Origin: Candidatus Saccharimonadales bacterium
Lineage (GTDB): Bacteria; Patescibacteriota; Saccharimonadia; Saccharimonadales; EFPC-124
Assembly: GCA_050730875.1 (NCBI GenBank)
Contig: JBOHNX010000001.1
Coordinates: 361,972-425,971, forward strand
DNA length: 64,000 bases
Reading direction: 5' to 3'
Position 1 is the first letter of the stretch, and each line of letters starts with the position of its first letter. The translations under genes were made by a program, and so were the position numbers. The notes beneath the pieces were generated by a model, which was not told the DNA's origin, did not search any database, and saw nothing but the letters and a program-made list of their open reading frames with translations. Shown here piece after piece: positions 1-64,000 of this stretch.

Positions 1-1461
1 CTTGATGGTTTCGCGATAAGCAACCTGCGGCTGACCAACGTTTGCTTCAACCTTAAATTCGCGCTTCATGCGGTCAACGATGATCTCGAGGTGGAGTTCG
101 CCCATACCGCTGATGATGGTCTGACCGGTTTCTTCGTCGGTGTGGACGCGGAAGGTTGGGTCTTCTTCGGCAAGGCGCTGGAGGGCGACGCCCATCTTCT
201 CCTGGTCAGCTTTAGTTTTTGGCTCAATCGCAATGCTTACTGGTGGCTCTGGGAAGTCGATGCTTTCAAGCACGATTGGGTTGGTTGGATCGCAGAGAGT
301 CGTGCCAGTTGTAGTGCCCTTAAGCCCCACGACAGCGGCGATATCACCAGCGGCGATTTCCGTGATGTCCTCACGCTTGTCGGCATGCATACGCAGCAGG
401 CGGCCAACACGTTCCTTTTGGCCGGTGGTGGCGTTGAGGATATAGCTACCGGCGCTCAGTTTGCCACTGTACACGCGGACGAAGATCAGCTTACCGACAA
501 ACGGATCGGTCGCAACTTTAAAGGCAAGTGCGGCCATTGGTTCGTTTTCGGCTGGCTTGCGTTCGACTTGATCGCCGGTTTTGGGGTGCGTACCCCAAAC
601 ACTTGCAACGTCGATTGGGCTTGGTAGGTATTCAACAACAAGGTCGAGGACCTTTTCTACAATGACACCACGGCCGTCACCACCAGTCACAATGTAGAAT
701 TCACCGGTAAGTACTGATTTGCGGATTGCACTCTTCAGCTCTTCTTGGGTAATCGATTCTTCACCGCCTTCGAGGTATTTCTCGAACAGGGCGTCATCTG
801 CTTCAACAGCAGCCTCAACAAGCAATGTACGGGCATTCTTAGCTTTTTCGAGCAAGTCCGCTGGGACTTCGCCTTCGACCAACGCGTGGTCGGTAAATTC
901 TTTGTAGGTGTAGGCCTTCATCGAAATAAGATCTACGATGCCGTTTACACTTTGTTCGAACCCAATTGGCAGATGGATTGGCAACGCACGCTTGCTTAGG
1001 CGGTTGTGAATGCTCTCGAGTGATTTGTAGAAATCACCACCAGTTGAGTTGATCTTGTTAATAAAGCATACACGTGGCACTCCGTATTTGTTGGCTTGGC
1101 GCCAAACGGTTTCAGTTTGTGCTTCTACGCCCATCTTGCCGTCGAACACAACTACAGCGCCGTCGAGCACGCGTAAGCTACGCTCAACCTCGGCGGTAAA
1201 ATCGATGTGTCCGGGGGTGTCGATGATGTTGATCTTGTGGTCTTTCCAAAAACAAGTCACAGCAGCGCTGGTAATGGTGATACCGCGCTCGCGCTCTTGC
1301 TCCATCCAGTCGGTAGTTGTTTCACCTTCGTGGACGGCACCAATTTTGTGCTTCAAACCAGTGCGGTACAAAATACCTTCGGTCGTGGTGGTCTTACCGG
1401 CATCAATGTGCGCGATAATACCGATGTTTCGGAATTTTTCGAGTGGAATATTTGCCGCCAT
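1..1461 (-). CDS. fusA: Elongation factor G, 3'-truncated by the window edge (about 487 N-terminal codons present)
   Basis: Absent from the ORF track because it runs off the window. Minus-strand translation from ATG 1461 reads [28 protein letters not shown]...[10 protein letters not shown] (GTPase G1/G3 motifs). It lies immediately downstream of rpsL-rpsG, as in the conserved str operon. Confidence 0.95.
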
Positions 1462-1465
1462 ATTC

Positions 1466-1945
1466 TTAGCCTCGGGCAAAGTGCGCGAATGCGCGGTTAG
1501 CTTCGGCCATACGGTGGGTGTCTTCCTTCTTCTTGAAGGCGGCGCCGGTCTGGTTGTAAGCATCTACCATCTCGTGAGCTAGGCGCTCGGCGTATGGCAT
1601 ACCCTTACGGGCGCGAGTCGCTTGCACGAACCACATGAATGCCAAATGTTGCTGACGGTGGCCAGAAACAGGGAATGGAATTTGGTAGTTTGCACCGCCA
1701 ACACGACGGCTTTTAACTTCTACCGATGGGTAGACGTTTTTGATAGCTCTTTCAAAAACTTCAAGGGGGTTCTCATTCTTAAGCTTCTTAGCTGCTAGTT
1801 CCATAGCCTCGTAAACAGCACGCTCGGCAACTTGTTTTTTGCCATCGAGCATACTCTTGTTGATCAGGCGTTGTACGAGTACAGAATCGTACTTGCGGTC
1901 AGCATTCAGCTTGCGCTGGAGGGATTTAGTCTTCTTGCGTGGCAT
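1466..1945 (-). CDS. rpsG: 30S ribosomal protein S7
   Basis: 159-aa [24 protein letters not shown]...[11 protein letters not shown]...[16 protein letters not shown] stop/start overlap with rpsL. Confidence 0.97.
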
Positions 1946-2358
1946 TACTTGCTCTCCTTCTTGGTACCGTATTTAGAACGAGCTTTTTTGCGGTTCGAAA
2001 CGCCCTGGAGGTCCATAGCACCACGGACAATGTGATAACGCACACCTGGAAGGTCAGGCACGCGGCCACCGCGGACTAATACAACGGCGTGCTCTTGCAG
2101 GTTGTGGCCCTCACCACCAATGTAAGCCCATACTTCGTGACCGTTGGTAAGGCGCACACGAGCAACTTTACGAAGCGCCGAGTTAGGCTTTTTAGGGGTT
2201 TTGGTTGTTACCTTTACGCAAACGCCGCGTTTTAGAGGTGCGTCGGTCGCAAGATAACGGCTTTTAAGGGCGTTATGAATGCGGCCCAAAGCTGGCGACT
2301 TGCTCTTTTTGCCAGCCGTTTTGCGCGGTTTGCGAATTAATTGGTTAATTGTTGGCAC
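1945..2358 (-). CDS. rpsL: 30S ribosomal protein S12
   Basis: The ORF track extends to 2403. The universal S12 N-terminus (V)[12 protein letters not shown] begins at GTG 2358, with AAGGAG 11 nt upstream. The rest matches S12 ([25 protein letters not shown]). Confidence 0.95.
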
Positions 2359-2484
2359 AGTAGTGCTTTCTCCTTTAAGGATATCGGCGTGGTAAGGCGC
2401 CATTAATTTATCGTTGACGCAGATATTTTAAGTAAGGTGTACACATTCTCACTTAAAACTTCATCTGCACGAAACTCGTGTTTG

Positions 2485-2513
2485 AATATAACAGATTAAG
2501 CATGAAAATTCAA
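2485..2513 (-). promoter_or_regulatory. Candidate sigma-70 promoter of the str operon (TTGAAT-17-TATATT)
   Basis: On the minus strand TTGAAT (2513-2508), a 17-nt spacer, then TATATT (2490-2485). This lies about 125 nt upstream of the rpsL GTG. Confidence 0.5.
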
Positions 2514-2618
2514 CAGGCATGAAAAGAGCCCGCCAAAGGAGCTCTGCCAGAAACGCATATAGCGCCTCCGGCGGCTCTCTTCAGTCGGGCTCGTCATGCA
2601 TGGCTCCTGGCTCGATGG

Positions 2619-2825
2619 TTAGCCTAGCAGGCTCGGCTTGAGCTTGTTCCATGCGCTACGTAGCTCTTCGGACTTTTCGTTGATCTTCACCTCGAATTCC
2701 GCGAACTCACCACGGAGGATGAGTCGGCTTACATCCACCCACTGGCCGCAGCGGAAGTGCTGCTGTAGAAGCTTGAGGAAATCCATCGGGATCGCAGCTA
2801 CTGGAATGGTTGGCATTGTGGCCAT
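2619..2825 (-). CDS. Hypothetical small protein (68 aa; start may be the internal ATG at 2816)
   Basis: The ORF sits between the rpoC terminator and the str promoter. The opposite-strand ORF (2638-2883) is S/R-rich and shadow-like. I recognise no family. Confidence 0.35.
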   Translation of the reverse strand: MATMPTIPVAAIPMDFLKLLQQHFRCGQWVDVSRLILRGEFAEFEVKINEKSEELRSAWNKLKPSLLG

Positions 2826-2900
2826 CCTTCAAGACCTTAGTGGAGGGTTTTCCTCGCGTTCGCCAAGATCAATGCGCAAATAATAGCATAAAATTAAAAT

Positions 2901-2930
2901 AAAACAACCCCGCAAACGCGAGGTTGTTTT
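2901..2930 (-). terminator. Rho-independent terminator after rpoC
   Basis: AAAACAACC(2901-2909)/GGTTGTTTT(2922-2930) stem with an inner CGC/GCG extension. On the minus strand it is followed by TTTTATTTTAATTTT, 16 nt after the rpoC stop. Confidence 0.7.
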
Positions 2931-2945
2931 AGAAGTACCTGCAGA

Positions 2946-5900
2946 CTACTCTTCTTCTGGCAATTCCTGCAGTTCGCGGGCACCGGTACCGACTGGGATC
3001 TTGCGGCCGATGATCACGTTTTCCTTCAAACCATAGAGGTTGTCGACGCGACCACTGGTGGCTGCATTGATCAGCACGCGGGTAGTGTCTTGGAATGACG
3101 CTGCCGAGAGGAAGCTGTCGCTCCAGATAGACACCTTGGTGATACCAAGCAGCAGCTGCGTAAACTGAGTTGGCGCCTTGCCTTCAGCTACAAGCTGTTT
3201 GTTGGTTTCGACCACTGCGGCTTTCGATACGATGTCGCCAGTTACGAACAAGCTGTCGCCGGGGTCTTCAATCTGTACACGGCTGAACATCTGACGCACG
3301 ATGATCTCAAGGTGCTTGTCGGCAATGTTCTGGCCCTGTGCAGCGTAGATGCGCAACACTTCGTTAATCATGTAGCGCTGAGTAGCTTCTACACCCTTCA
3401 GGCGCATGAGGTCGTGCAGGTTGAGTGAACCGTTGGTTAGGCGGTCACCTGCTTCAACCTTGGCACCATCGATAACAGTTAGCTGCTTGAAGCCTGGGAT
3501 TTCGTAGCGAACCGGCGTTTGGTTGCTGCTGTTGAGCACAATGTGCTCTTTGGTTACTTCAACCACGCCGTCGAATGGTGCTGTTACTGGGCGGTCTTCG
3601 TTCTTATCTGAAGCGAGGACGTCGCCAACCAGCACTTGCGTACCACTCTTCACGCGAGCCTTGCGGCCATCGAGTTCGAGTTTTTCGGTGCGACCCTTCT
3701 CAGGAGTAACTTGCACGACATATTGGTCGCCGTCTTCCCAAACTTGGGCAGTACCGGCAATCTCGGTCATGTAAGCTTGACCCTTTGGAGTGCGAGCTTC
3801 GAACAACTCATCGACACGAGGCAGACCCTGGGTGATGTCTTCACCAGCCACACCACCGGCGTGGAAGGTACGAAGCGTCAACTGGGTGCCAGGTTCACCG
3901 ACTGACTGAGCAGCGATAACACCAACCGGTTGGTAGGCGTTAATGAGCTCGTTGGTTGCCATGTCGATACCGTAGCTCTTTTGCGAAATACCGCGGAGCG
4001 ATTGGCAACTGAGCACACTCATAATCTTCACTTCGGTAATCTTCTCGTCTGCTTCGATTGCGTCAGAAATTTCGCGGGTCAGCAGCTCGCCCTTCTTAAC
4101 GTGACCCTTCACGTCTTCGGCTGCGTAGCGGCCAAACAAGCGGTCGCCAAAGGCGATCATGGTTTCTTCAGACTCAGCGCGGTAAATTGCGAAGCCTGGG
4201 TCCTCAGTTTCATCTTCGATAGTGAAGATATCCTGGCTCACGTCTACCAGACGTCGGGTTAGGTAACCTGAGTCGGCGGTCTTGAGCGCGGTGTCAATCA
4301 AACCTTTACGTGCACCACGGGTGGCGACGAAGGCTTCCAGCGGGCTCAGACCCTTCTTGTAGCTAGAGCGGATCGGCAGCTCGATTTCTTTACCGGTCGC
4401 GTCAACCATCACACCAATCATGGCGGTGGCAAGCTTGACGTTCGAGATGTCACCACGAGCACCAGAGTCAACCATCACAGCAACCGAGGTATCTTCTTTT
4501 GCGAGACGTTTTTGCAGTACTTCGAGCACCTTCTTGTCGATTGCACGCCAGGTAGCCACGGTCAGGCTGTAGCGCTCGTCGTCGGTAATTAAACCTTGTT
4601 CGTACTGGTCAGAGATCTTCGCAGCACGCTCTTCACCTTCGCCGATGATGGCATCGAGCCCATCAACGTTGAAGTAGTCGGTCATACCGGTCGAAACGGC
4701 ACCCAAGGTTGCGAATTCGAGCGCGAGATCTTTTACTTCGTCGGCAATGTGGGCAGCGGTTTCTGAACCGTAGCGTTCGAAGACTTTCGCCAGCACCTTA
4801 CCAAGCTTCTTCTTGCCCATAACGTCTTCGACGTACTTGAAGTCTTCAGGTAGAATTTCGTTAAAGTACACGCGGCCCAAAGTGGTTTCGCGAGTCTCAC
4901 CCTTTACAGGAACAATGATTGGGGTTTGCAGTTTGATTACGTCGTGCTCGTAGGCGTAAATTGCTTCGTTGACGTTTGCAAAGCGACGTGGCTTCGCAAC
5001 CTGAGCGCTTGGCTTTGGATAGGTCAGGTAGTAACAACCGAGTACGATGTCCTGGCTGATGTTAAGAATTGGCGAACCATCAGCAGGTTTAAGTAGGTTG
5101 TTGGTTGCGCTCATTAGCTCGCGGGCTTCGCGCTGTGCGTCTTCGCTAAGCGGAAGGTGCACGGCCATCTGGTCACCATCGAAGTCGGCGTTGAAACCTT
5201 TACAGACCAATGGGTGCAGCTGGATAGCTTTACCTTCGATCAGCTTAGGCTGGAAGGCCTGAATCGACAGACGGTGCAGCGATGGAGCACGGTTAAGGAG
5301 TACGTATTTCTCCTTAATGACTTCGTCAAGCGCGTCCCAAACTACGCTGTCACTAGCCTCAATAAGGCGAGTTGCGCTTTTAATGTTGTGGGCGTGTTCG
5401 CGAACAAGCAGTTCTGCGATAACAAATGGCTTAAAGAGTTCAAGTGCCATAAGTTTTGGCAGACCACACTGGTTAATCTTGAGCTCTGGACCAGCCACAA
5501 TAACTGAACGGCCTGAGTAGTCAACACGCTTACCAAGCAGGTTCTGGCGGAAGCGACCTTGTTTACCCTTGAGCATATCGCTAAGGCTCTTCAAACGGCG
5601 GCGGCCACCAGTTGCGCTGACAGCGCGGCCACTCCGTGCAGCCGAATTGTCGATGAGCGCATCAACAGCTTCCTGAAGCATGCGTTGCTCGTTACGGCGG
5701 ATAACTTCCGGCGCGTTGAGGTCAATCAGCTTCTTCAAGCGGTTGTTACGGTTGATCACGCGACGATAGAGATCGTTGAGGTCGCTGGTTGCAAAACGGC
5801 CACCTGTTAGCTGTACCATCGGACGAAGATCCGGTGGGATAACTGGCAGAACAGTCAAGCACATGCTGGTTGGCTTAATGCCAGCGCGCAGCATACCCTC

Positions 5901-6740
5901 GAGCACCTTGAGGCGCTTCATGATCTTCTTCTTGCGTTGGCCCTTAGCGGCTTCGGCTTCTTCGGTCAATTCGTTTACAAGCTTTTCGAGGTCGATTTCT
6001 TCAAGCAATTCACGAAGTGCGCTACCACCCATACCAACTTCAACAATCTCGCGGTATTCATCTGGCAAGTTGCGATGGTCGGTTTCAGAAATGAGCTGAC
6101 CCTTTACCAAAACGTCGAGCTGCGATTTCTTTTGTAGGTAATCGTCGTTAACTTCGTCGATTTCTTTGCTCTGTGCTGTTGCGAGCGCTTTAACATCTGC
6201 GCCTTCTTCTTCGGCAGCTTTTTCGTAGCGAGTCTTGATAGCAGCTTTCGCAGCTTCGTACTCGGCTTCGGCATCGGCAAGCAGTTGGTCGCGCTTAGGG
6301 GCGTCAACCTTCTTGATGATGTAGCTGGCAAAGTAAGCAACGCGTTCGATGTTGCGAACGGTTAGGCCCAAAAGCAGACCCATAGCGCTTGGGGTACCAC
6401 GCATAAACCAGATGTGTGCAACTGGCGCGGCGAGGTTAATGTGACCCATGCGCTCACGACGGACGATGCTCTTAGTTACAAGCTCACCGTTTTTGTCGAC
6501 AGCAGCTTCGCGTGAACGAACACCTTTGTACTTCGCGTCGTGCGGGTTGATATCTTTTACTGGCCCAAAGATACGCTCACAGAACAAACCGTCTCGCTCC
6601 GGTTTTTGGGTGCGGTAGTTAATGGTTTCTGGTTTGAGCACCTCACCATACGACCAGTCAAGAATGTCCTGGCCCGATGCGATGAGGAGCCGCACTGCGT
6701 CAAAGTCGGCAATGCTGGTTGAGTGACTTAAACGACTCAT
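2946..6740 (-). CDS. rpoC: DNA-directed RNA polymerase subunit beta'
   Basis: 1264-aa ORF with NADFDGDQM catalytic motif and the GLFCERIFGP and RAPSLHRLSIQAF blocks. Confidence 0.98.
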   Translation of the reverse strand: MSRLSHSTSIADFDAVRLLIASGQDILDWSYGEVLKPETINYRTQKPERDGLFCERIFGPVKDINPHDAKYKGVRSREAAVDKNGELVTKSIVRRERMGHINLAAPVAHIWFMRGTPSAMGLLLGLTVRNIERVAYFASYIIKKVDAPKRDQLLADAEAEYEAAKAAIKTRYEKAAEEEGADVKALATAQSKEIDEVNDDYLQKKSQLDVLVKGQLISETDHRNLPDEYREIVEVGMGGSALRELLEEIDLEKLVNELTEEAEAAKGQRKKKIMKRLKVLEGMLRAGIKPTSMCLTVLPVIPPDLRPMVQLTGGRFATSDLNDLYRRVINRNNRLKKLIDLNAPEVIRRNEQRMLQEAVDALIDNSAARSGRAVSATGGRRRLKSLSDMLKGKQGRFRQNLLGKRVDYSGRSVIVAGPELKINQCGLPKLMALELFKPFVIAELLVREHAHNIKSATRLIEASDSVVWDALDEVIKEKYVLLNRAPSLHRLSIQAFQPKLIEGKAIQLHPLVCKGFNADFDGDQMAVHLPLSEDAQREARELMSATNNLLKPADGSPILNISQDIVLGCYYLTYPKPSAQVAKPRRFANVNEAIYAYEHDVIKLQTPIIVPVKGETRETTLGRVYFNEILPEDFKYVEDVMGKKKLGKVLAKVFERYGSETAAHIADEVKDLALEFATLGAVSTGMTDYFNVDGLDAIIGEGEERAAKISDQYEQGLITDDERYSLTVATWRAIDKKVLEVLQKRLAKEDTSVAVMVDSGARGDISNVKLATAMIGVMVDATGKEIELPIRSSYKKGLSPLEAFVATRGARKGLIDTALKTADSGYLTRRLVDVSQDIFTIEDETEDPGFAIYRAESEETMIAFGDRLFGRYAAEDVKGHVKKGELLTREISDAIEADEKITEVKIMSVLSCQSLRGISQKSYGIDMATNELINAYQPVGVIAAQSVGEPGTQLTLRTFHAGGVAGEDITQGLPRVDELFEARTPKGQAYMTEIAGTAQVWEDGDQYVVQVTPEKGRTEKLELDGRKARVKSGTQVLVGDVLASDKNEDRPVTAPFDGVVEVTKEHIVLNSSNQTPVRYEIPGFKQLTVIDGAKVEAGDRLTNGSLNLHDLMRLKGVEATQRYMINEVLRIYAAQGQNIADKHLEIIVRQMFSRVQIEDPGDSLFVTGDIVSKAAVVETNKQLVAEGKAPTQFTQLLLGITKVSIWSDSFLSAASFQDTTRVLINAATSGRVDNLYGLKENVIIGRKIPVGTGARELQELPEEE

Positions 6741-6741
6741 G

Positions 6742-10116
<3,375 letters not shown>

Positions 10117-10328
10117 ACGAAAAATAGTGCCCCTAAAATTAAGTTGTTGAATCGTGGCGCCCCGAAGATCCACTAAGCCTAGGCTTCCCGGAATTGCCAG
10201 TGGCCAGCCGGCAGACAGGTAGAATTCACCTAGCTTACACTACTTCTTAATCATCTATTCTGGGTTAGTTTTCCACCGCTGTCAAGGAGTTTGGGACTTT
10301 TTTATTGTAGAATTTTCAATAGTCGCTT

Positions 10329-10925
10329 TTACGCTTTTTCGAGCACGCCGTCGATAAGGCCGTACTTCTTTGATTCTTCGGCGCCCATCCAGAAGTCACG
10401 TTCTACATCACGTTCGATCTTGCTGATTTTTTGGCCGGTGTTTTTAGCTAGAATTTGGTTGAGCTGCTTTTTAACTCGCAAACTTTCTTCGAGGTCAATC
10501 TGCATATCGGTAACTGTACCACGTGCAGCGCTAGATGGCTGGTGCACCATCATTTTACTGTGCGGCAAGGCAAAGCGTTTGCCTTTGGCACCTGCAGCAA
10601 GCAAGAAGGCGCCCATGCTGGCGGCGAGGCCGACACAAATGGTTTGCACATCTGGCTTGATGTATTGCATGGTGTCAAAAATAGCGAGGCCGTCGTATAC
10701 GCTGCCGCCGGGACTGTTGATGTAGAGGTAAACATCTTTTTTAGGATCCTCGTACGCCAAGTGCAGCATTTGGGCGATGATGAGGTTTGCGGTGTGTTGG
10801 TTAACGTCGTCACCTAGGAAAATGATGCGCTCTTTTAACAGACGGCTGTAAATATCGTACGCGCGCTCCCCCAGATGCGTTTGTTCGATGACCGTTGGGA
10901 CAAGATAATTGCGAGGTGTATTCAT
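10329..10925 (-). CDS. clpP: ATP-dependent Clp protease proteolytic subunit
   Basis: [27 protein letters not shown], with the Ser ([11 protein letters not shown]) and His (MVHQP) catalytic context. The track start at 10952 is a GTG inside the CIRCE element, so ATG 10925 ([15 protein letters not shown]) is preferred. Confidence 0.95.
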
Positions 10926-10945
10926 AGTAATTTGAGTATATGAAA

Positions 10946-10972
10946 TTAGCACTCGCTATGCAAGAGTGCTAA
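10946..10972 (-). promoter_or_regulatory. CIRCE element (HrcA operator) with embedded clpP promoter
   Basis: TTAGCACTC-GCTATGCAA-GAGTGCTAA is a perfect match to TTAGCACTC-N9-GAGTGCTAA. On the gene strand the spacer gives TTGCAT (10963-10958), then 17 nt, then TATACT (10940-10935). Confidence 0.85.
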
Positions 10973-11259
10973 TCGTCATCTAACGCATCTGCGTACGGCC
11001 GGCATACCTTCTCGCCGAATTCATCTAACTTATCTGAGAGGTCGGGATAGAATTGCTTTATCCCTCCGCCATACTCATGCACTGCTCTTTCAACCGATTC
11101 TTCGTGGGGCCGCCGCTGCCAGCGAAGTTCAACATATCTTGCAGCGATGCACTTGCTCAAATTATCGATAAACGTATTCGGGAGATTGCGCGCCCGCAGC
11201 TCGGCCAAAAAATCTTGCCCATTGTGACGTTCGTAGTAATACTGGCTCTCGGGCGACAT
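10969..11259 (-). CDS. Hypothetical protein (96 aa)
   Basis: ORF between tig and clpP. Its TAG stop (10971-10969) lies inside the CIRCE right arm. I recognise no family. Confidence 0.5.
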   Translation of the reverse strand: MSPESQYYYERHNGQDFLAELRARNLPNTFIDNLSKCIAARYVELRWQRRPHEESVERAVHEYGGGIKQFYPDLSDKLDEFGEKVCRPYADALDDD

Positions 11260-11262
11260 ATG

Positions 11263-12546
11263 CTACTTGGTGTTGAGTTCTACGAGGCGGTCAACGGTCT
11301 TTTCGGTCAACAGGCGGTTGGCAAGATCGCGGCGAGCTTCGGGAGTGTCAAGCTGTTCGCGCATGCTTGGGTCGTTGTAGTAGTTGAGCAGTTCTTGCAT
11401 GCGAGCGTTCAGGTCATCAATCGAAACTTCAATTCTTTCTGCCTTGCTAAGTTCAGCCAGGGCTAGGCCAACCTGTACGCGGCGGATGGCTTGCTCGCGA
11501 AGCTCTTTGTTGCGCCACTGCTCTTTGGTGGTGCCTTGTTGCTCAAGATACTGCTCCAGCGTCATGCCTCGGTACATCAGGTTCTGCACAAAGTCGCGCT
11601 CGATAGCGGCCACTTGGTCAGTAACCAGCACTTCCGGCGTTGGGACGTCGCTTGCCTTCACTAGCTGTTCAACTAATGAATCTTTGAGCTTGTCGACTGC
11701 TTCGCGCTCTTTTTGGTCGATCAGCTCGCGGCGAATGTCAGCTTTGAATTCATCAACAGTTTTAAAAGGACCAGTCTTGGCTGCAAATTCATCGTTTAGT
11801 TCCGGCAGGGCAACTTCTTTGACGGCATTTACCGTTACGGCAAAGTTCACCTTAGCACCAGCCAGTGGCTTGTGTTGGTAATCCTTAGGGAATGTCAGCG
11901 GCAAGGCAAACTTGTCGCCAGCTTTTTTACCAACCAGACCTTCTTCGAAGCCAGGGATAAAGGTGTTTGAGCCAAGCGCAAGCGGGTAATCCTTACCTGT
12001 AGCGCCGGCAACTTCTTTACCATCTTGGTCGGTACCAACAAAGTCGATGACGACTTCGTCGCCGTCTTTAGCAGCACGGTCAACGTCGTTTTTGGTTGCC
12101 ATGCCTTGGCGCATGCGGTCAATAACTTCCTGCACGTCACTGTCGGCTACCTCAGCCTTTTCTTTCTTGGCTTTGAGCTTTTTATAGTCGCCAAGCTTAA
12201 TGTCTGGAATAATTTCGACTTCGGCGGTGTATTCGAGCTCCTGACCAGGCACAAATTTCTTTATGTCAACTTTTGGTCGGTCGAGCGGCGTGAGCTTCTC
12301 TTTCTCGAATGCGTCGATAGTAAACAGGTTTACTGCGTCTTCGAGAAGCTCTGCGTTGAGCACATTTGCATCGAGGTTTTTCTCGGCAACATTAGCCGGT
12401 ACTTTGCCAGGACGAAAGCCAGCAACTTTCATATCTTTTGCGAGTCGGTGCAGTGTTTTTTGTTTAACGCTTGTGAGGTCGTCGGCACTAACAGTGACCG
12501 TTACGAGTACTTGGGAGCTTGAGATTTTTTTAACTGAATATGTCAT
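11263..12546 (-). CDS. tig: Trigger factor
   Basis: 427 aa. The N-terminal ribosome-binding region contains GFRPGKVP, followed by an FKBP-like middle and C-terminal arm domains. tig-clpP adjacency is classic. Confidence 0.95.
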   Translation of the reverse strand: MTYSVKKISSSQVLVTVTVSADDLTSVKQKTLHRLAKDMKVAGFRPGKVPANVAEKNLDANVLNAELLEDAVNLFTIDAFEKEKLTPLDRPKVDIKKFVPGQELEYTAEVEIIPDIKLGDYKKLKAKKEKAEVADSDVQEVIDRMRQGMATKNDVDRAAKDGDEVVIDFVGTDQDGKEVAGATGKDYPLALGSNTFIPGFEEGLVGKKAGDKFALPLTFPKDYQHKPLAGAKVNFAVTVNAVKEVALPELNDEFAAKTGPFKTVDEFKADIRRELIDQKEREAVDKLKDSLVEQLVKASDVPTPEVLVTDQVAAIERDFVQNLMYRGMTLEQYLEQQGTTKEQWRNKELREQAIRRVQVGLALAELSKAERIEVSIDDLNARMQELLNYYNDPSMREQLDTPEARRDLANRLLTEKTVDRLVELNTK

Positions 12547-12599
12547 ACCCTGGCAAGTATACGCTTTATCGAGTGACTATGCGAGCGTAAGCGCGATTT

Positions 12600-13925
12600 T
12601 TAATCGAAGACTTCGTCGTTGCGATGGCGGTAGTCTTTAATGGCACTGACCAAGCGCGAAAACGGTAGTTTTTGCTCCCTCTCTCTTGCAATATCTTTGA
12701 GCGTGTAGATTTCTTCATCGAGTTCTTTTTTACCGACAAACAACATGAATGGCACGCCTTTTTTGACGGCGGTTTTAATCTGTTTATCGAGCTTTCGATC
12801 GGTAATGTCGAGCTCGGTATTGACGCCTTCTTGGCGGAGTTGTCGGGCGAGCTTTTGTGCACCTTTGTGCGCATCGCCAAGCACAACGATGTAGACTTCG
12901 GTGTTAGTGTGAAGTTTCGGCAGCAACTTGTGAGTTTGCAGGAAGTCTTGCATTGTAGTTGCACCTGGCGCAAAGCCGACTGCCGAGACAGGGTCGACAC
13001 CGAATAGACCAATTAGGCCGTCGTAGCGACCACCGCCAAAGAGGGAGCGGCTGTTTTCGGGATTGGTGTCGAACACTTCAAACACAATATCGGTGTAGTA
13101 GTCGAAACCGCGCATTAGGCTGATGTCGAAGGTGAGGCTTTTGACACCATGTTCGCGAAGCAAGGTAAAGAGGAGTTGAATTTCTTTGATTGCACTCGAT
13201 TCAAGCAACTCTTTTGGCAATTCGCCCATGCTTTTGGCAGAAAACAGCGCGGCGATCTTTCTGAGGCCAGCCTTTGCTTTGTCGCCATCGAAAATATCGG
13301 ACGCTTGTTCGCGGAATTCCGTAGGCGTGACTTTATCCTTGCGGTCAAACAGTTTAATCATTAGCTGCGACTGCACAACGTCTAGCTCCAGATATTCGGC
13401 CATCATAAAGTTAATCAAGCGGCGACTGTTGATTTTGATGGTGTACATTTTGTCGGTGGCGCCAAAGGCTTTCATGAGCTCATCGGCAAGGGTAATAATC
13501 TCGACTTCAGCGTCGATGGTTGGCACGCCAAAAATATCAGCGTTTAACTGCCAAAACTCGCGCTCGCGGCCACGTTGCGGGCGTTCGTAGCGCATAAAGT
13601 TAGCGATGGAATACCAGCGCACCGGATACGGCAACTCTTGGCGCTTGGCGGCAATCATGCGGCTGACGGTTGGGGTCATCTCGGGACGGATCGCTACCGT
13701 GCGGCCACCGCGGTCGACAAACTGGTAGGTTTGTTCGTTTACAATCTCTTGGCCAGTTTTGGCAGCATAAACTTCGAGTGGCTCGAGCGTTGGCGCACCG
13801 TATTCTTCGTAACCAAAGCGTTCTGACACTTTGCGCCAAACATTGAAAATATAATTCTGAATCCGTTTGTCTTCAGGGTAGTAATCGCGAGTACCTTTGT
13901 ATGGTTGAGTAGATAGATACGCCAT
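12600..13925 (-). CDS. hisS: Histidine--tRNA ligase
   Basis: PYKGTRDYYPED...RPEMTPTVSRM...FGGGRYDGL class II HisRS motifs. The track start at 13934 is TTG; ATG 13925 (MAYLSTQPYKGTRDY) is preferred. Confidence 0.95.
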   Translation of the reverse strand: MAYLSTQPYKGTRDYYPEDKRIQNYIFNVWRKVSERFGYEEYGAPTLEPLEVYAAKTGQEIVNEQTYQFVDRGGRTVAIRPEMTPTVSRMIAAKRQELPYPVRWYSIANFMRYERPQRGREREFWQLNADIFGVPTIDAEVEIITLADELMKAFGATDKMYTIKINSRRLINFMMAEYLELDVVQSQLMIKLFDRKDKVTPTEFREQASDIFDGDKAKAGLRKIAALFSAKSMGELPKELLESSAIKEIQLLFTLLREHGVKSLTFDISLMRGFDYYTDIVFEVFDTNPENSRSLFGGGRYDGLIGLFGVDPVSAVGFAPGATTMQDFLQTHKLLPKLHTNTEVYIVVLGDAHKGAQKLARQLRQEGVNTELDITDRKLDKQIKTAVKKGVPFMLFVGKKELDEEIYTLKDIAREREQKLPFSRLVSAIKDYRHRNDEVFD

Positions 13926-13935
13926 GTCGTACAAA

Positions 13936-14211
13936 TTATAACAGATGTGCGTTAGCTGTGAACCACCTTAACGCGAAAGCAAGCAAAATTACTACCAAGA
14001 TAAGTAAAATTGCTGCGGGATAAAAACGCTTATTCCACCCCGCTGCGGGCCGGCGTTTTTGATATAAAATCGTCCGCTTACCAAGAACAGTGAGTGTGTG
14101 TAGCGCGGTGACAACCACCAGAAAACCAGCAATTATAAATAACACTGCGGCACATAAGTGTAAAACGCCTCGCACAGAGCTGTATTGGAGTAACGTCTCA
14201 AGCGTATCCAC
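13936..14211 (-). CDS. Hypothetical small membrane protein (91 aa, 2 predicted TM helices)
   Basis: Two long hydrophobic stretches (LHLCAAVLFIIAGFLVVVTAL and AAILLILVVILLAFAL). GTG start. The stop is 1 nt before the hisS region. Confidence 0.55.
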   Translation of the reverse strand: MDTLETLLQYSSVRGVLHLCAAVLFIIAGFLVVVTALHTLTVLGKRTILYQKRRPAAGWNKRFYPAAILLILVVILLAFALRWFTANAHLL

Positions 14212-14228
14212 GCGATACCTATACGTGC

Positions 14229-14369
14229 TTATTCACTCGGTTTTTTTACTAGTTTGCCGGTTGCTTTTTCACCCACCTCTTTACGGGCTTTTTTGAAATA
14301 TTCTTCCGGGTTTTCAAGCAACTCTCTTAGTCGCTCTTTTGGTTTGGGAAGATCTTTTTCACCACTCAT
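14229..14369 (-). CDS. Candidate unannotated small ORF (46 aa, Lys/Glu-rich)
   Basis: Hand translation gives MSGEKDLPKPKERLRELLENPEEYFKKARKEVGEKATGKLVKKPSE*. It is below the ORF-track size cutoff. It is preceded by TTGCTA-17-TATTAC with the -10 box 6 nt from the ATG. Confidence 0.3.
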   Translation of the reverse strand: MSGEKDLPKPKERLRELLENPEEYFKKARKEVGEKATGKLVKKPSE

Positions 14370-14404
14370 ACCTTTGTAATACTCCTATTTGAATCGAATA
14401 GCAA

Positions 14405-14434
14405 CATCCTAGCATAAGCGCATATGCTAGGATG
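14405..14434. promoter_or_regulatory. 12-bp perfect inverted repeat (operator or RBS-sequestering hairpin) upstream of the patatin gene
   Basis: CATCCTAGCATA (14405-14416), spacer AGCGCA, TATGCTAGGATG (14423-14434). The right arm contains the only SD-like AGGA, and the ATG is at 14443. Confidence 0.5.
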
Positions 14435-14442
14435 AAATTATT

Positions 14443-15405
14443 ATGGCAGCACAAATTTGCGACATTGTGATGGAAGGTGGCGGCGTGAAAGGCATTGGCT
14501 TGGTCGGCGCTTTAAGCGTGCTTAGCGCATCTGGTTACAACTTCCGCCGGATTGCCGGTACAAGTGCCGGCGCAATTGTGGGGTCGCTGGTTGCAGCCGG
14601 AATCCCTGTATCTGCATTAGAAAAACTGATGAGCGACATTCGTTATGGTGAATTCCGGGACGAAGGCTTTCTGGATCGGCTTGGGTTTATTGGCAAAGGC
14701 TTATCACTCGTCTTCGAAAAAGGTGTGTACGAAGGCGAGGCTCTGCGCGAATGGTTGAAAGACCAGTTAGCTCAAGCAGGCGTCCACACATTTGGCGATC
14801 TCAAAGTCGAAGAAGACTGGTGCCAACAAGTGCCAGCAGAGCAGCGCTATCGGCTAGTTGTCATCGTGGCCGACGTCTCGCGCGGTCGTTTGGTGCGCCT
14901 ACCTTGGGATTATAAGGATTACGGGCTGGACCCCGACTCGCAGTCGGTCGCCGATGCCGTGCGGGCATCGATGTCCATTCCATTCTTTTACGAGCCAGTA
15001 CGTATGAAGGGGAATTATTTGGTCGATGGTGGAATATTATCTAATTTCCCCATTGACCTGTTCGATTCAACACCCGACCATCCAACGTTTGGCATTAAGC
15101 TTTCGGCCAAGCCCGAGGCAAACCTAGCGGTAAATCCAGTGCGCAATTCAGTAGAGCTCGCCCGCGCCGTCATTGCCACTATGGCCAACGCGCACGACAT
15201 GATGCACCTCGACGACCCATGCACCATTGACCGGACCATGTTTGTCGACACCATGAAAATTAAGCCGACCGATTTTGATATTTCGCCCAAGCACCAAAAG
15301 CAATTGTTTTTATCCGGCCAAAAGGGAGCTGCAGCATTCCTAAAACGCTGGAGCCCAGAGCATCATCAGCGTATCTGCCAAGCGCATTCACCTTTAGAAG
15401 CTTAG
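14443..15405 (+). CDS. Patatin-like phospholipase
   Basis: GGGVKG oxyanion motif, GTSAG (GxSxG) nucleophile elbow, and DGG catalytic Asp motif (LVDGGILSNFP). Confidence 0.9.
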   Translation: MAAQICDIVMEGGGVKGIGLVGALSVLSASGYNFRRIAGTSAGAIVGSLVAAGIPVSALEKLMSDIRYGEFRDEGFLDRLGFIGKGLSLVFEKGVYEGEALREWLKDQLAQAGVHTFGDLKVEEDWCQQVPAEQRYRLVVIVADVSRGRLVRLPWDYKDYGLDPDSQSVADAVRASMSIPFFYEPVRMKGNYLVDGGILSNFPIDLFDSTPDHPTFGIKLSAKPEANLAVNPVRNSVELARAVIATMANAHDMMHLDDPCTIDRTMFVDTMKIKPTDFDISPKHQKQLFLSGQKGAAAFLKRWSPEHHQRICQAHSPLEA

Positions 15406-15406
15406 G

Positions 15407-16018
15407 TTAGCGCGACTTTTTAATGCGATCCATATAGGCACGGCTGGCTTCAACATCCAGTGCCAGGGCAGAGACTTTCGCAAAATGTGTTTGGAATTTG
15501 TTAACTCTCTTAGGATTTCGATAGATCCTGTTTCCTTCCACACCTTGCTCATAAACCGTGTCGGGTTCGCCAGGGGATTTAAGCAGGTGGAAATCAAATT
15601 CTTCGATTGGATGGACTGCGCCTTCCTCTAGGACACGGATTTCGACACCATCCTCTTCCGACCTCGCGAGCAGGTAGGTGAGCTGATCTGGGTCTACTCC
15701 AGCCGCATACCGAAGAGCACGTTCGCCTATCAAAGAGTTTATCCTGTACTGGGCATGTTCCCGACGCTCCCTCCGCGAGGCAGCCCACGCCGCAGACTCC
15801 TCCGGAGTCCTTCCGTCAAGCTGTCTATTTATATAGTAGGCAAGCTCCTGTGTCTGGTGATGACCAGATATAATTTTGAAGTTGAGAGTCTCGAGGACGG
15901 TACCAGGTTTTCTCTCTTTTGCCAGATGCTCTTCCATCTCTGGAGTAAGTTCCAGCCCTCGTTCTCCAGCGTAAGCCTTGTACCAAGGCGTCCCGATTTG
16001 TGCTTCCGCGTTGCTCAT
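15407..16018 (-). CDS. Hypothetical protein (203 aa)
   Basis: Clean ORF with a GAGGA SD 6-7 nt before ATG 16018. I recognise no motif. It is convergent with the patatin gene, with a 1-nt gap between stops. Confidence 0.6.
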   Translation of the reverse strand: MSNAEAQIGTPWYKAYAGERGLELTPEMEEHLAKERKPGTVLETLNFKIISGHHQTQELAYYINRQLDGRTPEESAAWAASRRERREHAQYRINSLIGERALRYAAGVDPDQLTYLLARSEEDGVEIRVLEEGAVHPIEEFDFHLLKSPGEPDTVYEQGVEGNRIYRNPKRVNKFQTHFAKVSALALDVEASRAYMDRIKKSR

Positions 16019-16028
16019 TATTCATCCT

Positions 16029-16048
16029 CATATTATACGTATAATATG
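16029..16048. promoter_or_regulatory. 20-bp perfect AT-rich palindrome (candidate operator/promoter)
   Basis: CATATTATACGTATAATATG is its own reverse complement and carries TATAAT on both strands. It abuts the SD of the 203-aa ORF. Confidence 0.5.
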
Positions 16049-16110
16049 TATAAAGTAGCATTGGGCGGTGGACAATTCAAGCGTCGGTGAAGGACCGACT
16101 TTTCTACTTG

Positions 16111-16125
16111 GCGAGAGAGGACTTG
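16111..16125 (-). other. Duplicate of the tRNA-Leu 3' end (att-like scar or tRNA fragment)
   Basis: GCGAGAGAGGACTTG at 16111-16125 is identical to 16282-16296 inside the tRNA (T-loop/T-stem/acceptor 3' strand), in the same orientation. Locally it forms a GAGGAC/GTCCTC stem with an aberrant loop. Confidence 0.4.
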
Positions 16126-16241
16126 TCATATTGTCCTCACTCGTAGTTCGCTAGCGCTCACCTCGTTCGATCTAAGGAAAACATAAACAGCCACTGGCTG
16201 TTTATGACCTACGGTTCAAGTCCCCATTTCAAGCGAGCAAA

Positions 16242-16273
16242 GTAAAACGACGGTCAGAAGACCGTCGTTTTAC
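16242..16273 (-). terminator. Terminator immediately 3' of tRNA-Leu
   Basis: GTAAAACGACGGTC-AGAA-GACCGTCGTTTTAC gives a 14-bp stem. On the minus strand it is followed by TTTTACTTTG. Confidence 0.7.
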
Positions 16274-16275
16274 TT

Positions 16276-16360
16276 TGGTGCGCGAGAGAGGACTTGAACC
16301 TCCACGTCCGAAGACACTAGTTCCTAAGACTAGCGCGTCTACCAATTCCGCCACTCGCGC
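16276..16360 (-). tRNA. tRNA-Leu (anticodon UAG), CCA encoded
   Basis: Hand fold: acceptor GCGCGAG/CTCGCGC, D arm GCG..CGC, anticodon stem CTAGT/ACTAG with loop CTTAGGA (anticodon TAG), long variable arm TGTCTTCGGACGT, T arm GGAGG-TTCAAGT-CCTCT, discriminator A plus CCA. Confidence 0.93.
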
Positions 16361-16382
16361 ATGATTGGTTTTGAACAGGGGA

Positions 16383-16411
16383 ATTATAGCTTGAATTTAG
16401 ATTCTGTTCAA
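16383..16411 (-). promoter_or_regulatory. Promoter of tRNA-Leu (TTGAAC-17-TATAAT)
   Basis: On the minus strand TTGAAC (16411-16406), a 17-nt spacer, TATAAT (16388-16383). This lies 22 nt upstream of the mature tRNA 5' end. Confidence 0.65.
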
Positions 16412-16520
16412 GGTTCGGAGTTTCATTCTACGCGTTTTGGTCGCTCGGCAACATTTGCCTACGCAAATGCTCGCTCCGCCAAGCAAGGATTCTTCGCACT
16501 GCCGCTGGCAGTGCTCAACT

Positions 16521-16546
16521 AAAAGACCGGCTGTAATTAGCCGGCC
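16521..16546 (-). terminator. Possible terminator overlapping the rsmD stop codon
   Basis: CCGGCT (16527-16532) pairs with AGCCGG (16539-16544), loop GTAATT. On the minus strand it is followed by TCTTTTAG. Confidence 0.45.
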
Positions 16547-17076
16547 TTGTGGTAGAACGCCAGCGCCGCGTTTCCGTAATTTCGATTGTCCACCACAACA
16601 ACTCCATTAACGGTCGGCGCCGAGCCTCTACCTGGGTATGATAGTACCATAAGCCCGTTGTTTTTTAAATGACGTGATAACAACGAAACTGTGGATAACT
16701 GCAGGTCGTGATATGGAGGGTCCACGAGTATCAGATTAAACTTTGCATCAGGATTTCGCTCGCTCCACATGCGCGAATTTGCTTTTATTAATTTGACTTT
16801 TTCTTGCACCCCGAGTTCGCTAATATTTTGGGCGATAATTTTTTGCGCGCGCTTTTCGCGCTCTAGCAACGTGGCGTGCACGGCACCGCGGCTGACTGCT
16901 TCGAAGCCTAGTGCACCGCTGCCGGAGAAAGGGTCGAGCACAGTTTGGCCCTCAATATCACCCAAAATATTAAAGAGCGAACCGCGCAGGCGTTCGCTCA
17001 TTGGATGAGTGGCGGCGCTATCGGGAGATTCAAAAAAACGGCCACCTAATTCACCTGCAATAACCCTCAACCTCAT
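16537..17076 (-). CDS. rsmD: 16S rRNA (guanine966-N2)-methyltransferase
   Basis: 179 aa with an SAM-binding LDPFSGSGALGFEA motif and a DPPY catalytic motif. ATGA overlap with the upstream gene. Confidence 0.9.
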   Translation of the reverse strand: MRLRVIAGELGGRFFESPDSAATHPMSERLRGSLFNILGDIEGQTVLDPFSGSGALGFEAVSRGAVHATLLEREKRAQKIIAQNISELGVQEKVKLIKANSRMWSERNPDAKFNLILVDPPYHDLQLSTVSLLSRHLKNNGLMVLSYPGRGSAPTVNGVVVVDNRNYGNAALAFYHKAG

Positions 17077-17888
17077 TTGGTTTTTTCTGCCCGTACGAGC
17101 GCCTCGTACCAGGCCAGTGCCACAATACGCACGATTGCCGGCGCCAATACCTCACGGGTTTCGCGGGCTAAGCGGCGCGTCCAACCCTTGCGCGTAAAGC
17201 GCTCGTACATTTTAAGCTCGTAAATTTCACGGGCGGCTTCTTTAAATAATGCCACCGCCCCTTCTTTTTCAACTCGCAAACAATCTTCGGCAGTTGGATA
17301 GCCTTTTTTAAGTCGCATTGGAGCAATGGTAGTTGCTATGCCAATCTCGAACAGTAAGTGCGAAGTCATAATGCCTTTTGCACCCCAAAATTGCCAGTTT
17401 TTAGCCAGCATTTGGCGGCGCGTGTCGCCCTCGCTCTTCACAATAAGCTTGTCCCTGATTGAAGTGCGAGTTTCTAGGCCTTCGCCGCGCATTTCTTCGA
17501 GTTTTCTCTCGAGCGGAAAATGATGGGCAGGCGTTAAACCGTCGACAACCGCATGCGCTAACCAAGCGGCTTCGAATGCCGCTTTTTCCGTACTACCTTT
17601 TTTGATTGCTGCGGTCAGGTTTTTGCTGTGTCGCTGGATCATCTGAACTAGTTCGGTATCTTTGGGATCGGTTGGGTCGTAATAATGCCAGGGTTCGTCA
17701 CGGGCCGGTGATTTCCGCTTAATGCCATCGGGGCCGTTTTTGCCTTCGAAATGAAGAATGTCACGGGTTTTCGGAAAGGTGCTGTCCGGTTTGAGCTGCT
17801 CGAGCGCCTTGCGCGCGGCACGATCCAACTTTTGATGCGCCCCGATGAGGCGCCCAGAATGATTACGAAATGTTGTTCCTGAATACAT
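17073..17888 (-). CDS. Hypothetical protein with a phospholipase C / P1-nuclease-type zinc motif
   Basis: 271 aa. LAHAVVDGLTPAHH matches the H-x3-D-x3-P-x-H spacing of the zinc-dependent PLC / S1-P1 nuclease superfamily. It is translationally coupled on both sides (recG upstream, rsmD downstream). Confidence 0.7.
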   Translation of the reverse strand: MYSGTTFRNHSGRLIGAHQKLDRAARKALEQLKPDSTFPKTRDILHFEGKNGPDGIKRKSPARDEPWHYYDPTDPKDTELVQMIQRHSKNLTAAIKKGSTEKAAFEAAWLAHAVVDGLTPAHHFPLERKLEEMRGEGLETRTSIRDKLIVKSEGDTRRQMLAKNWQFWGAKGIMTSHLLFEIGIATTIAPMRLKKGYPTAEDCLRVEKEGAVALFKEAAREIYELKMYERFTRKGWTRRLARETREVLAPAIVRIVALAWYEALVRAEKTK

Positions 17889-17889
17889 G

Positions 17890-19920
17890 TTAGTTCAGAC
17901 TTGTGAGCCGGCGATACCGGCTCACGTGCTCGTATAATTGTTTGTATTGTACCAGATCTACCCCATCGCTGAGGAGTACTTCGGCGGCATTTCGTACGCG
18001 TTTAATCATGCGTGTGTCTGCCAAATTAGCAAAAGACAGGTCGAGTTGCCCGTGTTGGGCGCGGCCATAAATCTCGCCTGGGCCACGGAGTTTTAGGTCG
18101 ACTTCGGCCAGATAGAAACCATCGTTGGATTGTTCGAGTTCGCGCAAACGTTGCGATACGGCTTGAGCTGTCGATGGGACAAGGTAACAAAAGCTTTGCT
18201 CGCTGCCACGGCCAACTCGCCCACGCAGCTGGTGCAGCTGGGCTAGGCCAAACCGATCCGCACCTTCAACAAGCATCGCGGTTGCATTTGGTACATCTAC
18301 ACCGACTTCGACCACAGTGGTGCAAATAAGCATGTCGAGCTCGCCATCTTTGAATCTGCGCATTGCCTGCTCTTTTTCATCTGGTTTCATTTGTCCATGC
18401 AGCAAGCCAAGGCGACGGTGCTTGAAGATACTCTTGTTCAATCGGTCATACTCAGCCTCAACACTTTTCAGTTCGGCAAGCGCACCTTCGGCAATGACCG
18501 GACACACAACGTAGGCTTGGCGACCGCTTTTAATTTGCGTCTCAATTGCCTCGTATGCCTTATGCCTTGCATGAGGCGAAATGATTTCTGTTTTGATTGG
18601 CTGCCGGCCTTTTGGCAGTTCATCTAAAATCGACACCTCGAGCTCGCCATATACGGTAAGTTGAAGGCTGCGAGGAATTGGCGTGGCGGTCATGCTAAGC
18701 ATGTGCGGCATGTGCTCGCTTTTAGTGAGTAACTCGGCTCGCTGGCGTACACCGAAACGGTGCTGCTCATCAACCACAACCAGGCCTAATTTATGGAACT
18801 GATTGTCCTTTTGAATGAGTGCGTGCGTTCCAACAACGACATCCACCTGGCCCGCTGCCACTCGCTCTTTGAGTTCTGCTTTCGCTTTTGCTTTAGTGGA
18901 CCCAAGCAACAGTGCAACTTGTATTCCGAGTGGCTCGAGTAAATTAGCGATTGTTAATGCATGTTGCGTGGCCAAAATTTCGGTTGGCGCCATAAAGGCA
19001 GTTTGCAAACCAGTGCGAGCTGCCATAAAGGCCGCCATAGCAGCAACGACAGTTTTACCAGAACCGACGTCACCCTGCAGCAAGCGATTCATCGGTTCGC
19101 CCTGTTCGAAGTCTTTAAAAACTTCCCAGGCAGCGCGGCGCTGGGCGTCGGTCATGCTAAACGGTAACTGCTGCACGAATTGCGCAGCATGATCTTTATT
19201 GAATGGGATGCGCCAGCCCTGCAGCTTGGCGTTTTCTTGCTTGTTGAGCAAGCTGGCAAGCAATAACCACAGTAATTCTTCAAATGCTATTCTCTCTTTT
19301 GCAGCAGCTACCGTCTCGCTGGTTTCGGGAAAATGCACGTTTTTTAACGCTTCGCTAATGCTGCTGAGGCCTTCTTTTTCTACTAGTTTTGAGGGTAGGG
19401 TTTCTGGCAGCATTTCTATAAGCGGCAGGAGTTCACGAATAAGCTTGCGGATTTGGTGAGATTTAAGCCCTCTTGTTTCGCGATAAATTGGCACAATGCG
19501 TGCGGTACTAACGCCAAAGGCTTTAACTTGTTCAGTTGCCGGATTTTGCAGTATATACCTGTTGCGCTGAAAATCGTATGTCCCAGAAAGATAGTATTCT
19601 TCGCCTTTAGCAAATTGCTCTGCCCGGTAAGGCTGGTTAAACCAAACAGCGCGCGTTTTTGCCGTACCATCAGCAATTACGGCTTCAGTAATATGCAGAC
19701 CGCGCCGAACATAGCGGCCGGTCACCGATTCAATTCTACCTTGTACGGTAACCTTGCCCGGCTTCAGCTGAGCAATTGGTGTAACGTTCGAGAAATCATC
19801 GTACTTACGTGGAAAAAAGTAAATGAGATCTTCAACAGTTTGGATACCAAGTATGGTCAGGCGTTCGGCAATTGCCGCGCCGACACCCTTCACCATTGTC
19901 ACTGGAGCATCGAGTCTCAT
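17890..19920 (-). CDS. recG: ATP-dependent DNA helicase RecG
   Basis: GDVGSGKT Walker A, DEQHRFG Walker B, QLHQLRGRVGRG motif VI. The track start at 19989 overlaps the divergent gene, so ATG 19920 (MRLDAPVTMVKGVG) is preferred. Confidence 0.95.
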   Translation of the reverse strand: MRLDAPVTMVKGVGAAIAERLTILGIQTVEDLIYFFPRKYDDFSNVTPIAQLKPGKVTVQGRIESVTGRYVRRGLHITEAVIADGTAKTRAVWFNQPYRAEQFAKGEEYYLSGTYDFQRNRYILQNPATEQVKAFGVSTARIVPIYRETRGLKSHQIRKLIRELLPLIEMLPETLPSKLVEKEGLSSISEALKNVHFPETSETVAAAKERIAFEELLWLLLASLLNKQENAKLQGWRIPFNKDHAAQFVQQLPFSMTDAQRRAAWEVFKDFEQGEPMNRLLQGDVGSGKTVVAAMAAFMAARTGLQTAFMAPTEILATQHALTIANLLEPLGIQVALLLGSTKAKAKAELKERVAAGQVDVVVGTHALIQKDNQFHKLGLVVVDEQHRFGVRQRAELLTKSEHMPHMLSMTATPIPRSLQLTVYGELEVSILDELPKGRQPIKTEIISPHARHKAYEAIETQIKSGRQAYVVCPVIAEGALAELKSVEAEYDRLNKSIFKHRRLGLLHGQMKPDEKEQAMRRFKDGELDMLICTTVVEVGVDVPNATAMLVEGADRFGLAQLHQLRGRVGRGSEQSFCYLVPSTAQAVSQRLRELEQSNDGFYLAEVDLKLRGPGEIYGRAQHGQLDLSFANLADTRMIKRVRNAAEVLLSDGVDLVQYKQLYEHVSRYRRLTSLN

Positions 19921-19957
19921 ACCCTCAGCATACCAAGTGTTTGGTATAATCTTTAGT

Positions 19958-21076
19958 ATGCAGCGAAAATATTTTGTTATTTTGAGCATCGTACTTTTGT
20001 TAGTAATAGCAGGTGTGGCAGCATATTTCCTGTGGCCGCGCCCTTCAACTCAAGTAAAGCAAAAACAAGAGCCAAAAATACTAAAGGTTGGCCAATGGAA
20101 CTACGTAAATGCTTGTCGACTACTTAGCGCGGATGATTTTGCGACCGTAACCGGGCAACAAAGTGACCGCCAAAATATAAAGACCGAATTCGTTACAGAT
20201 ACGCCAGAGCTTGAAAACGATAACAAATCATACGAAAGCACGTGCGTACGAAAAACAATTACTCCTAAAGCCTCTAAAGATAAGTCAGCTGCTCCTGTGA
20301 GTGGCCACGATATAAAGGTCGGTGTTCGACACTTTCGCAACACTGCAAGAGCCGAACAGTTTATGGCCGAGGAACGTTCACAGCCAGATCCTTCGCTAGA
20401 AGCGATATTCGGCAAGGGCGCATATGTTAACGAGAGCACATTTATTAATCCGTCTGCCAATTTATACTTTGCGTACGAAAATAAAATCGTGCAAGTCGAT
20501 GTAAATGACAAACAAAGTCCGAATGGCCTACGCGACCAAGCAGTTGCCGCTGCTAAGCTTGTGCACCAGCAGCTTACCAAAGCGAATCGAGACATCACCA
20601 CTTTTAGCCTTGGGCCCACCGATGAAAAGTTTGGTAAAACGCCCTACACACACGCCTGTCTTTTATTTACACCCGCAGATTTTACAAAGGTCACTCGTAT
20701 AGAAGCTAAAAATGTAACCGTTGAAGCAAATTTTGGCGAAACGCTCCCTCGTGATGAAGATGAGGTGACGAATGATTGTCGGCTTATTGGCCGAAGTGAG
20801 CCGGGTGAAACCATCAGCACAATGCTTCGTTTAACGCTGCATAGCGACTCAAATGCCGCTAGCGCTGCATTTGAGCTACAAGCACGTTTTGGGAGAACCC
20901 AAAGAATAGAAGCCGAGGGCTTGCAAGCACCAGCCGTATTTAACAGTAGTCTCAGCGAGGTGATAATGCAAAAAGATGGTCGGTTCGTTCGGCTGAGCTT
21001 TACTATGCCAGGCGCTGGCAGCATTAAGTCTGAGTGGATCGAAAAAAGCGCAACACTTATAGACAAACGGCTCTAG
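19958..21076 (+). CDS. Hypothetical membrane-anchored/secreted protein (372 aa)
   Basis: The track ORF 19823-21076 begins inside recG. ATG 19958 gives MQRKYFVILSIVLLLVIAGVAAYFLWP (N-terminal TM/signal anchor) and lies 7 nt after TGGTATAAT. Confidence 0.7.
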   Translation: MQRKYFVILSIVLLLVIAGVAAYFLWPRPSTQVKQKQEPKILKVGQWNYVNACRLLSADDFATVTGQQSDRQNIKTEFVTDTPELENDNKSYESTCVRKTITPKASKDKSAAPVSGHDIKVGVRHFRNTARAEQFMAEERSQPDPSLEAIFGKGAYVNESTFINPSANLYFAYENKIVQVDVNDKQSPNGLRDQAVAAAKLVHQQLTKANRDITTFSLGPTDEKFGKTPYTHACLLFTPADFTKVTRIEAKNVTVEANFGETLPRDEDEVTNDCRLIGRSEPGETISTMLRLTLHSDSNAASAAFELQARFGRTQRIEAEGLQAPAVFNSSLSEVIMQKDGRFVRLSFTMPGAGSIKSEWIEKSATLIDKRL

Positions 21077-22287
21077 ACTACGAGCACGAAGCTATTCTTG
21101 CCTTTTTTAACGAGCGCAGGAGTTTTGATTCTTTGCGCCTCCCCATCGGCTTTTTCACCATTTATGGTTACACCGCCATCACCGACTAGGCGACGCACTT
21201 CGCCTTTTGATTTGGCCAGTGAAGCGTCAAATAACACTTCGTCAAGCTGGCGTTTTTTGGAAGTGGGAATTTCTGACCCGAGAGCAGCGCGATCGGCAGC
21301 AGTTAGTTCCGCAAAATCGCGTCCGCCGAATAGTACCTCTGTTACACGGCGCACGGATTCGGCACGTTCTTTGCCATGCACAAGTTTTGTTGCCTCAAAT
21401 GCTAGCGCTTTCTGGGCCTCACGCTTTTGCGGCGCTTGTTTAGCTAATTTCGCGTATTCTTCAATTTCCTCTTTTGGCAGGAGTGTGTAGACCTTCATGT
21501 AGTCAATCACACCTTCGTCATCTGCATTCAGCCAGAACTGGTAGAACTTGTAGCCGCTTGTCTTGTCTGAATTGAGCCACACGGCCCCGCCCTCTGACTT
21601 GCCAAACTTTTTGCCAGTCGATTTATTAATAATGAGTGGGCATGAGTACACGTGCACTTCGTGGCCAGTTTTTTTACGGATTAAATCGACGCCAGAAATA
21701 CTGTTGCCCCATTGGTCGGCACCGCATACCTGGAGGTCAACACCATATTTTTGGTGCAAGTAGTAGTAGTCGTACCCTTGCAGTAAGGTGTAGCTGAATT
21801 CGGTGTAGCTAATACCGCTGCCGCCTTCGCCAATACGGTTGGCTATGAAGTCACGCTGCAAGAGTGTTGTCATGCCGAAGTGTTTGCCGATATCGCGCAG
21901 AAACTCTAATAGGCTTAGTTTGTTTAGCCAGTCGTAGTTATCGACAAGTAAGAATTTTTTGCCGCTAAACACTCTTTTATATTCTGCGCCGATGCCTTTT
22001 TTGTTTTTAGCAACTTGCTGTAGGGTTAACAGATTGCGTTCTTCGTTTTTGCCGCCCGGGTCGCCAATCATGCCTGTACCCCCACCGACGAGCAAAATCA
22101 CCTTGTGGCCATGCTCTAGGAAGTGGCGAACCATAATTGCAGCCGCCAGGTTGCCGACAGTCATAGAATCTGCACTGGGGTCTACGCCAAAGTAAAGAGT
22201 AAACTTTTTCTTATCTAGCTCTTTTAAGTCGGTTAGCGTGGTTTGGTTTACAAACCCTCGCCATTGTAATTCTTCGGATAATTTCAT
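21073..22287 (-). CDS. tyrS: Tyrosine--tRNA ligase (HIGH motif degenerate: TVGN)
   Basis: Collinear with bacterial TyrRS (GVDPSADS..., LRDIGKHF, TEFSYTLLQGYD, GADQWGN, KFGKS, YKFYQFW) plus a C-terminal S4 domain. Confidence 0.95.
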   Translation of the reverse strand: MKLSEELQWRGFVNQTTLTDLKELDKKKFTLYFGVDPSADSMTVGNLAAAIMVRHFLEHGHKVILLVGGGTGMIGDPGGKNEERNLLTLQQVAKNKKGIGAEYKRVFSGKKFLLVDNYDWLNKLSLLEFLRDIGKHFGMTTLLQRDFIANRIGEGGSGISYTEFSYTLLQGYDYYYLHQKYGVDLQVCGADQWGNSISGVDLIRKKTGHEVHVYSCPLIINKSTGKKFGKSEGGAVWLNSDKTSGYKFYQFWLNADDEGVIDYMKVYTLLPKEEIEEYAKLAKQAPQKREAQKALAFEATKLVHGKERAESVRRVTEVLFGGRDFAELTAADRAALGSEIPTSKKRQLDEVLFDASLAKSKGEVRRLVGDGGVTINGEKADGEAQRIKTPALVKKGKNSFVLVV

Positions 22288-22404
22288 ACTTGTTATATCT
22301 GTTCTCTACTAGTGGCTGATTATAGCGAATCTAGCTAGAATTCGCTACGCAAATGGTATAATTAATATGATTTTCATAATGTGTAGGGAGCAGAAGATAA
22401 ACCG

Positions 22405-25092
22405 ATGAAAAAATCGAACCGTCGTTCGAAAGGACTCAGCGTATACGCCAATTTGACTGCCCGCCGCCGCTCTAAAGCAGACGCGCGTTCTCGCCGCCGA
22501 GCAGAATATTTAGCGTCCCTGCCAAAGCAGCCCCTCAAACGCCTCATGTACCGCTTACACCCCAAGAGAGTTGCTAAATTCTGGTTTAGCAAAGAAGGCG
22601 GACTCACCCTGCTCAAATTGGCTGGTATCGGTCTTGTCATTCTGGCTATCTTTGTTGCCGCCCTCTTTGCTTACTACCGCCGCGAACTTGATGCAATTCG
22701 CCCAGGCGAGCTTGCAAAACGCGTCCAATCAACGGTTACCAAATATTACGACCGTAACGGCGAGCTGCTATGGGAGGACAAGGGTGACGGCGATTATAAA
22801 TTAGTCGTCGAATCCGATCAGATTGCCAAGGTAATGAAAGATGCGACCGTCGCCATTGAAGACAAAGACTTTTATAAACACGGTGGCATTAGTGTCAGTG
22901 GCATGGTTCGTGCAGCCATCAATAACTTTACTGGCGGGCCGATTCAGGGTGCCTCAACGCTGACCCAACAGCTTATTAAGCAGGTATTCTTCGAAACAGA
23001 GGCCGAACGCAACCGCTTAAGCATTTCGCGCAAGATAAAGGAAATGATCCTGGCGATCGAGGTAGAGCGCATGTACAACAAGGATCAGATCCTTTCGCTG
23101 TACCTCAACGAAGTGCCATATGGTGGCCGCCGCAACGGTGTGCAATCTGCTTCGCTCACGTATTTTGGTAAAAACGCCAAGGATCTTACCTTGCCAGAGG
23201 CTGCGCTGATCGCCTCAATCCCGCAAAACCCGACCTACTACAATCCATACAATGTCGAGGGAAATAAAGACCTCATCGCCCGTCAGCACAAAGTTATTAA
23301 CGACATGCAGGGCGAAGGCATGATTACCAAAGAGCAAGCAGAAGAAGCCAAAAAGTTCCCAATTCTTGACACCATAAAGCCAGAGTTTATTGCGACTGAC
23401 GACATTAAAGCACCTCACTTTGTACTCGAAGTTCGCTCACAACTGGAAAAAGAATTTGGCACCAAGGTAATCCGTGGTGGCGGACTAACTGTTAAAACAA
23501 CTCTCGATTACCGCATTCAAAAGGTTGCCGAAGAATCTATTGCTAAAAACTACTCGAAAGCAACACCGACGGGTGCCGACAACATGTCTATGACAGCCGT
23601 AGATGTGCCGACTGGCCAAATTCTTTCCATGATCGGTAGTCATGACTTCAGAAACAAAGAGTACGGTGCGGTAAACGCAGCCACCTCCCTGCTGCAACCT
23701 GGCTCGAGTATTAAGCCATTTATCTACGCTAACCTCTTTAAACCCCAAAAGGGTCAGAACTTTGGCGCAGGTTCAATCCTTGCCGACGAAAGCATTAAAG
23801 ACATCTACAAGAAGGACCTTAATAACTACGACGGTCGCTTCTTTGGCGCAATACCAATCCGCGAGGCGCTTGGCAACTCCCGTAACCCGCCCGCAGTAAA
23901 AGCTGCCTACATTGGCGGTCTCGATAACGCAGTACAAACTGCTCGCGATGCCGGTGACCGAACATTCTGTACCAAAGAGCAATACGGTCTGTCTGCAGCT
24001 ATCGGTAGCTGTAGCGTCCGCCAAGTTGAACACGCTAACGCGTATGCAACGCTTGCCCGCCAAGGTGTATATAAAAAAGAAGCCTATGTGCTCGAAGTTA
24101 AAAACGCGCAGGGTCAAACGCTCAAACAATGGAAGGATGAGTCCAAGCGAGTCCTCGACCCACAAATTACCTACATATTAAGTGATATCCTGACTGACCC
24201 AGGCGCTCGCGCACGAGTATTTAGTCGTGTCCAAACCGGGTTCAATATCGGTGGCGTTAAATCCGCTACTAAAACCGGTACAACGGATGACGGCCAAGGA
24301 CACGCTAAAGATAGCTGGATGATGAGCTACACCCCGCGCATGGCTGTCGGCACCTGGATGGGTAAACACGACGGTAGACCGCTAAGATCCCTGTCGAGCT
24401 TGGCCAACGGCAGTGTGGTAAACGATGTACAAAAGTATGCCCACCTCGAAATATTCCAAAAGGATGGCTCTTGGAAGTCAGACGATTGGTTTACGCGCCC
24501 AGCCGGCATTCAGACCCTTCATGTAAGCGGCCGCACAGATATTTACCCGTCATGGTACCAGAAGCCAAAAAACGCCGAGGGCGTACGGGTTGTATTCGAC
24601 TCAGTATCTAAAAAGAAAGCAACCAGCTGTACGCCTGACCGCGCTAAGACTGAACTAACGGTCCAAACCTTCGAGGATCCTGTTACCAAGAAGAAGACGC
24701 AAAGTGCACCAGATGGTTACGATGCAAACGCAGAAGACGACGTGCACAAGTGTGATGACGTGAAGCCATTTGTATCGGTCAATGCCACACAAACCGGTCC
24801 AAGCCGCTACAAGATTACGGCAACCGTAAACCAAGGGACCCACCCGCTCAGCTCCGTTGACATAGCCGTTGATGGACAGGTTATCTCTAGCCAGCCTGCA
24901 AGCGGTGGTGGCAGCTACACTATCGAGCACACCTTTTCGTCAACTGGCAGCAAGACAATCAGCGCAACCGTAGTTGACCAAGTACTCTACGACAATTCGG
25001 CCACGAAGACGATTAACGTCGTTGCCAAGAATGACGATGACGACGGAACGTCTGTCCTGCCTAGCCGAACTCGCCGCGGCCAATGGTTCTAG
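22405..25092 (+). CDS. Class A penicillin-binding protein (transglycosylase/transpeptidase)
   Basis: GT51 motifs EDKDFYKHGG and GASTLTQQ. Transpeptidase motifs SSIKP, SRN and KTGT. N-terminal TM anchor and a C-terminal Ig-like extension. Confidence 0.93.
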   Translation: MKKSNRRSKGLSVYANLTARRRSKADARSRRRAEYLASLPKQPLKRLMYRLHPKRVAKFWFSKEGGLTLLKLAGIGLVILAIFVAALFAYYRRELDAIRPGELAKRVQSTVTKYYDRNGELLWEDKGDGDYKLVVESDQIAKVMKDATVAIEDKDFYKHGGISVSGMVRAAINNFTGGPIQGASTLTQQLIKQVFFETEAERNRLSISRKIKEMILAIEVERMYNKDQILSLYLNEVPYGGRRNGVQSASLTYFGKNAKDLTLPEAALIASIPQNPTYYNPYNVEGNKDLIARQHKVINDMQGEGMITKEQAEEAKKFPILDTIKPEFIATDDIKAPHFVLEVRSQLEKEFGTKVIRGGGLTVKTTLDYRIQKVAEESIAKNYSKATPTGADNMSMTAVDVPTGQILSMIGSHDFRNKEYGAVNAATSLLQPGSSIKPFIYANLFKPQKGQNFGAGSILADESIKDIYKKDLNNYDGRFFGAIPIREALGNSRNPPAVKAAYIGGLDNAVQTARDAGDRTFCTKEQYGLSAAIGSCSVRQVEHANAYATLARQGVYKKEAYVLEVKNAQGQTLKQWKDESKRVLDPQITYILSDILTDPGARARVFSRVQTGFNIGGVKSATKTGTTDDGQGHAKDSWMMSYTPRMAVGTWMGKHDGRPLRSLSSLANGSVVNDVQKYAHLEIFQKDGSWKSDDWFTRPAGIQTLHVSGRTDIYPSWYQKPKNAEGVRVVFDSVSKKKATSCTPDRAKTELTVQTFEDPVTKKKTQSAPDGYDANAEDDVHKCDDVKPFVSVNATQTGPSRYKITATVNQGTHPLSSVDIAVDGQVISSQPASGGGSYTIEHTFSSTGSKTISATVVDQVLYDNSATKTINVVAKNDDDDGTSVLPSRTRRGQWF

Positions 25093-25096
25093 CCAC

Positions 25097-25136
25097 ATAA
25101 AAAATACCCGTCCATGCTTAGCGGGTATTTTTTTGA
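25097..25136. terminator. Bidirectional terminator between the convergent PBP and PIN/TRAM genes
   Basis: AAATACCCG (25102-25110) pairs with CGGGTATTT (25122-25130), with an A-run upstream and a T-run downstream. Confidence 0.75.
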
Positions 25137-25148
25137 TCTTGCCAAATA

Positions 25149-26006
25149 CTATTCTTGTCGGCCGGTTTGCCGAACAATACGATCTTCCAGGTCATCTACC
25201 GGATTGCGGCGCTTGCGCCCGTGATCTGCCTGCTTTGTACTGTGGCTGTGACTCCGTTTTTGTTGCGGTTTAGTTGCATGTGTCTTCTGGGCAGGATGTT
25301 TGTGAGCAACCCTTGCGTGCTTATGCCGCGGCACCGCAAACATCATTTTGCCGGCTTGGGTTTGCAGGATACGGCTAAATTCTACCTCTACCTTTTGGCC
25401 AAGCCACTTTGCAGCTTGTTCGACGACAACCATGGTGCCGTCTTCTAGGTAGCCGACGCCTTGGGTTTTATCTTGGCCAAGTTGTGTAATTTTAATCTCT
25501 GCTTTCTCGCCGGGCAGGTGTGCAACACGGAGTGCCTGAGCAAGTTCATTCACATTAAGCACGCGTACACCTTCGATCTCTGCAACTTGGTTAAGATTAA
25601 AGTCTGTAGTGTATAGCAGTGCGCCGTAGCGTTTAGCCAGAGCAACTAGTTTGTCGTCGACTTCTTTTACTCGCTTGAACGGTGCGGCCATAATAACTAC
25701 TTCGTTCTGGCGCATATCTTGCAAGCGACGTACAACTTCCAAGCCAAATCGAGCGCGCTCGCGCTTGAATGGGTCTGACTGATCGGCCAAATGCTGTAGT
25801 TCAGCAATCACAAACTGTGGGATAATAATCCGCTGTGGGATAAAGCCCGAGTTCACAATTTCGACAATTCGGCCGTCTATAAGTCCGGATGTGTCGACAA
25901 CCATTTGGTTTTTAACTTGTCGGCGGACAGCGCCAAGCTGCCACACAATGTAGCCGAGGGCCAGCGTGTTCAGCGCTGCTATGCCCATTAAAATTTTTTG
26001 ATCCAT
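25149..26006 (-). CDS. yacL: PIN and TRAM domain protein (YacL-like), with a His/Lys-rich tail
   Basis: N-terminal TM helix, PIN-like core (VVDTSGLIDGRI...TTDFNLNQVA), TRAM-like beta region (GVGYLEDGTMVVVE). It sits next to radA, as in Firmicutes. Confidence 0.8.
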   Translation of the reverse strand: MDQKILMGIAALNTLALGYIVWQLGAVRRQVKNQMVVDTSGLIDGRIVEIVNSGFIPQRIIIPQFVIAELQHLADQSDPFKRERARFGLEVVRRLQDMRQNEVVIMAAPFKRVKEVDDKLVALAKRYGALLYTTDFNLNQVAEIEGVRVLNVNELAQALRVAHLPGEKAEIKITQLGQDKTQGVGYLEDGTMVVVEQAAKWLGQKVEVEFSRILQTQAGKMMFAVPRHKHARVAHKHPAQKTHATKPQQKRSHSHSTKQADHGRKRRNPVDDLEDRIVRQTGRQE

Positions 26007-26020
26007 TATAAGTTCCTTCT

Positions 26021-27373
26021 TTAGACTTTTTTGAGAAATGTATTGAGCGCGTCTCGCATTGAGCTAACCGGTTTTACGAACGAATTCTTTTTGGCACCTT
26101 TTGGCGCAATCGCATAGGTAAAGCCAAGCTTCTTTGCTTCGGCCATGCGCTTGTCGGTTTGCGTGGCACTACGTACCTCGCCACTAAGGCCGACTTCGCC
26201 AAATACTACGGCCGTTTGGTCGAGCGCCATTTCTTTGGCTGCCGATGCTATTGCCATACACACGGCAAGATCGGCTGCTGGGTCTTGCAGTTTTATGCCA
26301 CCCACGACGTTGATGTAGATATCGCTATCTGATAAGTTCAGTTTTGTGCGCTTTTCTAGCACCGCAACAAGCAGATTTAGCCGATTTAAATCAAAGCCGG
26401 ATGCAGTGCGTTTAGGATAGCCGAAATGCGTTTTATTCACAAGCGCCTGGATTTCGACCAGCAGCGGTCGATTGCCTTCCAGCGTCGCCAAGACAACCGA
26501 ACCATCGCTCGAAAGTCGCTCTTCCAGTAAGGCCGCCGATGGGTTTGCAACCGGTGTGAGCCCGGCATCGGTCATCTCGAAAATCGCTGCTTCGTTGGTC
26601 GCACCATAGCGGTTTTTAACGGCACGTAACACCTTAAAACCGCCGTATCGATCACCTTCCAAATTCAATACAACGTCGACCATGTGTTCTAGAATCTTTG
26701 GACCAGCAATACTGCCTTCTTTGGTGACGTGACCAACTAATACCAACGCTGTGTCGGTCGACTTCGCCGCCTGCGTAAGCAGGTTAGAAGAATTGGTGAT
26801 TTGACTAACGCTGCCGGATGCAGAACTAAGCTCCTGCATGGCGAGGGTTTGAATCGAGTCGACAATCACAAGCTTGTAGGTTCCAGCTTGAATCGTGGCC
26901 GCAATATCGTCTGCAGATGTTGATGAAGCCAAATGTAAGTTTTCGTGTTGGGCACCGAGCCGCGTGGCACGCACTTTCACCTGCCCCGTTGATTCCTCGC
27001 CGCTCACATATAGCACGGGTAGCTGACGTGCCACGTGATATGCCAATTGCATGAGTAGCGTCGATTTACCAATGCCCGGCTGGCCGGCGATTAGCGTGAC
27101 GCTGGCTGGTACAATGCCGCCGCCAAGCGCGGTGTCGAGATCTGGCATGGCAGTGCCGATTCGTCCTGCTTGATCGCTGGCCTGCACGTCGCCAATCGCC
27201 TGCGCTTGCAAGGTTTTACCTTTACTGCGCGCAACTGCGGTCGCTCCAACCGATTCGACCACTTGTTCAACAAAACTATTCCAGGCGCCACAATTATCGC
27301 AGCGCCCTGACCATTTGGTGCGCGTTGCGCCGCATTGTTGGCAGACAAATTGTGTTACAGATTTCTTCGGCAT
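26021..27373 (-). CDS. radA: DNA repair protein RadA/Sms
   Basis: N-terminal zinc finger CQQCG...CDNCGAWNS, Walker A GQPGIGKST, KNRYG motif, Lon-like C-terminal domain. Confidence 0.95.
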   Translation of the reverse strand: MPKKSVTQFVCQQCGATRTKWSGRCDNCGAWNSFVEQVVESVGATAVARSKGKTLQAQAIGDVQASDQAGRIGTAMPDLDTALGGGIVPASVTLIAGQPGIGKSTLLMQLAYHVARQLPVLYVSGEESTGQVKVRATRLGAQHENLHLASSTSADDIAATIQAGTYKLVIVDSIQTLAMQELSSASGSVSQITNSSNLLTQAAKSTDTALVLVGHVTKEGSIAGPKILEHMVDVVLNLEGDRYGGFKVLRAVKNRYGATNEAAIFEMTDAGLTPVANPSAALLEERLSSDGSVVLATLEGNRPLLVEIQALVNKTHFGYPKRTASGFDLNRLNLLVAVLEKRTKLNLSDSDIYINVVGGIKLQDPAADLAVCMAIASAAKEMALDQTAVVFGEVGLSGEVRSATQTDKRMAEAKKLGFTYAIAPKGAKKNSFVKPVSSMRDALNTFLKKV

Positions 27374-27387
27374 TATTTCTTATTCTA

Positions 27388-28365
27388 TCAGTTAGTTGGT
27401 ACCGTTTGGTATGTACTGTCTAGGCTGTGGTAGAGGTCATTTTGGGCAGCAACCTCGTTATTGCGCTGTACGACGAGCGCATTATAACGGCTGACTAGTG
27501 AGCGAGTTTCGTTTACGGTGGCGTTATAGGAGCGCACCATTGCATTGTAGCCCGGAACGGCCTGGTTGTATGCGTCTGGGTCGCTATTTCTAAGTTGGTT
27601 AAGCCTAGCTGATTCGGCATTGATTTCGCGCTGGCGGTTATCGAGCTCTGTGTAGTTTACGTCAATTTGCTTCTTTAGGTCCGCAAGCTGAGCGTCCAGC
27701 AAGGCTAGCCGTTCTTTCGAAGCAGTAAACACCCCTTCGTATGCTTCGGCAAGACCCACAACCTTATTTCTATCTTTTAAGTACTGTGTATAGTACGCTT
27801 CTAGTTCTGGCGATAGATCGCGGAATTCGGTGCCTAAAATAGAGTGCATTTCGTTTAGCAGCTGCCCAGGCTCGTGCTTGTTATACAAATTAATAAGCCC
27901 CTGCAGCCTGTCGTCCTTTGTTTTAGCCAGCTGAGCTTCGAGTAGCTTGTTGACGCGCTGCTTTTCGCTGTCATCTAGTCGGTCGTATGCAGCGTGGAGC
28001 ATTTCGTGCGCGGCCGTCACCTCTTTAACACCACTAAAACGTGCGTCGGTGACGTTATAGATGTAAATACGCTGCATGGCATAACAGCCGAGCACCAGAC
28101 TTTCTTCGCCAGTGTCAGTACAGTTTTTATTGAAGGTGCTGCGATCGTTCACTTCCGGGTGCGAGACATAAAAGACCGTTCGCCCTTTACCCTCCATGGT
28201 CGCTGCATCTGCTAGTGCTACAATTCCCGCCGGGGGCGTATAGCCATTGAGGCGCCACCAATCGATGAGCTCTTGGCGGTTAAGAAATGTCCAAATTGCG
28301 GCACCAATAATCGCTATACTCAGCGCAAGATTAGCGATTCCCCACCAAACGTGTCGTTCACGCAT
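27388..28365 (-). CDS. Hypothetical membrane-anchored protein with HExxH motif and a C-terminal coiled coil
   Basis: 325 aa. N-terminal TM helix (WWGIANLALSIAIIGAAIWTF), an HEMLH motif, and a long heptad-like Q/N/L-rich C-terminus. Confidence 0.7.
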   Translation of the reverse strand: MRERHVWWGIANLALSIAIIGAAIWTFLNRQELIDWWRLNGYTPPAGIVALADAATMEGKGRTVFYVSHPEVNDRSTFNKNCTDTGEESLVLGCYAMQRIYIYNVTDARFSGVKEVTAAHEMLHAAYDRLDDSEKQRVNKLLEAQLAKTKDDRLQGLINLYNKHEPGQLLNEMHSILGTEFRDLSPELEAYYTQYLKDRNKVVGLAEAYEGVFTASKERLALLDAQLADLKKQIDVNYTELDNRQREINAESARLNQLRNSDPDAYNQAVPGYNAMVRSYNATVNETRSLVSRYNALVVQRNNEVAAQNDLYHSLDSTYQTVPTN

Positions 28366-28379
28366 GGGTAGCTACCTTT

Positions 28380-30860
28380 TTACTCGGTGTGATTTGCGAA
28401 AGCCAGTTCGCCTTTTTTGGTCGTGACATCGATGACATCACCCTTAGTATACCGCTCTTCAAGCAAACCGTTGGCAATTTCGTCTTCAACGGTGTCTTGA
28501 ATAACGCGTCGGAGTGGGCGTACGCCGTTTTGAGCATCGTAGCCCTGCTCGAGCAGCGCTTTTTTGGCGGCAATACCAACCTTCACAGCGACACCTCGTC
28601 GTTGCAGGCGCTTGCCGAGTTTCGCGATTTCGATATCAAGAATCTTGCTGACTTCATGCTTAGTAAGTGCCTTAAAGACAATTATTTTATCCAGGCGGTT
28701 GATGAGCTCTGGACGCATGAAGCTCTTGAGGTCGGCTAACGCAGCCTCGGTATTTTGCTCGTGGACGTCTTCTAGCTCGTCATGGTCCTTTTTAGTTTCG
28801 GCACGGAAACCTAGGTTTGCTTCGCGCTGCATTTTTTCAGCGCCCAAGTTGCTGGTAAGGATGATAACCGTGTTAGTAAAGTCTACCTTGCGGCCTTTGG
28901 CGTCAGTCAGACTACCGTCCTCCATAATCTGCAGTAGAATGTTCAGCACTTCTGGGTGGGCTTTTTCGATTTCGTCAAAGAGCACCAGACTGTACGGCTG
29001 ACGGCGAATTTTATCGGTCAATTGCCCTGCATCGTCATAGCCCACGTAGCCTGCTGGGGCACCGACCAAGCGTGCGGTCGTGTGGCGCTCGGCAAATTCA
29101 CTCATATCGATTTTAATCAGTGCATCTTCCGAACCAAGCAGTTCGCGCGCAAGCACACGGGCAAGCTCTGTTTTACCCACGCCAGTTGGGCCCATAAACA
29201 TGAACGATCCGATCGGGCGGCGCCCCTCACCAATGCCAGAGCGGTTGCGGCGAATCGCGCGGGCAACGGCGTTAATGGCATCGGCCTGACCAACAATGTG
29301 CTTAGCCAAATATTTTTCGAGGTTTAGCAAGTACTTAGCTTCGGACTTGATAACTTTTTCAACCGGCACGCCAGTCATGGTTGCAATGGTGTGCGCAACA
29401 TCATCCGATGAAATAATGAGGGTGTCATGATTTTGCTGATCATTACGCATCTTGTTGAGCTGCGTGTTTAGCTGGCTCATGCGCGTTTTGTAATGCGCGG
29501 CGCGCTCGTAATCTTCAGCCTCGACCGCTTCTTCCATGCGCTCGGTAATAACTTTAAGCTCGCGAGAGAGTTTGCGTACCTCAAGCGGTGCGCGGCCACG
29601 GTCTACCTTTACCTGCGCAGAGGTTTCATCCAAAACATCAATTGCTTTATCGGGCATGTAGCGGTCGTTAATATACCGCTTGGCGAGATATGCAATGTCG
29701 CTCAATACCTCGTCGCCTACTTCGACGCCATGGTGTTTTTCGTAGTGCCGCTTCAAACCTCTGAGGATGGCCAGCGTTTCTTTAACGGTTGGCTCAGGCA
29801 CGATAACGGTCTGGAAGCGGCGTTCGAGCGCGGCATCTTTTTCGATGTGCTTGCGGTATTCATCGAGCGTAGTTGCACCAACGAGGCGTAGTTTACCGCG
29901 AGCCAATGCAGGTTTGAGCATGTTCGCGGCATCGATTGCACCTTCGGCTGCACCAGCGCCAACCAGCAAGTGGAGCTCGTCAATAAATACTATGGCGTTA
30001 TCGTCACTAATAAGTTCTTCGAGCAATTTCTTCAGACGCTCTTCAAATTCACCACGGTATTTAGTACCGGCAATCATACCTGCAAGGTCAAGTGTCACAA
30101 TGCGCTTGTCTAGCAGGTGGTCGGGCACTTCCTCGTTAACAATGCGCTGCGCCAAACCTTCGACAATGGCAGTTTTACCAACGCCTGGCTCGCCCAGCAA
30201 GACTGGGTTATTTTTGGTGCGGCGGCCCAAGATGGTGATCATGCGCTTAATTTGCGTATCGCGGCCGACTACTGGGTCGAGCTCGCCGGCACGTGCGCGT
30301 TCTGTTAAATCAGTACCAAAGTAATCGAGTGCTGTTTGGCGGCGATTGCGACGACGGGTGCGCACATTTTTACCCTCGTTGGCGCTATCGTATTCAAACT
30401 GCTGCCGATTAAGATATTGCTCGAGGTCGCCCGTGAGCGAATCGATATCGACACTCATGTCGCGCAACAGCACAGTAGCACGAGCATTCTTTTGCGTCAG
30501 GATGCTGTACAGGATGTGCTCGGTGCCACAGTAATCCTGGTTAAACTCCTGCGCAATGTCCCAGCTAAGTTTTAGAGTTAATTTAGCTGTTTCGCTCAAA
30601 CCCTTTGCGCCGGTGCTGACCACCAAGGCGCGTGGCGTTAAATTAAGCGCCAAGCGCGCACGGTCAAGCGTAACGCCTTGGCCTGCCAGGAGTTTTGCGC
30701 CTACCGAAGAGTCTTGGCTTAAAACACCGAGCAAAATGTGCTCGGTGCCGATGTACGCAGAGCCGAGGCTACGCGCTATGCCGTCGGCATGCTGCAGGCT
30801 CGACCGTGCGTTATCAGTTAAATGGTTTACAAAATCGTGAAGATCGCCAGTTGGCATCAT
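28380..30860 (-). CDS. clpC: ATP-dependent Clp protease ATP-binding subunit ClpC
   Basis: Two Clp_N repeats ([20 protein letters not shown]), Walker A motifs GEPGVGKT and GPTGVGKT, a UVR-like [12 protein letters not shown] segment, and an LGF ClpP-docking loop. The track start at 30881 is TTG; ATG 30860/30857 is preferred. Confidence 0.93.
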
Positions 30861-30913
30861 ATCTCTAAATCTACCTTCCAAAGTGCATTACACTGCATTT
30901 TTAGTATAAAAAA

Positions 30914-30940
30914 TTAGCACTCCGTATGCAAGAGTGCTAA
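30914..30940 (-). promoter_or_regulatory. CIRCE element (HrcA operator) with embedded clpC promoter
   Basis: TTAGCACTC-CGTATGCAA-GAGTGCTAA is a perfect consensus match. On the gene strand TTGCAT (30931-30926), 17 nt, TATACT (30908-30903). Confidence 0.85.
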
Positions 30941-30972
30941 CTAATAAAATATTGTCCGCTTTCGAGCCGCTT

Positions 30973-31263
30973 TTACATGCGTCTGCGCCTAATTTCGTTT
31001 TCAAGCGCTTTTATCGCGCGATACTGCTCGTTACCTCCCCATACAAACTTACTATGATCTTCGAGGGATGGGTCTATCCCGCAACCCGCGATACCGTAAT
31101 CTGCGGTTTTGCGAGAGTCATAGCCAGTGCACTTTGCAATCGCCGAGCCCACTAGCCTCTTAACTTCAGCTGAACTGGCAGGTTCATCTAAAAGAGTTTG
31201 TCCCTCACGAGCAACAGGACAATTACGACACTCAGGCGGCAGCATGTCGGGCAGCTCGCCCAC
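30973..31263 (-). CDS. Hypothetical Cys-containing protein (96 aa)
   Basis: ORF directly downstream of nusA, with a 2-nt gap. Contains CRNC...C...C. I recognise no family. Confidence 0.5.
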   Translation of the reverse strand: MGELPDMLPPECRNCPVAREGQTLLDEPASSAEVKRLVGSAIAKCTGYDSRKTADYGIAGCGIDPSLEDHSKFVWGGNEQYRAIKALENEIRRRRM

Positions 31264-31265
31264 GG

Positions 31266-32408
31266 CTATCCCTCTTTGCTGGTTTCTTCAATCGCGTTCA
31301 GCAAGGAATCTTCGACGTTCTTCTTTGGCTTAGCTTTCGCTACAGTTTCGGTGTTACCGGCAGCGTCTTTAGCAGCTTCGATGTCAATTTCGTAACCGGT
31401 GAGGCGTGACGCCAGGCGGACGTTTTGCCCACCGCGACCAATAGCGATCGAAAGCTGGTCCGTCGCAACAAGTACCTTCGCGTGTTTGTTGGCTTCGTCA
31501 ATGGTGATGCTCGATACTTCAGCTGGGCTGAGGGCATTCGTAATGAACGTAACAGGATCGTCGCTAAAGGTGATGATGTCGACTTTTTCGCTGTCGCCAA
31601 TCTCGTTCATAACAGCCTGTACGCGGGTACCGTGGCCACCAACGAAGGTACCGACTGGGTCAACACCCGGCACGGTGCTGAGCACGGCAATTTTGGTGCG
31701 CTTGCCGGCTTCGCGAGCGATGGCTTTGATCTCTACTGCGCCGCTGTCCATCTCTGGTACTTCTTGGCGGAAGAGATACTCAATAAATGATTCGTTCGAA
31801 CGGCTCAAAATAAGCTGTGGACCGCGGTTACCGCGCTCAACATCTTTTAAGTACACTTTTACGCGCGAGCCAATGCCGTAATATTCACCAGGAATTTGCT
31901 CTGACTGCGGGATGATACCAGTTGCTTTGCCGAGCTCGACACGCACAACTCGCGGCTCGACACGCTGGACTGTACCGGTAATAACGGTGCCGATTTTGTC
32001 GGCATATTCTTCCATCACAACTTCGCGCTCAGCTTCGCGTAGCTTCTGCAAAATAACCTGCTTGGCCGTTTGTGCAGCAACGCGACCGAAGGTGGTTGGA
32101 TTGTCAGTTTCTTCAACGACATCGCCAACCTCAACATCTTTTTTGAGCTTTCGGCCTTCCTCGAGACTTACTTCGATAGCCGGGTCGGTGACTTCATCGA
32201 CAACTTGTTTGCTAATGTAAACGGTCACGGTGCCGTTGTTAGAATTAAGCTTCGCGCGAACTTCTTGCTCGCGATCACCAAAGTCGCGACGGTAGGCAGC
32301 CGCAACGGCTTGCTCGATAATATCGTGAACGGTGTCTTCGGGCAGATTTTTTTCATCTGCAATTTGCTTGATTGAGAGGGCGAGTTGTTTAATGTTTAAC
32401 TCGTGCAT
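31266..32408 (-). CDS. nusA: Transcription termination/antitermination factor NusA
   Basis: NTD, S1 and KH1/KH2 architecture (GDREQEVRAK..., GTVQRVEPRVVRVELG, VPGVDPVGTFVGGHGTRVQAV, AIGRGGQNVRLAS). ATG 32408 has AAGGA 7 nt upstream, whereas the track start at 32423 does not. Confidence 0.95.
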   Translation of the reverse strand: MHELNIKQLALSIKQIADEKNLPEDTVHDIIEQAVAAAYRRDFGDREQEVRAKLNSNNGTVTVYISKQVVDEVTDPAIEVSLEEGRKLKKDVEVGDVVEETDNPTTFGRVAAQTAKQVILQKLREAEREVVMEEYADKIGTVITGTVQRVEPRVVRVELGKATGIIPQSEQIPGEYYGIGSRVKVYLKDVERGNRGPQLILSRSNESFIEYLFRQEVPEMDSGAVEIKAIAREAGKRTKIAVLSTVPGVDPVGTFVGGHGTRVQAVMNEIGDSEKVDIITFSDDPVTFITNALSPAEVSSITIDEANKHAKVLVATDQLSIAIGRGGQNVRLASRLTGYEIDIEAAKDAAGNTETVAKAKPKKNVEDSLLNAIEETSKEG

Positions 32409-32435
32409 GTAAGTTCCTTTCATGTCTTAGGGCAG

Positions 32436-32461
32436 TAAAAAATCCGACCTGCCGGCCGGAT
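32436..32461 (-). terminator. Intrinsic terminator/attenuator in the nusA leader
   Basis: On the minus strand: ATCCGGCC-GGCA-GGTCGGAT followed by TTTTTT. It lies between the TATACT -10 box (32479-32474) and the nusA SD. No minus-strand gene lies upstream that it could terminate. Confidence 0.55.
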
Positions 32462-32523
32462 GTGTACACCTTGAGTATAACAAAGGGCTCGCGTTGAGTA
32501 AACCCATGCTACTATAAAACAAT

Positions 32524-35070
32524 ATGAATTCTACTACCGTTCAACGATTGCTGCCGCAGTTTGCGCCAGGGCATTACGACCTTACTATCAACCTGACCAA
32601 GCGCGAAAAACGACAGTTTAGCGGCGAAGTCACTATTACCGGCACACTTCAAAAGGCCGGCAAACAAATTACGCTCCATGCTCATGAACTGACAGTTGAG
32701 AGCGTGCAAATTGATGGCCATGACGCAACCTTCAAGATCGGCCAGGATGACGAGCTTATTTTGACTACAGCTCGTGAGCTTGCAAGCGGTGAGCATGAAA
32801 TTCACCTTGCGTTCAGCGGCACTATTACCGACCCGATGCACGGTCTGTACCCTTGCTACTTTAAGTTGGATGGTAAAGAAAAAGAGCTGCTGGCTACACA
32901 ATTTGAAAGTCACCATGCCCGCGAGGTGTTCCCGTGTATCGACGAACCTTCCGCCAAAGCAACTTTCGACCTGACGCTTATTACCGAAAAAGATGTCACC
33001 ACTCTCGCAAACACACCTGTTGCCCAGCAAAAAGAAGATGGCAACCAATTAACTACGACCTTCGACCGTACACCAAAAATGAGCACCTACTTGCTAGCGT
33101 TCGTGGTTGGCGAACTTGGTTATACCGAGACCACCAACGAACATGGTGTAAAAATCCGCGTGTATGCGACACCGGATAAAATTGAGCAAACTCGCTTCTC
33201 GCTCGATCTCGCCGCTAAAGCACTCGACTTTTACGATGATTACTTCGATAACCCATACCCACTGAAAAAATGTGACATGGTCGCTCTGCCGGATTTTTCA
33301 AGCGGCGCCATGGAAAACTGGGGACTTATTACCTACCGTGAAAGTTGTTTGCTAGTTGACCCTGAGAACACCGCCACCGACACTAAGCAGTTCATCGCAA
33401 CTGTTGTTTGCCACGAGCTTGCGCATCAATGGTTTGGCAACTTAGTGACCATGGCATGGTGGGATGATCTGTGGCTCAACGAAAGCTTTGCCAACTGGAT
33501 GGAGCACCACGCCGTCAACCACTTCTTTCCCGAGTGGCAAATGTGGGAGCAGTTCAGCAGCACCGAAAAGCAAATGGCGCTGACGCGCGATGGTTTAGCG
33601 AGCGTGCAATCGGTACAGCAACACGTTAGTCACCCCGAAGAAATTCGCAGTTTGTTCGACAGTGCAATTGTGTATGCAAAAGGTTCGTGCCTTATCCGAA
33701 TGTTGCACGAGTATTTAGGCGATATTACATTCCGTGACGGCCTACGTGTCTACATGCAACGTCACAAATACGGCAATACCGAAACGACCGATTTGTGGAA
33801 TACACTCAGCGAAGCATCTGGTAAAGATGTCGCCAGCTTTATGCAGCCGTGGGTGCACCAGTCTGGCCACCCTGTTGTAACAGTTGGCGCATCGGACTCC
33901 ACTGCCGTTCTGCACCAACGCCGCTTTTACGCCAGCCCAACGGAAGCCAAACCTCACGACCCAACTGCTTGGCCGGTACCGCTTTTGAGCGAATCAATCG
34001 GCCAGGACGTCATGAGTGAACTTACAGTAACCGTGCCAGTTGCGCACACCGATGCACCGTTTATGCTCAACAAAGGCTACACCGGCTTTTACCACACGCG
34101 CTACGACACCGAGCAGCTGGCGCACCTCGCTAAAGCTGTTAGTCAGGCGCAGGTGGCAGCAACTGATCGTCAGGGTTTATTGATTGATAACCTTGCCCTA
34201 ACGCGCGCAGGACTCCTTAAAACAACCGAGCTATTCAACTTGTTAGCCCACTACCACAACGAACCAAGCTATGCAGTTTGGCTCAGCATGACGAGCGTCA
34301 TTGGCGCACTGAAAGTGTTAGTTAATGAAGACCCTGTTCTCAAACCACATCTCCAGAAATATGTCGAACGCCTGGCAAAAGAAGAATTCCACCGTCTCGG
34401 TTGGGACAAGAAACCTGGCGAATCGTATTTTGACGAGCTCCTTCGTCCAAACATCATCGGCCTAATGGCATATGCTGAAACACCAGAGGTAGTCAGCCAC
34501 TCCCTGAAACTCTTCGACGAAGCCAAGTCACCGCAGGAGATTCCGGCAGACTTACGCGGTATTGTATACACCGTGGCCGTTCGCGAACGCGGGCAATCAG
34601 CCTTTGGCCGCCAGCTTGCATGGTACAAAGAAACAGCTTCGGCTGAAGAGCGAATTAACTTGTGCGCGGGCCTTACCAGCATGCGCGATGAAAATCTCGC
34701 CAACCAAGCAACCGAGCTGCTCACAACTAGAACTGTCAAACTGCAAGATTTGGGTTACTGGTTTGCGTACCTCATGCGCAATTCGCACGCCCGCAAAGCA
34801 ACTTGGGAATGGATGCACGCTAATTGGTCGTGGATCCAAAAGAACTTCAGCGCCGACATGCACTACACGGACTTTCCACGATATAGCGCCGCTGCATTCA
34901 GTACGCGCGAACAGCTTGCCGAGTATAAGAAATTCTTTGAGCCAAAGCAAAAAGAACCAGCACTTGCCCGCACTATTACTCAGGGCATAGAAGACATTGA
35001 AGTCCGCATGCTCTGGCGCGAACGTGACATTACGGGCATTGCAGACTATTTGCAAAAAACCGATCGCTAA
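32524..35070 (+). CDS. pepN: Aminopeptidase N (M1 family)
   Basis: GAMENWG exopeptidase motif and the HELAHQWFGN...WLNESFA zinc-binding signature. Confidence 0.95.
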   Translation: MNSTTVQRLLPQFAPGHYDLTINLTKREKRQFSGEVTITGTLQKAGKQITLHAHELTVESVQIDGHDATFKIGQDDELILTTARELASGEHEIHLAFSGTITDPMHGLYPCYFKLDGKEKELLATQFESHHAREVFPCIDEPSAKATFDLTLITEKDVTTLANTPVAQQKEDGNQLTTTFDRTPKMSTYLLAFVVGELGYTETTNEHGVKIRVYATPDKIEQTRFSLDLAAKALDFYDDYFDNPYPLKKCDMVALPDFSSGAMENWGLITYRESCLLVDPENTATDTKQFIATVVCHELAHQWFGNLVTMAWWDDLWLNESFANWMEHHAVNHFFPEWQMWEQFSSTEKQMALTRDGLASVQSVQQHVSHPEEIRSLFDSAIVYAKGSCLIRMLHEYLGDITFRDGLRVYMQRHKYGNTETTDLWNTLSEASGKDVASFMQPWVHQSGHPVVTVGASDSTAVLHQRRFYASPTEAKPHDPTAWPVPLLSESIGQDVMSELTVTVPVAHTDAPFMLNKGYTGFYHTRYDTEQLAHLAKAVSQAQVAATDRQGLLIDNLALTRAGLLKTTELFNLLAHYHNEPSYAVWLSMTSVIGALKVLVNEDPVLKPHLQKYVERLAKEEFHRLGWDKKPGESYFDELLRPNIIGLMAYAETPEVVSHSLKLFDEAKSPQEIPADLRGIVYTVAVRERGQSAFGRQLAWYKETASAEERINLCAGLTSMRDENLANQATELLTTRTVKLQDLGYWFAYLMRNSHARKATWEWMHANWSWIQKNFSADMHYTDFPRYSAAAFSTREQLAEYKKFFEPKQKEPALARTITQGIEDIEVRMLWRERDITGIADYLQKTDR

Positions 35071-35405
35071 ATGTCGTCGAGCCAACCATCTACCTGAGGT
35101 GGGTCGCCGCTTAGTTCTATCGCGGCCAAACGATAGTCCTGGTCTTTGCCGTGTTTGGCGATCCAAAATTCTGCTGCAAAGTGCATTTGCCGCTGTTTGC
35201 GTGAGGTAATGTAGTCGAACCCGGCGCCAAAGCGATTGCTAGCCCTATACTTTACTTCGACAAAATAAATAGTGTTTGCCTGCTGAGCAACTATGTCAAT
35301 CTCGCACCAACGCGTGCGCCAGTTTTGAGCGATAATTTTAAAGCCTTTTCGTGCAAGAAACTTGGCCGCCTCGTCTTCGGCCAGACGCCCACCCGCGGTG
35401 CTCAC
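35067..35405 (-). CDS. yraN: YraN family endonuclease (UPF0102)
   Basis: 112 aa. GEDEAAKFL-like N-terminus (LAEDEAAKFLARKGFKIIAQNWR) plus EIDIVA...FVEVKYR motifs. Confidence 0.85.
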   Translation of the reverse strand: MSTAGGRLAEDEAAKFLARKGFKIIAQNWRTRWCEIDIVAQQANTIYFVEVKYRASNRFGAGFDYITSRKQRQMHFAAEFWIAKHGKDQDYRLAAIELSGDPPQVDGWLDDI

Positions 35406-35963
35406 CTACGCAAATTCCTTTAAAGGCGCATAGCTCATGCGGTGAAGTTCGCACGGGCCGAGTTGGGTAATTGCTGCTCGGTGCACCGCCGTACCATAGC
35501 CAACGTGCTTGGCAAATTGGTAGCCGTTAAAGTGAATGTCCTGAGCTTGCATGTAGGTGTCGCGCGCAACTTTGGCTACAATTGAGGCGGCCATTACAGC
35601 AGGCACGTTGCTATCTGCTTTTATAACCGCTACCGCGCGGGAATCTTCGACTAGCTTTAAATGGCCATCAATAATAACGGCAGTAATAAGTTCTTGAGGA
35701 ATTTGCGCTAAGGCACGTTCTGCCGCAAGTTTGAGTGCGGCAGTAACACCAAGCGTGTCGATTTCGCGTGCGCTCGCCCAGCCTATACCTATGCCAGCTG
35801 CGAGTTCGCGAATTTTAGCAGCCATATATACACGCTTCTCGGCATTCAGGACCTTGCTGTCAGCCAAGCCTTTGCGAGATGCGCTGTCGCGCCAGGCTAC
35901 CGCCGCAACACAAATTGGCCCCGCCAAGCATCCTCGTCCAACTTCGTCTATCCCCACAATCAT
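35406..35963 (-). CDS. rnhB: Ribonuclease HII
   Basis: The MIVGIDEVGRGCLAGP N-terminus carries the DEVGRG catalytic motif. 185 aa. Confidence 0.93.
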   Translation of the reverse strand: MIVGIDEVGRGCLAGPICVAAVAWRDSASRKGLADSKVLNAEKRVYMAAKIRELAAGIGIGWASAREIDTLGVTAALKLAAERALAQIPQELITAVIIDGHLKLVEDSRAVAVIKADSNVPAVMAASIVAKVARDTYMQAQDIHFNGYQFAKHVGYGTAVHRAAITQLGPCELHRMSYAPLKEFA

Positions 35964-36010
35964 GTCGATATAAGTCTAGCATAATTTTTAGTAGAGCCGC
36001 GCTCGCCTAT

Positions 36011-36038
36011 AAAAAACCGCCGTGTTTGGCGGCGGTTT
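36011..36038 (-). terminator. Rho-independent terminator after rplS
   Basis: CCGCCG (36017-36022) pairs with CGGCGG (36030-36035). On the minus strand it is followed by TTTTTT. Confidence 0.75.
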
Positions 36039-36055
36039 CGGTTTTAGGCTTGTTC

Positions 36056-36553
36056 TTATTTTTCGTTGTTGCCGTTGCCTTCGGCAGCTTTGAGCTCTGC
36101 AGCTTCTTCTTTTGCGTGTTGGTCGTGCTTTTCGGCAGCTTCTTCTTTAATATGTTCGATTTCTTCTTCGGCAGCTTTGTTGGCAGCGTTCACCTTAGTC
36201 TTGTCAAAGTCAACACCGGTCAAACGGGCCGACTTACCACTGCGCTCACGCAGGTAGCTAAGGTACTTGCGACGTACTTTGCTTCGCTTAGTGACTTCAA
36301 CCTTCAATACGAGTGGGCTGTGCAGCAAGAAGGTCTTTTCAACGCCAATACCGCTAGCTACGCGGCGTACGGTGATGCTGCTTGTCAGGCTGTCCTTGCG
36401 GTCAGTACGGATAACCACACCTTCGAACACCTGCACACGCTCTTTGTTACCTTCTTTAATTTTTTGGTGCACACGAACAGTATCGCCCGAACGAACGTCG
36501 ACAACTTTTTTCTTACGCTGTGCTTGCTCTACAGCTTGAATCAAATGAAACAT
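36056..36553 (-). CDS. rplS: 50S ribosomal protein L19 with a ~50-aa acidic/Lys-rich C-terminal extension
   Basis: The L19 core is FRSGDTVRV-like (VRSGDTVRVHQKIKEGNKERVQVFEGVVI...RRKYLSYLR). The tail is AANKAAEEEIEHIKEEAAEKHDQHAKEEAAELKAAEGNGNNEK. Confidence 0.95.
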   Translation of the reverse strand: MFHLIQAVEQAQRKKKVVDVRSGDTVRVHQKIKEGNKERVQVFEGVVIRTDRKDSLTSSITVRRVASGIGVEKTFLLHSPLVLKVEVTKRSKVRRKYLSYLRERSGKSARLTGVDFDKTKVNAANKAAEEEIEHIKEEAAEKHDQHAKEEAAELKAAEGNGNNEK

Positions 36554-36651
36554 TTGGTGACTCTCTTTACAGATTTTTTATGACAATCAGATAGATTCTA
36601 CCATATATGAGGCTGTATGAAAAGGGTTGGTGGGTGTAAAATAAGGACACA

Positions 36652-37077
36652 ATGACCTTCTTCAATCATGTGCTAGCCGGGGCATCGATTGCGGTCGTCG
36701 TACGCGATCCACTTTTGGCTGCGCCGCTCGCACTTGCCTCCCACTTTGCGCTAGACATGATGCCACACTTTTGGCACGACACCTTTAAACCGTGGACCAA
36801 AAGTTTCGTAAGTTACCTGTTTATTGATACAATACTCTCGATTGCGGCGCTCGCACTAAGCTTAGCTCTTTTCCCGCAATTAGGATTAGTAATACTCCTT
36901 TGTACTGGACTTGCAACTTTACCCGATTGGCTCTGGGCGGCCCATTATGGAAAAGGCGTCCAGCATAAATTTTTTGACTTTCACCACAAAATACAGCGGT
37001 ACGAGAAACCGTGGGGCGCATTTATTGAAGCACCTTTCACGGCAGTGCTTGTTGTACTACTTTGGTCGCTTGCTTGA
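36652..37077 (+). CDS. Hypothetical polytopic membrane protein (possibly DUF457/YdjM-like hydrolase)
   Basis: 141 aa with about 4 hydrophobic segments. N-terminal MTFFNHVLAG and several conserved-looking His residues. The family call is tentative. Confidence 0.6.
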   Translation: MTFFNHVLAGASIAVVVRDPLLAAPLALASHFALDMMPHFWHDTFKPWTKSFVSYLFIDTILSIAALALSLALFPQLGLVILLCTGLATLPDWLWAAHYGKGVQHKFFDFHHKIQRYEKPWGAFIEAPFTAVLVVLLWSLA

Positions 37078-37089
37078 TACAATAGAGCG

Positions 37090-38223
37090 ATGAATATCGA
37101 CGAACAAGCTCTCGCCATTCACAAAAAGTATGGCGGTAAAATGACGCTCGCACTGCGAGACATTCCTGATAGCAAAGAAAAATTATCCCTCTATTACACG
37201 CCTGGCGTTGCGGCGGTTTCTAAGCAAGTTGCCTCGCATCCTGAAACACTGCGTGATTACACTTGGACCAATAATCTGGTAGCCGTTGTATCTGACGGTT
37301 CGGCCGTACTTGGTCTGGGCAATATCGGCCCAGAAGGTGCATTGCCGGTTATGGAAGGCAAGGCAATGCTGTTTAAACACTTTGCTAATGTGGATGCCGT
37401 GCCGATTGTGCTGAATGTCCATTCGGTTGATGAAATCGTAGCCGCTGTTAAGGCCATGGCGCCGAGCTTTGGCGGCATTAACTTAGAAGATATCGCTGCG
37501 CCGCAATGTTTTGAGATCGAGGAACGACTAAAGTCTGAGCTCGATATTCCGGTGATGCACGATGACCAACACGGCACGGCAATTGTTGTGTTGGCGGGTC
37601 TTATTAACGCAATGAAAGTTGTTGGCAAGAATTTGAGCGACTGCAAAATTGTCATTGTTGGTGCTGGTGCGGCCGGTGTGGCGATCGCGAAGTTGCTGCA
37701 AACGTATGCTGAGCCGCAAATCATCGCCGTCGATAGTAAGGGTGTTATTCACGCTGGACGGAACGACTTAAATGAATCGAAGCAGCGATTGGCAGAAATC
37801 ACCAATGCACCAACCGAGCAGGTTAGCCTGGACGAAGTAATCGTAAATGCGGATATTGTGGTGGGTGTTTCGGGGCCAGGTTCAATCACTCCAGATCACG
37901 TTCGGAGCATGGCAAAAGATGCGGTTGTGTTTGCGCTGGCGAATCCAACACCCGAAATCATGCCCGACCTCGCCAAGCAAGCCGGTGCTACCGTGGTCGC
38001 AACTGGCCGGAGTGACTTCCCAAACCAAGTCAACAATGCTCTGGCGTTCCCAGGTATCTTCCGCGGCGCGCTGGATAATCGGGTTACTGAAATTACAGAT
38101 CAACATAAAATTGCTGCCGCCGAGGTAATTGCTTCACTCATTGAAGACCCAACCGCCGAGAATATCATTCCGCCTGTCTTTAACGAGCAGCTGGTAAAGA
38201 AAATCGCCGATGTTATACGCTAG
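37090..38223 (+). CDS. NAD(P)-dependent malic enzyme (short form)
   Basis: LSLYYTPGVAAV...VVSDGSAVLGLGNIGPEGALPVMEGKAMLFK...GGINLEDI...GAGAAG are malic-enzyme N-terminal and NAD-binding signatures. Confidence 0.92.
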   Translation: MNIDEQALAIHKKYGGKMTLALRDIPDSKEKLSLYYTPGVAAVSKQVASHPETLRDYTWTNNLVAVVSDGSAVLGLGNIGPEGALPVMEGKAMLFKHFANVDAVPIVLNVHSVDEIVAAVKAMAPSFGGINLEDIAAPQCFEIEERLKSELDIPVMHDDQHGTAIVVLAGLINAMKVVGKNLSDCKIVIVGAGAAGVAIAKLLQTYAEPQIIAVDSKGVIHAGRNDLNESKQRLAEITNAPTEQVSLDEVIVNADIVVGVSGPGSITPDHVRSMAKDAVVFALANPTPEIMPDLAKQAGATVVATGRSDFPNQVNNALAFPGIFRGALDNRVTEITDQHKIAAAEVIASLIEDPTAENIIPPVFNEQLVKKIADVIR

Positions 38224-38225
38224 CG

Positions 38226-39869
38226 CTACAGTACGCGGTTAACTTCTTCGATTGTCGTTATGCCCGAACAAGCTTTCAGAATGCCATCTTGTAGCATTGT
38301 TACCATGCCTTGTTCTCTGGCTGTTTTTTCTATGATTTCAGTGTTCACCTCTGTTACGTCACCGCGCAGGTACTTTTGAATTTCATCGGTTACTACCATT
38401 TGCTCCATGATGACCAACCGGCCTTTGTAGCCAAATGGATTTTCTTCGGACACCCCCGGCTTATAGAGCGTCAGCTCCTCAATATCTGGCTTTTTAATGG
38501 CTTTGGGTAAGTCTTTTAACGCGTCAGTAATGTATTTTTTAGTCGCTGCATCTGGTTTGTAAGCTACCTTGGTTTTGTCATCCAACCGTCTGACCAAGCG
38601 CTGACCAATCACTAAGCGGATAGCGCTGGAAAAGATTGGATTTTGGCCGATCATGTCAATAATACGACTGAATGCCGCAGCTGCGGTGCTGGCGTGAAAG
38701 GTTGAAAGCACTAAGTGACCCGTAATTGATGCCTGGATAGCCGTGCGCGCAGTATCGACATCGCGGATCTCACCAACCATCACAATGTCAGGGTCCAAGC
38801 GCAGCACGGCGCGCAGCTTTTCGGCAAAGCTATCGCCAGCTTGAGTGTTAACTGGAATCTGGCTAATGCCAGGTACGCTCAATTCAACCGGATCTTCGAG
38901 TGTCAGAATTTTGCGCCCTGGGTCGTTAAGCGCATTGATAACGCTATACAGCGTGGTCGACTTACCGGAACCCGTCGGACCGACAACCATCACCATGCCG
39001 TGGGGATGCGCGATAATATCTTCGACATGTTTGCGTTGCTCATCGCTCAACCCCAGCTGGGTCACATTTAGTAATTTGGGATCGAAGTTAAACAAACGAA
39101 TAACCACATCTTGGCCATAAATTGTCGGCACGCTTTCGATACGCATATTCAGCTGGCGCGTGGTGCCGTCTGCCTGCTTGATTTCTTGCTGCATATGGCC
39201 GGTTTGGGCATCTGTTGCTGCGGTGCTGATGTTGCCGCGCGAAGCAACCGACGCAAGCAAAATGCGGTACTTGTCATGCGTCAGCGTTGCGATTGGGTGC
39301 AATGTGCCATCGACACGAAACCGAATGCGGATATCTTTCATTTGGTTTTCCAGGTGGATGTCCGACGCACCAAGGCGATCTGCCTGGGTAATGAGGTAAT
39401 TGAGGATGTCGTCGGAACGGACGGTGTCGAGCGTTTTTGATACTTCAGCAATTGTGGCGCTATCGCCTGCTTTGGCGATTTTGACGTCTTCGTACACGAC
39501 AGTTTTCGGCGGGTCGTAACGGCGCATGAATTCGCGGAAACCGGAATCCGAAATCATCATAAATTGCACGACTCGACCTTCAGAACGAGCCCGCAGTTGC
39601 TGTAAAAGTGGCTGCGGCGTAGCAGTGGTAATACCAAAAATAAGCGGCGATTCTTCTGCACCGTCGCTCAGCGGCACCAGATGTCCGGCATACATTTCTT
39701 TAATGTCGATAATTCCTGAATGCAAGGGAACAGTTTTGCTCAGCTGGCGCGTGTCTAGATATTGCAAACCAAGCAAGCCAGCACGCCGCTGGGTATTCGC
39801 TTCTTCCTGCTCGCGAAAGCGCGTTTGGGTATCGGTCACTTTTGCCACAATGCCTTTATTGTAAAGCAT
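38226..39869 (-). CDS. pilB: Type II/IV secretion ATPase (PilB/GspE family)
   Basis: T2SSE N-terminal domain, Walker A GPTGSGKSTT, Asp box LTLEDPVE, Walker B/His box (IVMVGEIRD, GHLVLSTFH). Confidence 0.9.
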   Translation of the reverse strand: MLYNKGIVAKVTDTQTRFREQEEANTQRRAGLLGLQYLDTRQLSKTVPLHSGIIDIKEMYAGHLVPLSDGAEESPLIFGITTATPQPLLQQLRARSEGRVVQFMMISDSGFREFMRRYDPPKTVVYEDVKIAKAGDSATIAEVSKTLDTVRSDDILNYLITQADRLGASDIHLENQMKDIRIRFRVDGTLHPIATLTHDKYRILLASVASRGNISTAATDAQTGHMQQEIKQADGTTRQLNMRIESVPTIYGQDVVIRLFNFDPKLLNVTQLGLSDEQRKHVEDIIAHPHGMVMVVGPTGSGKSTTLYSVINALNDPGRKILTLEDPVELSVPGISQIPVNTQAGDSFAEKLRAVLRLDPDIVMVGEIRDVDTARTAIQASITGHLVLSTFHASTAAAAFSRIIDMIGQNPIFSSAIRLVIGQRLVRRLDDKTKVAYKPDAATKKYITDALKDLPKAIKKPDIEELTLYKPGVSEENPFGYKGRLVIMEQMVVTDEIQKYLRGDVTEVNTEIIEKTAREQGMVTMLQDGILKACSGITTIEEVNRVL

Positions 39870-39898
39870 AAGTGGTTCTGGCTGCTAGAATAGAATCG

Positions 39899-40390
39899 AT
39901 GCAGGTTATAGTTATTGCCCATAATATCCGTAGCACACACAATATTGGCTCGATTTTGCGTACGGCCGATGGCTTTGGCGTAGAAAAAGTATACTGTACT
40001 GGTTATACACCATATCCAACACAAGTAAATGATTCCCGCCTGCCGCATGAACGAGACAAAATTACAAGGCAAATCCATAAAACAGCACTTGGTGCCGAGG
40101 CTAGCGTGCCAAATGGGCATCACCAAGACATCAGCGCCCTCCTGGATTCACTCAAAGCCGACGGATACGAGCTTGTAGCGCTTGAACAGGACGCCCATGC
40201 GATACTCCTTCCTAACTTCACGCCCTGCGAGAAAATAGCATTGCTCCTGGGCGAAGAGGTGCACGGCATATCGAAAGAGACGCTCAAACGCTTCGATGCA
40301 ATCGTCGAAATCCCTATGCATGGCAAAAAAGAGTCTTTTAATGTGAGCGTTGCAGCCGGCATTGCTTTATATGTGTTAAGTGACTTGTAA
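39899..40390 (+). CDS. SpoU/TrmH family RNA 2'-O-methyltransferase
   Basis: IAHNIRSTHNIGSILRTADGFG...LLGEEVHGIS...IPMHGKKESFNVSVAAGIALY are SPOUT motifs 1-3. ATG 39899 lies 7 nt after TGCTAGAAT; the track start at 39872 abuts pilB. Confidence 0.85.
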   Translation: MQVIVIAHNIRSTHNIGSILRTADGFGVEKVYCTGYTPYPTQVNDSRLPHERDKITRQIHKTALGAEASVPNGHHQDISALLDSLKADGYELVALEQDAHAILLPNFTPCEKIALLLGEEVHGISKETLKRFDAIVEIPMHGKKESFNVSVAAGIALYVLSDL

Positions 40391-40479
40391 TTTTCTGCAT
40401 AACATATCATAATATGTATTTAAGTCATCTAGACTTGCACCTCTCGTTTAGCATTCTCCCAGTTAGGATTCCAGGAGGA

Positions 40480-40968
40480 ATGATGGGTAAAGCTCTCGGA
40501 GCCGGCGTTCTTGTCGTGTTCGCAACCTGGGCTGCCGTGATTACTTTGGCGGCAGCTCTCTGGATGGTCATTGTCACGGCCCTGGAACTCGGGGTTCTAG
40601 TTTGGGTACTCTGGGCAATCGCAACAACCAAGGCAAATGACATTCCCAGAGTTCTCATTGCGCTAGTTACTCCGGCCCTGCTCACACTCTTCTTCGGACT
40701 CATTTCCTGGGAGATGGGAATCGCCCAAGGCCTCACGGCCTGGGTCGAAAACGTCGAAGGTCTCGCCGCATTCGCGGCTCTGACCTTCTTGTACCTAGGT
40801 GTGTATGGCTTCTCTTTCGTCGCACCCACGTGGGGAGCAGCTGTTGCCGTCAGCGAAGCGAAAGAAGGAAGAATGGCCACTTTCTACTGGGTAGGGCTGG
40901 TAAGTGCCGTTGCTGGCCTATTGTCGGGCGGCTGGGGACACCTTGCCTGGTACGTCAACACGTACTGA
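40480..40968 (+). CDS. Hypothetical polytopic membrane protein
   Basis: About 5 hydrophobic segments. AGGAGG lies just upstream of the tandem ATGATG at 40480/40483. I recognise no family. Confidence 0.6.
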   Translation: MMGKALGAGVLVVFATWAAVITLAAALWMVIVTALELGVLVWVLWAIATTKANDIPRVLIALVTPALLTLFFGLISWEMGIAQGLTAWVENVEGLAAFAALTFLYLGVYGFSFVAPTWGAAVAVSEAKEGRMATFYWVGLVSAVAGLLSGGWGHLAWYVNTY

Positions 40969-40990
40969 TGCGAACGAGGAGGAATGTATT

Positions 40991-41039
40991 GGGTGGCCAG
41001 TCACGCGCTACGCGCAACTGGCCACCCGCGTTTTATTTT
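40991..41039 (+). terminator. Rho-independent terminator
   Basis: GGGTGGCCAGT (40991-41001) pairs with ACTGGCCACCC (41017-41027), followed by GCGTTTTATTTT. Confidence 0.75.
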
Positions 41040-41091
41040 GTAGCAACCTAGTCAAACCTGCTTTTTTAGTGCATACTAAGCCATAAGCAAA

Positions 41092-42081
41092 ATGCCTAAA
41101 CAAAAACGTATTCACCATACCCACAAAAAGCATATTCGGCGCTTGCACACTGCGCGCATTGTTTGGTTTATTATCTTGGCAATTGGACTTTTGCTGATCC
41201 AATTTATTTATAACCTCCAACGCGCTGAGGCGCCACGCGTACTTGCGTACGCCACTAATGTTAATCGTGCCGATCTTACTGCTTATACCAATCAAAAGCG
41301 CGCCGAAAACGGCTTGGGTGCACTCACTCTTCACTCTCAGTTAAACAGCGGTGCGCAAGCCAAGGCAGAACATATGATAGCCAACAACTACTGGGCGCAT
41401 ACCGCACCAGATGGCACTGAACCTTGGTATTTCTTTACGCAAGCTGGTTATAGATATATTCGTGCTGGCGAGAATTTAGCCTACGGCTTTGCGACGAGTG
41501 CCGAGATTGTCGAGGCCTGGATGAACAGTGCAGGCCACCGTGCCAACATTTTGGGCAACTATGTAGATGTCGGTTTTGGATACGCCAGCAGCGCAACCTA
41601 TCAGGGTGGAGAAAACACGGTAGTTGTTGCATTTTATGGCGCGAAGAGGACCAGTACACCTGCTCCCGCCCCGGCCCCGGCGCCGGCCCCAGCACCGACG
41701 CAGCCAAAAGCTGTCGAAAAACCTACACCGCCTCCTGCCCCCGCTCCTGAGCCAGAACCGGAACCCACTCCCGAACCCGAAAAACCAGAAGGACCAGCTG
41801 AAGAAGAACCGAAGCAACCCGAGCAAAAACCGACCGAGGAGTCCAAAAAGGTTACGAACCTTGAAAGCCTCCTTGGTGGCCAAGCAAACTGGGCAGTCTA
41901 TGCTAGCGTCGGTCTTATTGGCACAACCTCAATCGGCTTTGCCGCTACGCACTGGCAACTCGTTCGCCGCAGCTGGAAATACAGTAAACACTTTGTACTC
42001 GTCCATCCAGCACTCGACATGGCAGTTATCGCCACCATCGCCGCGATCATCCTCACTGCTGCTTCTGGATTTATTAAGTAA
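41092..42081 (+). CDS. CAP/SCP (YkwD-like) domain protein with a Pro-rich linker and C-terminal TM anchor
   Basis: N-terminal TM helix. CAP core is QKRAENGLGAL...AQAKAEHMIANNYWAHT...GENLAYG...VEAWMNSAGHRANIL. This is followed by PAPAPAPAPAP...PEPEPEPTPEPEKPE and a terminal hydrophobic segment. Confidence 0.85.
   Translation: MPKQKRIHHTHKKHIRRLHTARIVWFIILAIGLLLIQFIYNLQRAEAPRVLAYATNVNRADLTAYTNQKRAENGLGALTLHSQLNSGAQAKAEHMIANNYWAHTAPDGTEPWYFFTQAGYRYIRAGENLAYGFATSAEIVEAWMNSAGHRANILGNYVDVGFGYASSATYQGGENTVVVAFYGAKRTSTPAPAPAPAPAPAPTQPKAVEKPTPPPAPAPEPEPEPTPEPEKPEGPAEEEPKQPEQKPTEESKKVTNLESLLGGQANWAVYASVGLIGTTSIGFAATHWQLVRRSWKYSKHFVLVHPALDMAVIATIAAIILTAASGFIK
41656..41835 (+). repeat. Low-complexity GC-rich codon repeat encoding a (PA)n/(PE)n linker
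   Basis: CCNGCN/CCNGAN codon runs inside the CAP-domain gene generate long shadow ORFs in other frames. Confidence 0.8.
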
Positions 42082-42563
42082 TGTCCATTCATCCACCAAA
42101 AGTTATCACAAGCGCAGAAGGTCTCGGACTTAACACGCATAAGGAAATGCTTTTTATAACACCAGATCTGGGAATTAGTACTGAGCGCTGGGGCAAAATG
42201 CCTCAAGTTTGGCAAGAAAGCGGCATAGTTATCGCCGACGAAGGTTACCAGTGGCGAACCCGCTGGGAAGTAGGCACGCCTTATATAGTTACAAAGCTTT
42301 TTGACGCTGCCGCCACGCTGGTTGGTATTTATTGTGACATTTCCCGTCCGGTTCAGCGCATCGAATCCGGTTTTACGTTTGAAGATTTGTATCTCGACGT
42401 ATGGCAAACCCCAAATAACCAAGCAGTCATTTTGGATGAGGACGAGCTACAAGAAGCATTGAAAGCAAATCTAATCACCGAACAAGAAGCCTTAGGCGCA
42501 CAAAAAATAGCGCAGCAAGTTCAGCGGCAACTCGACACAGACCCTAATTTTACGAATTTCTAA
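42081..42563 (+). CDS. DUF402 domain protein (nucleoside tri/diphosphatase-like)
   Basis: GIYCDISRP...FEDLYLDVW...VILDEDEL is the pattern typical of DUF402. TAATG overlap with the CAP gene. Confidence 0.8.
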   Translation: MSIHPPKVITSAEGLGLNTHKEMLFITPDLGISTERWGKMPQVWQESGIVIADEGYQWRTRWEVGTPYIVTKLFDAAATLVGIYCDISRPVQRIESGFTFEDLYLDVWQTPNNQAVILDEDELQEALKANLITEQEALGAQKIAQQVQRQLDTDPNFTNF

Positions 42564-45500
42564 CTATTTTAGGGCTACGCAATCGGGGCCAAGCAGGTTT
42601 ATGATGCTGGTCTTGAGTTCATCGTGCGGTTCGATGGTGAATGGCAGGCGCATGGCAGATTTTTTTTCGGTGCCGAGCACTAGCACTACTTCGTGATCAC
42701 CGGGGTAGTTGTTGAAGCTTTGCTTTAATTGCACCAAAGCATCGTGATTATCGGGGTCTTTGACGTGCACATACAACTTTGGTTTGATTTCGATAACGGG
42801 TTGATAAATAACTGAAGGCTCTTGGGTTACGGCAGCGCTGGCGGTTTTCGATTGCGAAGCCTTGGGCAGTTTCATGTTTTTGCCGGTTGATTTGTAGTTT
42901 GCAAGTTCTTCCGGTGTTACGAACACGATATCGTCAGCAATCATCTTGAGCTCGTCAACTACGCGTCCGTCGCGATCTTTGGCGTTCAGTTTGCCTTTTA
43001 CCTTCACAACGACATCTTGTACGAGTTTGTCGCCAATCTCTTCGAACAATTTCGGAAAGACGATAATCTCCATCTCACCGCTTTTGTCCTCCATTTTCAC
43101 AAAGGCCATCTTGCTGCCATTTTTCGTGTTGATGGCACGGACGTCCATAATTACTCCGCCAATTGTCGCGGTTCTGCCGTCCATATTTTTTTCGAGCTGA
43201 CCGATTGGCATGGTTTGTTCGGCGAAGTACGCATCGAACTTATCGAGCGGATGAGCACTTAAGTACAGACCAAGTAGCTCACGCTCCCACTGTAAAAGTT
43301 CGTGCTCGCCGTTTTTGGTTGGCGCTGGTTCGAGCTTGAGCGGTGGGATCATGTCTTGCATAAGGTTGCCGAATAGGTCGGTCTGGCCAGCGGCAGCGTC
43401 TTTTTGCACTCTCGACGCATAACCCAAAATAGCATCGAGGTTGTATAGCAAATCTGAACGATCGCCAAGGCTATCGAACGCGCCTGCTTTAATGAGACTT
43501 TCCAGGTTTTTGCGATTCACAATACGCACGTTGACGCGTTTCATGAAGTCCTCAATGGTAGCAAATTCACCGCCTTCTTCGCGCACGCGCAGAATTTCTT
43601 CAACGGCGTTGTTGCCAACATTTTTAACCGCGTTCATGCCAAAGCGAATTTGGTTTGTATCAGGCACGACGGCGAATTCTGAGAACGACTCGTTTACGTC
43701 TGGCGCCAGTACCTTGAGGCCCATGTGGTTACACTCAGTAATTTCGATTGCCAGGCGGTCTGTATCGTCTTGGTCACTGGTCATCAGCGCAGCCATAAAC
43801 GCTGCAGGGTAATGCGCCTTTAGGTACGCAGTCCAATAGGCAATTAGGGCGTAACAAGCCGAGTGAGACTTGTTGAAACAGTAGTCAGCAAAGCCGAGTA
43901 AGTGCTTCCAGAATTTCTCGATTGTGCTATGCGGAACGCCATTTTTAACCGCGCCATCCACGAACTGCTTACCCATTTTCTCCATGACATCGAGCTTTTT
44001 CTTACCGATGGCTTTACGTAAAGTGTCGGCTTCGCCACCAGTGAAGCCACAGACTTCTTTTGAAATCTGCATCACCTGTTCTTGGTACACAAGCACACCA
44101 AAAGTGTTTTGCAGCGCCGGCTCCATGCTTGGGTGATCAAACTTCACGACTTCCTTGCCGTTTTTGCGGCGAATGAACGCATCGACCAGACCGGCCGAAA
44201 GTGGTCCTGGACGATACAAGGCGCACATGGCAATGATATCGTCGAAAACAGTCGGTTTGAGCTCACGCAGGTAGCGCTTCATGCCGGCAGATTCAAGCTG
44301 GAAGACACCTGTAGTATCACCACGCGCCAGCAATTCGTAGGTCTTTGAATCCTCTAGCGGCAACGTCGCAAGGTCAATATCGGTATCGTAAACCTTTTTG
44401 ATAATACGCATGGCATTTTTGATAATGGTAAGGTTGCTGAGGCCGAGGAAATCCATTTTAAGCAGCCCAAGCTCTTCGATTGGACCCATTGGAAACTGCG
44501 TGCTCACAACGCCTTTTTGGGCGAGCTCCAGCGGTACAAACTTCACTAATTCATCTGGTGCAATAACCACACCCGCGGCGTGTACACCGTGCGAGCGGAT
44601 TGTACCTTCGAGGCGAATAGCCAAGTCGATAACTTTCTTGGCAGTTGGATTGCTCGTGTATTCTTTGTTGAGATCTGGGTCTTTTTCGACTGACACTTTC
44701 AGCGGAATATGGCGCCCCTGCACCGGCGCTGGGATCATTTTGGCTAAACGGTCAGCTTCGGCGTATGGAACTTCCAAAACTCGCGCAACATCACGCACCG
44801 CAGCGCGCGCGGCCATTTTACCGAAGGTTACAATGTTTGCAACACGGTCGGAGCCGTATTTTTTGGCGCAGTATTCAATTACTTCATCGCGGCGAGTATC
44901 CTGGATGTCAATGTCGATATCAGGCATGCTGATGCGGTCTGGGTTTAAGAAACGTTCAAACAGCAGATCATAGGTTAGCGGATCAAGATCGGTAACGCGA
45001 AGGCTGTACGCAATAATCGAGCCTGCAGCCGAACCACGTCCTGGCCCAAAGACGATTCCTTGATCTTTACCCCAGTTAATGAAGTCCTGCACGATTAAGA
45101 AGTAGCCATTAAAACCCATGCGGTCAATGACGCCAAGCTCGAAATCGGCGCGATCAAGCACTTCTCGCCCGAGCTTCTTTTTTGCATCTTCTATCGAAAG
45201 TTTCTGTGCGTCATCCCGCGGAACATCAGCATAACGCTCGGCAAGCCCTTGATATACTAACTTATCGAGGTACGTCTTTTCCGTTTCTCCTTGAGGTACT
45301 GGGAAATTCGGAATTAACATACCCCCGAGATCTAACTTTACATCGCAACGTTTTGCTAGCGCAGCAGTGTTTGTAATCAATTCGGGATGGGTTTTGCCCC
45401 AGCGACCAACAATCTCGTGAGGGTCTTCAACAAAAAGGTCGAAGTCTTTCAGGCTAAACCGATCCTGATCATTCAAAAATGCACCGGTCTGCACACAGAG

Positions 45501-46202
45501 CAGAATTTCGTGGGCTTCTTTGTCTTGTGGAGAACTGTAATGGGCATCACAAGTTACTACCGCTGGTATATCCAGTTCTTGTGATAATTTTAGCAGCTTC
45601 GCGTTTAGTTTTTCTTGCTCGTCCCACTTGCTTTTATGGTCGGTGTGGCCGTGGTCTTGAATCTCAATGTAGTAGCGGTCACCAAAGACCGATTTATACC
45701 ACTTGGCATATTCGTAGGCTTTTTCGTCTTGATCTTGGCGAAAATGCTCGCCTAACTCGCTACCGGCGCAAGCTGAAAGACAAATAAGACCCTCGCTATA
45801 TTTTTCGAGCAAGTCGTGGTCAATGCGCGCTTTGTAGTAAAAACCCTCCAGGTTGGCGATGGTCGAAAGCCGCATAAGGTTCTCGAACCCCTTATTATTC
45901 ATCGCAAGCAAAATAAGGTGGTAGCGAGCTTTGTCTTTGCTGGGGTCTTTGTCGGCGATAGTGCGCGGCGCAACATATGTTTCGATGCCGATTATTGGTT
46001 TAATACCGCGATCTGTTGCTTCTTTGTAGAATTCAACTGCTCCAGATAGTGTGCCGTGGTCGGTAATTGCAACAGTATCCATGCCGAGCTCTTTCACTCG
46101 GTCGAGCATTTGGGGCACTTTTTGCAGCCCATCCAGCAAGCTGTGATGGGTGTGATTGTGCAGGTGCACAAAATCACCTGGCTGTAATGCGGCCTTGACC
46201 AA
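42564..46202 (-). CDS. dnaE: DNA polymerase III subunit alpha
   Basis: PHP domain (HLHNHTHHSLLDG), polymerase core (PDIDIDI, GLLKMDFLGL), OB fold. TTG start preceded by GGAGGGGAG. Confidence 0.97.
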   Translation of the reverse strand: MVKAALQPGDFVHLHNHTHHSLLDGLQKVPQMLDRVKELGMDTVAITDHGTLSGAVEFYKEATDRGIKPIIGIETYVAPRTIADKDPSKDKARYHLILLAMNNKGFENLMRLSTIANLEGFYYKARIDHDLLEKYSEGLICLSACAGSELGEHFRQDQDEKAYEYAKWYKSVFGDRYYIEIQDHGHTDHKSKWDEQEKLNAKLLKLSQELDIPAVVTCDAHYSSPQDKEAHEILLCVQTGAFLNDQDRFSLKDFDLFVEDPHEIVGRWGKTHPELITNTAALAKRCDVKLDLGGMLIPNFPVPQGETEKTYLDKLVYQGLAERYADVPRDDAQKLSIEDAKKKLGREVLDRADFELGVIDRMGFNGYFLIVQDFINWGKDQGIVFGPGRGSAAGSIIAYSLRVTDLDPLTYDLLFERFLNPDRISMPDIDIDIQDTRRDEVIEYCAKKYGSDRVANIVTFGKMAARAAVRDVARVLEVPYAEADRLAKMIPAPVQGRHIPLKVSVEKDPDLNKEYTSNPTAKKVIDLAIRLEGTIRSHGVHAAGVVIAPDELVKFVPLELAQKGVVSTQFPMGPIEELGLLKMDFLGLSNLTIIKNAMRIIKKVYDTDIDLATLPLEDSKTYELLARGDTTGVFQLESAGMKRYLRELKPTVFDDIIAMCALYRPGPLSAGLVDAFIRRKNGKEVVKFDHPSMEPALQNTFGVLVYQEQVMQISKEVCGFTGGEADTLRKAIGKKKLDVMEKMGKQFVDGAVKNGVPHSTIEKFWKHLLGFADYCFNKSHSACYALIAYWTAYLKAHYPAAFMAALMTSDQDDTDRLAIEITECNHMGLKVLAPDVNESFSEFAVVPDTNQIRFGMNAVKNVGNNAVEEILRVREEGGEFATIEDFMKRVNVRIVNRKNLESLIKAGAFDSLGDRSDLLYNLDAILGYASRVQKDAAAGQTDLFGNLMQDMIPPLKLEPAPTKNGEHELLQWERELLGLYLSAHPLDKFDAYFAEQTMPIGQLEKNMDGRTATIGGVIMDVRAINTKNGSKMAFVKMEDKSGEMEIIVFPKLFEEIGDKLVQDVVVKVKGKLNAKDRDGRVVDELKMIADDIVFVTPEELANYKSTGKNMKLPKASQSKTASAAVTQEPSVIYQPVIEIKPKLYVHVKDPDNHDALVQLKQSFNNYPGDHEVVLVLGTEKKSAMRLPFTIEPHDELKTSIINLLGPDCVALK

Positions 46203-46300
46203 CGCTTCTCCCCTCCGTCGTTTCTGTGTTTAAGATGTGCGGCTTATATTAAGTATAGCACTCGTGTTTAGAGTGATTTGAGGCGAACTTTACAACGAAA

Positions 46301-46582
46301 CTACTTTTTGCGGCCTTCTTCGATTGTGTTCTGTACGGCTTCCATAATGCCATCGAGGAATGGCACATACTGAAATACAGAGAGAAACCAAATAAGCAGC
46401 GCGACAATAAGCGTGCCGCCGATAACACCGCCAAAACCAAAGAAAATCCCACGCCAAAAGTTCATCCAGTAAATCTGACGGCGGTTCCGATAAAAATCTT
46501 CAAAAAGTTCTTCAAGCAAGGCGCGCGGGGCACCTTTTGCTTGCTCATCTTTAAACTTTTCGACGAGTTTCTTAGGACTCAT
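46301..46582 (-). CDS. Hypothetical small membrane protein
   Basis: 93 aa from ATG 46582 (the track start at 46585 is TTG). Amphipathic N-terminus, then WMNFWRGIFFGFGGVIGGTLIVALLIWFL. Confidence 0.6.
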   Translation of the reverse strand: MSPKKLVEKFKDEQAKGAPRALLEELFEDFYRNRRQIYWMNFWRGIFFGFGGVIGGTLIVALLIWFLSVFQYVPFLDGIMEAVQNTIEEGRKK

Positions 46583-46591
46583 CAAAAAAAC

Positions 46592-46879
46592 CTAGCGCTT
46601 CTTGTCGGTTGGCTTATTAAAACCGCTCTTCGCACCTTCTACCGCGTTTTCGGCACGGGTACGAAGCTCTTCAGCCTTGCCTTTTGCTTGTTGAGCCACT
46701 TCTTCGGCTTTTTCGCGTGCTTCGTCCGATTTGTGGACAGCTTCGCTTTTAAGGTCGTTTGCTTTTCGCTTGATGTCTTTGCGAGTTTCTTTACCGCTTT
46801 TTGGCGCAGTCAAAAGCCCAGCTACAACGCCAGCCACTGCTCCTAGTAATAAACCTATTCCAAACCGTCGTTTTGCCAT
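46592..46879 (-). CDS. YtxH domain protein (general-stress-type)
   Basis: MAKRRFGIGLLLGAVAGVVAGLLTAPKSGKETRKDI is the YtxH signature. AAGGAGG lies 9 nt upstream of ATG 46879. The track's 46592-47005 extension overlaps the upstream gene. Confidence 0.8.
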   Translation of the reverse strand: MAKRRFGIGLLLGAVAGVVAGLLTAPKSGKETRKDIKRKANDLKSEAVHKSDEAREKAEEVAQQAKGKAEELRTRAENAVEGAKSGFNKPTDKKR

Positions 46880-46880
46880 A

Positions 46881-47150
46881 TCAGTCTTCCTCCTTCTTCT
46901 TTTTGCCACGGCGATCAGTGAAACGATTAATCTGATCCAAAATAAAACGAGAAACAACGGCTGGCGCCGCAGCTTTTTGCAGTGTCGAGATGAGGCCTTC
47001 GGCACGGGCTACTGTGCGCTCGGCCGCGCCAGCAACACGTTTAATTTTTTGCGCAATAATAATGAGGTAGACTGCCAAAACAATCGCCAGTACCAAAAAG
47101 ATCGCCAATGCAACTGCGAGAATGATAACCAAAATTTCTGAAGCGCTCAT
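46881..47150 (-). CDS. DUF948-like membrane protein
   Basis: An N-terminal TM helix followed by a helical region, with a Lys-rich tail. DUF948 and YtxH genes are typically paired. Confidence 0.7.
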   Translation of the reverse strand: MSASEILVIILAVALAIFLVLAIVLAVYLIIIAQKIKRVAGAAERTVARAEGLISTLQKAAAPAVVSRFILDQINRFTDRRGKKKKEED

Positions 47151-47223
47151 AAAAGAAATGGTGATCCTGTTTATCTGTCTTTAAGAGTAACGTAGCAAAG
47201 CCTAGGAGTAAAGCAAAAAGTGG

Positions 47224-47481
47224 TTACGCTTGGCCTCGAAAGGCTTTTACGATACCGAGCAAGATAACCGAGCCGATAACCGCAACAAAGAGGCTCCAGA
47301 GGTTAATGCCGGTAAGCGCATCGTTGGCGCCAAGCATGCTAAAGATTAAACCGCCAATGAGTGCACCAACTATGCCCACGATAATATTGGCCATAAGTCC
47401 CATTTGAGCGTTAGTGCCCATAATCATTGAAGCAATCCAGCCTGCGAGCCCGCCAATGATGATCCAGCTGAGTATGCCCAT
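47224..47481 (-). CDS. GlsB/YeaQ/YmgE family stress-response membrane protein
   Basis: MGILSWIIIGGLAGWIA...GIVGALIGG signature. 85 aa. Confidence 0.85.
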   Translation of the reverse strand: MGILSWIIIGGLAGWIASMIMGTNAQMGLMANIIVGIVGALIGGLIFSMLGANDALTGINLWSLFVAVIGSVILLGIVKAFRGQA

Positions 47482-47575
47482 GCCCTTACTCCTTATTTAC
47501 CTTGTAGCTTTATTGTACTTTTTGCTACTTTTGCTGTATGCGAAATTTTTCGCTTCAGGGAAGGGCGCAGTATGC

Positions 47576-48469
47576 TTAATCTTCTTGCGCGAGACGCTTT
47601 TCTAGGTATGCGCGGAATTTTGGTCCGAGTTTGGGGTTGATCAGCGCATAATCGACAATTGCTTGCAGGTAACGGCCTTTGTCGCCGGCATCGTGCCACA
47701 CGCCTTCAATTACACGGCCGTATACATCTGTTTTTTGGGCAAGCTCGCCAATTGAATCACCAAGCACTAGCTCACCGCCATAGCCAACCTTTTCTTGTTC
47801 GAGGATTGGCCAGATGTCAGGGGTGAGCAGATAGCTCCCGACAGAAGCAAATGACGATGGAGCTTTTTCTGGACCTGGTTTCTCGACAAAGCCAGTAATT
47901 TTATATGTGCTGTCGTCGACCTTGCCGTTGACTACTGCGATACCAAGGCGCTTGGTGTCTTCTGGCTCTACCTCTACAAACGAAATAACACTGCTACCGG
48001 TCTTTTGGTAGGCTTCGAGTAATTGTTTCGGATATGGCACATCGCCGCGAAAAAAGTCGTCCGCAAAGATTACAAAGAAAGGTTCATCGTCATCAATTAA
48101 GTGGCGAGCATTCAAAACTGGACGTGCGTTGCCTTTTGGCGTGCCTTTTTGGCGCACGTATACAAAGTTTGCCATCTCGGCGACTGCTTTAATTTGGTTC
48201 GCCTGCTCGTCTTTACCTTTGGCGCGGAGTTCGTTTTCGAACTCATCTGAGCGGTCAAAGTGATCTTCGATTGCCCGCTTGCTGTAACCTGTCACAATAA
48301 TGACGGTTTCGACGCCTGCTGCGACAAGTTGCTCGACAATGATCTGAATGACCGGCTTGTCGACAATCGGCAGCATTTCTTTGGGCATTGCTTTAGTTTG
48401 CGGCAAAAAGCGGGTGCCCAACCCCGCAGCCGCAATAATGGCTTTGGTTGGTTGTTTCATGCGACTCAT
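47576..48469 (-). CDS. galU: UTP--glucose-1-phosphate uridylyltransferase
   Basis: AAGLGTRFLPQTKAMPKEMLPIVDKP N-terminal signature. 297 aa. Confidence 0.93.
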   Translation of the reverse strand: MSRMKQPTKAIIAAAGLGTRFLPQTKAMPKEMLPIVDKPVIQIIVEQLVAAGVETVIIVTGYSKRAIEDHFDRSDEFENELRAKGKDEQANQIKAVAEMANFVYVRQKGTPKGNARPVLNARHLIDDDEPFFVIFADDFFRGDVPYPKQLLEAYQKTGSSVISFVEVEPEDTKRLGIAVVNGKVDDSTYKITGFVEKPGPEKAPSSFASVGSYLLTPDIWPILEQEKVGYGGELVLGDSIGELAQKTDVYGRVIEGVWHDAGDKGRYLQAIVDYALINPKLGPKFRAYLEKRLAQED

Positions 48470-48477
48470 TATAAAGC

Positions 48478-49965
48478 CTAGTTGAGTTGTTTGCGTAGCA
48501 AATCGCTCACCATTCCGGGATTTGCTTTGCCTTTACTCTTTTTCATTACTTGCCCAACAAGATAGCCAATGGCTTTTGTCTGACCGGCTTTGATGTCCTC
48601 GACAGCCTTTTGGCTGGCCGGATCTGCAAGCACCTCTTCTATGATTGTTTGAAGGGCAGATTCATCGCTTTCTTGCAGCAATCCTTCTTCCTGGGCAATG
48701 TCGTGAGCCGCTGCGCCAGGATGGAGCTTCAATGTAAACAATAACTGGTCGGCGCCGTTCGAGCTGAGCTTATTTGCTTTGACCATTTCAAACACTTCGA
48801 CAAATTGTGTGGCATCTGGCAATTTACTCATGTCCTCGGAGCCTTCGGCTTTCAATTCGATGCGGTGCTTAATGTCGCGGTGCGCCAAAAAGTTTGCAGT
48901 AAACTTGGCGGCTTCGTTACCAGCTTTTTCGCTGACTTGCAGAACGGTTGGCACGTAGTTGATGCTTTCCAGCGCATCTTGCAGAATGAGCGTTTCGGCC
49001 GTGGCTTGGTCGAGACCGCTTGCTTCAAGTTCTTTACGCAGCTGCGGTGGCAATTGTGGCATAACATCACGAATTTGCTCGATTGCGTCGTCAGTTAATA
49101 CAACTGGTGGAATGTCCGGGTCGGGGAAGTAACGGTAGTCTTGAGCTTCTTCTTTGCTGCGCTGCGAAGTAGTTTTTTGCTTGGAATCGTCCCAGCCACG
49201 TGTCTCTTGGTGAATACGTTCACCTTTCTCGAGTCGCTCTACGTGACGCTTTACTTCGTACTCAACCGCGCGTTCGACAGCACGGAATGAGTTGAGGTTT
49301 TTTACTTCAACACGAGTGCCCCATTTGTCAGCATCTTTTTTAGCAACCGAAACGTTTACATCGAAACGCATATTGCCGTGTTGTAGATCACCAAGCGTGA
49401 CGCCGGCGTATTTCATCAGTAAATACAGTTCTTGCACGTAGGCTTTGGCTTCGGCTGCGCTGTGCATGTCGGCCTCAGACACAACTTCGAGTAGTGGTGT
49501 ACCGGCGCGATTAAGATCAACAAGCGTGTAGTCGGCGCCGCTTGGGTGTACCGATTTGCCTGCATCTTCCTCGAGGTGTGCTCGCGTAATGCGCACCTTA
49601 ATAGCCTTTTCACCAACTGAGATTTCTATCTCCCCCTTGCCAACAATTGGTCGATCGAGCTGAGTGATCTGATAACCTTTTGGTAGATCTGGGTAGAAAT
49701 AATGCTTACGATCAAAGCTGCTCACCTTGGCAATTTCGGCATTCAAAGCAATACCGGCCCGTACACCCAGTTCGGTAGCTTTTTCGTTTAGCACAGGCAG
49801 TGTACCCGGTAAACCAAAACAAATCGGCGACACGGTAGTGTTTGGCGCTTTGCCGCGATCGTCGTTACTGACCGCTGCAAACAGTTTTGTAGCCGTGTTT
49901 AACTGCACATGGCATTCAATACCGATGGTCGGTTCGTACATATCTAATTTCTCTTGTGTCACCAT
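48478..49965 (-). CDS. gatB: Asp/Glu-tRNA amidotransferase subunit B
   Basis: IGIECHVQLNT..KLF, NRAGTPLLEV, and a C-terminal YqeY-like domain. Confidence 0.96.
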   Translation of the reverse strand: MVTQEKLDMYEPTIGIECHVQLNTATKLFAAVSNDDRGKAPNTTVSPICFGLPGTLPVLNEKATELGVRAGIALNAEIAKVSSFDRKHYFYPDLPKGYQITQLDRPIVGKGEIEISVGEKAIKVRITRAHLEEDAGKSVHPSGADYTLVDLNRAGTPLLEVVSEADMHSAAEAKAYVQELYLLMKYAGVTLGDLQHGNMRFDVNVSVAKKDADKWGTRVEVKNLNSFRAVERAVEYEVKRHVERLEKGERIHQETRGWDDSKQKTTSQRSKEEAQDYRYFPDPDIPPVVLTDDAIEQIRDVMPQLPPQLRKELEASGLDQATAETLILQDALESINYVPTVLQVSEKAGNEAAKFTANFLAHRDIKHRIELKAEGSEDMSKLPDATQFVEVFEMVKANKLSSNGADQLLFTLKLHPGAAAHDIAQEEGLLQESDESALQTIIEEVLADPASQKAVEDIKAGQTKAIGYLVGQVMKKSKGKANPGMVSDLLRKQLN

Positions 49966-49966
49966 G

Positions 49967-50383
49967 CTAGAGCGCTCCTACATCTTTAAGGCCGGTTTTA
50001 AACCCGCGCAGGGCTTTTTCGACTACGACTCGGTTTAGTTTCACGCTGTTTTCGTGTGCCAAACGATTGCGCAGCTTGTGCGCGTACCAAATGGCATCGT
50101 TGTTCCGGAATATTTGACGCGCGCTTTTGAGTCGCTCGCCCATTGTTTCGCCGGTAATGCCTTTAGCTTTAAGTGCGTGGTCTAGCAATTTATCGGCTTC
50201 GAGCACAGCTAGTTGCCAGGCTGCCCCGCCATCGCTTTTGAACTTCTCGATTGCACGCCACTCGGCCTGATAGTACGCTCGGTCTAAGCCAGTTTTTTGG
50301 CGGCTTAGGCGCGTAATACCGGCGAGTAAAATGACGGCTGCAATCAGTACGATTGCTAAGATCGCAATCAAAATGCTATCCAC
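49967..50383 (-). CDS. Hypothetical membrane-anchored protein inserted between gatA and gatB
   Basis: The track ORF is 49967-50410. GTG 50383 is preceded by GGAGG plus 6 nt and overlaps the gatA stop by 8 nt (GTGGATAG). One TM helix, then a helical domain ending in AHKLRNRLAHE. Confidence 0.65.
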   Translation of the reverse strand: MDSILIAILAIVLIAAVILLAGITRLSRQKTGLDRAYYQAEWRAIEKFKSDGGAAWQLAVLEADKLLDHALKAKGITGETMGERLKSARQIFRNNDAIWYAHKLRNRLAHENSVKLNRVVVEKALRGFKTGLKDVGAL

Positions 50384-51794
50384 GGCTTGCCTCCAATTGC
50401 TTGGCGACACTCAGCAGCATTGCATCGCTGCGCTGCGGACCCATAAGTTGCAGGCCGATTGGGAGATTATTTCCATCCGTACCAGCCGGAACACTAAGCG
50501 CTGGCAGGCCTGCCAAGCTAGTTGGCACGGTCATAATGTCAGCCAAGTACATTTGGAGTGGATCTGCTGCGCGCTCACCTAACTTGAAAGCAGTGCTCGG
50601 CGCCACTGGGCCAATCAGCATGTCGTATGTTTCGAATGCACTGTTAAACTCATTGATAATCTTCGTGCGCACAGTTTGTGCTTTGCGGTAGTAGGCATCA
50701 ATGTAACCGCTAGAAAGCACGTAGGTGCCGATTAAAATACGGCGCTTGTTTTCGGCGTTAAAGCCTTGGTCGCGCGTGCGGCCATAAAGTTCGGCCAGGT
50801 TAGTGGCGCTGCCCGCGCTATGACCATATTTAATGCCGTCGTAGCGGCCTAGGTTAGAGCTAATTTCTGCCGGTACGACAATGTAGTACACTGCCAAGCC
50901 AAGCTCAACCGTAGGCAGGCTGACTTCTTCGACTGTGTGTCCCCGTTCGCGGAGCTGGTCGGCTTGTTTTAGTATTGCTTCGCGTACTTCTGGCTGTACC
51001 GAATCGCTCATGAATTCTTTAATGATGCCAATCTTTAGTGGTTTAAGTCGGTCGTCTGCTGGCATGTAGCTTTGGGGGCGTTCGGGCAAGGTAGTGCCAT
51101 CGAAGCGGTCTTGGCCTGCTATAACATCAAGCACTAACGCAGCGTCTTCTGCATTGTGCGCTAATGGACCGATTACGTCTGTTGAGCTTGCCATGGCTAC
51201 CACGCCAAAGCGCGAAACAGTGCCGTATGTTGGCTTAACACCTAACACACCGCAAAAGCTTGCCGGCAAACGGATGGAGCCACCGGTGTCGGTGCCCAGC
51301 GCAAAGGGCACGATATCAAGCGCAACTGCCGCGGCAGAACCACCCGAAGAACCACCTGGCACTCGGGTTGGATCCTGTGGGTTTTTAGTCGGGCCAAAGT
51401 CGCTGTTCTCGGTGGAACCACCATGTGCAAAGGCGTCGAGGTTGGCCTTTGCAACCAAAATTGCGCCCTCAGCCTCGAGCTTTTCGATTGCCGTTGCCTG
51501 ATACGGTGCTTCAAAATTCTTTAAAATATTGCTGGCGGCGGTTGTTTTGCCACCAAAGGTCAAAAAGTTGTCCTTGGCGATAAATGGTACACCAGCTAAA
51601 CGACCGACTTCCTCGCCGCGCTTCAATTTCTCATCAATTTCGTCAGCACGCTTAAATGCCCGTTCTTTTGCGACACTAATCGCCACGTTAAAATCAGCAG
51701 CTTTTTCTAACTTTTCCAGTGCTTCTTCGACAAGACGACGCGCGGTCGTTTTGCCAGCATGCAAATCGGCAATAATTTCTGTAATTGTTTTCAT
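50376..51794 (-). CDS. gatA: Glu-tRNA(Gln) amidotransferase subunit A
   Basis: Amidase signature GGSSGGSAAAVA, with the Ser-cisSer-Lys context. Confidence 0.96.
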   Translation of the reverse strand: MKTITEIIADLHAGKTTARRLVEEALEKLEKAADFNVAISVAKERAFKRADEIDEKLKRGEEVGRLAGVPFIAKDNFLTFGGKTTAASNILKNFEAPYQATAIEKLEAEGAILVAKANLDAFAHGGSTENSDFGPTKNPQDPTRVPGGSSGGSAAAVALDIVPFALGTDTGGSIRLPASFCGVLGVKPTYGTVSRFGVVAMASSTDVIGPLAHNAEDAALVLDVIAGQDRFDGTTLPERPQSYMPADDRLKPLKIGIIKEFMSDSVQPEVREAILKQADQLRERGHTVEEVSLPTVELGLAVYYIVVPAEISSNLGRYDGIKYGHSAGSATNLAELYGRTRDQGFNAENKRRILIGTYVLSSGYIDAYYRKAQTVRTKIINEFNSAFETYDMLIGPVAPSTAFKLGERAADPLQMYLADIMTVPTSLAGLPALSVPAGTDGNNLPIGLQLMGPQRSDAMLLSVAKQLEASRG

Positions 51795-52081
51795 AGGACT
51801 CTCGGGACTTTAATTGATCCATCTTTTTCATCGGGCGCATTCTGCAGCAGACCCGCTTGATCGACACCGTAATCGACTATTTCGTCTTTGCGTGTCACAT
51901 TAACCAAGCCTGTAACCTGGTAGGTTGGCTCTAGTCCGGTGGTATCAACCGAATCTAATTGTTTTACATAGCCCAAGATTGTATCGAGCTCTTTAGTAAG
52001 TTGCTCTGCCTCGGTATCGGTAATGGCAATCTTAGCCAACCCCGCCACGTAATTGACGTCATCTTTTGTAATTGTACTCAT
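51791..52081 (-). CDS. gatC: Asp/Glu-tRNA amidotransferase subunit C
   Basis: 96 aa with the VAGLAKIAITDTEAEQLTKELDTILGYV pattern. 4-nt overlap with gatA. Confidence 0.92.
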   Translation of the reverse strand: MSTITKDDVNYVAGLAKIAITDTEAEQLTKELDTILGYVKQLDSVDTTGLEPTYQVTGLVNVTRKDEIVDYGVDQAGLLQNAPDEKDGSIKVPRVL

Positions 52082-52099
52082 TGATTTTTAGTATAACAA

Positions 52100-52127
52100 A
52101 AGAGGGCGCACATCTTAACGCCCTCTT
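52100..52127 (-). terminator. Terminator after the upstream membrane-protein gene, overlapping the gatC promoter
   Basis: AAGAGGGCG (52100-52108) pairs with CGCCCTCTT (52119-52127). On the minus strand it is followed by TTGTTATACT, where TATACT is the -10 box 8 nt before the gatC ATG. Confidence 0.6.
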
Positions 52128-52139
52128 CAAAAGTTTTGT

Positions 52140-52931
52140 CTAATTGTTGAATAAATCTTCGAGATTCTTGCGGGAGTCTTCGTTGTAGCGATCCCAGAAG
52201 TCACTGGTATCATCGCGATCAGAAGGCGTTGTTGAGGCTGGCGGGTTGTGAAGCGCAACAACCGCCGTGATAAACAGGGCTATGGCCAACAGTACTCCAA
52301 GGCCGCCACCAACAAGACTAAATGTCCTGCCGTAATCGTGGCCTTTTGCCAGCTTAAACAAGTACCACCAAGTGAGCGTAAACACAATAAAGCCAACCAG
52401 GGCTGGGATGAATTGCGTGAGATACATGGCGCCGATATCTGACCCTACTACGCCAATAAGCGCGAGCGAGCTTAAGACAACCACTAGCATACTAATGAAT
52501 GCACCGACGCTCAGTATCGTTACAGCGGCGATCGCTGTGTACACGGGAACTTTGTAGGCTACGCGACTAGTGTAACCAGGGCGCTTCACCCATTCTGCGC
52601 GCGTGCGTCGGTCCAGCAATACCAGCAATGGCACAAGCACGACAAGCGCTGCAACTAGCCCAACTGCCCATAGCGCACTCAATTGCGTCGCGGCAGTGCT
52701 TATAATTGAATCACTAAGGGGACTTGCGGCGACTGGAGATGTATTGCCCATCCACATATTCAATGCGGTTACTACGCCCATGGCCAAAAGTATCGCTACA
52801 ACCACGACCAAGGCCATGTGGCCGATGTGTTCGAGTGTCAAAAAAGTTGCGCCGCTGAGTTCGCGTTTTACAAAACTACCGCCGACAGGAGTATCTGTTT
52901 GTTCTGGCGTCTGTGGTGCTTCGTCTGCCAT
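52140..52931 (-). CDS. Hypothetical polytopic membrane protein
   Basis: About 6 hydrophobic segments. ATG 52931 has GAGGGA 7 nt upstream; the track start at 52946 is GTG. Confidence 0.65.
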   Translation of the reverse strand: MADEAPQTPEQTDTPVGGSFVKRELSGATFLTLEHIGHMALVVVVAILLAMGVVTALNMWMGNTSPVAASPLSDSIISTAATQLSALWAVGLVAALVVLVPLLVLLDRRTRAEWVKRPGYTSRVAYKVPVYTAIAAVTILSVGAFISMLVVVLSSLALIGVVGSDIGAMYLTQFIPALVGFIVFTLTWWYLFKLAKGHDYGRTFSLVGGGLGVLLAIALFITAVVALHNPPASTTPSDRDDTSDFWDRYNEDSRKNLEDLFNN

Positions 52932-52982
52932 AACTGTTTCCCTCACTTATATATGACAACAGTATATCATAAGCATAAGTAT

Positions 52983-54959
52983 TTATTTGGTGGGTACTTT
53001 TGCTTTGAGCTCGGTAATGAGGTCGCGTAGTTCGGCTGCGGTTTCGAACTGCAAGTTGGCGGCGGCGAGTTCCATTTCGGCGGTTAGATCTTTAATAACG
53101 CGGCCGTATTCCTCTTTTGGAATCTTGTCGAGATCTCGCTTAACCATCTCTGCTTCTTTTGGAATAACAGCGCGCAAGCCCTCTTCGATCGCCTTTTGCA
53201 CGCCACGTGGTGTAATGCCCTGCTCTTTGTTGTACGCTTCCTGAATGGCCCGGCGACGGTTAGTTTCGTCGATAGTTTGTTGCATGCTTTTGGTAATGGT
53301 GTCGCCGTACATAATAACGTGACCTTCAACGTGCCGAGCGGCGCGTCCCACCGTTTGGATGAGTGCTGGCGCTGAGCGCAAGAAACCTTCTTTATCGGCA
53401 TCGACAATCGCAACTAAGCTGACTTCAGGCAGGTCCAGGCCTTCGCGCAGCAAGTTAATGCCGACTAGCACGTCGTACACGCCAAGGCGTAAATCGCGCA
53501 GAATATCACTGCGCTCCAGCGTGTCGACATCCGAATGCAGATAAGAGGTTTTTATATTGAGGTCACTCAGATACTCAGTGAGGTCTTCGGCCATGCGCTT
53601 GGTAAGCGTTGTTACCAACACGCGCTGATTTTTGTCGGTCGTGGCTTTAATTTCGGCAATAAGATCATCAATTTGGCCTTTGGTTGGGCGGACTTCGATC
53701 GGCGGGTCGAGCAAACCAGTTGGGCGAATTACCTGCTCGACCACTTGTTTGCTGCGCGTCAGCTCGTATTCGGCCGGCGTGGCGCTCACGTACACAACTT
53801 GGTTTACGTGGCGCTGAAATTCGGTAAACGTGAGCGGCCGGTTGTCGAGCGCGCTTGGCAAGCGAAAACCGTGCTCTACCAACACCTCTTTGCGGGCTCG
53901 GTCGCCATTGTACATACCGCGTACTTGTGGGATGCTCATGTGCGATTCATCAATAAATAGCAAGAAATCATCTGGGAAGTAGTCCATTAGCGTCGCAGGC
54001 TGCTCGCCTGGTTCGCGGTTTGTGAGGTATCGGCTGTAGTTTTCGATACCTTTTACAAAGCCGGTTTCTTCCAGCATCTCTAAGTCAAACTTAGTGCGCT
54101 GGCCCAGGCGCTGGGCTTCGAGTAATTTACCATGTTTTTCAAACCACGCCACGCGCTCTTCCGACTCCTGGCGGATTTTGCCAATGGCAATTTTGAGCTT
54201 ATCGTGCGGTGTGACGTAGTGCGAGCCGGGGAAGATGGTTGCTTGTTCCAGCTCTTTAATAATTTCGCCGGTCAGTGGATCGATATTGGTAATACGGTCG
54301 ACTTCGTCGCCAAAGAATTCTATACGATACGCAGTTTCGCTACCCGCCGGGAACACGTCGATCACATCGCCGCGTACGCGGAAAGTGCCGCGGTGAAAAT
54401 CGATGTCGTTGCGTTGGTACTGAATGTCGGTCAACCAGCGAATCAGCTTATCCTGCCGGCGCTGCTCACCTTTTTTAACGGTAATCGCCATTTCACCGTA
54501 ATCGTCGACGGAACCAATACCGTAAATGCAGCTCACACTTGCCACAATCAATACATCGCGGCGGCTCAGCAACGACGAGGTTGCCGCGTGACGCAAACGG
54601 TCGATTTCTTCATTAATTTTGCTGTCTTTTTCAATATAAGTATCGCTCGATGGCATGTAAGCTTCTGGCTGGTAGTAGTCAAAATAGCTTACAAAATAAT
54701 GCACGTCGTTGTCTGGGAAGAATTGCTTAAACTCGCCGTAAAGCTGTGCGGCTAGCGTTTTGTTATGCGCCAATACCAACGTTGGCACTTGCCGATCGGC
54801 CACAATATTAGCCATAGTAAACGTCTTACCAGAGCCAGTGACACCAAGCAGTGTCTGCTCCTTGTGACCTTTATTTAAACCATCAATAAGCTTAGTGATC
54901 GCAGTTGGCTGATCACCCGTTGGTTGGTATTCGGTTTGGAGTCTAAACTTCTGTTGCAC
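52983..54959 (-). CDS. uvrB: Excinuclease ABC subunit B
   Basis: [17 protein letters not shown] Walker A, DESH box, C-terminal UVR domain (FETAAELRD). GTG start. Confidence 0.97.
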
Positions 54960-54980
54960 GCTACGGTTTATTGTAGCATC

Positions 54981-55583
54981 TTACCCGCGCGCGGATTTTT
55001 TAGGCCGTTCTTCCAGACTGCGGATGTGCCACTTGAAGTCGGCGTATTCTTTATCGAGGATTCCGATGACTTGCTTCACGATTCGCTCTGGATCGGTGTC
55101 GTAAATAATGCGAGTGTTGGCTGGCGCTGGCAGACGGTCCATGATTGACGGAATGAAATCGGCAAGGCCGCCGCTTCCAAGAAGGACGGCGCAGAGTTTA
55201 TGGCTTTCAATTGCTGTCACGAACTCATGCAAGCTTCCCATTCGCCCGCCAACAGTTATGACCGCGTCGCTAGAACGCACTAAATACACATCACGACCAA
55301 CGTAGTCCATGTTGGTGAAGTTAATGTAATCGAATTCTTTTACAGGTAGGCGGTATGATTTTACGTGTTCGCGCACAGTTGCAGCGGGCGAAAAGCCAAC
55401 CGAAAGGCCACCGTGGTCTTTCGCACCGCGTGCGGCGTATTGCGGCAGACCAATAGTTGCACCAGTCGTTAGTGTGTGACCACTTTTGGCAATGGCCGCG
55501 CCAATCGCATACGCTAAGAAGTGAGAAGATTCGACAGTCTCGCCGGCGGCCGCTCCGGAAACGCAGATTTGGTATTTACTCAT
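54981..55583 (-). CDS. TIGR00725/SLOG (LOG-like Rossmann) family protein
   Basis: ICVSGAA...GHTLTTGA...VITVGGRMGSLHE pattern (GGxGTxxE-like), typical of the LOG/DprA-like SLOG fold. Confidence 0.75.
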   Translation of the reverse strand: MSKYQICVSGAAAGETVESSHFLAYAIGAAIAKSGHTLTTGATIGLPQYAARGAKDHGGLSVGFSPAATVREHVKSYRLPVKEFDYINFTNMDYVGRDVYLVRSSDAVITVGGRMGSLHEFVTAIESHKLCAVLLGSGGLADFIPSIMDRLPAPANTRIIYDTDPERIVKQVIGILDKEYADFKWHIRSLEERPKKSARG

Positions 55584-55633
55584 GGTTTTTTGTGTTTATG
55601 ATTATCTAACTCGACTATACAACAAAGGTGGGG

Positions 55634-56881
55634 CTACTTCAACGATGCCAGGGTCTCTGGCTTGATCATGTCGTTATCTAGCTGCTGGAGCACTTGGTCT
55701 TCGAGGGTTTTGTGACCCATGTAGCGAATGAAAATTTCGTTCCAGAGGCTTTCGCGGAAGTGGTAAATGTACTGTTTGCCGTACGGGACGTCGTTTGAAT
55801 AGCTGAGGCTGATGTCCATCAGGCTGAACGTGACGGGTCGGTCGTCGTATATCTTGGCTACGAAGTCCATATCACGCCAAAACTCGAGCTCTGGGTCGAT
55901 TTCGTACAGAACCTCTTCTGCCTTGCGCCAGTGAAGATCTTCTGGCTGGACGTGTGGTTCAAAAATTTCTGGATGATATTCGGTACCCTCTAGCTTCCCG
56001 AAATAGCGCTGGATGACACGCCAATGAATATGATGCCCGGCCATAATTGGCCCGAGGTCAGGGTCGGCGTTGAGTGTTTCGACAAAAATATCACCAAAGT
56101 TTGGGCTGACTTGCTTTAGTTTGAAAAACGCCGAGTACAGGCGGATTTCGTTAAAGTAATGCAAAAGCAGCGGCAAGATTTTGAGCGTAATCCCTTTCAT
56201 GTGCGATTGGTTGATTGGCAGAATAAGAATGACGCCCAGTTCTTTAAGATGTGTAATGTTATGGCGTTTTTTGGCGATAAAATGCTCGGCAATGTCGCCC
56301 CAGCGCTCGCGGCTCATTTCGACAATTTCGATAGTACGCTTTTCGAAGTCGGTCGGCTTGAGTGTGTGATACTTGGTGTTAAATTCGCGCAGCCAATCGC
56401 TGTCTTCGGCAAAACGTAAAGCCCCATAAATTTCGGCCAGCTTTTCGCGCTTGAGCATAGAATCAACCGAACGGTACCCAAGCCGTTTCATAATATTTTT
56501 AGGTGGCATGTCGTGAAGGAATTTTTTAGCGACACTCTTTTTGATAACCCAGCAATCGCGTGGCATGTCGACGCTCTTTACTTTTTTGGCGATGAGCGGC
56601 AACATTTCATCAACGCTGTTGGGGTTACTGCCCCCGAGCGCTTGCGCAAGACGCATATCGTGCTCGGCAACTTTGGCTATAAGTGCATGGTAAAGCTCCG
56701 GGCCGGTTGTGTCAGCCGGGTCGAGCCCGAGCCGCTTGATGGCGTTGGCAATTTTTTCTTGAATTTCGCCAGCCAGCCGCGCATCAATTCCTTGCTTGTG
56801 CGTTGCTTGTTCGAGCTGCTGCAAACTTTTGGTAAACAGCGGTTCTTTGGCGGCAAGAAGTTCACTTAAAAGTCTTGACAT
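55634..56881 (-). CDS. Hypothetical protein (415 aa), no recognisable domain
   Basis: Clean long ORF, 3 nt downstream of the PfkB kinase stop. His/Trp-rich C-terminal half. Confidence 0.7.
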   Translation of the reverse strand: MSRLLSELLAAKEPLFTKSLQQLEQATHKQGIDARLAGEIQEKIANAIKRLGLDPADTTGPELYHALIAKVAEHDMRLAQALGGSNPNSVDEMLPLIAKKVKSVDMPRDCWVIKKSVAKKFLHDMPPKNIMKRLGYRSVDSMLKREKLAEIYGALRFAEDSDWLREFNTKYHTLKPTDFEKRTIEIVEMSRERWGDIAEHFIAKKRHNITHLKELGVILILPINQSHMKGITLKILPLLLHYFNEIRLYSAFFKLKQVSPNFGDIFVETLNADPDLGPIMAGHHIHWRVIQRYFGKLEGTEYHPEIFEPHVQPEDLHWRKAEEVLYEIDPELEFWRDMDFVAKIYDDRPVTFSLMDISLSYSNDVPYGKQYIYHFRESLWNEIFIRYMGHKTLEDQVLQQLDNDMIKPETLASLK

Positions 56882-56884
56882 AGC

Positions 56885-57874
56885 TTACCGCACAAGCTCG
56901 CTTACTTTTATAGGCATGTCGTGTAGTTTTGCGTGTCTATGCAAGATACCCGCCTTGGCACCAATTTGCTGGACGACCGAAGTCGCGTTAGCGCTCGCAA
57001 AGGTCACCGCTTCTTCTAAAGCTTTGCCTTGCGCGTACATGGCAACAAAGCCCGAACCAAATGCATCACCAGCACCGGTGCGATCAATCACCGGTACATC
57101 CTCGTACATGCCCGCTTCGATTACATGCTTACCATCGGTTGCAACCACGCCATTAGGCCCGTCGGAAATCACAACCGTCCGCACCAAGTGCGCGGCGTGG
57201 TGAAGCAATTCTTCCGCACTTTGACCTTCGACAATTTGCTGCATTTCATCTTTGTTTGTAATTAATACCGTCACGTCATCTAGCAGAGGGCGAAGTTTAT
57301 CGGCCTGAGCCAATTCTGCGCCAGATGGATTAAATGCAACCTGCACGCCATTTTTAGCCGCCAAGCCAAAAATTCGGTCGAGCAGTTCCATAGAACCAAC
57401 CGAAGATACGTACAGCCAATCTGCTTCAGCAATAGCATCCAGATGAATATCAGAACCATCTGGACGAAGATGATTGCCGTGGTAGCTCAGAATTGTGCGT
57501 TCGCCGGTTGGCGCGAGCAAAATGGTCGAGTAGTTGGTGCGAAAACGTTCGTCCTGATGTAAATAGCGCGTACCCACACCGTCGGCGTCGAGCTCGGCCA
57601 ATACGGCCTGCCCTGCTGGTTCGGTACCAATAACACCCATAAATTCACTATCGAGACCCTGGCGTGCGAATGCCACGGCTGCGTTCATAGCGTTGCCGCC
57701 GGTCGCAAATACGACGTCTTTTAGCCGCAGTTTTGCGCCAAGCAGCAGCTGCTCGTAATCCTTGCCGTCTTCTTCGCGACTTGGCTTAAAAATATCACCG
57801 CCAATTAAAAACACGTCTTGCGTGGCGGTTCCAATTGAAAGCATTTTTAGTGTTTTACCCATACTTGCTGGCAT
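56885..57874 (-). CDS. PfkB-family carbohydrate kinase
   Basis: GGNAMNAAVAFARQG and DRTGAGDAFGSGF (PfkB signatures 1 and 2). The start is uncertain (57874, or a downstream ATG). Confidence 0.88.
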   Translation of the reverse strand: MPASMGKTLKMLSIGTATQDVFLIGGDIFKPSREEDGKDYEQLLLGAKLRLKDVVFATGGNAMNAAVAFARQGLDSEFMGVIGTEPAGQAVLAELDADGVGTRYLHQDERFRTNYSTILLAPTGERTILSYHGNHLRPDGSDIHLDAIAEADWLYVSSVGSMELLDRIFGLAAKNGVQVAFNPSGAELAQADKLRPLLDDVTVLITNKDEMQQIVEGQSAEELLHHAAHLVRTVVISDGPNGVVATDGKHVIEAGMYEDVPVIDRTGAGDAFGSGFVAMYAQGKALEEAVTFASANATSVVQQIGAKAGILHRHAKLHDMPIKVSELVR

Positions 57875-57892
57875 TATAGCACTTATGCTTGC

Positions 57893-58804
57893 TCAGACGA
57901 CAGCTTTGCCGGCCGAACCAAAGGTCTCGATTTTTTCTTCGACAACTTCTTGCACGGCTTCGTAGACGGTGGGCATTAGTTTTACGACGGCGTATTCGTC
58001 TGGATTATCTGCCAATACTTTTTCGAGCGTTTTGCGGAAGGTGTAGCGCATGTCGGAATTTATGTTGACTTTACTAACGCCAATTTTGGCGGCCTCTTTA
58101 AAATAGTGGCCCGGCGTGCCACTGCCGCCGTGGAGGCTAATGTTACAAGCGATTGCGTCGCGAATGTGCTGCAGTAGTTCGAGGTCGAGCTCTTTCGGCA
58201 CTGGGTACTTGCCGTGCAAGTTACCGACGGCTGCGGCAAACGTATCTATACCAGTTGCTTCTACGAATTTTTTAGCACCTTCTGGTGTTGAAAACGTTTT
58301 CTTCACCTCTTCGTAATCGATCGCTTCGGTATGGACGTTAGAACTACCCATAAAGTAATGCGGTTCGGCTTCTACGAGTGCACCGGTGAATTTGGCGTAG
58401 GCAACGACTTCTTTAGTTTTGGCGATAATTTCTTCGTCGGGCGCTTCGTGATTGGCTTGGCTAATGTCGATATGAATAAATTCAAACCCCGTATCGATAG
58501 CCCGCTTACAATCTTCAACCGTTGGACTGTGGTCCAGGTTTATGTACATTTCGATGCCGTATTCTGCTTTGTAGTTGTCCACCATGTCACGAATGTTCTC
58601 GAGGCCAATCGCCTTCACTTCACCATGGCTCACTTCTACCAAAACAGGTGATTTTAGCTTTTGGGCTGCTTGGCACACGGCAATCAGTGTTTCTTGGTTG
58701 TCGATATTAAATGCACCGACTGCAAAGTGCTGCTGGCGGCAGCGCTGCATTAAGTGGCGTGCTCGTATGCAGTTGTCGCGAATTTCCCGTATCGTTAAAC
58801 CCAC
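57893..58804 (-). CDS. fba: Class II fructose-bisphosphate aldolase
   Basis: FAVGAFNIDN, LDHS, and LHGGSG motifs. GTG start with AGGAGG 5 nt upstream. Confidence 0.92.
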   Translation of the reverse strand: MGLTIREIRDNCIRARHLMQRCRQQHFAVGAFNIDNQETLIAVCQAAQKLKSPVLVEVSHGEVKAIGLENIRDMVDNYKAEYGIEMYINLDHSPTVEDCKRAIDTGFEFIHIDISQANHEAPDEEIIAKTKEVVAYAKFTGALVEAEPHYFMGSSNVHTEAIDYEEVKKTFSTPEGAKKFVEATGIDTFAAAVGNLHGKYPVPKELDLELLQHIRDAIACNISLHGGSGTPGHYFKEAAKIGVSKVNINSDMRYTFRKTLEKVLADNPDEYAVVKLMPTVYEAVQEVVEEKIETFGSAGKAVV

Positions 58805-58813
58805 CCTGGCCTC

Positions 58814-59536
58814 CTATCTTTCTGCTTTTACTGTAAATTTTGCTAGTAGTTGTTCGAATTCTGCTTTTTTGGCATCCCACACATCAGCTTTGCAGGTTGC
58901 CGTAATCGCTGCAACTTGGTCACCGAGTCGTTTGTAAATAAGCAAGCTCTGCTTTTTCTTTACGTCAACGCCGGGCAAATTAATATCTTGCGTGAAGTGC
59001 ATTGAGCTAAAAGTGTATTCGCGTTGGTCGGTGGCATCTTTCAGTTTGTATTCGGTACCGTCAGTCGGAGCGTTAGTAGTTACGCCGTCTGTGTCATATT
59101 TTTTAGATAAGTTCACAACCGATTCTTTTGGTGCGCGGCCAAGCGGTCCTCCCAGGGTGATAATGCTGGTTACCAAGCTGCAACCTGCGGCTGTATCGTC
59201 GTATAAAACTTGTGCGGCACCTGGGATATTGTAATCACGTTTGGCGTAGGTAGCAGGTAGATCTGCCGGGACGACAAGACTAGCATTCTTTACGAGTTGG
59301 GCGTCTTCACCGGGCTTGCTAACAGTTTGTTGCTCGGCTGGTTTCGTAAAGAACCACGCCACATAACCGCCGGCCCCGAGCAGCAATAGAACCGACAAAA
59401 CCAAGCCTACGGCAACAGCAGTGGCTTTTCGCGAATGCAAAACAGGAGCAGGAGTCGCCGGATGTTCAACCTTTTTTGGCTGTTCACTTGGCGGTTCTTG
59501 CTGTTCTGGTTCTGGCGTATACGACGTTGTGTACAT
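58814..59536 (-). CDS. Hypothetical membrane-anchored protein (240 aa)
   Basis: Pro/Glu-rich N-terminus, one TM helix (AVAVGLVLSVLLLLGAGGYVAWFF), then an extracytoplasmic domain. It is embedded in the sugar-phosphate cluster. Confidence 0.6.
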   Translation of the reverse strand: MYTTSYTPEPEQQEPPSEQPKKVEHPATPAPVLHSRKATAVAVGLVLSVLLLLGAGGYVAWFFTKPAEQQTVSKPGEDAQLVKNASLVVPADLPATYAKRDYNIPGAAQVLYDDTAAGCSLVTSIITLGGPLGRAPKESVVNLSKKYDTDGVTTNAPTDGTEYKLKDATDQREYTFSSMHFTQDINLPGVDVKKKQSLLIYKRLGDQVAAITATCKADVWDAKKAEFEQLLAKFTVKAER

Positions 59537-59544
59537 GATTTTTC

Positions 59545-60528
59545 CTAATGATGATACTGTGGCATTCGCTCAACCCATTCGTGCGCTTGCATGGCGATGT
59601 GCGTACCTGTTAAGCCAAAGTGTTTTAGTAATTCATCTGGTGCGCCCGATTCGCCAAAACGGTCCTGCATACCCATGCGCAGCACTGGCATTGGCAGGCG
59701 TTCACTCAGCAATTCGCACACGGCGCTGCCAAAACCGGCCGCAACTTGCGCTTCTTCAACCGTAATTACGCGGCCACATTTGTGGGCGCTGCCCAAAATG
59801 GTGTCGGCATCCATTGGCTTTATGGTCGGCACATGCACGACTTCGGTGTGAATGCCGTCTTTTTCTAATATCTGCGCAGCAACTAAAGCTTGGTACGTCA
59901 TGGTGCCGGTTGCCATGATGGCGAGATCGTGACCTTCTTTTAGAACATAGGCTTTACCGAGTTCAAACGGTGTGTGCTCAGTCGTAAAAACTGGTGTTTT
60001 TTCGCGCGCGAGGCGCAAGTAAGTTGGTTTACCATTTTGGGCGATGGCTAGCGTCGCTTTTTCGGCTTCTACGCTGTCCGCAGGTGCTACGACCACCATG
60101 TTTGGCAGCGCGCGCATTAAGGCAATATCTTCGAGCATTTGGTGTGTGGCGCCATCTGGTCCAACCGAAATTCCGGCGTGCGAGCCAACGATTTTCACTG
60201 GACGATCGTTCAATGCAATTGTGGTACGGATTTGCTCCCAGTTGCGGCCGGGGCTAAATGCAGCGTAGCTGCTAGTGAATGGAATTTTGCCCATGCCGGC
60301 CATACCACTGGCGACGGTCACCAGGTTTTGCTCGGCGACGCCCATTTCTACAAAGCGCTCTGGGAACGCTTCGGCGAATTCGATCATACGGGTCGATTCG
60401 GTTAAATCGGCGCAGAGCCCAACGACTTCCGGCCAGCGTTTACCAGCTTCTAACAAACCGCGACCAAAGCCAGCGCGGATTGGCTCTTTTTTGATATCCT
60501 CACTGGCAATGTTGTCGACCAAATGCAT
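59545..60528 (-). CDS. Transketolase, C-terminal (pyrimidine-binding) subunit
   Basis: Split-type transketolase. FVEMGVAEQN and GPDGATHQ motifs. TAATG overlap with the N-terminal subunit. Confidence 0.93.
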   Translation of the reverse strand: MHLVDNIASEDIKKEPIRAGFGRGLLEAGKRWPEVVGLCADLTESTRMIEFAEAFPERFVEMGVAEQNLVTVASGMAGMGKIPFTSSYAAFSPGRNWEQIRTTIALNDRPVKIVGSHAGISVGPDGATHQMLEDIALMRALPNMVVVAPADSVEAEKATLAIAQNGKPTYLRLAREKTPVFTTEHTPFELGKAYVLKEGHDLAIMATGTMTYQALVAAQILEKDGIHTEVVHVPTIKPMDADTILGSAHKCGRVITVEEAQVAAGFGSAVCELLSERLPMPVLRMGMQDRFGESGAPDELLKHFGLTGTHIAMQAHEWVERMPQYHH

Positions 60529-61373
60529 TATTCGTGCTCCCCTGTAATCTTGCCGTTTAAGCTACGGAGTTTCTTAAGCGCTTCTTTGGCTTGCTCAGAG
60601 TTTGGTGGTGCGCCGTGCCAGTGGTAGTCGTATTCCATAAATGGCACACCTTTGCCTGGGATAGTGTGGGCAATAATAACCGTTGGCGCTTCTACGATCG
60701 CGCGGGCCATGCTGCAGGCATCGATAATGCTCTCCATATTGTGACCATCAATTTCGATGACGTGCCAGCCAAAAGCCTCCCACTTAGCGCGCAAATTTTC
60801 GAGCGGCATAATATCTTCGGTGTTGCCATCTATCTGGATATTGTTGCGATCAACAATGGCAATGAGATTGTGCAATTTGTACTTGGCGGCAAACATCGCG
60901 CCTTCCCAAAAGTTGCCTTCGTCGTGCTCGCCATCGCTGGTAATGCAGTAGACCCAGCGCGTATGGTTATTGTCCATCAGCAGCGCTTTTGCCATGCCGG
61001 CAGCTTGGCTCAAACCACTGCCGAGTGGGCCGGAAGTTGTTTCGATACCAGGTAAACGTGTGCGTTCTGGGTGACCTTGCAGGCGGCTACCAAATCGGCG
61101 GAGGGTTTTGAGCTCTTCCTTAGGAAAGTATCCGGCGTGCGCCATGGTTACGTAGCGTATGGGGGTACAATGGCCGTTGCTCAAAATAAGAATGTCGCGT
61201 TCGTCCCAATCTGGATTTTTTGGGTCGTGCTTTAAGATATTGAAATACAGCGCGGTAAAAATGTCCGCCAAATCTAGCGGCCCAGCCGAATGCCCGCTAC
61301 CGGCATGTTCGAGCATCTTAATAAGATCAATACGAATCTCATTAGCTTTCTTTTCGAGCTGGGGAATAGTCAT
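60528..61373 (-). CDS. Transketolase, N-terminal (thiamine-diphosphate-binding) subunit
   Basis: SGHSAGPL, SNGH, SDGEHDEGNFWEG (GDG-like) and DRNNIQIDG motifs. Confidence 0.93.
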   Translation of the reverse strand: MTIPQLEKKANEIRIDLIKMLEHAGSGHSAGPLDLADIFTALYFNILKHDPKNPDWDERDILILSNGHCTPIRYVTMAHAGYFPKEELKTLRRFGSRLQGHPERTRLPGIETTSGPLGSGLSQAAGMAKALLMDNNHTRWVYCITSDGEHDEGNFWEGAMFAAKYKLHNLIAIVDRNNIQIDGNTEDIMPLENLRAKWEAFGWHVIEIDGHNMESIIDACSMARAIVEAPTVIIAHTIPGKGVPFMEYDYHWHGAPPNSEQAKEALKKLRSLNGKITGEHE

Positions 61374-61555
61374 ATTGGTTATGATTATAGTTACCTAACT
61401 TCCAGATGGGAATATTGACATAAGCATATACTGATTGCATTACTACACAGTGGCATCTACCAATGCGCCCAAAAGGTCAAAAGCGAAATATCTATTTGTC
61501 GCAAAACAAGCATTATGCTTTGGTGGTATCGTGGGGTCTTTGTGGAAGGGAGAAC

Positions 61556-61864
61556 ATGATGTCGCTCAAGCCCACCACTTCGAAAGTAAAGCAAAAGGGC
61601 GTCATAACATTGCAAGCCAGGCTACACGAGCATTGCACCGCCACCCGTGAAGATGTCTGGCGGGCGCTGACCCGAATTCGCCACTCCTGGATACAGGCCA
61701 TCGTCGAATACACGCGGTCAGACGGAAACTACGAGCACTGTATCCGTTACCCCAAGGGCTTCGAGCTCTTGATGGTCATTCCGCCCGGCTCCACCTGCAC
61801 TCAGAATCAATTCGATTTCCATTTGCAGGAGTTCCGCATGGAAATCGCAAAGTGTTTTGAGTGA
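61556..61864 (+). CDS. Hypothetical orphan protein (102 aa from ATG 61556)
   Basis: This is the only plus-strand ORF in the cluster. GGAAGGGAG lies 3-4 nt upstream of ATGATG. There is no family match. Competing short ORFs occupy the same gap, so coding status is uncertain. Confidence 0.35.
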   Translation: MMSLKPTTSKVKQKGVITLQARLHEHCTATREDVWRALTRIRHSWIQAIVEYTRSDGNYEHCIRYPKGFELLMVIPPGSTCTQNQFDFHLQEFRMEIAKCFE

Positions 61865-61868
61865 CTGC

Positions 61869-61906
61869 GCTGGCGCCGGGGAGTTACGATGCTCCCTGGC
61901 GCCAGC
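61869..61906. terminator. GC-rich hairpin between the convergent orphan ORF and rpe (no clear U-tract)
   Basis: GCTGGCGCCGGGGAG (61869-61883) pairs with CTCCC-T-GGCGCCAGC (61892-61906). Confidence 0.4.
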
Positions 61907-61909
61907 CGC

Positions 61910-62566
61910 CTACACTTCGATATTCAATTTATCTAGCAATTCAGTAAGGCGTTTATACGCTTCAGCTGGATCTTCGGCGCGTTGAATGTAACCGCCGACA
62001 TTAAGTACCTCTACACCGCCTAGTGCAAGCTGGGCAGCGTTCTCACCACTCACGCCACCATCCCAGCCTATTTCGACGTTGGCATTAATTGAGCGGATTG
62101 GGCCAATTTTGCGTAGCATTTCCATGTCGGCCTGGCCGCCAAAGTGGCCAAGATCACCGCTAAAAATAAGCACGTGGTCAACCTCACCAATAATATCGCG
62201 AAAGTCGTTTGGGTTAGATTCTTTGAGCAAGGCCACGCCGCATTTGATATTGACCGCGCGCAACTGGCGCATCATGCCTAGTAAGTCACCCTCGGCTTCG
62301 GCGTGCACAATAACCAAGTGGGGCTGCAAGCTTATGATTGTCTCGGTATGTTCGGCCGGTTTTTTAAGCATAAGATGCAGGTCGGCCAAAATTTCTTCTG
62401 GCCAGTAGACTTGCACAGGGTTAACGGTGCGAACTGGCGCAAATTCGCCATCCGCCAGATCAATTTGTACTCGCTTAGCAAACGGCGCAATGCGAGCCAT
62501 TTGCTCGCGATAGGCGTGCGGGTTTTCGGCTAGAACAGTCGGGCAGATGATTGCGCTAGAGCTCAT
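61910..62566 (-). CDS. rpe: Ribulose-phosphate 3-epimerase family protein
   Basis: IDLADGEF, HLM, VHAEA and IGWDGGV correspond to the RPE barrel motifs (VDVMDGHF, HLMV, FHxEA, xDGG). AAGGAGG lies 7 nt upstream of the ATG. Confidence 0.85.
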   Translation of the reverse strand: MSSSAIICPTVLAENPHAYREQMARIAPFAKRVQIDLADGEFAPVRTVNPVQVYWPEEILADLHLMLKKPAEHTETIISLQPHLVIVHAEAEGDLLGMMRQLRAVNIKCGVALLKESNPNDFRDIIGEVDHVLIFSGDLGHFGGQADMEMLRKIGPIRSINANVEIGWDGGVSGENAAQLALGGVEVLNVGGYIQRAEDPAEAYKRLTELLDKLNIEV

Positions 62567-62721
62567 ATGTCAACCTCCTTTCGGACCGAAACCACCAGAT
62601 TGCCGAGCGAAAACTGCGAAACGGGAGGAAGCATAGCCGTAGCTACGCTGACGAGTGGTTCGCAGTTTGCAGCCGGCAAGGTGGGGGTTGGAGGTGGAAG
62701 GAGTGTTGACATATGAGCTCT
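62558..62721 (-). promoter_or_regulatory. Long imperfect hairpin sequestering the rpe SD and start codon (candidate translational-coupling or riboregulatory element)
   Basis: A 17-bp perfect helix 62558-62574/62705-62721 plus a 6-bp helix 62575-62580/62698-62703 (one bulged T). Inner helices: 62592-62596/62680-62684, 62600-62605/62674-62679 and 62611-62620/62659-62668. Confidence 0.6.
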
Positions 62722-63170
62722 CAGCCGTAGAGTTCCTCGATTTCGTGAATACGGCGGGTGTGGCGGGCTGCTTTTGAAAACGGCGTGCGTAGCCAGGTTT
62801 CGATGACGTTAAAGGCTTCTTCCTCGCTCAGCGCGCGGGCTGGAACACATAGCACGTTGCTGTCGTTGTCGTTACGAGTTTCTTTTGCGCTGGTCTCATC
62901 CCAACAAAGCGAAGCGCGAATACCGCGAACGCGATTGGCAGCAATGCACATACCTTGCCCGCTGCCACAAAGCAGCAATGCGCGCGGGTCAGGATCTTCG
63001 CTGCCCAGCACTTTGGTTACAGCTGCGTAGGCAAACTGCGGATAATCGTCCTCTGGGTCGAGGACTTTATTGCCAACATCTTCGACATCATAGCCGTTCT
63101 TACTCAAGTAAGCCATGACTTTCTCTTTTAGATGGAACCCTGCGTGGTCTGAAGCAATAAAAACCTTCAT
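62721..63170 (-). CDS. rpiB: Ribose-5-phosphate isomerase B
   Basis: MKVFIASDHAGFHLKE...LLCGSGQGMCIAANR signature. ATG 63170 is preferred over the track's GTG 63176. Confidence 0.92.
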   Translation of the reverse strand: MKVFIASDHAGFHLKEKVMAYLSKNGYDVEDVGNKVLDPEDDYPQFAYAAVTKVLGSEDPDPRALLLCGSGQGMCIAANRVRGIRASLCWDETSAKETRNDNDSNVLCVPARALSEEEAFNVIETWLRTPFSKAARHTRRIHEIEELYG

Positions 63171-63177
63171 ACTCACC

Positions 63178-64000
63178 TTATTTTAACGTTTTTCCAAGAT
63201 CTGCAACTACTTCGACGAGGCGATTACTGTAACCCCACTCGTTATCATACCAAGCTACCACTTTTAGCATGTTGCCGCCCATAACAGCGGTCAGCGGCAG
63301 GTCGACGATGGCTGAGTGGCTATTACCTTTGTAGTCGCTCGACACCAGCGGCTCTTCGCTGACAGCCAAAATGCCTTGGTAGTACGGGGTTTTGGCGGCT
63401 TTTTTAAAGACATCATTTACTTCTTCGACGGTGACATTCTTTTTGGTGATAAATGTAAAGTCAGCCAAGCTTACCACTGGGGTGGGAACCCGAATGCTGA
63501 GGCCGCCAAAGATACCTTCGAGTGCTGGCAGTGCTTTAGCTGCAGCAATCGATGCGCCGGTAGTTGTGGGCACGATGTTCTCGGCAGCAGCGCGCGCTTC
63601 GCGAAGGTCTTTGGCAGGTGCATCTTGCAAACGCTGGCTGGCGGTGTAGCTGTGCACGGTGGTCATCATGGCTTTTTCGATACCAAAGTGACTCTCAACC
63701 ACGGCTGCGACCGGCGTAATGCAGTTCGTCGTGCAACTAGCATTGCTAATCACTGCTTTTTCGGTGTCCAGCTTTTCTTCATTGACGCCAAGCACGATTG
63801 TTTCGGCACCCTCGCCCTTGGCTGGCGCCGAGATCACTACCTTTTTCGCACCGGCTGGGTCAATGTGTGCCTTGGCTTTGGCTGGGTCGACAAAGAAACC
63901 GGTTGATTCGATAACTACATCGACACCATGTGCGCCCCATGGCAAATTAGCCGGATCTTTTTCGGCCAGGACTTTAATATGCTGACCCTTTACCGTAATT
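63178..64000 (-). CDS. gap: Glyceraldehyde-3-phosphate dehydrogenase, 5'-truncated by the window edge
   Basis: SNASCTTNC active site and WYDNEWGYS C-terminal motif. The reading frame stays open to position 64000 (ITVKGQHIKVLAEKDPANLPWG precedes the track's first Met). Confidence 0.93.
   Translation of the reverse strand, partial: ITVKGQHIKVLAEKDPANLPWGAHGVDVVIESTGFFVDPAKAKAHIDPAGAKKVVISAPAKGEGAETIVLGVNEEKLDTEKAVISNASCTTNCITPVAAVVESHFGIEKAMMTTVHSYTASQRLQDAPAKDLREARAAAENIVPTTTGASIAAAKALPALEGIFGGLSIRVPTPVVSLADFTFITKKNVTVEEVNDVFKKAAKTPYYQGILAVSEEPLVSSDYKGNSHSAIVDLPLTAVMGGNMLKVVAWYDNEWGYSNRLVEVVADLGKTLK

Follow-up and report, generated by a model that had tools for sequence, protein, structure and literature searches.

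In the classical arrangement, the CIRCE operator bound by the repressor HrcA coincides with the transcription start or follows it. Patescibacteria (CPR) account for much of bacterial diversity and, to our knowledge, almost nothing is known about gene regulation in this group.

The closest described regulons come from other bacteria. In M. pneumoniae the targets of HrcA are dnaK, dnaJ, groESL, clpB, lon and pepA; the trigger factor gene tig is followed by CIRCE and then by lon, which is transcribed from the tig promoter (PMC7737663). In Firmicutes, clpP of S. salivarius is reported to answer to HrcA as well as CtsR (Chastanet & Msadek 2003), and clpL of L. gasseri has been assigned to the HrcA regulon (Suokko et al. 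2008); these references are cited in PMC3842655, PMC3192767 and PMC7053576. In delta-proteobacteria sigma-32 controls clpP, whereas CIRCE occurs only at groESL, dnaK and rpoH (PMC545781). The transcriptome papers on TM7x do not report heat shock; during symbiosis establishment in TM7x, clpB and clpP stood apart from most other stress-related genes (chaperones, DNA repair). The literature searched contained no paper that connects Saccharibacteria, Patescibacteria, CPR or TM7 with either HrcA or CIRCE.

Here we describe two CIRCE elements, one upstream of clpP and one upstream of clpC, in a 64-kb stretch of DNA (the window, i.e. the whole stretch that was analysed) from a Candidatus Saccharimonadales (Saccharibacteria/TM7) genome. 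Positions 10946-10972 very probably represent a genuine CIRCE operator for HrcA, which forms a single compact cassette with the putative sigma-70-type clpP promoter.

Two CIRCE elements in the window

We searched the window with the CIRCE consensus TTAGCACTC-N9-GAGTGCTAA, a 9-bp inverted repeat with a 9-nt spacer. Two copies were found, each matching the consensus at 18/18 positions.

10946..10972, no strand assigned: predicted CIRCE operator of clpP, TTAGCACTC-GCTATGCAA-GAGTGCTAA on the plus strand, 18/18; about -44 to -18 if transcription starts about 7 nt past the -10
30914..30940, no strand assigned: predicted CIRCE operator of clpC, TTAGCACTC-CGTATGCAA-GAGTGCTAA on the plus strand, 18/18; with its T-run added, it is also rated terminator-like with respect to the gene upstream

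Even when up to 3 mismatches were allowed, the whole 64-kb window held no CIRCE besides these two. Dinucleotide-preserving shuffles of the window gave a chance expectation of about 0.02 matches, and two or more matches were seen in 0 of 100 shuffles. The distance from CIRCE to the start codon is 20 nt for clpP and 53 nt for clpC, and both elements overlap a putative -35. A recent duplication was considered as the origin of both cassettes and judged unlikely: they resemble each other only at constrained operator and promoter positions, and their flanks are unrelated.

The genes around the two sites are as follows.

10329..10925, minus strand: clpP, 198 aa, the putatively regulated gene; Pfam CLP_protease 2e-81, 69-80% identical to its relatives
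10969..11259, minus strand: ORF96, an orphan ORF of 96 aa that separates tig from clpP; the TAG that ends it (10969-10971) falls within the operator
11263..12546, minus strand: tig, which codes for trigger factor and lies next upstream; Pfam domains Trigger_N, FKBP_C and Trigger_C
28380..30860, minus strand: clpC, 826 aa if counted from the ATG at 30860; its domains are two AAA+ modules, Clp_N repeats and a UVR motif

The clpC product is a ClpC-type ATPase that carries an LGF ClpP-docking loop at residue 683. Upstream of clpC we found an unassigned 96-aa ORF followed by nusA, and not ctsR-mcsA-mcsB. The window further contains rpsL-rpsG-rpoC-rpoB, a type IV pilus ATPase, a split transketolase and GatAB, with a G+C content of about 50%; such a set of genes fits a small-genome member of the Patescibacteria.

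ORF96 had no Pfam or NCBIfam match and no counterpart in any related locus. Its sole database match was its own record, MGH7196539.1 (ACREGJ_02100) from a Candidatus Saccharimonadales MAG, with no homologue outside this organism. We considered giving ORF96 a role in the mechanism and dropped the idea, as it has neither a family nor a homologue in relatives; it is probably context. Read-through from tig would run into the CIRCE hairpin.

Signatures of the regulators known from clp genes elsewhere were also sought. The CtsR heptad direct repeat (RGTCAAANANRGTCAAA, up to 3 mismatches) gave 4 matches in the window against 5.9 expected, none of them near the clp genes, and there is no ctsR gene upstream of clpC, where the unassigned ORF and nusA stand. 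The ClgR palindrome is WCGCYNANRGCGW-like; with at most 1 mismatch it was matched 28 times, with no match in 10926-11000 or 30861-30972.

A putative promoter overlapping each operator

On the minus strand, the region upstream of clpP reads TTAGCACTC TTGCAT AGC GAGTGCTAA TTTCA TATACT CAAATTACT ATG. The core upstream of clpC is built in the same order, TTAGCACTC-TTGCAT-ACG-GAGTGCTAA-TTTTT-TATACT. The putative promoter elements are the following.

10958..10963, minus strand: putative -35 of clpP, TTGCAT, within the CIRCE spacer
10935..10940, minus strand: putative -10 of clpP, TATACT, 17 nt past the -35 and 9 nt ahead of the ATG (10925-10923)
30926..30931, minus strand: putative -35 of clpC, TTGCAT, within the spacer of the clpC CIRCE
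30903..30908, minus strand: putative -10 of clpC, TATACT, 17 nt past the -35

The structural claims of the preliminary description agree with these results. It had reported a letter-perfect CIRCE at 10946-10972, and all 18 arm positions do match, with 0.02 such matches expected by chance. The clpP layout it gave (TTGCAT in the spacer, 17 nt, TATACT at 10940-10935, 9 nt, ATG) was recovered in every detail, with TTGCAT at 10963-10958. An identical construction had been noted at clpC (30914-30940), where we likewise find 18/18 arm positions, TTGCAT, 17 nt and TATACT. Finally, the 96-aa ORF does have its TAG stop (10969-10971) within the operator.

If the usual 6-8 nt separate the -10 from the start, the clpP layout implies an mRNA leader of only about 1-3 nt, which would be devoid of a Shine-Dalgarno sequence. 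The predicted clpC leader is about 42 nt long and has GGAAGG ahead of the ATG at 30860. A strict scan with the E. coli promoter consensus called neither the clpP nor the clpC promoter, because TTGCAT (3/6) and TATACT (5/6) add up to 8/12, below the threshold of 9. The promoter assignment thus rests on comparative evidence and, given the comparative data presented below, we do not take the failure of the scan as counting against the predicted promoters.

We suggest the following mechanism. HrcA would ignore the 9-nt spacer, and the -35 (TTGCAT) would be housed there. The right arm and the T-rich stretch behind it would form the 17-nt promoter spacer, with TATACT serving as the -10. Lying at about -44 to -18, the operator would be covered by a bound HrcA dimer, which would therefore exclude sigma region 4, and with it RNA polymerase, from the -35; this exclusion would repress clpP. 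By analogy with the B. subtilis model, unfolded proteins would titrate GroEL, HrcA would become inactive and clpP would be derepressed. The twin cassette at 30903-30940 would lead to derepression of clpC in the same way.

Conservation of the element upstream of clpP

Relatives of clpP were collected by a protein-based search, which is unbiased toward the operator, giving 80 metagenomic loci with ClpP proteins 69-80% identical. CIRCE (at most 3 mismatches) was found directly 5' of clpP in 69 of the 73 relatives that have at least 100 nt upstream, and the remaining 4/73 had none at this threshold. Loci bearing the clpP site showed no second CIRCE within +/-10 kb. A further, independent sample of clpP genes was available from loci fetched for another site. 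Ten of these genes lie directly downstream of CIRCE-clpC, apparently as an operon, and 2 have a CIRCE of their own with 2 mismatches.

For the footprint, 56 distinct sequences were aligned, anchored on the palindrome. Arm positions 4-9 and 19-24 were 100% invariant; since sites had been chosen at no more than 3 mismatches, some arm conservation arises by construction, though full invariance of 12 positions does not. The majority base reached a frequency of only 35-50% in the upstream flanks. Changes in the outer arms were mostly symmetrical (CTAG...CTAG, ATAG...CTAT, TTGG...CCAA), and the pairs 1/27 and 3/25 were complementary in 46/55 and 52/55 sequences, respectively, as expected for a palindrome read by a dimeric protein.

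Conservation extends to the putative promoter. Spacer positions 12-14 read TTG in 82-89% of the 56 distinct relatives. Of 55 distinct clpP relatives, 51 have a spacer TTG followed by a -10-like hexamer at 16-18 nt, and the start of the -10 shifts together with the TTG. When TTG begins at alignment position 10 (spacer position 1, as in the clade of the window) the -10 begins at 33; for position 12 (spacer position 3) it begins at 35 or 36, and for position 13 (spacer position 4) at 37. In many clpP relatives only 6-9 nt separate the -10 from the ATG, and others have leaders of about 40 nt with GAGG.

A palindrome of this kind might also act mainly in RNA, as a terminator or stabilising hairpin that ends the tig-ORF96 and nusA-side transcripts, with the likeness to CIRCE being secondary. 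The predicted hairpins are indeed stable (-17.1 kcal/mol for clpP and -14.7 kcal/mol for clpC; compared with shuffled sequences, the z-scores are -4.2 and -3.4). Moreover, a terminator scan called the clpC copy with its T-run terminator-like, and the T-run at positions 28-31, just past the right arm, is 86-93% conserved in relatives. The same scan did not call the clpP copy (9-nt loop, 3 T residues), however, and an AT-rich promoter spacer explains the T-run equally well. The 12 arm positions are invariant in sequence, and not just in pairing, across the 56 distinct relatives. The two window copies agree with the CIRCE consensus at 18/18 positions, and the same element precedes hrcA, dnaK, dnaJ and groESL (see below). 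Because the sequence rather than the pairing is invariant, and because the element also stands before chaperone genes, we regard operator function as primary and a mainly RNA-level role as unlikely. Beside its predicted function as an operator, the element possibly has an extra insulating role against upstream transcription from tig or nusA.

The cassette in other CPR genomes

A collection of GTDB genomes was scanned with the pattern TTAGCACTCTTGCATNNNGAGTGCTAA, in which the TTGCAT spacer is fixed, and at least 119 stretches matched. The matches listed were mostly from MAGs of Candidatus Saccharibacteria, Saccharimonadales and Nanosyncoccus. Among these listed matches, a -10 was found at 16-18 nt in all 78 of the CPR-labelled sites with the TTGCAT spacer, and the spacing was exactly 17 nt in 72 of those 78. 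The -10 at the CPR sites listed was mostly TATAAT, TATACT or TACAAT. In non-CPR phyla with the identical spacer word, only 10/32 of the sites listed had a -10 at 16-18 nt. This difference (78/78 versus 10/32), together with the joint shift of TTG and -10 described above, suggests that the -35 within the spacer is a lineage-specific, selected feature.

The operators could be real while clpP and clpC are transcribed from elsewhere, or by read-through from tig or nusA; TTGCAT and TATACT would then be chance occurrences, with HrcA serving as a roadblock. Two observations point in this direction: the hexamers score 8/12 against the E. coli consensus and were not called by the scan, and in M. pneumoniae the tig promoter drives lon across an intervening CIRCE (PMC7737663). 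Against this, 51/55 clpP relatives have the -10 at 16-18 nt from a spacer TTG with which it shifts, and among the matches listed a -10 is present at 78/78 CPR sites as opposed to 10/32 non-CPR sites with the same spacer word. The 6-9 nt between -10 and ATG in many relatives also fit a dedicated leaderless promoter. On balance we consider a roadblock very unlikely. The comparative evidence strongly supports the predicted HrcA operator over the clpP promoter, with its twin at clpC.

We then scored the downstream genes at the 76 CPR-labelled sites with a recognisable ORF among the matches listed; as the pattern fixed TTGCAT, these proportions are biased.

33/76 sites: clpC
25/76 sites: dnaJ
7/76 sites: Clp ATPase without N domain
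3/76 sites: clpP
2/76 sites: clpB
2/76 sites: dnaK
1/76 sites: groES, with groEL next
1/76 sites: hsp20
1/76 sites: hrcA
1/76 sites: unclear gene

A common cassette precedes all of these chaperone and Clp protease genes in the phylum, suggesting that they form one HrcA regulon.

HrcA in the phylum and the extent of the predicted regulon

Short hrcA-like proteins (232-252 aa) matched Pfam HrcA with 73 bits (cut-off 22) and also matched HrcA_DNA-bdg. Against TIGR00331 they scored 177 bits, under the cut-off of 197, because about 90 central residues are missing. Their winged-helix domain aligns to that of T. maritima HrcA (1STZ). At least 8000 homologues were found; the best 120 were all 231-260 aa long, and several of the best were labelled 'heat-inducible transcriptional repressor' or Saccharibacteria by their sources. 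Judged by these matches, HrcA homologues are widespread in the phylum.

The genomic context of hrcA retains CIRCE. At one locus (L276) the order is CIRCE-hrcA-grpE-dnaK-x-dnaJ, and at another (L321) CIRCE-hrcA-grpE is accompanied by two further CIRCE ahead of dnaK. Near-identical CIRCE spacers, such as TTGCATAGT in L248 and L259, occur in HrcA-bearing genomes.

A Pfam search of about 40 ORFs found no hrcA, groEL or dnaK in the 64-kb window. The absence of hrcA from the window would suit a scenario in which the gene was lost from the genome and the sites are relics, having no present regulatory role or being read by another protein. Two letter-perfect 18/18 sites, however, would not last without selection, and HrcA is widespread in the phylum, including the genomes with near-identical CIRCE spacers (L248, L259). 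We therefore give the relic scenario almost no credence.

The preliminary description had further proposed a rewired heat-shock regulon with the Clp machine as a primary target of HrcA. Inclusion of the Clp machine in the predicted regulon is strongly supported by CIRCE at 69/73 clpP relatives, by the shared cassette, by HrcA in the phylum and by the lack of CtsR and ClgR signatures at the clp genes. The word 'primary' does not hold, as dnaK, dnaJ, groESL and hrcA keep CIRCE in relatives. Because the classical targets retain it, Clp is best seen as one target among several; the predicted HrcA regulon is thus expanded to the Clp genes, not swapped. Going by the relatives, placement of Clp under CIRCE appears as a trait of the phylum and not of this genome alone.

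Discussion

We lean slightly towards a broader view, in which one shortened HrcA, acting through a standard cassette, controls all of cytosolic proteostasis in Saccharibacteria and probably also in other CPR/Patescibacteria. If this is true, the network would comprise DnaK/DnaJ/GrpE, GroESL, sHSP, ClpB-type disaggregases, ClpC and ClpP. The cassette would span about 38 bp, with the -35 inside the CIRCE spacer and the -10 exactly 17 nt further on, and the mRNAs would often be leaderless. Such a minimal, single-regulator stress response would be new to descriptions of the phylum.

The proposal offers a testable phylum regulon, made up of one repressor, one recognisable cassette and roughly eight to ten operons for proteostasis, with the Clp protease among them. 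It also yields an empirical promoter model (-35 TTGCA/TTGAC, 17 nt, TATAAT/TATACT, frequent leaderless starts), which may aid annotation and genetic tools. A heat-shock specialist would not be surprised by the result; its use lies in annotating and engineering CPR bacteria. The finding is a lineage-level instance of the known HrcA/CIRCE system, which it extends, and not a new system.

Compared with the classical CIRCE/HrcA system (the dnaK and groE operons of B. subtilis), the operator is the same (18/18), and the hrcA-grpE-dnaK-dnaJ and groESL operons with CIRCE are also found in Saccharibacteria relatives. The targets here are clpP and clpC, however, and the operator overlaps the putative -35, which sits in the spacer. 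At 231-260 aa, HrcA proteins of the phylum lack about 90 aa relative to classical HrcA and fall under the TIGR00331 cut-off.

Under proteotoxic stress, clpP and clpC are also the genes controlled by the CtsR (class III) and ClgR systems, but neither box is present upstream of them here. S. salivarius clpP and L. gasseri clpL, mentioned above, are direct precedents for CIRCE upstream of clpP or of a Clp ATPase gene. S. salivarius clpP is co-regulated with CtsR, whereas the clp genes of the window have no CtsR box or ctsR gene.

The regulon of Mollicutes likewise belongs to genome-reduced bacteria, in which one HrcA governs chaperones together with ATP-dependent protease and unfoldase genes. Its tig-CIRCE-lon order parallels the window, where a trigger factor gene, CIRCE and a protease gene follow each other. 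M. pneumoniae has Lon and ClpB as targets, while in Patescibacteria/CPR the targets would be ClpP and ClpC, preceded by a cassette with its own -35 and -10. The parallel to Mycoplasma suggests that genome reduction puts folding and degradation under HrcA; it backs this existing idea and overturns none.

Putative promoter and leader of clpP

In the window, clpP carries no Shine-Dalgarno sequence, and 9 nt separate its -10 box from the ATG. Many of the metagenomic loci encoding relatives of this ClpP (L002-L081) likewise lack a Shine-Dalgarno sequence, with just ~6 nt from the -10 box to the ATG; others have a leader of ~40 nt containing GAGG. Judged from the sequence at 10923-10940 (-) and from the upstream regions of L002-L081, the clpP mRNA appears to be leaderless or near-leaderless when translated.

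CIRCE, the inverted-repeat operator of the heat-shock repressor HrcA, was not found upstream of clpP in four of these relatives (L014, L022, L046 and L057), whose ClpP proteins are 69-73% identical. Some lineages have therefore lost the operator or never acquired it. In L022 its place is taken by a plain TGnTATAAT-type promoter.

Between tig and clpP the window has one further reading frame:
10969-11259 (-), orphan 96-aa ORF
Its start lies 4 nt past the tig stop. No family match was found in Pfam or NCBIfam, and the only database match was its own record (MGH7196539.1, from a Ca. Saccharimonadales MAG). The ORF is missing from all related loci, in which tig directly adjoins clpP. A lineage-specific insertion is one possibility; another is that it is no gene at all.

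The CIRCE-promoter cassette at other genes

The scan of GTDB loci for CIRCE with a TTGCAT spacer also placed the CIRCE-promoter cassette upstream of a Clp/Hsp100 ATPase of ~710-730 aa in seven Saccharibacteria loci (L227, L235, L238, L252, L281, L287, L290). This protein has no N-terminal Clp_N domain and begins near the ...KLDPVIGRDEEIRR motif. Four records labelled Bdellovibrionales or Clostridiales in GTDB (L241, L271, L313, L295) carry a CPR-style cassette (CIRCE with TTGCAT, 17 nt, TATAAT) before clpB or dnaJ, and the proteins downstream are similar to those at CPR-labelled sites. This may point to mislabelled or contaminated bins.

Perfect CIRCE sites also turned up in IMG/VR, where at least 120 contigs with a viral classification carry them (L082-L201). 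L138 has three copies with a 49-nt period (5424-5548), and L161 and L146 have pairs. Such sites may be phage-borne chaperonin promoters, or the contigs may be misclassified cellular DNA.

A shortened HrcA

Saccharibacteria HrcA was consistently short, at 231-260 aa versus ~340 aa, both in the scanned loci L259 (2698-3456 (-)) and L276 (5883-6581 (-)) and among the best 120 of at least 8000 homologues (P0001-P0120). About 90 central residues are missing, corresponding to TIGR00331 profile positions ~122-210, and the protein scores below the NCBIfam equivalog cut-off. The hrcA-operon locus L321 has two CIRCE-like sites upstream of dnaK (6878-6949; 1 and 2 mismatches; 45 nt start to start) and a further CIRCE upstream of hrcA. 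A FAD-linked oxidase gene is inserted there between grpE and dnaK.

Arrangement of clpC

For the converging unit upstream, which consists of nusA and a 96-aa ORF, an intrinsic terminator is scored at 30903-30942 (-), formed by the clpC CIRCE and the T6 run directly after it. This element may be terminator and operator-promoter in one. In ten scanned loci (L211, L213, L219, L250, L264, L267, L278, L285, L298, L307), clpP lies directly 3' of CIRCE-clpC, an apparent clpC-clpP operon. All belong to Nanosyncoccus-like (animal-associated) Saccharibacteria. In the clade of the window, 20 kb lie between clpC and clpP, and each has its own operator.

Between clpC and radA:
27388-28365 (-), protein of 325 aa whose N-terminus has a membrane segment; its only matches were weak coiled-coil ones
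A PIN-TRAM (YacL-like) gene is next. The window thus keeps a Firmicutes-like arrangement, clpC...radA...yacL, from which ctsR, mcsA and mcsB are absent.

Follow-up and report, generated by a model that had tools for sequence, protein, structure and literature searches.

The clpC block and its surroundings

The window, by which we mean the whole stretch of DNA analyzed (64 kb), carries on its minus strand a block of four genes that begins with clpC (28380-30860). The encoded protein of 826 aa shows the Pfam domains Clp_N, AAA, a UVR motif, AAA_2 and ClpB_D2-small, and the closest relatives among the matches listed are the ClpC proteins of two Saccharimonadales MAGs (L057 with 82% identity and L119 with 77%), both of which have the same element upstream of clpC as the one described below. 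The window is accordingly assigned to a Saccharimonadales genome. The next gene (27388-28365, minus strand) encodes a 325-aa protein without a Pfam family, which its translation suggests to be a putative zinc peptidase. It contains the motif TAAHEMLHA at about residues 116-124, where HEMLH corresponds to HExxH, and a hydrophobic N-terminal stretch that reads as a putative membrane helix. Of the 13 Saccharibacteria homologues located between clpC and radA, 12 retain the HExxH motif. The third gene, radA (26021-27373, minus strand), is syntenic in relatives and was assigned by its Pfam zinc ribbon, AAA_25/KaiC and Lon_C/ChlI domains, and the presumed operon ends with a gene (25149-26006, minus strand) for a PIN-TRAM protein of the yacL type (Pfam PIN and TRAM). 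Neighboring genes of the block are always 14 nt apart, and on the gene strand none of these gaps contains a convincing terminator. Upstream of clpC, and on the same strand, nusA (31266-32423, identified by Pfam) and a 96-aa ORF (30973-31263) occupy together 30973-32423, and the CIRCE element at clpC starts 32 nt past their end.

This arrangement is not particular to the window, as nusA precedes clpC in Saccharibacteria relatives too and the order nusA-CIRCE-clpC-HExxH-radA-yacL is conserved among them, with L119 containing the whole gene order nusA-clpC-HExxH-radA-yacL. Thus, the placement of the element at the head of the clpC/HExxH/radA/yacL block, as given in a preliminary description of this DNA, holds. 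The same description regarded ctsR, mcsA and mcsB, the genes heading the equivalent block in Firmicutes, as absent. In agreement, none of HrcA, CtsR, McsA, McsB, GroEL or DnaK was found by Pfam or NCBIfam among the window ORFs of at least 90 aa, and the promoter has no CtsR box. A search of the window for the CtsR box (A/GGTCAAANANA/GGTCAAA) gave four weak matches versus 5.9 expected, none of them near clpC or clpP, while the same search found CtsR boxes upstream of clpC in seven non-Saccharibacteria control loci, at a distance of 1-2 kb. With boxes at chance level and no ctsR, mcsA or mcsB among the ORFs of at least 90 aa, control of the window clp promoters by CtsR was rejected. In addition, an Rfam scan assigned no RNA family to either of the two CIRCE sites and found only one tRNA in the window.

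Two perfect CIRCE elements in the window

Positions 30914-30940 read TTAGCACTC-CGTATGCAA-GAGTGCTAA on the plus strand. On the gene strand (minus), the putative CIRCE operator of clpC is formed by the left arm TTAGCACTC (30940-30932), the spacer TTGCATACG (30931-30923) and the right arm GAGTGCTAA (30922-30914), and is followed by ttttt, the hexamer TATACT, 42 nt and the ATGATG at which clpC opens, so that 53 nt separate the end of the element from the clpC ATG. The whole 64-kb window was searched with the pattern TTAGCACTC-N9-GAGTGCTAA at a tolerance of three mismatches, and only two matches were obtained, at 10946-10972 and 30914-30940. Both are perfect, with the consensus base at 18 of 18 arm positions and a spacer of 9 nt. 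The number of matches expected by chance is 0.02, and two matches were not reached in any of 100 dinucleotide-preserving shuffles.

The sister element (10946-10972, minus strand) lies in front of clpP and reads, on the gene strand, TTAGCACTC-TTGCATAGC-GAGTGCTAA-tttca-TATACT, with TTGCATAGC as the spacer and the hexamer at 10940-10935, followed after 9 nt by the clpP ATG at 10925, which is 20 nt from the end of the element. It is situated between a 96-aa ORF, which follows tig, and clpP, with rpoB and rpoC coming next, and the stop codon of the ORF upstream is located inside the left arm. A paralogy of the two 96-aa ORFs that precede the two elements was considered and rejected, the ORFs being unrelated. 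The distance between the two sites is 19,968 nt, matching the roughly 20 kb given in the preliminary description, which had also reported a perfect CIRCE at 30914-30940, a TTGCAT at the start of the spacer with TATACT exactly 17 nt later, and a likeness between the clpC and clpP sites unlikely to have arisen by chance. The sequence at 30914-30940 is as claimed and is one of two window matches against 0.02 expected, the hexamers and their distance were found at both sites on the gene strand, and the likeness exceeds chance, both copies being perfect where shuffles give 0.02.

As a palindrome, the clpC element could also function mainly as an RNA hairpin that ends the transcript of nusA and the 96-aa ORF, in which case its CIRCE likeness would be of secondary importance; alternatively, it could be terminator and operator at once. 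On the gene strand of this site, AGTTAGCACTC...GAGTGCTAATT followed by TTTTTATACT was scored as terminator-like by the scanner, the hairpin has a centroid structure of about -14.7 kcal/mol and its start lies 32 nt past the stop codon of the ORF upstream. However, the stem contains only four G-C pairs. The fold is no better than that of shuffled sequences (z = -1.2), for which reason an RNA-structure role was rejected as the main function. Moreover, the arms are identical to the HrcA operator at every base, the clpP copy lacks the T-run and is not scored as a terminator, and the same element stands before heat-shock genes in dozens of genomes irrespective of the gene upstream (see below). A terminator would also leave unexplained the conserved -10 hexamer at a fixed distance and the choice of downstream genes. 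We regard the terminator explanation as very unlikely, although a secondary role of the clpC palindrome in ending nusA transcripts is possible.

Distribution of the element within the lineage

A set of 185,579 species-representative genomes was scanned for TTAGCACTC-TTGCAT-NNN-GAGTGCTAA, which resulted in at least 119 loci. Those listed comprise 74 loci from Saccharibacteria, Saccharimonadia or Nanosyncoccus, nine that have Saccharibacteria-like genes under vague or doubtful labels, four from other Patescibacteria and 32 from other phyla, the latter being mostly Clostridia among the matches listed. The first downstream ORF over the at least 119 loci encodes an Hsp100 ATPase in 45 cases, DnaJ in 31, HrcA in five, GroES in four, ClpP in three and DnaK in two. 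Among the matches listed, the remaining downstream ORFs are assorted singletons, mostly at non-Saccharibacteria loci, and include an Hsp20 at L068. Among the matches listed, 27 of the 45 Hsp100 proteins are at least 50% identical to the window ClpC over most of the length of the latter, and six more are cut by contig ends and have an N-terminus like that of the window ClpC, bringing the total of clpC genes that follow a perfect element in Saccharibacteria genomes to about 33; the other Hsp100 genes encode ClpB or a form of 710-734 aa lacking the N-domain. Since the scan required TTGCAT in the spacer, these gene counts indicate the breadth of the association and not regulon frequencies. The common regulator that the preliminary description had proposed for the clpC and clpP sites gains support from this distribution, as in many Saccharibacteria genomes the same element is found at clpC, clpP, clpB, dnaJ, dnaK, groES and hrcA, pointing to shared control.

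In addition, clpC loci were taken from metagenome contigs by protein similarity alone, without regard to the element. Five of these loci (L121-L125) have the synteny nusA-clpC-HExxH-radA, and four of the five (L121-L124) contain a CIRCE, located 87-119 nt before the ClpC match. The element of L121 has one arm mismatch and the spacer TTGCATTGA, that of L122 two arm mismatches and the spacer TTGACTCGA, and those of L123 and L124 have no arm mismatch, with TTGATATTA and GCTTGACCC as the respective spacers. The hexamers in these four spacers are TTGACT, TTGATA, TTGACC and TTGCAT. No CIRCE was found in the fifth syntenic relative, L125, where only 40 nt separate nusA from the Shine-Dalgarno sequence before clpC. 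At 75 clpC loci of other bacteria, whose proteins are 41-47% identical, no CIRCE was detected before clpC with up to four mismatches, and the sole match in this control set (L143) has three mismatches and is located 330 nt upstream. Considering four of five syntenic relatives versus none of 75 other loci, the CIRCE at clpC is specific to the lineage and kept in most of its members, though not in all. The conservation upstream of clpC in relatives, on which the preliminary description depended, is thus present in this unselected sample, with L125 as the exception.

A probable promoter embedded in the operator

The preliminary description read a promoter into the element, with the first six bases of the spacer, TTGCAT (30926-30931, minus strand), as the proposed -35 and TATACT (30903-30908, minus strand), 5 nt past the right arm, as the proposed -10. 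The former agrees with TTGACA at three of six positions and the latter with TATAAT at five of six, with a distance of 17 nt between them, which falls below the threshold of the scanner. Consequently, no promoter was called by the consensus promoter scan at either the clpC or the clpP site; the scanner is silent because TTGCAT matches TTGACA at three of six positions only, and its silence leaves comparison as the only ground for the promoter reading.

The comparison separates the lineage from other bacteria that have the same arms and spacer start. Among the matches listed, TAnnnT exactly 17 nt after TTGCAT occurs at 68 of the 74 Saccharibacteria loci, at all nine Saccharibacteria-like ones and at three of the four from other Patescibacteria; for the other phyla, with the same CIRCE and spacer, the figure is 2/32. 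Taking the two Saccharibacteria-type groups together, this amounts to 77/83 versus 2/32 (again among the matches listed). The column counts at the -10 position read T-A-t-A-a-T. In Saccharibacteria CIRCEs, the -35 position is occupied by TTGCAT, TTGACA, TTGACT or TTGATA, and the -10 hexamer follows 16-18 nt downstream in nearly all of them (19 nt in L122). Four CIRCEs at the same loci that had not been selected by the pattern have spacers starting with TTGACA and, at 17 nt, TATACT or TATCAT. Moreover, the two hexamers shift together. In the hrcA promoters of L049 and L056, TTGCAA or TTGCAT is found at spacer positions 4-9, that is 3 nt later, and the -10 lies 8 nt instead of 5 nt past the right arm, by which the distance of 17 nt is kept; in L124, the hexamer has moved by 2 nt within the spacer and the -35 and -10 are 16 nt apart. 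Spacers that vary among -35-like hexamers, with the -10 moving along, are what selection on a promoter predicts, and not selection on the spacer sequence as such. The embedded promoter is thereby borne out by comparison as the probable reading of these hexamers, considering both the 77/83 versus 2/32 among the matches listed and the co-shifting hexamers.

The position of the start codons is consistent with this reading. In 57 of 85 lineage promoters among the matches listed, an ATG opening a long ORF is located 6-12 nt past the -10, implying leaderless or near-leaderless mRNAs. The clpP gene of the window, with 9 nt, fits this pattern and its mRNA is thus probably leaderless; for the clpC gene of the window, the gap from the -10 to the ATG is 42 nt, so that a leader of about 36 nt is implied. 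Given how far a start normally lies from its -10, transcription of clpC is expected to begin near 30895-30897, which would make 30861-30897 (minus strand) the 5' untranslated region. A GGAAGG run resembling a Shine-Dalgarno sequence is present upstream of clpC at 30879-30874.

It could be argued that the CIRCE is real and that the promoter lies elsewhere, with the element being transcribed as part of the 5' leader and TTGCAT and TATACT not acting as a promoter. The weak match of the -35 and the silent scanner are compatible with this arrangement, and it is the one known from Bacillus subtilis dnaK and groE, where transcription starts upstream of the CIRCE and the coding region follows it. It does not account, however, for a -10 at 17 nt in 77/83 loci of the lineage and 2/32 of the others (among the matches listed), nor for spacers that vary among -35-like hexamers while shifting together with the -10. 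The available space is also against it: with an ATG 6-12 nt past the -10 in 57/85 cases (among the matches listed) there is no room for another promoter downstream, and at clpP the upstream ORF extends into the left arm, leaving no room for a promoter upstream. A promoter outside the element is, in our judgment, improbable, if the least improbable of the three rival explanations that we weighed.

A short HrcA in Saccharimonadales

A tblastn search of the 64-kb window with Saccharibacteria HrcA gave no match. In the lineage, however, HrcA homologues of 231-252 aa are encoded in L049, L056, L059, L076 and L201, each behind its own CIRCE. The proteins of the first four contain PF03444 (winged helix) and PF01628, both above the Pfam cut-offs, with a partial coverage of PF01628 that starts at profile positions 88-106 (~88-215). 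In L201 (MAG DASWIF01), the short hrcA heads a canonical hrcA-grpE-dnaK-dnaJ operon, whose promoter has a CIRCE with the spacer TTGACTTGT, a TATAAT and, 9 nt further on, the start of another CIRCE, which is weaker. A search for further HrcA homologues scored at least 8,000, of which the best 120 clusters are all of the short form (216-250 aa). In the JGI data the names in these 120 clusters are "heat-inducible transcriptional repressor", and in NCBI "DeoR family" or "transcriptional regulator" of Saccharimonadales. The homologues thus indicate that HrcA is widespread in the lineage as a short form of about 235 aa with its own CIRCE.

The short HrcA aligns with the HrcA of Thermotoga maritima (1stz, 338 aa) at residues 16-134, and a second stretch (149-182 of the short HrcA versus 249-281 of 1stz) is weak and non-significant. 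An AlphaFold (AF2) model of the short protein has a mean pLDDT of 79, and its best match in the PDB is 1stz_A (TM-score 0.70 when normalized to the query, 0.53 to the target). The canonical HrcA of about 340 aa with an inserted domain is not matched throughout, as about 100 residues between ~134 and ~249 of 1stz have no counterpart. Taken together, the alignment and the model suggest that the short form keeps the winged-helix and GAF-like parts and lacks about 100 residues. The missing segment of 1stz is, we presume, the inserted dimerizing domain.

These proteins also bear on the possibility that the genome is devoid of HrcA, leaving the element as a relic or as the target of some other protein. 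The absence of hrcA from the 64-kb window fits this possibility, and so do the NCBI labels of the lineage homologues, which say only "DeoR family" or "transcriptional regulator". On the other hand, both copies of the element are perfect at all 18 arm positions, which is unexpected for DNA that is not under selection, short HrcA proteins with the Pfam HrcA domains are common in Saccharimonadales behind a CIRCE of their own, and the predicted fold of the short HrcA has 1stz as its best match. A relic, or an operator for some other protein, is the most improbable of the three rivals.

Proposed mechanism and regulon

Given the sequence comparisons, it is probable that the element is an HrcA operator coinciding with the promoter, of sigma-70 type, that serves the clpC-HExxH-radA-yacL operon. 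In this arrangement, the first six bases of the spacer would serve as the -35 and the -10 hexamer would lie 5 nt beyond the right arm, so that, relative to the predicted start, the arms would extend from about -46 to -20 with the -35 between them. An HrcA dimer on the arms would cover the -35 and the promoter spacer, block the contact of the sigma factor and exclude RNA polymerase. In Bacillus, a model in which HrcA activity is titrated through GroEL is well established. By extension of this model, unfolded proteins would occupy GroEL, HrcA would become inactive and the operon would be transcribed. HrcA binding, the transcription start, repression and heat induction are what we infer from the architecture of the site. 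Among the matches listed, groES in the lineage carries a CIRCE as well.

The clpP promoter is of the same build, which would place clpC and clpP in one regulon. In the lineage, this regulon would also take in clpB, dnaJ, the hrcA-grpE-dnaK operon, groES and hsp20, and the HrcA regulon may fill the role known for CtsR in Firmicutes. More broadly, we are inclined, by a modest balance, towards the view that protein quality control in Saccharibacteria, and seemingly in some further Patescibacteria, has a single master repressor, namely a truncated HrcA (about 235 aa) without the ~100-residue insert. It would act on clpC-HExxH-radA-yacL, clpP, clpB, the N-domain-less Hsp100, dnaJ, hrcA-grpE-dnaK, groES and hsp20 through a CIRCE whose spacer supplies the -35, with mostly leaderless transcripts.

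Almost nothing is known of transcription control in Saccharibacteria and the candidate phyla radiation, and the element offers a testable regulon, in which a single operator type and a single repressor would serve about ten target genes. It also provides a core-promoter model for the phylum, namely a -35 of TTGaca or TTGcat, a spacer of 17 nt and a -10 of TAtAaT, often with leaderless transcripts. Furthermore, the promoter-operator forms a cassette of about 46 bp, probably stress-inducible, which could serve the genetic systems now at hand for Saccharibacteria (PMC10633639). Our full-text literature search returned no paper treating HrcA or CIRCE in Saccharibacteria or Patescibacteria; the TM7x transcriptome papers mention changes in clpB and clpP, which are weak hints only.

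Comparison with known HrcA and CtsR systems

The control of dnaK and groE by HrcA and CIRCE is textbook knowledge, and one of the closest likenesses of the element described here is to the CIRCE/HrcA system of Bacillus subtilis (dnaK, groESL) and many other bacteria. The 9-bp arms and the 9-nt spacing are the same (TTAGCACTC-N9-GAGTGCTAA), the element is placed before heat-shock genes and the lineage HrcA is preceded by its own CIRCE. Three differences stand against these likenesses. The CIRCE targets here are clpC and clpP, which are protease genes under CtsR in Bacillus. The HrcA of the lineage is about 100 aa shorter. Finally, the operator appears to overlap both the -35 and the promoter spacer, rather than being placed beyond the start; in B. 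subtilis dnaK and groE, the CIRCE follows the transcription start and precedes the coding region, as PMC4245973 reports from Zuber and Schumann (1994).

Mollicutes such as Mycoplasma gallisepticum, Spiroplasma and Acholeplasma are comparable in having reduced genomes, and their stress regulation depends mainly or solely on HrcA. Their CIRCE targets include clpB, lon, dnaK and dnaJ (PMC4245973, PMC5138195), and in the clpB promoter of M. gallisepticum the CIRCE adjoins an extended -10 (PMC5282649). Some Mollicute promoters have two CIRCE copies (PMC5138195), as do the dnaK and hrcA promoters of Saccharibacteria. In contrast, clpC and clpP are not among the CIRCE targets reported for Mollicutes in these two papers (PMC4245973, PMC5138195), and a -35-like hexamer is kept in the CIRCE spacer here, whereas Mollicute promoters are simplified (PMC5138195). 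The assignment of the CtsR job to HrcA, which our observations suggest can take place in a reduced genome, extends what is known from Mollicutes.

With regard to the Firmicutes operon ctsR-mcsA-mcsB-clpC-radA-...-yacL, the downstream order of clpC, radA and the PIN-TRAM gene (yacL) is alike, and the logic would resemble that of the CtsR regulon, in which a heat-sensitive repressor acts over clp promoters. Unlike in Firmicutes, no ctsR, mcsA or mcsB was found among the window ORFs of at least 90 aa and no CtsR box at the clp promoters, and the gene of a putative membrane protein with HExxH separates clpC from radA. A precedent for CIRCE and HrcA acting on a clp protease gene is clpP of Streptococcus salivarius, which is controlled by CtsR and HrcA according to Chastanet and Msadek (2003), as referred to in PMC3842655 (reference 22). 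As far as that reference conveys, HrcA acts there jointly with CtsR, whereas in the present case the CIRCE is the only recognizable operator and is found at clpC as well. In summary, this is a known system in a new lineage, and the gain is one of scope and architecture, not of a new mechanism. The traits that distinguish it, as they appear from the sequences, are clpC and clpP as targets without CtsR, a -35 that lies in the operator spacer class-wide and a shortened repressor.

Start-codon distance and double CIRCEs

Among the matches listed, the start codon lies 6-12 nt past the -10 hexamer in 57 of 85 CIRCE promoters, this set being those loci within L002-L120 that are of Saccharibacteria type or from other Patescibacteria, which came from the genome scan for CIRCEs with a TTGCAT spacer. 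Given this short distance, the sequences suggest that leaderless mRNAs are the rule for the heat-shock genes of the Saccharibacteria lineage. In Saccharibacteria, the promoters of hrcA-grpE-dnaK and of dnaK each contain two CIRCEs (L201, the hrcA-grpE-dnaK-dnaJ locus of MAG DASWIF01, 9923-9996; L015, 403-474; L049, 5192-5266; L056, 5079-5151; L069; and L101). The -35 hexamer is located within the spacer of one of them, and the second, mostly weaker, begins about 9-10 nt past the -10 hexamer, where it overlies the predicted transcription start.

Genes behind CIRCE promoters and their organization

In gut and oral Saccharibacteria, clpP is found within the clpC operon at a minimum of 12 loci (L011, L013, L019, L042, L046, L050, L064, L067, L078, L085, L098 and L107), in the order clpC, in some cases the HExxH gene, then clpP and radA. 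A degenerate CIRCE (TTGGCACTC-N9-GAGTGCTAT) adjoins the clpP start codon in L042 and L046, and its arms could themselves provide TTGGCA and TATACT hexamers. A CIRCE promoter also precedes an Hsp100 ATPase that lacks the Clp N-domain and measures 710-734 aa in at least seven Saccharibacteria genomes (L027, L035, L038, L052, L081, L087 and L090).

Of the 13 Saccharibacteria loci examined, 12 have retained the HExxH protein between clpC and radA. In the window it comprises 325 aa (27388-28365), with a hydrophobic N-terminal stretch that, judged from the sequence, is likely a membrane helix and a conserved zinc-peptidase-like motif, (V/T)TAAHEMLHA; the remainder gave a weak coiled-coil PFAM match below threshold, and the libraries used for scanning contained no family for this protein.

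In one syntenic Saccharibacteria relative (L125), no CIRCE was identified before clpC (4930-5000), the element having been either lost or never present. There, the 40-nt gap between nusA and clpC and the strong AAGGAGG ribosome-binding site suggest that clpC is transcribed jointly with nusA.

In the window, clpP lies directly 5' of rpoB-rpoC on the same strand. The 155-nt gap between clpP and rpoB (10173-10329) has no terminator-like site and includes a promoter-like site, TTGACA-17-CAGAAT (10285-10257); transcription from the clpP CIRCE promoter may run through into the RNA polymerase genes. At 10969-10972, the TAG stop of a 96-aa ORF (10969-11259) located after tig falls within the clpP CIRCE, in its left arm. 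No family match was obtained for this ORF and, when compared with the 96-aa ORF upstream of clpC, the two proved unrelated.

A short HrcA in Saccharibacteria

At 231-250 aa, the HrcA of Saccharibacteria is a short form of the protein, versus about 340 aa in canonical HrcA (L076, 5886-6581; L059, 2701-3456; L049, 5796-6503; L056, 5648-6355; and L201, 10001-10708), and its NCBI labels read just "DeoR family" or "transcriptional regulator". Relative to the T. maritima HrcA structure (1stz), about 100 residues between positions ~134 and ~249 are missing. Despite this shortening, 1stz was the best match of the predicted AF2 model of the short HrcA (pLDDT 79).

Follow-up and report, generated by a model that had tools for sequence, protein, structure and literature searches.

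The junction between rpiB and rpe in this Candidatus Saccharimonadales genome carries a 164-nt palindrome whose transcript folds into a rod-like hairpin. The account toward which we lean, with slightly better than even confidence, is that it is a lineage-specific palindromic insertion, MITE-like and so far single-copy, which landed in a stop/start overlap (xTGA) of the two genes, buried a new rpe start, and left rpe translation dependent on rpiB, likely by way of a translational relay. The features concerned lie within the window, the whole 64-kb stretch of DNA that was analyzed:

62558 to 62721, minus strand: 164-nt imperfect palindromic insertion; a 61-bp rod-like hairpin in the mRNA, absent from relatives; its excision restores the xTGA overlap
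62705 to 62721, minus strand: proximal (5′ in the mRNA) terminal inverted repeat, AGAGCUCAUAUGUCAAC; opens with the A of the rpiB UGA and pairs with the rpe AUG and codons 2 and 3
62558 to 62574, minus strand: distal terminal inverted repeat, GUUGACAUAUGAGCUCU; holds the present rpe start codon (62566 to 62564) and codons 2 and 3
62574 to 62580, minus strand: rpe Shine-Dalgarno (SD) sequence AAGGAGG, 7 nt upstream of the ATG; its AAGGAG pairs with CUCCUU at 62698 to 62703
62698 to 62703, minus strand: anti-SD CUCCUU in the 5′ arm, 18 to 23 nt downstream of the rpiB stop; reads AAGGAG on the plus strand
62721 to 63176, minus strand: rpiB (ribose-5-phosphate isomerase B), stop codon TGA at 62723 to 62721; Pfam LacAB_rpiB, 1.6e-46
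61910 to 62566, minus strand: rpe-family gene (ribulose-phosphate 3-epimerase family); Pfam Ribul_P_3_epim, 9.3e-22
62722 to 62724, minus strand: CTG where the ancestral rpe start stood, as the xTG of the xTGA shared with the rpiB stop
62563 to 62712, minus strand: ORF49, a hypothetical relay frame of 49 codons spanning the entire hairpin; begins with an ATG 8 nt past the rpiB TGA and ends in a TGA that forms an ATGA overlap with the rpe start

The palindrome is bounded by terminal inverted repeats that match perfectly over 17 bp: AGAGCTCATATGTCAAC at 62558 to 62574 is, without mismatch, the reverse complement of 62705 to 62721. Beyond a bulge at 62704, AAGGAG (62698 to 62703) pairs with CTCCTT (62575 to 62580), which extends the repeat to 23 bp if one bulge is allowed. 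One repeat-finding program omitted the 17-bp repeat from its listing; three other methods confirm it. A first-pass annotation of this DNA had described the 17-bp basal helix, the bulge, and the CTCCTT/AAGGAG pairing, with a 5′ arm starting at the last base of the rpiB TGA (62721 is the A of that codon) and a 3′ arm comprising the rpe SD, spacer, ATG, and two codons; its coordinates, sequences, and pairings were all correct on re-examination. The inner helices that it listed fared less evenly: TTGCCG/CGGCAA and AAACTGCGAA/TTCGCAGTTT are present in the MFE structure, whereas CCACC/GGTGG and the apex palindrome CGTAGCTACG, although genuinely complementary, give way there to a neighboring register.

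Folding of the minus-strand RNA from 62740 to 62540 gives an MFE of −93.2 kcal/mol, compared with −54.0 ± 4.4 kcal/mol for 200 dinucleotide shuffles (z = −8.97; 0 of 200 shuffles as stable), so the hairpin is far more stable than shuffled controls, the comparison that the first-pass annotation had proposed. The interior alone (62581 to 62697) has z = −6.5, and computed MFE values for the hairpin RNA range from −93 to −100 kcal/mol. When a 180-nt window is slid along the 64 kb (1419 positions), the most stable fold falls on the hairpin (−91 vs. a mean of −49, sd 8.8). In the MFE structure, 61 bp make up a single rod that has neither branch, junction, nor pocket; 60 of the pairs are Watson-Crick and one is G-U, and the antisense strand folds more stably than the sense strand (−106.1 vs. 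−93.2 kcal/mol). Together, the almost exclusive Watson-Crick pairing and the better antisense fold are the signature of a DNA palindrome and point to an origin as DNA rather than to selection on the sense RNA. The interior arms align at only ∼70% identity, in contrast to the 23 perfect bp at the base, and the GC content of the element is 55%, against 50% for the window.

We compared the locus with 62 GTDB loci and with 6 loci of the closest relatives drawn from the protein database. A homologous rpiB-rpe spacer was found in none of these ∼70 Saccharimonadales relatives. The two genes are adjacent in most of the 62 GTDB loci, with a spacing of −8 to +18 nt, and in most relatives the stop codon of rpiB overlaps or directly adjoins the start codon of rpe (ATGA, GTGA, or TAATG); the closest relatives, with Rpe identity of up to 72%, have an ATGA or GTGA overlap. 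Where relatives have 40- to 67-nt spacers, these contain promoter-like TATAAT/TATACT boxes and weak folds, with no hairpin over the RBS. Where stable 180-nt windows occur elsewhere in the relatives' loci, most coincide with GC-rich coding sequence or with hairpins resembling terminators, unrelated in sequence to the element. The interior (∼115 nt), which had been called conserved-looking, has no homologous sequence in any relative, and that description is withdrawn.

Removal of 62558 to 62721 yields TACGGCTG joined directly to AGCGCAATCATCTGCCCG, and an empty-site junction lacking the 164 nt would read TACGGCTG followed by AGCGCAATC. After excision, the end of rpiB (...Y G TGA) overlaps xTG-AGC-GCA-ATC-ATC-TGC-CCG (x-S-A-I-I-C-P) in frame, with a −4 overlap, and the junction matches the relatives both in architecture and in the length of the Rpe N terminus. 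Because the relatives lack the element and its exact excision restores an in-frame xTGA overlap and a relative-like Rpe N terminus, the comparison indicates that the element is a lineage-specific insertion at the ancestral rpiB/rpe stop/start overlap. An inverted-duplication or MITE-like origin, the last of the alternatives in the first-pass annotation, is thus the best supported of them for this orphan palindrome. The insertion would have landed exactly in the 4-nt overlap (xTGA) seen in related Saccharimonadales, and its distal module, in frame with rpe, would have replaced the old start, so that the protein begins Met-Ser-Ser instead of with the old Met. In agreement with this, the Rpe of the window has 2 to 3 additional N-terminal residues relative to its homologues, which map to 9 nt inside the inverted repeat.

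All residues that are invariant across 25 aligned sequences (the window and 24 relatives) are kept in the window's Rpe; rpe is therefore likely still expressed. Of 38 gene starts that were examined in the window, only 2, that of rpe among them, have an AAGGAGG site. Judged from these starts, the genome appears SD-poor and partly leaderless, and coupling rules derived from Escherichia coli may for this reason not transfer to it. No promoter-like or terminator-like site was predicted on the minus strand between rpiB and rpe. The only sigma-70-like match (TTGACA-16-TAGAGT, 62706 to 62733) lies on the plus strand and faces outward into the antisense of rpiB; as a promoter it does not exceed the chance level for the region (1 found vs. 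1.5 expected). The same operon has a second unexplained insertion, of 536 nt, between rpe and tktN.

In the rpiB-rpe transcript, the 61-bp rod formed by both arms would bury the new SD and AUG: the rpe SD core and AUG are computed to be unpaired with P < 0.004. This upholds the earlier claim that the hairpin sequesters both, and the RBS sequestration that RNA-unfolding coupling demands is thus present computationally. RNA-unfolding and re-initiation models of translational coupling are both established (PMC12548453). Free 30S subunits should be unable to initiate at the buried site, so that rpe translation would depend on ribosomes derived from rpiB. Since the RBS is buried and rpe is likely still expressed, such dependence is the most economical reading.

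The most likely route would be a two-step relay. After termination at the rpiB UGA, a ribosome would re-initiate 8 nt further on, at the AUG at 62712; translation of ORF49 would then unzip the whole hairpin, terminate at the UGA that overlaps the rpe AUG (AUGA), and allow re-initiation there. Alternatively to this last re-initiation, the 3′ arm might be held single-stranded long enough for a new 30S subunit to bind at the strong SD. By either path, the ancestral obligate coupling of rpe to rpiB would survive a 164-nt insertion. We infer this relay from the single sequence known. ORF49 is in frame with the CTG at the old start position (62724 to 62722). Its frame is open in a fraction of 0.3 to 0.5 of dinucleotide shuffles, with a further chance of ∼1 in 3 for the register, and the open frame is by itself statistically unremarkable; a good SD is missing from ORF49, whose AUG lies inside the basal helix. 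Protein-level searches with both 49-aa ORFs of the element returned no word-sharing candidates, and look-ups of their exact products found no gene call on record. A phmmer search of 1.8 billion representatives gave two matches (P0121, P0122), both spurious: these are long tandem-repeat proteins in which a weak ∼25-bit match is summed over 7 to 11 repeats.

The anatomy of the element resembles that of a MITE. Elements of this kind are short (<500 bp), non-autonomous, and without a transposase, and in some families a genome may contain no more than 1 copy (PMC10969869). The element has 164 bp and encodes only 49-aa ORFs without homologues; its terminal repeats (17 bp perfect, 23 bp with one bulge) fall within the range of ∼4 to 30 bp, and the orthologous site is empty in relatives. 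Bacterial MITEs that form long RNA hairpins include the Correia/CREE elements of Neisseria, ERIC of enterobacteria, and the ∼150-bp Rickettsia palindromic elements (RPEs) (PMC10969869, PMC2649163). In common with these, the element is small and free of transposase, with perfect terminal repeats and an imperfectly palindromic body; it also shares with them a very stable transcript stem-loop, outward expression signals in the repeats, and a location at a gene junction inside an operon, and, as in RPEs, an open reading frame runs through it (PMC10969869, PMC2649163).

Unlike those MITEs, it is not AT-rich, no cognate IS is known, and neither a second copy nor a clear target-site duplication was found; nor has it sequence similarity to any known MITE family. 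The flanks hold no unambiguous target-site duplication, the candidate being an ambiguous 2-nt AG common to the first bases of the element and its right flank (or TGAG in another register). Within the 64-kb window there is no second copy, either at ≤3 mismatches or by BLAST, and no other sequence resembling the inverted repeats. No related sequence occurs in the 73 loci fetched for the copy search, and viral contigs and plasmid and phage collections gave no match; in JGI metagenome contigs, the pattern of two inverted repeats matched only three times, all of them unrelated AT-rich chance repeats. The multiple copies typical of MITEs were thus found in none of these sets. We infer mobility from the anatomy, and MITE membership is unproven because a second copy was not found in the sets searched. 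Both inverted repeats contain an outward AAGGAG-N7/8-ATG module, so the module is intrinsic to the element; the distal one now serves rpe, and the second, SD-N8-ATG on the plus strand, has no gene to serve. Whereas MITEs elsewhere carry outward promoters, the outward signal here is an SD and ATG that now start a gene. We know of no MITE for which an outward SD and ATG serving as a gene start has been described.

Several other explanations were weighed against this reading. The first-pass annotation had favored enforced translational coupling, by an evolved hairpin whose anti-SD arm is melted directly by a ribosome as it terminates at the rpiB UGA, with no intervening translation. The RBS is indeed fully sequestered, the 5′ arm begins with the final base of the rpiB stop, and stop and start codons lie side by side in the helix. 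When a terminating ribosome is modeled as occupying +9 to +12 nt, the AUG is freed (unpaired P ∼0.66 to 0.69), but the SD remains paired (unpaired P 0.03), the anti-SD lying 18 to 23 nt past the stop; unpaired P for the SD rises to only ∼0.10 at +15 to +18 nt and to 0.22 even with 24 nt forced open. Coupling is most effective when the spacing is −4 to +3 nt and is usually weaker out to about +40 nt; a linear distance of 154 nt lies well beyond what efficient re-initiation usually spans (PMC12548453). The absence of conservation, the Watson-Crick pairing, and the better antisense fold likewise speak against a selected RNA structure. The proposed melting of the 5′ arm thus accounts for the AUG and not for the SD, and of the coupling claim the dependence on rpiB ribosomes would stand, while direct melting fails without further translation into the element; we consider an evolved hairpin of this kind quite unlikely. 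The suggestion that the structure is a ligand- or temperature-responsive regulator of a pentose-phosphate enzyme draws only on its position upstream of a metabolic gene and on ∼115 nt of extra structure, and we give it almost no credence. Searches of Rfam at permissive and gathering thresholds found nothing relevant for the hairpin, the sole match even at E ≤ 10 being a spurious lncRNA at 17.8 bits, which agrees with the earlier statement that no described RNA family has this arrangement. The rod is unbranched and without a homologue in any relative, its antisense strand is the more stable, and −93 kcal/mol is far too stable to melt at physiological temperatures. We see no sign that selection shaped the element as a regulator.

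Cleavage offers another route. RNase III requires roughly two helical turns of dsRNA, and the base of the hairpin, with 17 perfect bp followed by 6 bp beyond a single bulge, supplies the ∼20 bp or more of near-continuous duplex that such a substrate needs; RNase III or another dsRNA nuclease might cut here and uncouple the rpiB and rpe mRNAs, destroying or unmasking the rpe RBS. Such cleavage at MITE inverted repeats is documented, for example in the Correia elements of Neisseria (PMC10969869, PMC2649163). A cut in the basal helix would, however, fall between the SD and codon 3 and be more likely to inactivate rpe than to activate it, and we regard this explanation as unlikely, if a shade less so than direct melting. 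Processing by RNase III is compatible with the coupling model. The element may, alternatively, be a selfish or junk insertion, either neutral or slightly deleterious and free of any coupling logic, with low but sufficient rpe translation as transcription-coupled ribosomes and helicases prevent the hairpin from forming; this is the least unlikely of the alternatives, though still improbable. In its favor, the element is an orphan, single-copy palindrome of DNA type, and the rpe-tktN insertion suggests that constraint on operon compactness is relaxed in the lineage. Set against it, RBS accessibility is computed to be essentially zero once the hairpin has folded, and 23 perfect bp beside an interior at ∼70% identity would arise with a chance of ∼0.7^23, by our own estimate roughly 3e-4; given how improbable such a run of matches is, the ends are either young or constrained. 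An assembly artefact, in the form of a palindromic mis-join or chimera, is very improbable. Logan contigs from run SRR27067773 do break within the apex, but the Logan assembly of this genome is fragmented generally (contig L064 has only 2.2 kb), and the contigs of this independent assembler contain both arms, identical in sequence and joined to the correct flanking genes. Logan contig L063 contains one half of a helix whose other half, its exact complement AAACTGCGAA, lies in the apex sequence that the MAG alone provides. Fold-backs that arise as artefacts are perfect, and these arms are not exact copies of each other.

The insertion-and-relay reading that we prefer has partial precedents. In RNA-unfolding coupling (E. 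coli rpmI-rplT, phage MS2 coat-lysis/replicase, and phage f1 genes VII-IX), a downstream RBS is likewise silenced by an upstream segment that ribosomes of the upstream cistron must open (PMC12548453). Those structures are conserved, and the complementary segment lies in the upstream ORF or within reach of the terminating ribosome; here it belongs to an orphan insertion and lies wholly downstream of the stop, with the anti-SD out of reach. The proposed role of ORF49 resembles that of the leader-peptide relays. In the replication control of plasmids R1 (tap-repA) and ColIb-P9 (repY-repZ), ribosomes must translate a short ORF, ending on or next to the downstream start, to open a structure that hides the downstream RBS, and iraD is reportedly coupled to a short upstream ORF in its leader. 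These ORFs start their transcripts and are regulated by antisense RNA or CsrA, whereas ORF49 would be fed by re-initiation from an enzyme gene. In the fold-back inhibition of IS10 and IS50, terminal-repeat sequence in read-through transcripts pairs with and occludes a start site in the end of the element; there the pairing protects a transposase gene inside the element, whereas the start occluded here is that of a host gene beyond the element.

Were the proposed mechanism to fail, what is left would be an orphan palindromic insertion of limited general interest. If it holds, the locus would be a natural experiment on coupling, in which a −4 overlap has been split by a 164-nt hairpin while the downstream enzyme gene stayed intact, and the element would offer a compact construct for pitting unfolding against re-initiation models. 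It would also show that a gene-dense, reduced Saccharibacteria genome tolerates a palindromic insertion inside an operon, and that a host gene can acquire its entire translation start, both SD and ATG, from an inserted element. A bolder and decidedly improbable extension, drawn from the layout of this one element, is an undescribed class of "operon-compatible" palindromic mobile elements, with an outward SD and ATG in each repeat, a body open in either orientation, and a stop overlapping the outward ATG, so that insertion at a stop/start overlap would turn one-step coupling into a two-step ribosome relay without polarity. If such elements exist, they could colonize the almost spacer-free genomes of CPR bacteria.

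The element lies on the minus strand of an operon encoding sugar-phosphate enzymes, where it separates two genes:

63178 onward, minus strand: gap
62721-63176, minus strand: rpiB (Pfam LacAB_rpiB, 1.6e-46)
61910-62566, minus strand: rpe-family gene (Pfam Ribul_P_3_epim, 9.3e-22)

Downstream of rpe, on the same strand, follow split transketolase genes, a class-II aldolase and a PfkB kinase. The encoded Rpe retains all residues invariant across 25 aligned sequences, so rpe is presumably expressed; on the minus strand between rpiB and rpe, prediction gave neither promoter-like nor terminator-like sites. On the plus strand, a sigma-70-like match (TTGACA-16-TAGAGT, 62706-62733, 10/12) faces outward with its -35 hexamer within the inverted repeat; it would transcribe antisense to the rpiB 3' end, and the region would be expected to hold such a match by chance. 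The operon holds a second anomaly, a 536-nt rpe-tktN interval without a called gene (61374-61909), where the closest relatives have 0 to 1 nt (loci L070-L073). It opens with a 14-bp GC-rich hairpin (61869-61906) directly after the rpe stop, contains a 133-aa plus-strand ORF (61463-61864) with no Pfam match, ends in a TATAAT box before tktN and has no homologue among the fetched loci.

Positions 62558-62574 (AGAGCTCATATGTCAAC) and 62705-62721 are exact reverse complements; past a one-base bulge at 62704, CTCCTT (62575-62580) pairs with AAGGAG (62698-62703), and further inward the palindrome is imperfect. Folded as sense RNA, 62740-62540 forms a single rod with a minimum free energy (MFE) of -93.2 kcal/mol, compared with -54.0 ± 4.4 for 200 dinucleotide shuffles (z = -8.97; 0/200 as stable); the interior alone gives z = -6.5, and of 1419 sliding 180-nt windows across the 64 kb none is more stable than the one here. 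Arm complementarity and folding against shuffles thus confirm the rod-like inverted repeat described in the first-pass annotation; the inner helices it listed are real complementarities, although two small ones sit in a neighboring register in the MFE fold. The second most stable region (16238-16277) is a hairpin of 18 perfect base pairs closed by a 4-nt loop (CAAAGTAAAACGACGGTC....GACCGTCGTTTTACTTTG), adjoining the window's only tRNA gene (16279-16360). Another inverted repeat, of 17 nt (16821-16837 and 16956-16972; 94% complementary, arms 118 nt apart), lies within an ORF at 16537-17076.

For comparison, 62 GTDB species-representative loci were collected, together with the contigs that carry the four closest homologues; a search of 5.8 billion proteins gives 72% identity for the nearest other Rpe match. 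Most relatives have rpiB and rpe next to each other at a spacing of -8 to +18 nt, with TAATG, ATGA or GTGA junctions, and the closest (homologous proteins P0002, P0006 and P0008) all have a 4-nt ATGA overlap (e.g., ...TACGGATGAGCATGATCTGCCCC). Some other lineages carry an extra gene between the two, and a few have weakly folding spacers of 40 to 67 nt with promoter-like TATAAT or TATACT boxes (L027, L029, L030, L034 and L035, at about 2930-3000). Given these spacers, the junction has been remodeled independently several times, in those five loci apparently by promoter gain. Nothing resembling the 164-nt element was found in any relative's locus, so the description of the extra structure as conserved-looking is not supported. 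A rod in another Saccharibacteria MAG (L008, 1330-1445; ~29-bp perfect stem, -98 kcal/mol, z = -7.5) lies upstream of gap, is followed by a U-rich tract, looks terminator-like and is unrelated in sequence.

Exact removal of 62558-62721 joins TACGGCTG to AGCGCAATCATCTGCCCG, which reads ...TAC GGC TGA in the rpiB frame and xTG AGC GCA ATC ATC TGC CCG in the rpe frame. Excision thereby gives a -4 xTGA overlap and the N terminus x-S-A-I-I-C-P, matching the relatives in architecture and N-terminal length (MSTVVCP, MSSIVCP, MSIICP); the sole difference is that x = C, hence CTG at the old rpe start position. The window's Rpe begins MSSSAIICP, 2 to 3 residues longer than all 24 aligned relatives, and its extra codons, ATG AGC TCT, are 9 nt within the distal inverted repeat. 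An outward-facing AAGGAG-N7/8-ATG-AGC-TCT module occurs in both inverted repeats; the copy at the rpiB-proximal end is directed antisense into rpiB, where there is no gene for it to start. Judged from its presence in both repeats, the Shine-Dalgarno (SD) sequence plus ATG belongs to the element's ends and did not evolve in place. Its AAGGAGG is one of only two among the gene starts examined and is unusually strong for this genome, where an SD core of at least 4 nt occurs at only 11 of 38 gene starts in the window. Many start codons lie 0 to 12 nt after TATAAT-like hexamers (e.g., 13934, 40414 and 61373); together with the few SD cores, this suggests that leaderless mRNAs are common in this Saccharimonadales genome.

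An RNA structure selected in the mRNA is expected to contain G-U pairs on the sense strand, and its complement is not expected to fold better. Here 60 of 61 predicted pairs are Watson-Crick and one is G-U, and the antisense transcript folds better (-106.1 kcal/mol, z = -9.8) than the sense; both features point to an inverted repeat at the level of DNA. The rod also forms when the sequence is folded as single-stranded DNA. The arms are ~70% identical in the interior and perfect over the basal 23 bp; if decay were uniform, we estimate the probability of such a run at about 3e-4. A perfect base on an imperfect interior is how terminal inverted repeats look on a body that was imperfect from the start; alternatively, the ends are under constraint or have been homogenized. 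Set against published criteria for MITEs, a class of small non-autonomous mobile elements (PMC10969869), the size, terminal inverted repeats, stable transcript hairpin and empty site in relatives all fit, whereas the element lacks an unambiguous target-site duplication and is not AT-rich. Searches of the window, the 73 fetched loci, and viral contigs, plasmids and phages found no second copy, and the three matches from a JGI metagenome scan were AT-rich repeats unrelated to the element and due to chance; a single copy per genome is known for some MITE families (PMC10969869). We therefore call the element MITE-like in anatomy and claim no membership.

In the folded mRNA, the rpe SD and AUG are almost entirely paired (P unpaired < 0.004). 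With the ribosome-binding site buried, rpe presumably expressed and no promoter-like site between the genes, something must open the rod. The first-pass annotation's simplest reading gave this role to the ribosome terminating on rpiB, which we modeled as paused at the UGA by forcing downstream nucleotides open. Opening +9 to +12 nt frees the AUG (P = 0.66 to 0.69) but leaves the SD paired (P = 0.03), and even +24 nt raises the SD only to 0.22, so that proposal holds for the AUG and fails for the SD. A fuller route is available in the sequence: 8 nt past the rpiB stop, a further AUG (62712) that shares the frame of the old start position opens a 49-codon ORF through the whole hairpin, and the UGA of this ORF overlaps the rpe AUG as AUGA. 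A spacing of +8 nt falls among those over which coupled re-initiation works, and -4 overlaps are optimal (PMC12548453). A ribosome terminating on rpiB could re-initiate at AUG 62712; translation of the ORF would unzip the rod and bring the terminating ribosome onto the rpe start or, alternatively, keep the strong SD open so that a new 30S could bind. When the element inserted and the old start was still ATG or GTG, the relay would have run over two xTGA overlaps in succession. As a whole, the relay is a reading of the sequence: the frame is open in 30 to 50% of shuffles, its register is a further 1-in-3 chance, and the ORF has no homologues in protein searches and no gene call on record.

Other readings fare differently. 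RNase III could plausibly cut the 23-bp basal helix, as it does Correia inverted repeats (PMC10969869, PMC2649163), but a cut there is likelier to destroy the rpe start than to activate it. A purely neutral insertion, tolerated since co-translational unwinding stops folding, is a less likely but still plausible reading. A riboswitch or thermometer is contradicted by the rod's topology and stability and by the absence of any Rfam match or homologue. An assembly artifact is unlikely: both arms recur, identical in sequence and joined to the correct genes, in an independent assembly of SRR27067773 by Logan, although its contigs break in the apex, in an assembly that is fragmented generally. Those contig ends flank 46 nt of apex (L063 1-67 = 62558-62624; L064 2162-2212 = 62671-62721), possibly because coverage drops in the hairpin or because of micro-heterogeneity or a repeat.

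The element is not a conserved regulatory RNA. The locus is best explained by a lineage-specific palindromic insertion that split the ancestral rpiB/rpe overlap, gave rpe a new SD and ATG and left it dependent on upstream ribosomes. The element would combine two known kinds of feature, MITE-like hairpin insertion and structure-enforced translational coupling; it is a long shot that operon-compatible mobile elements of this sort form a class not described before.
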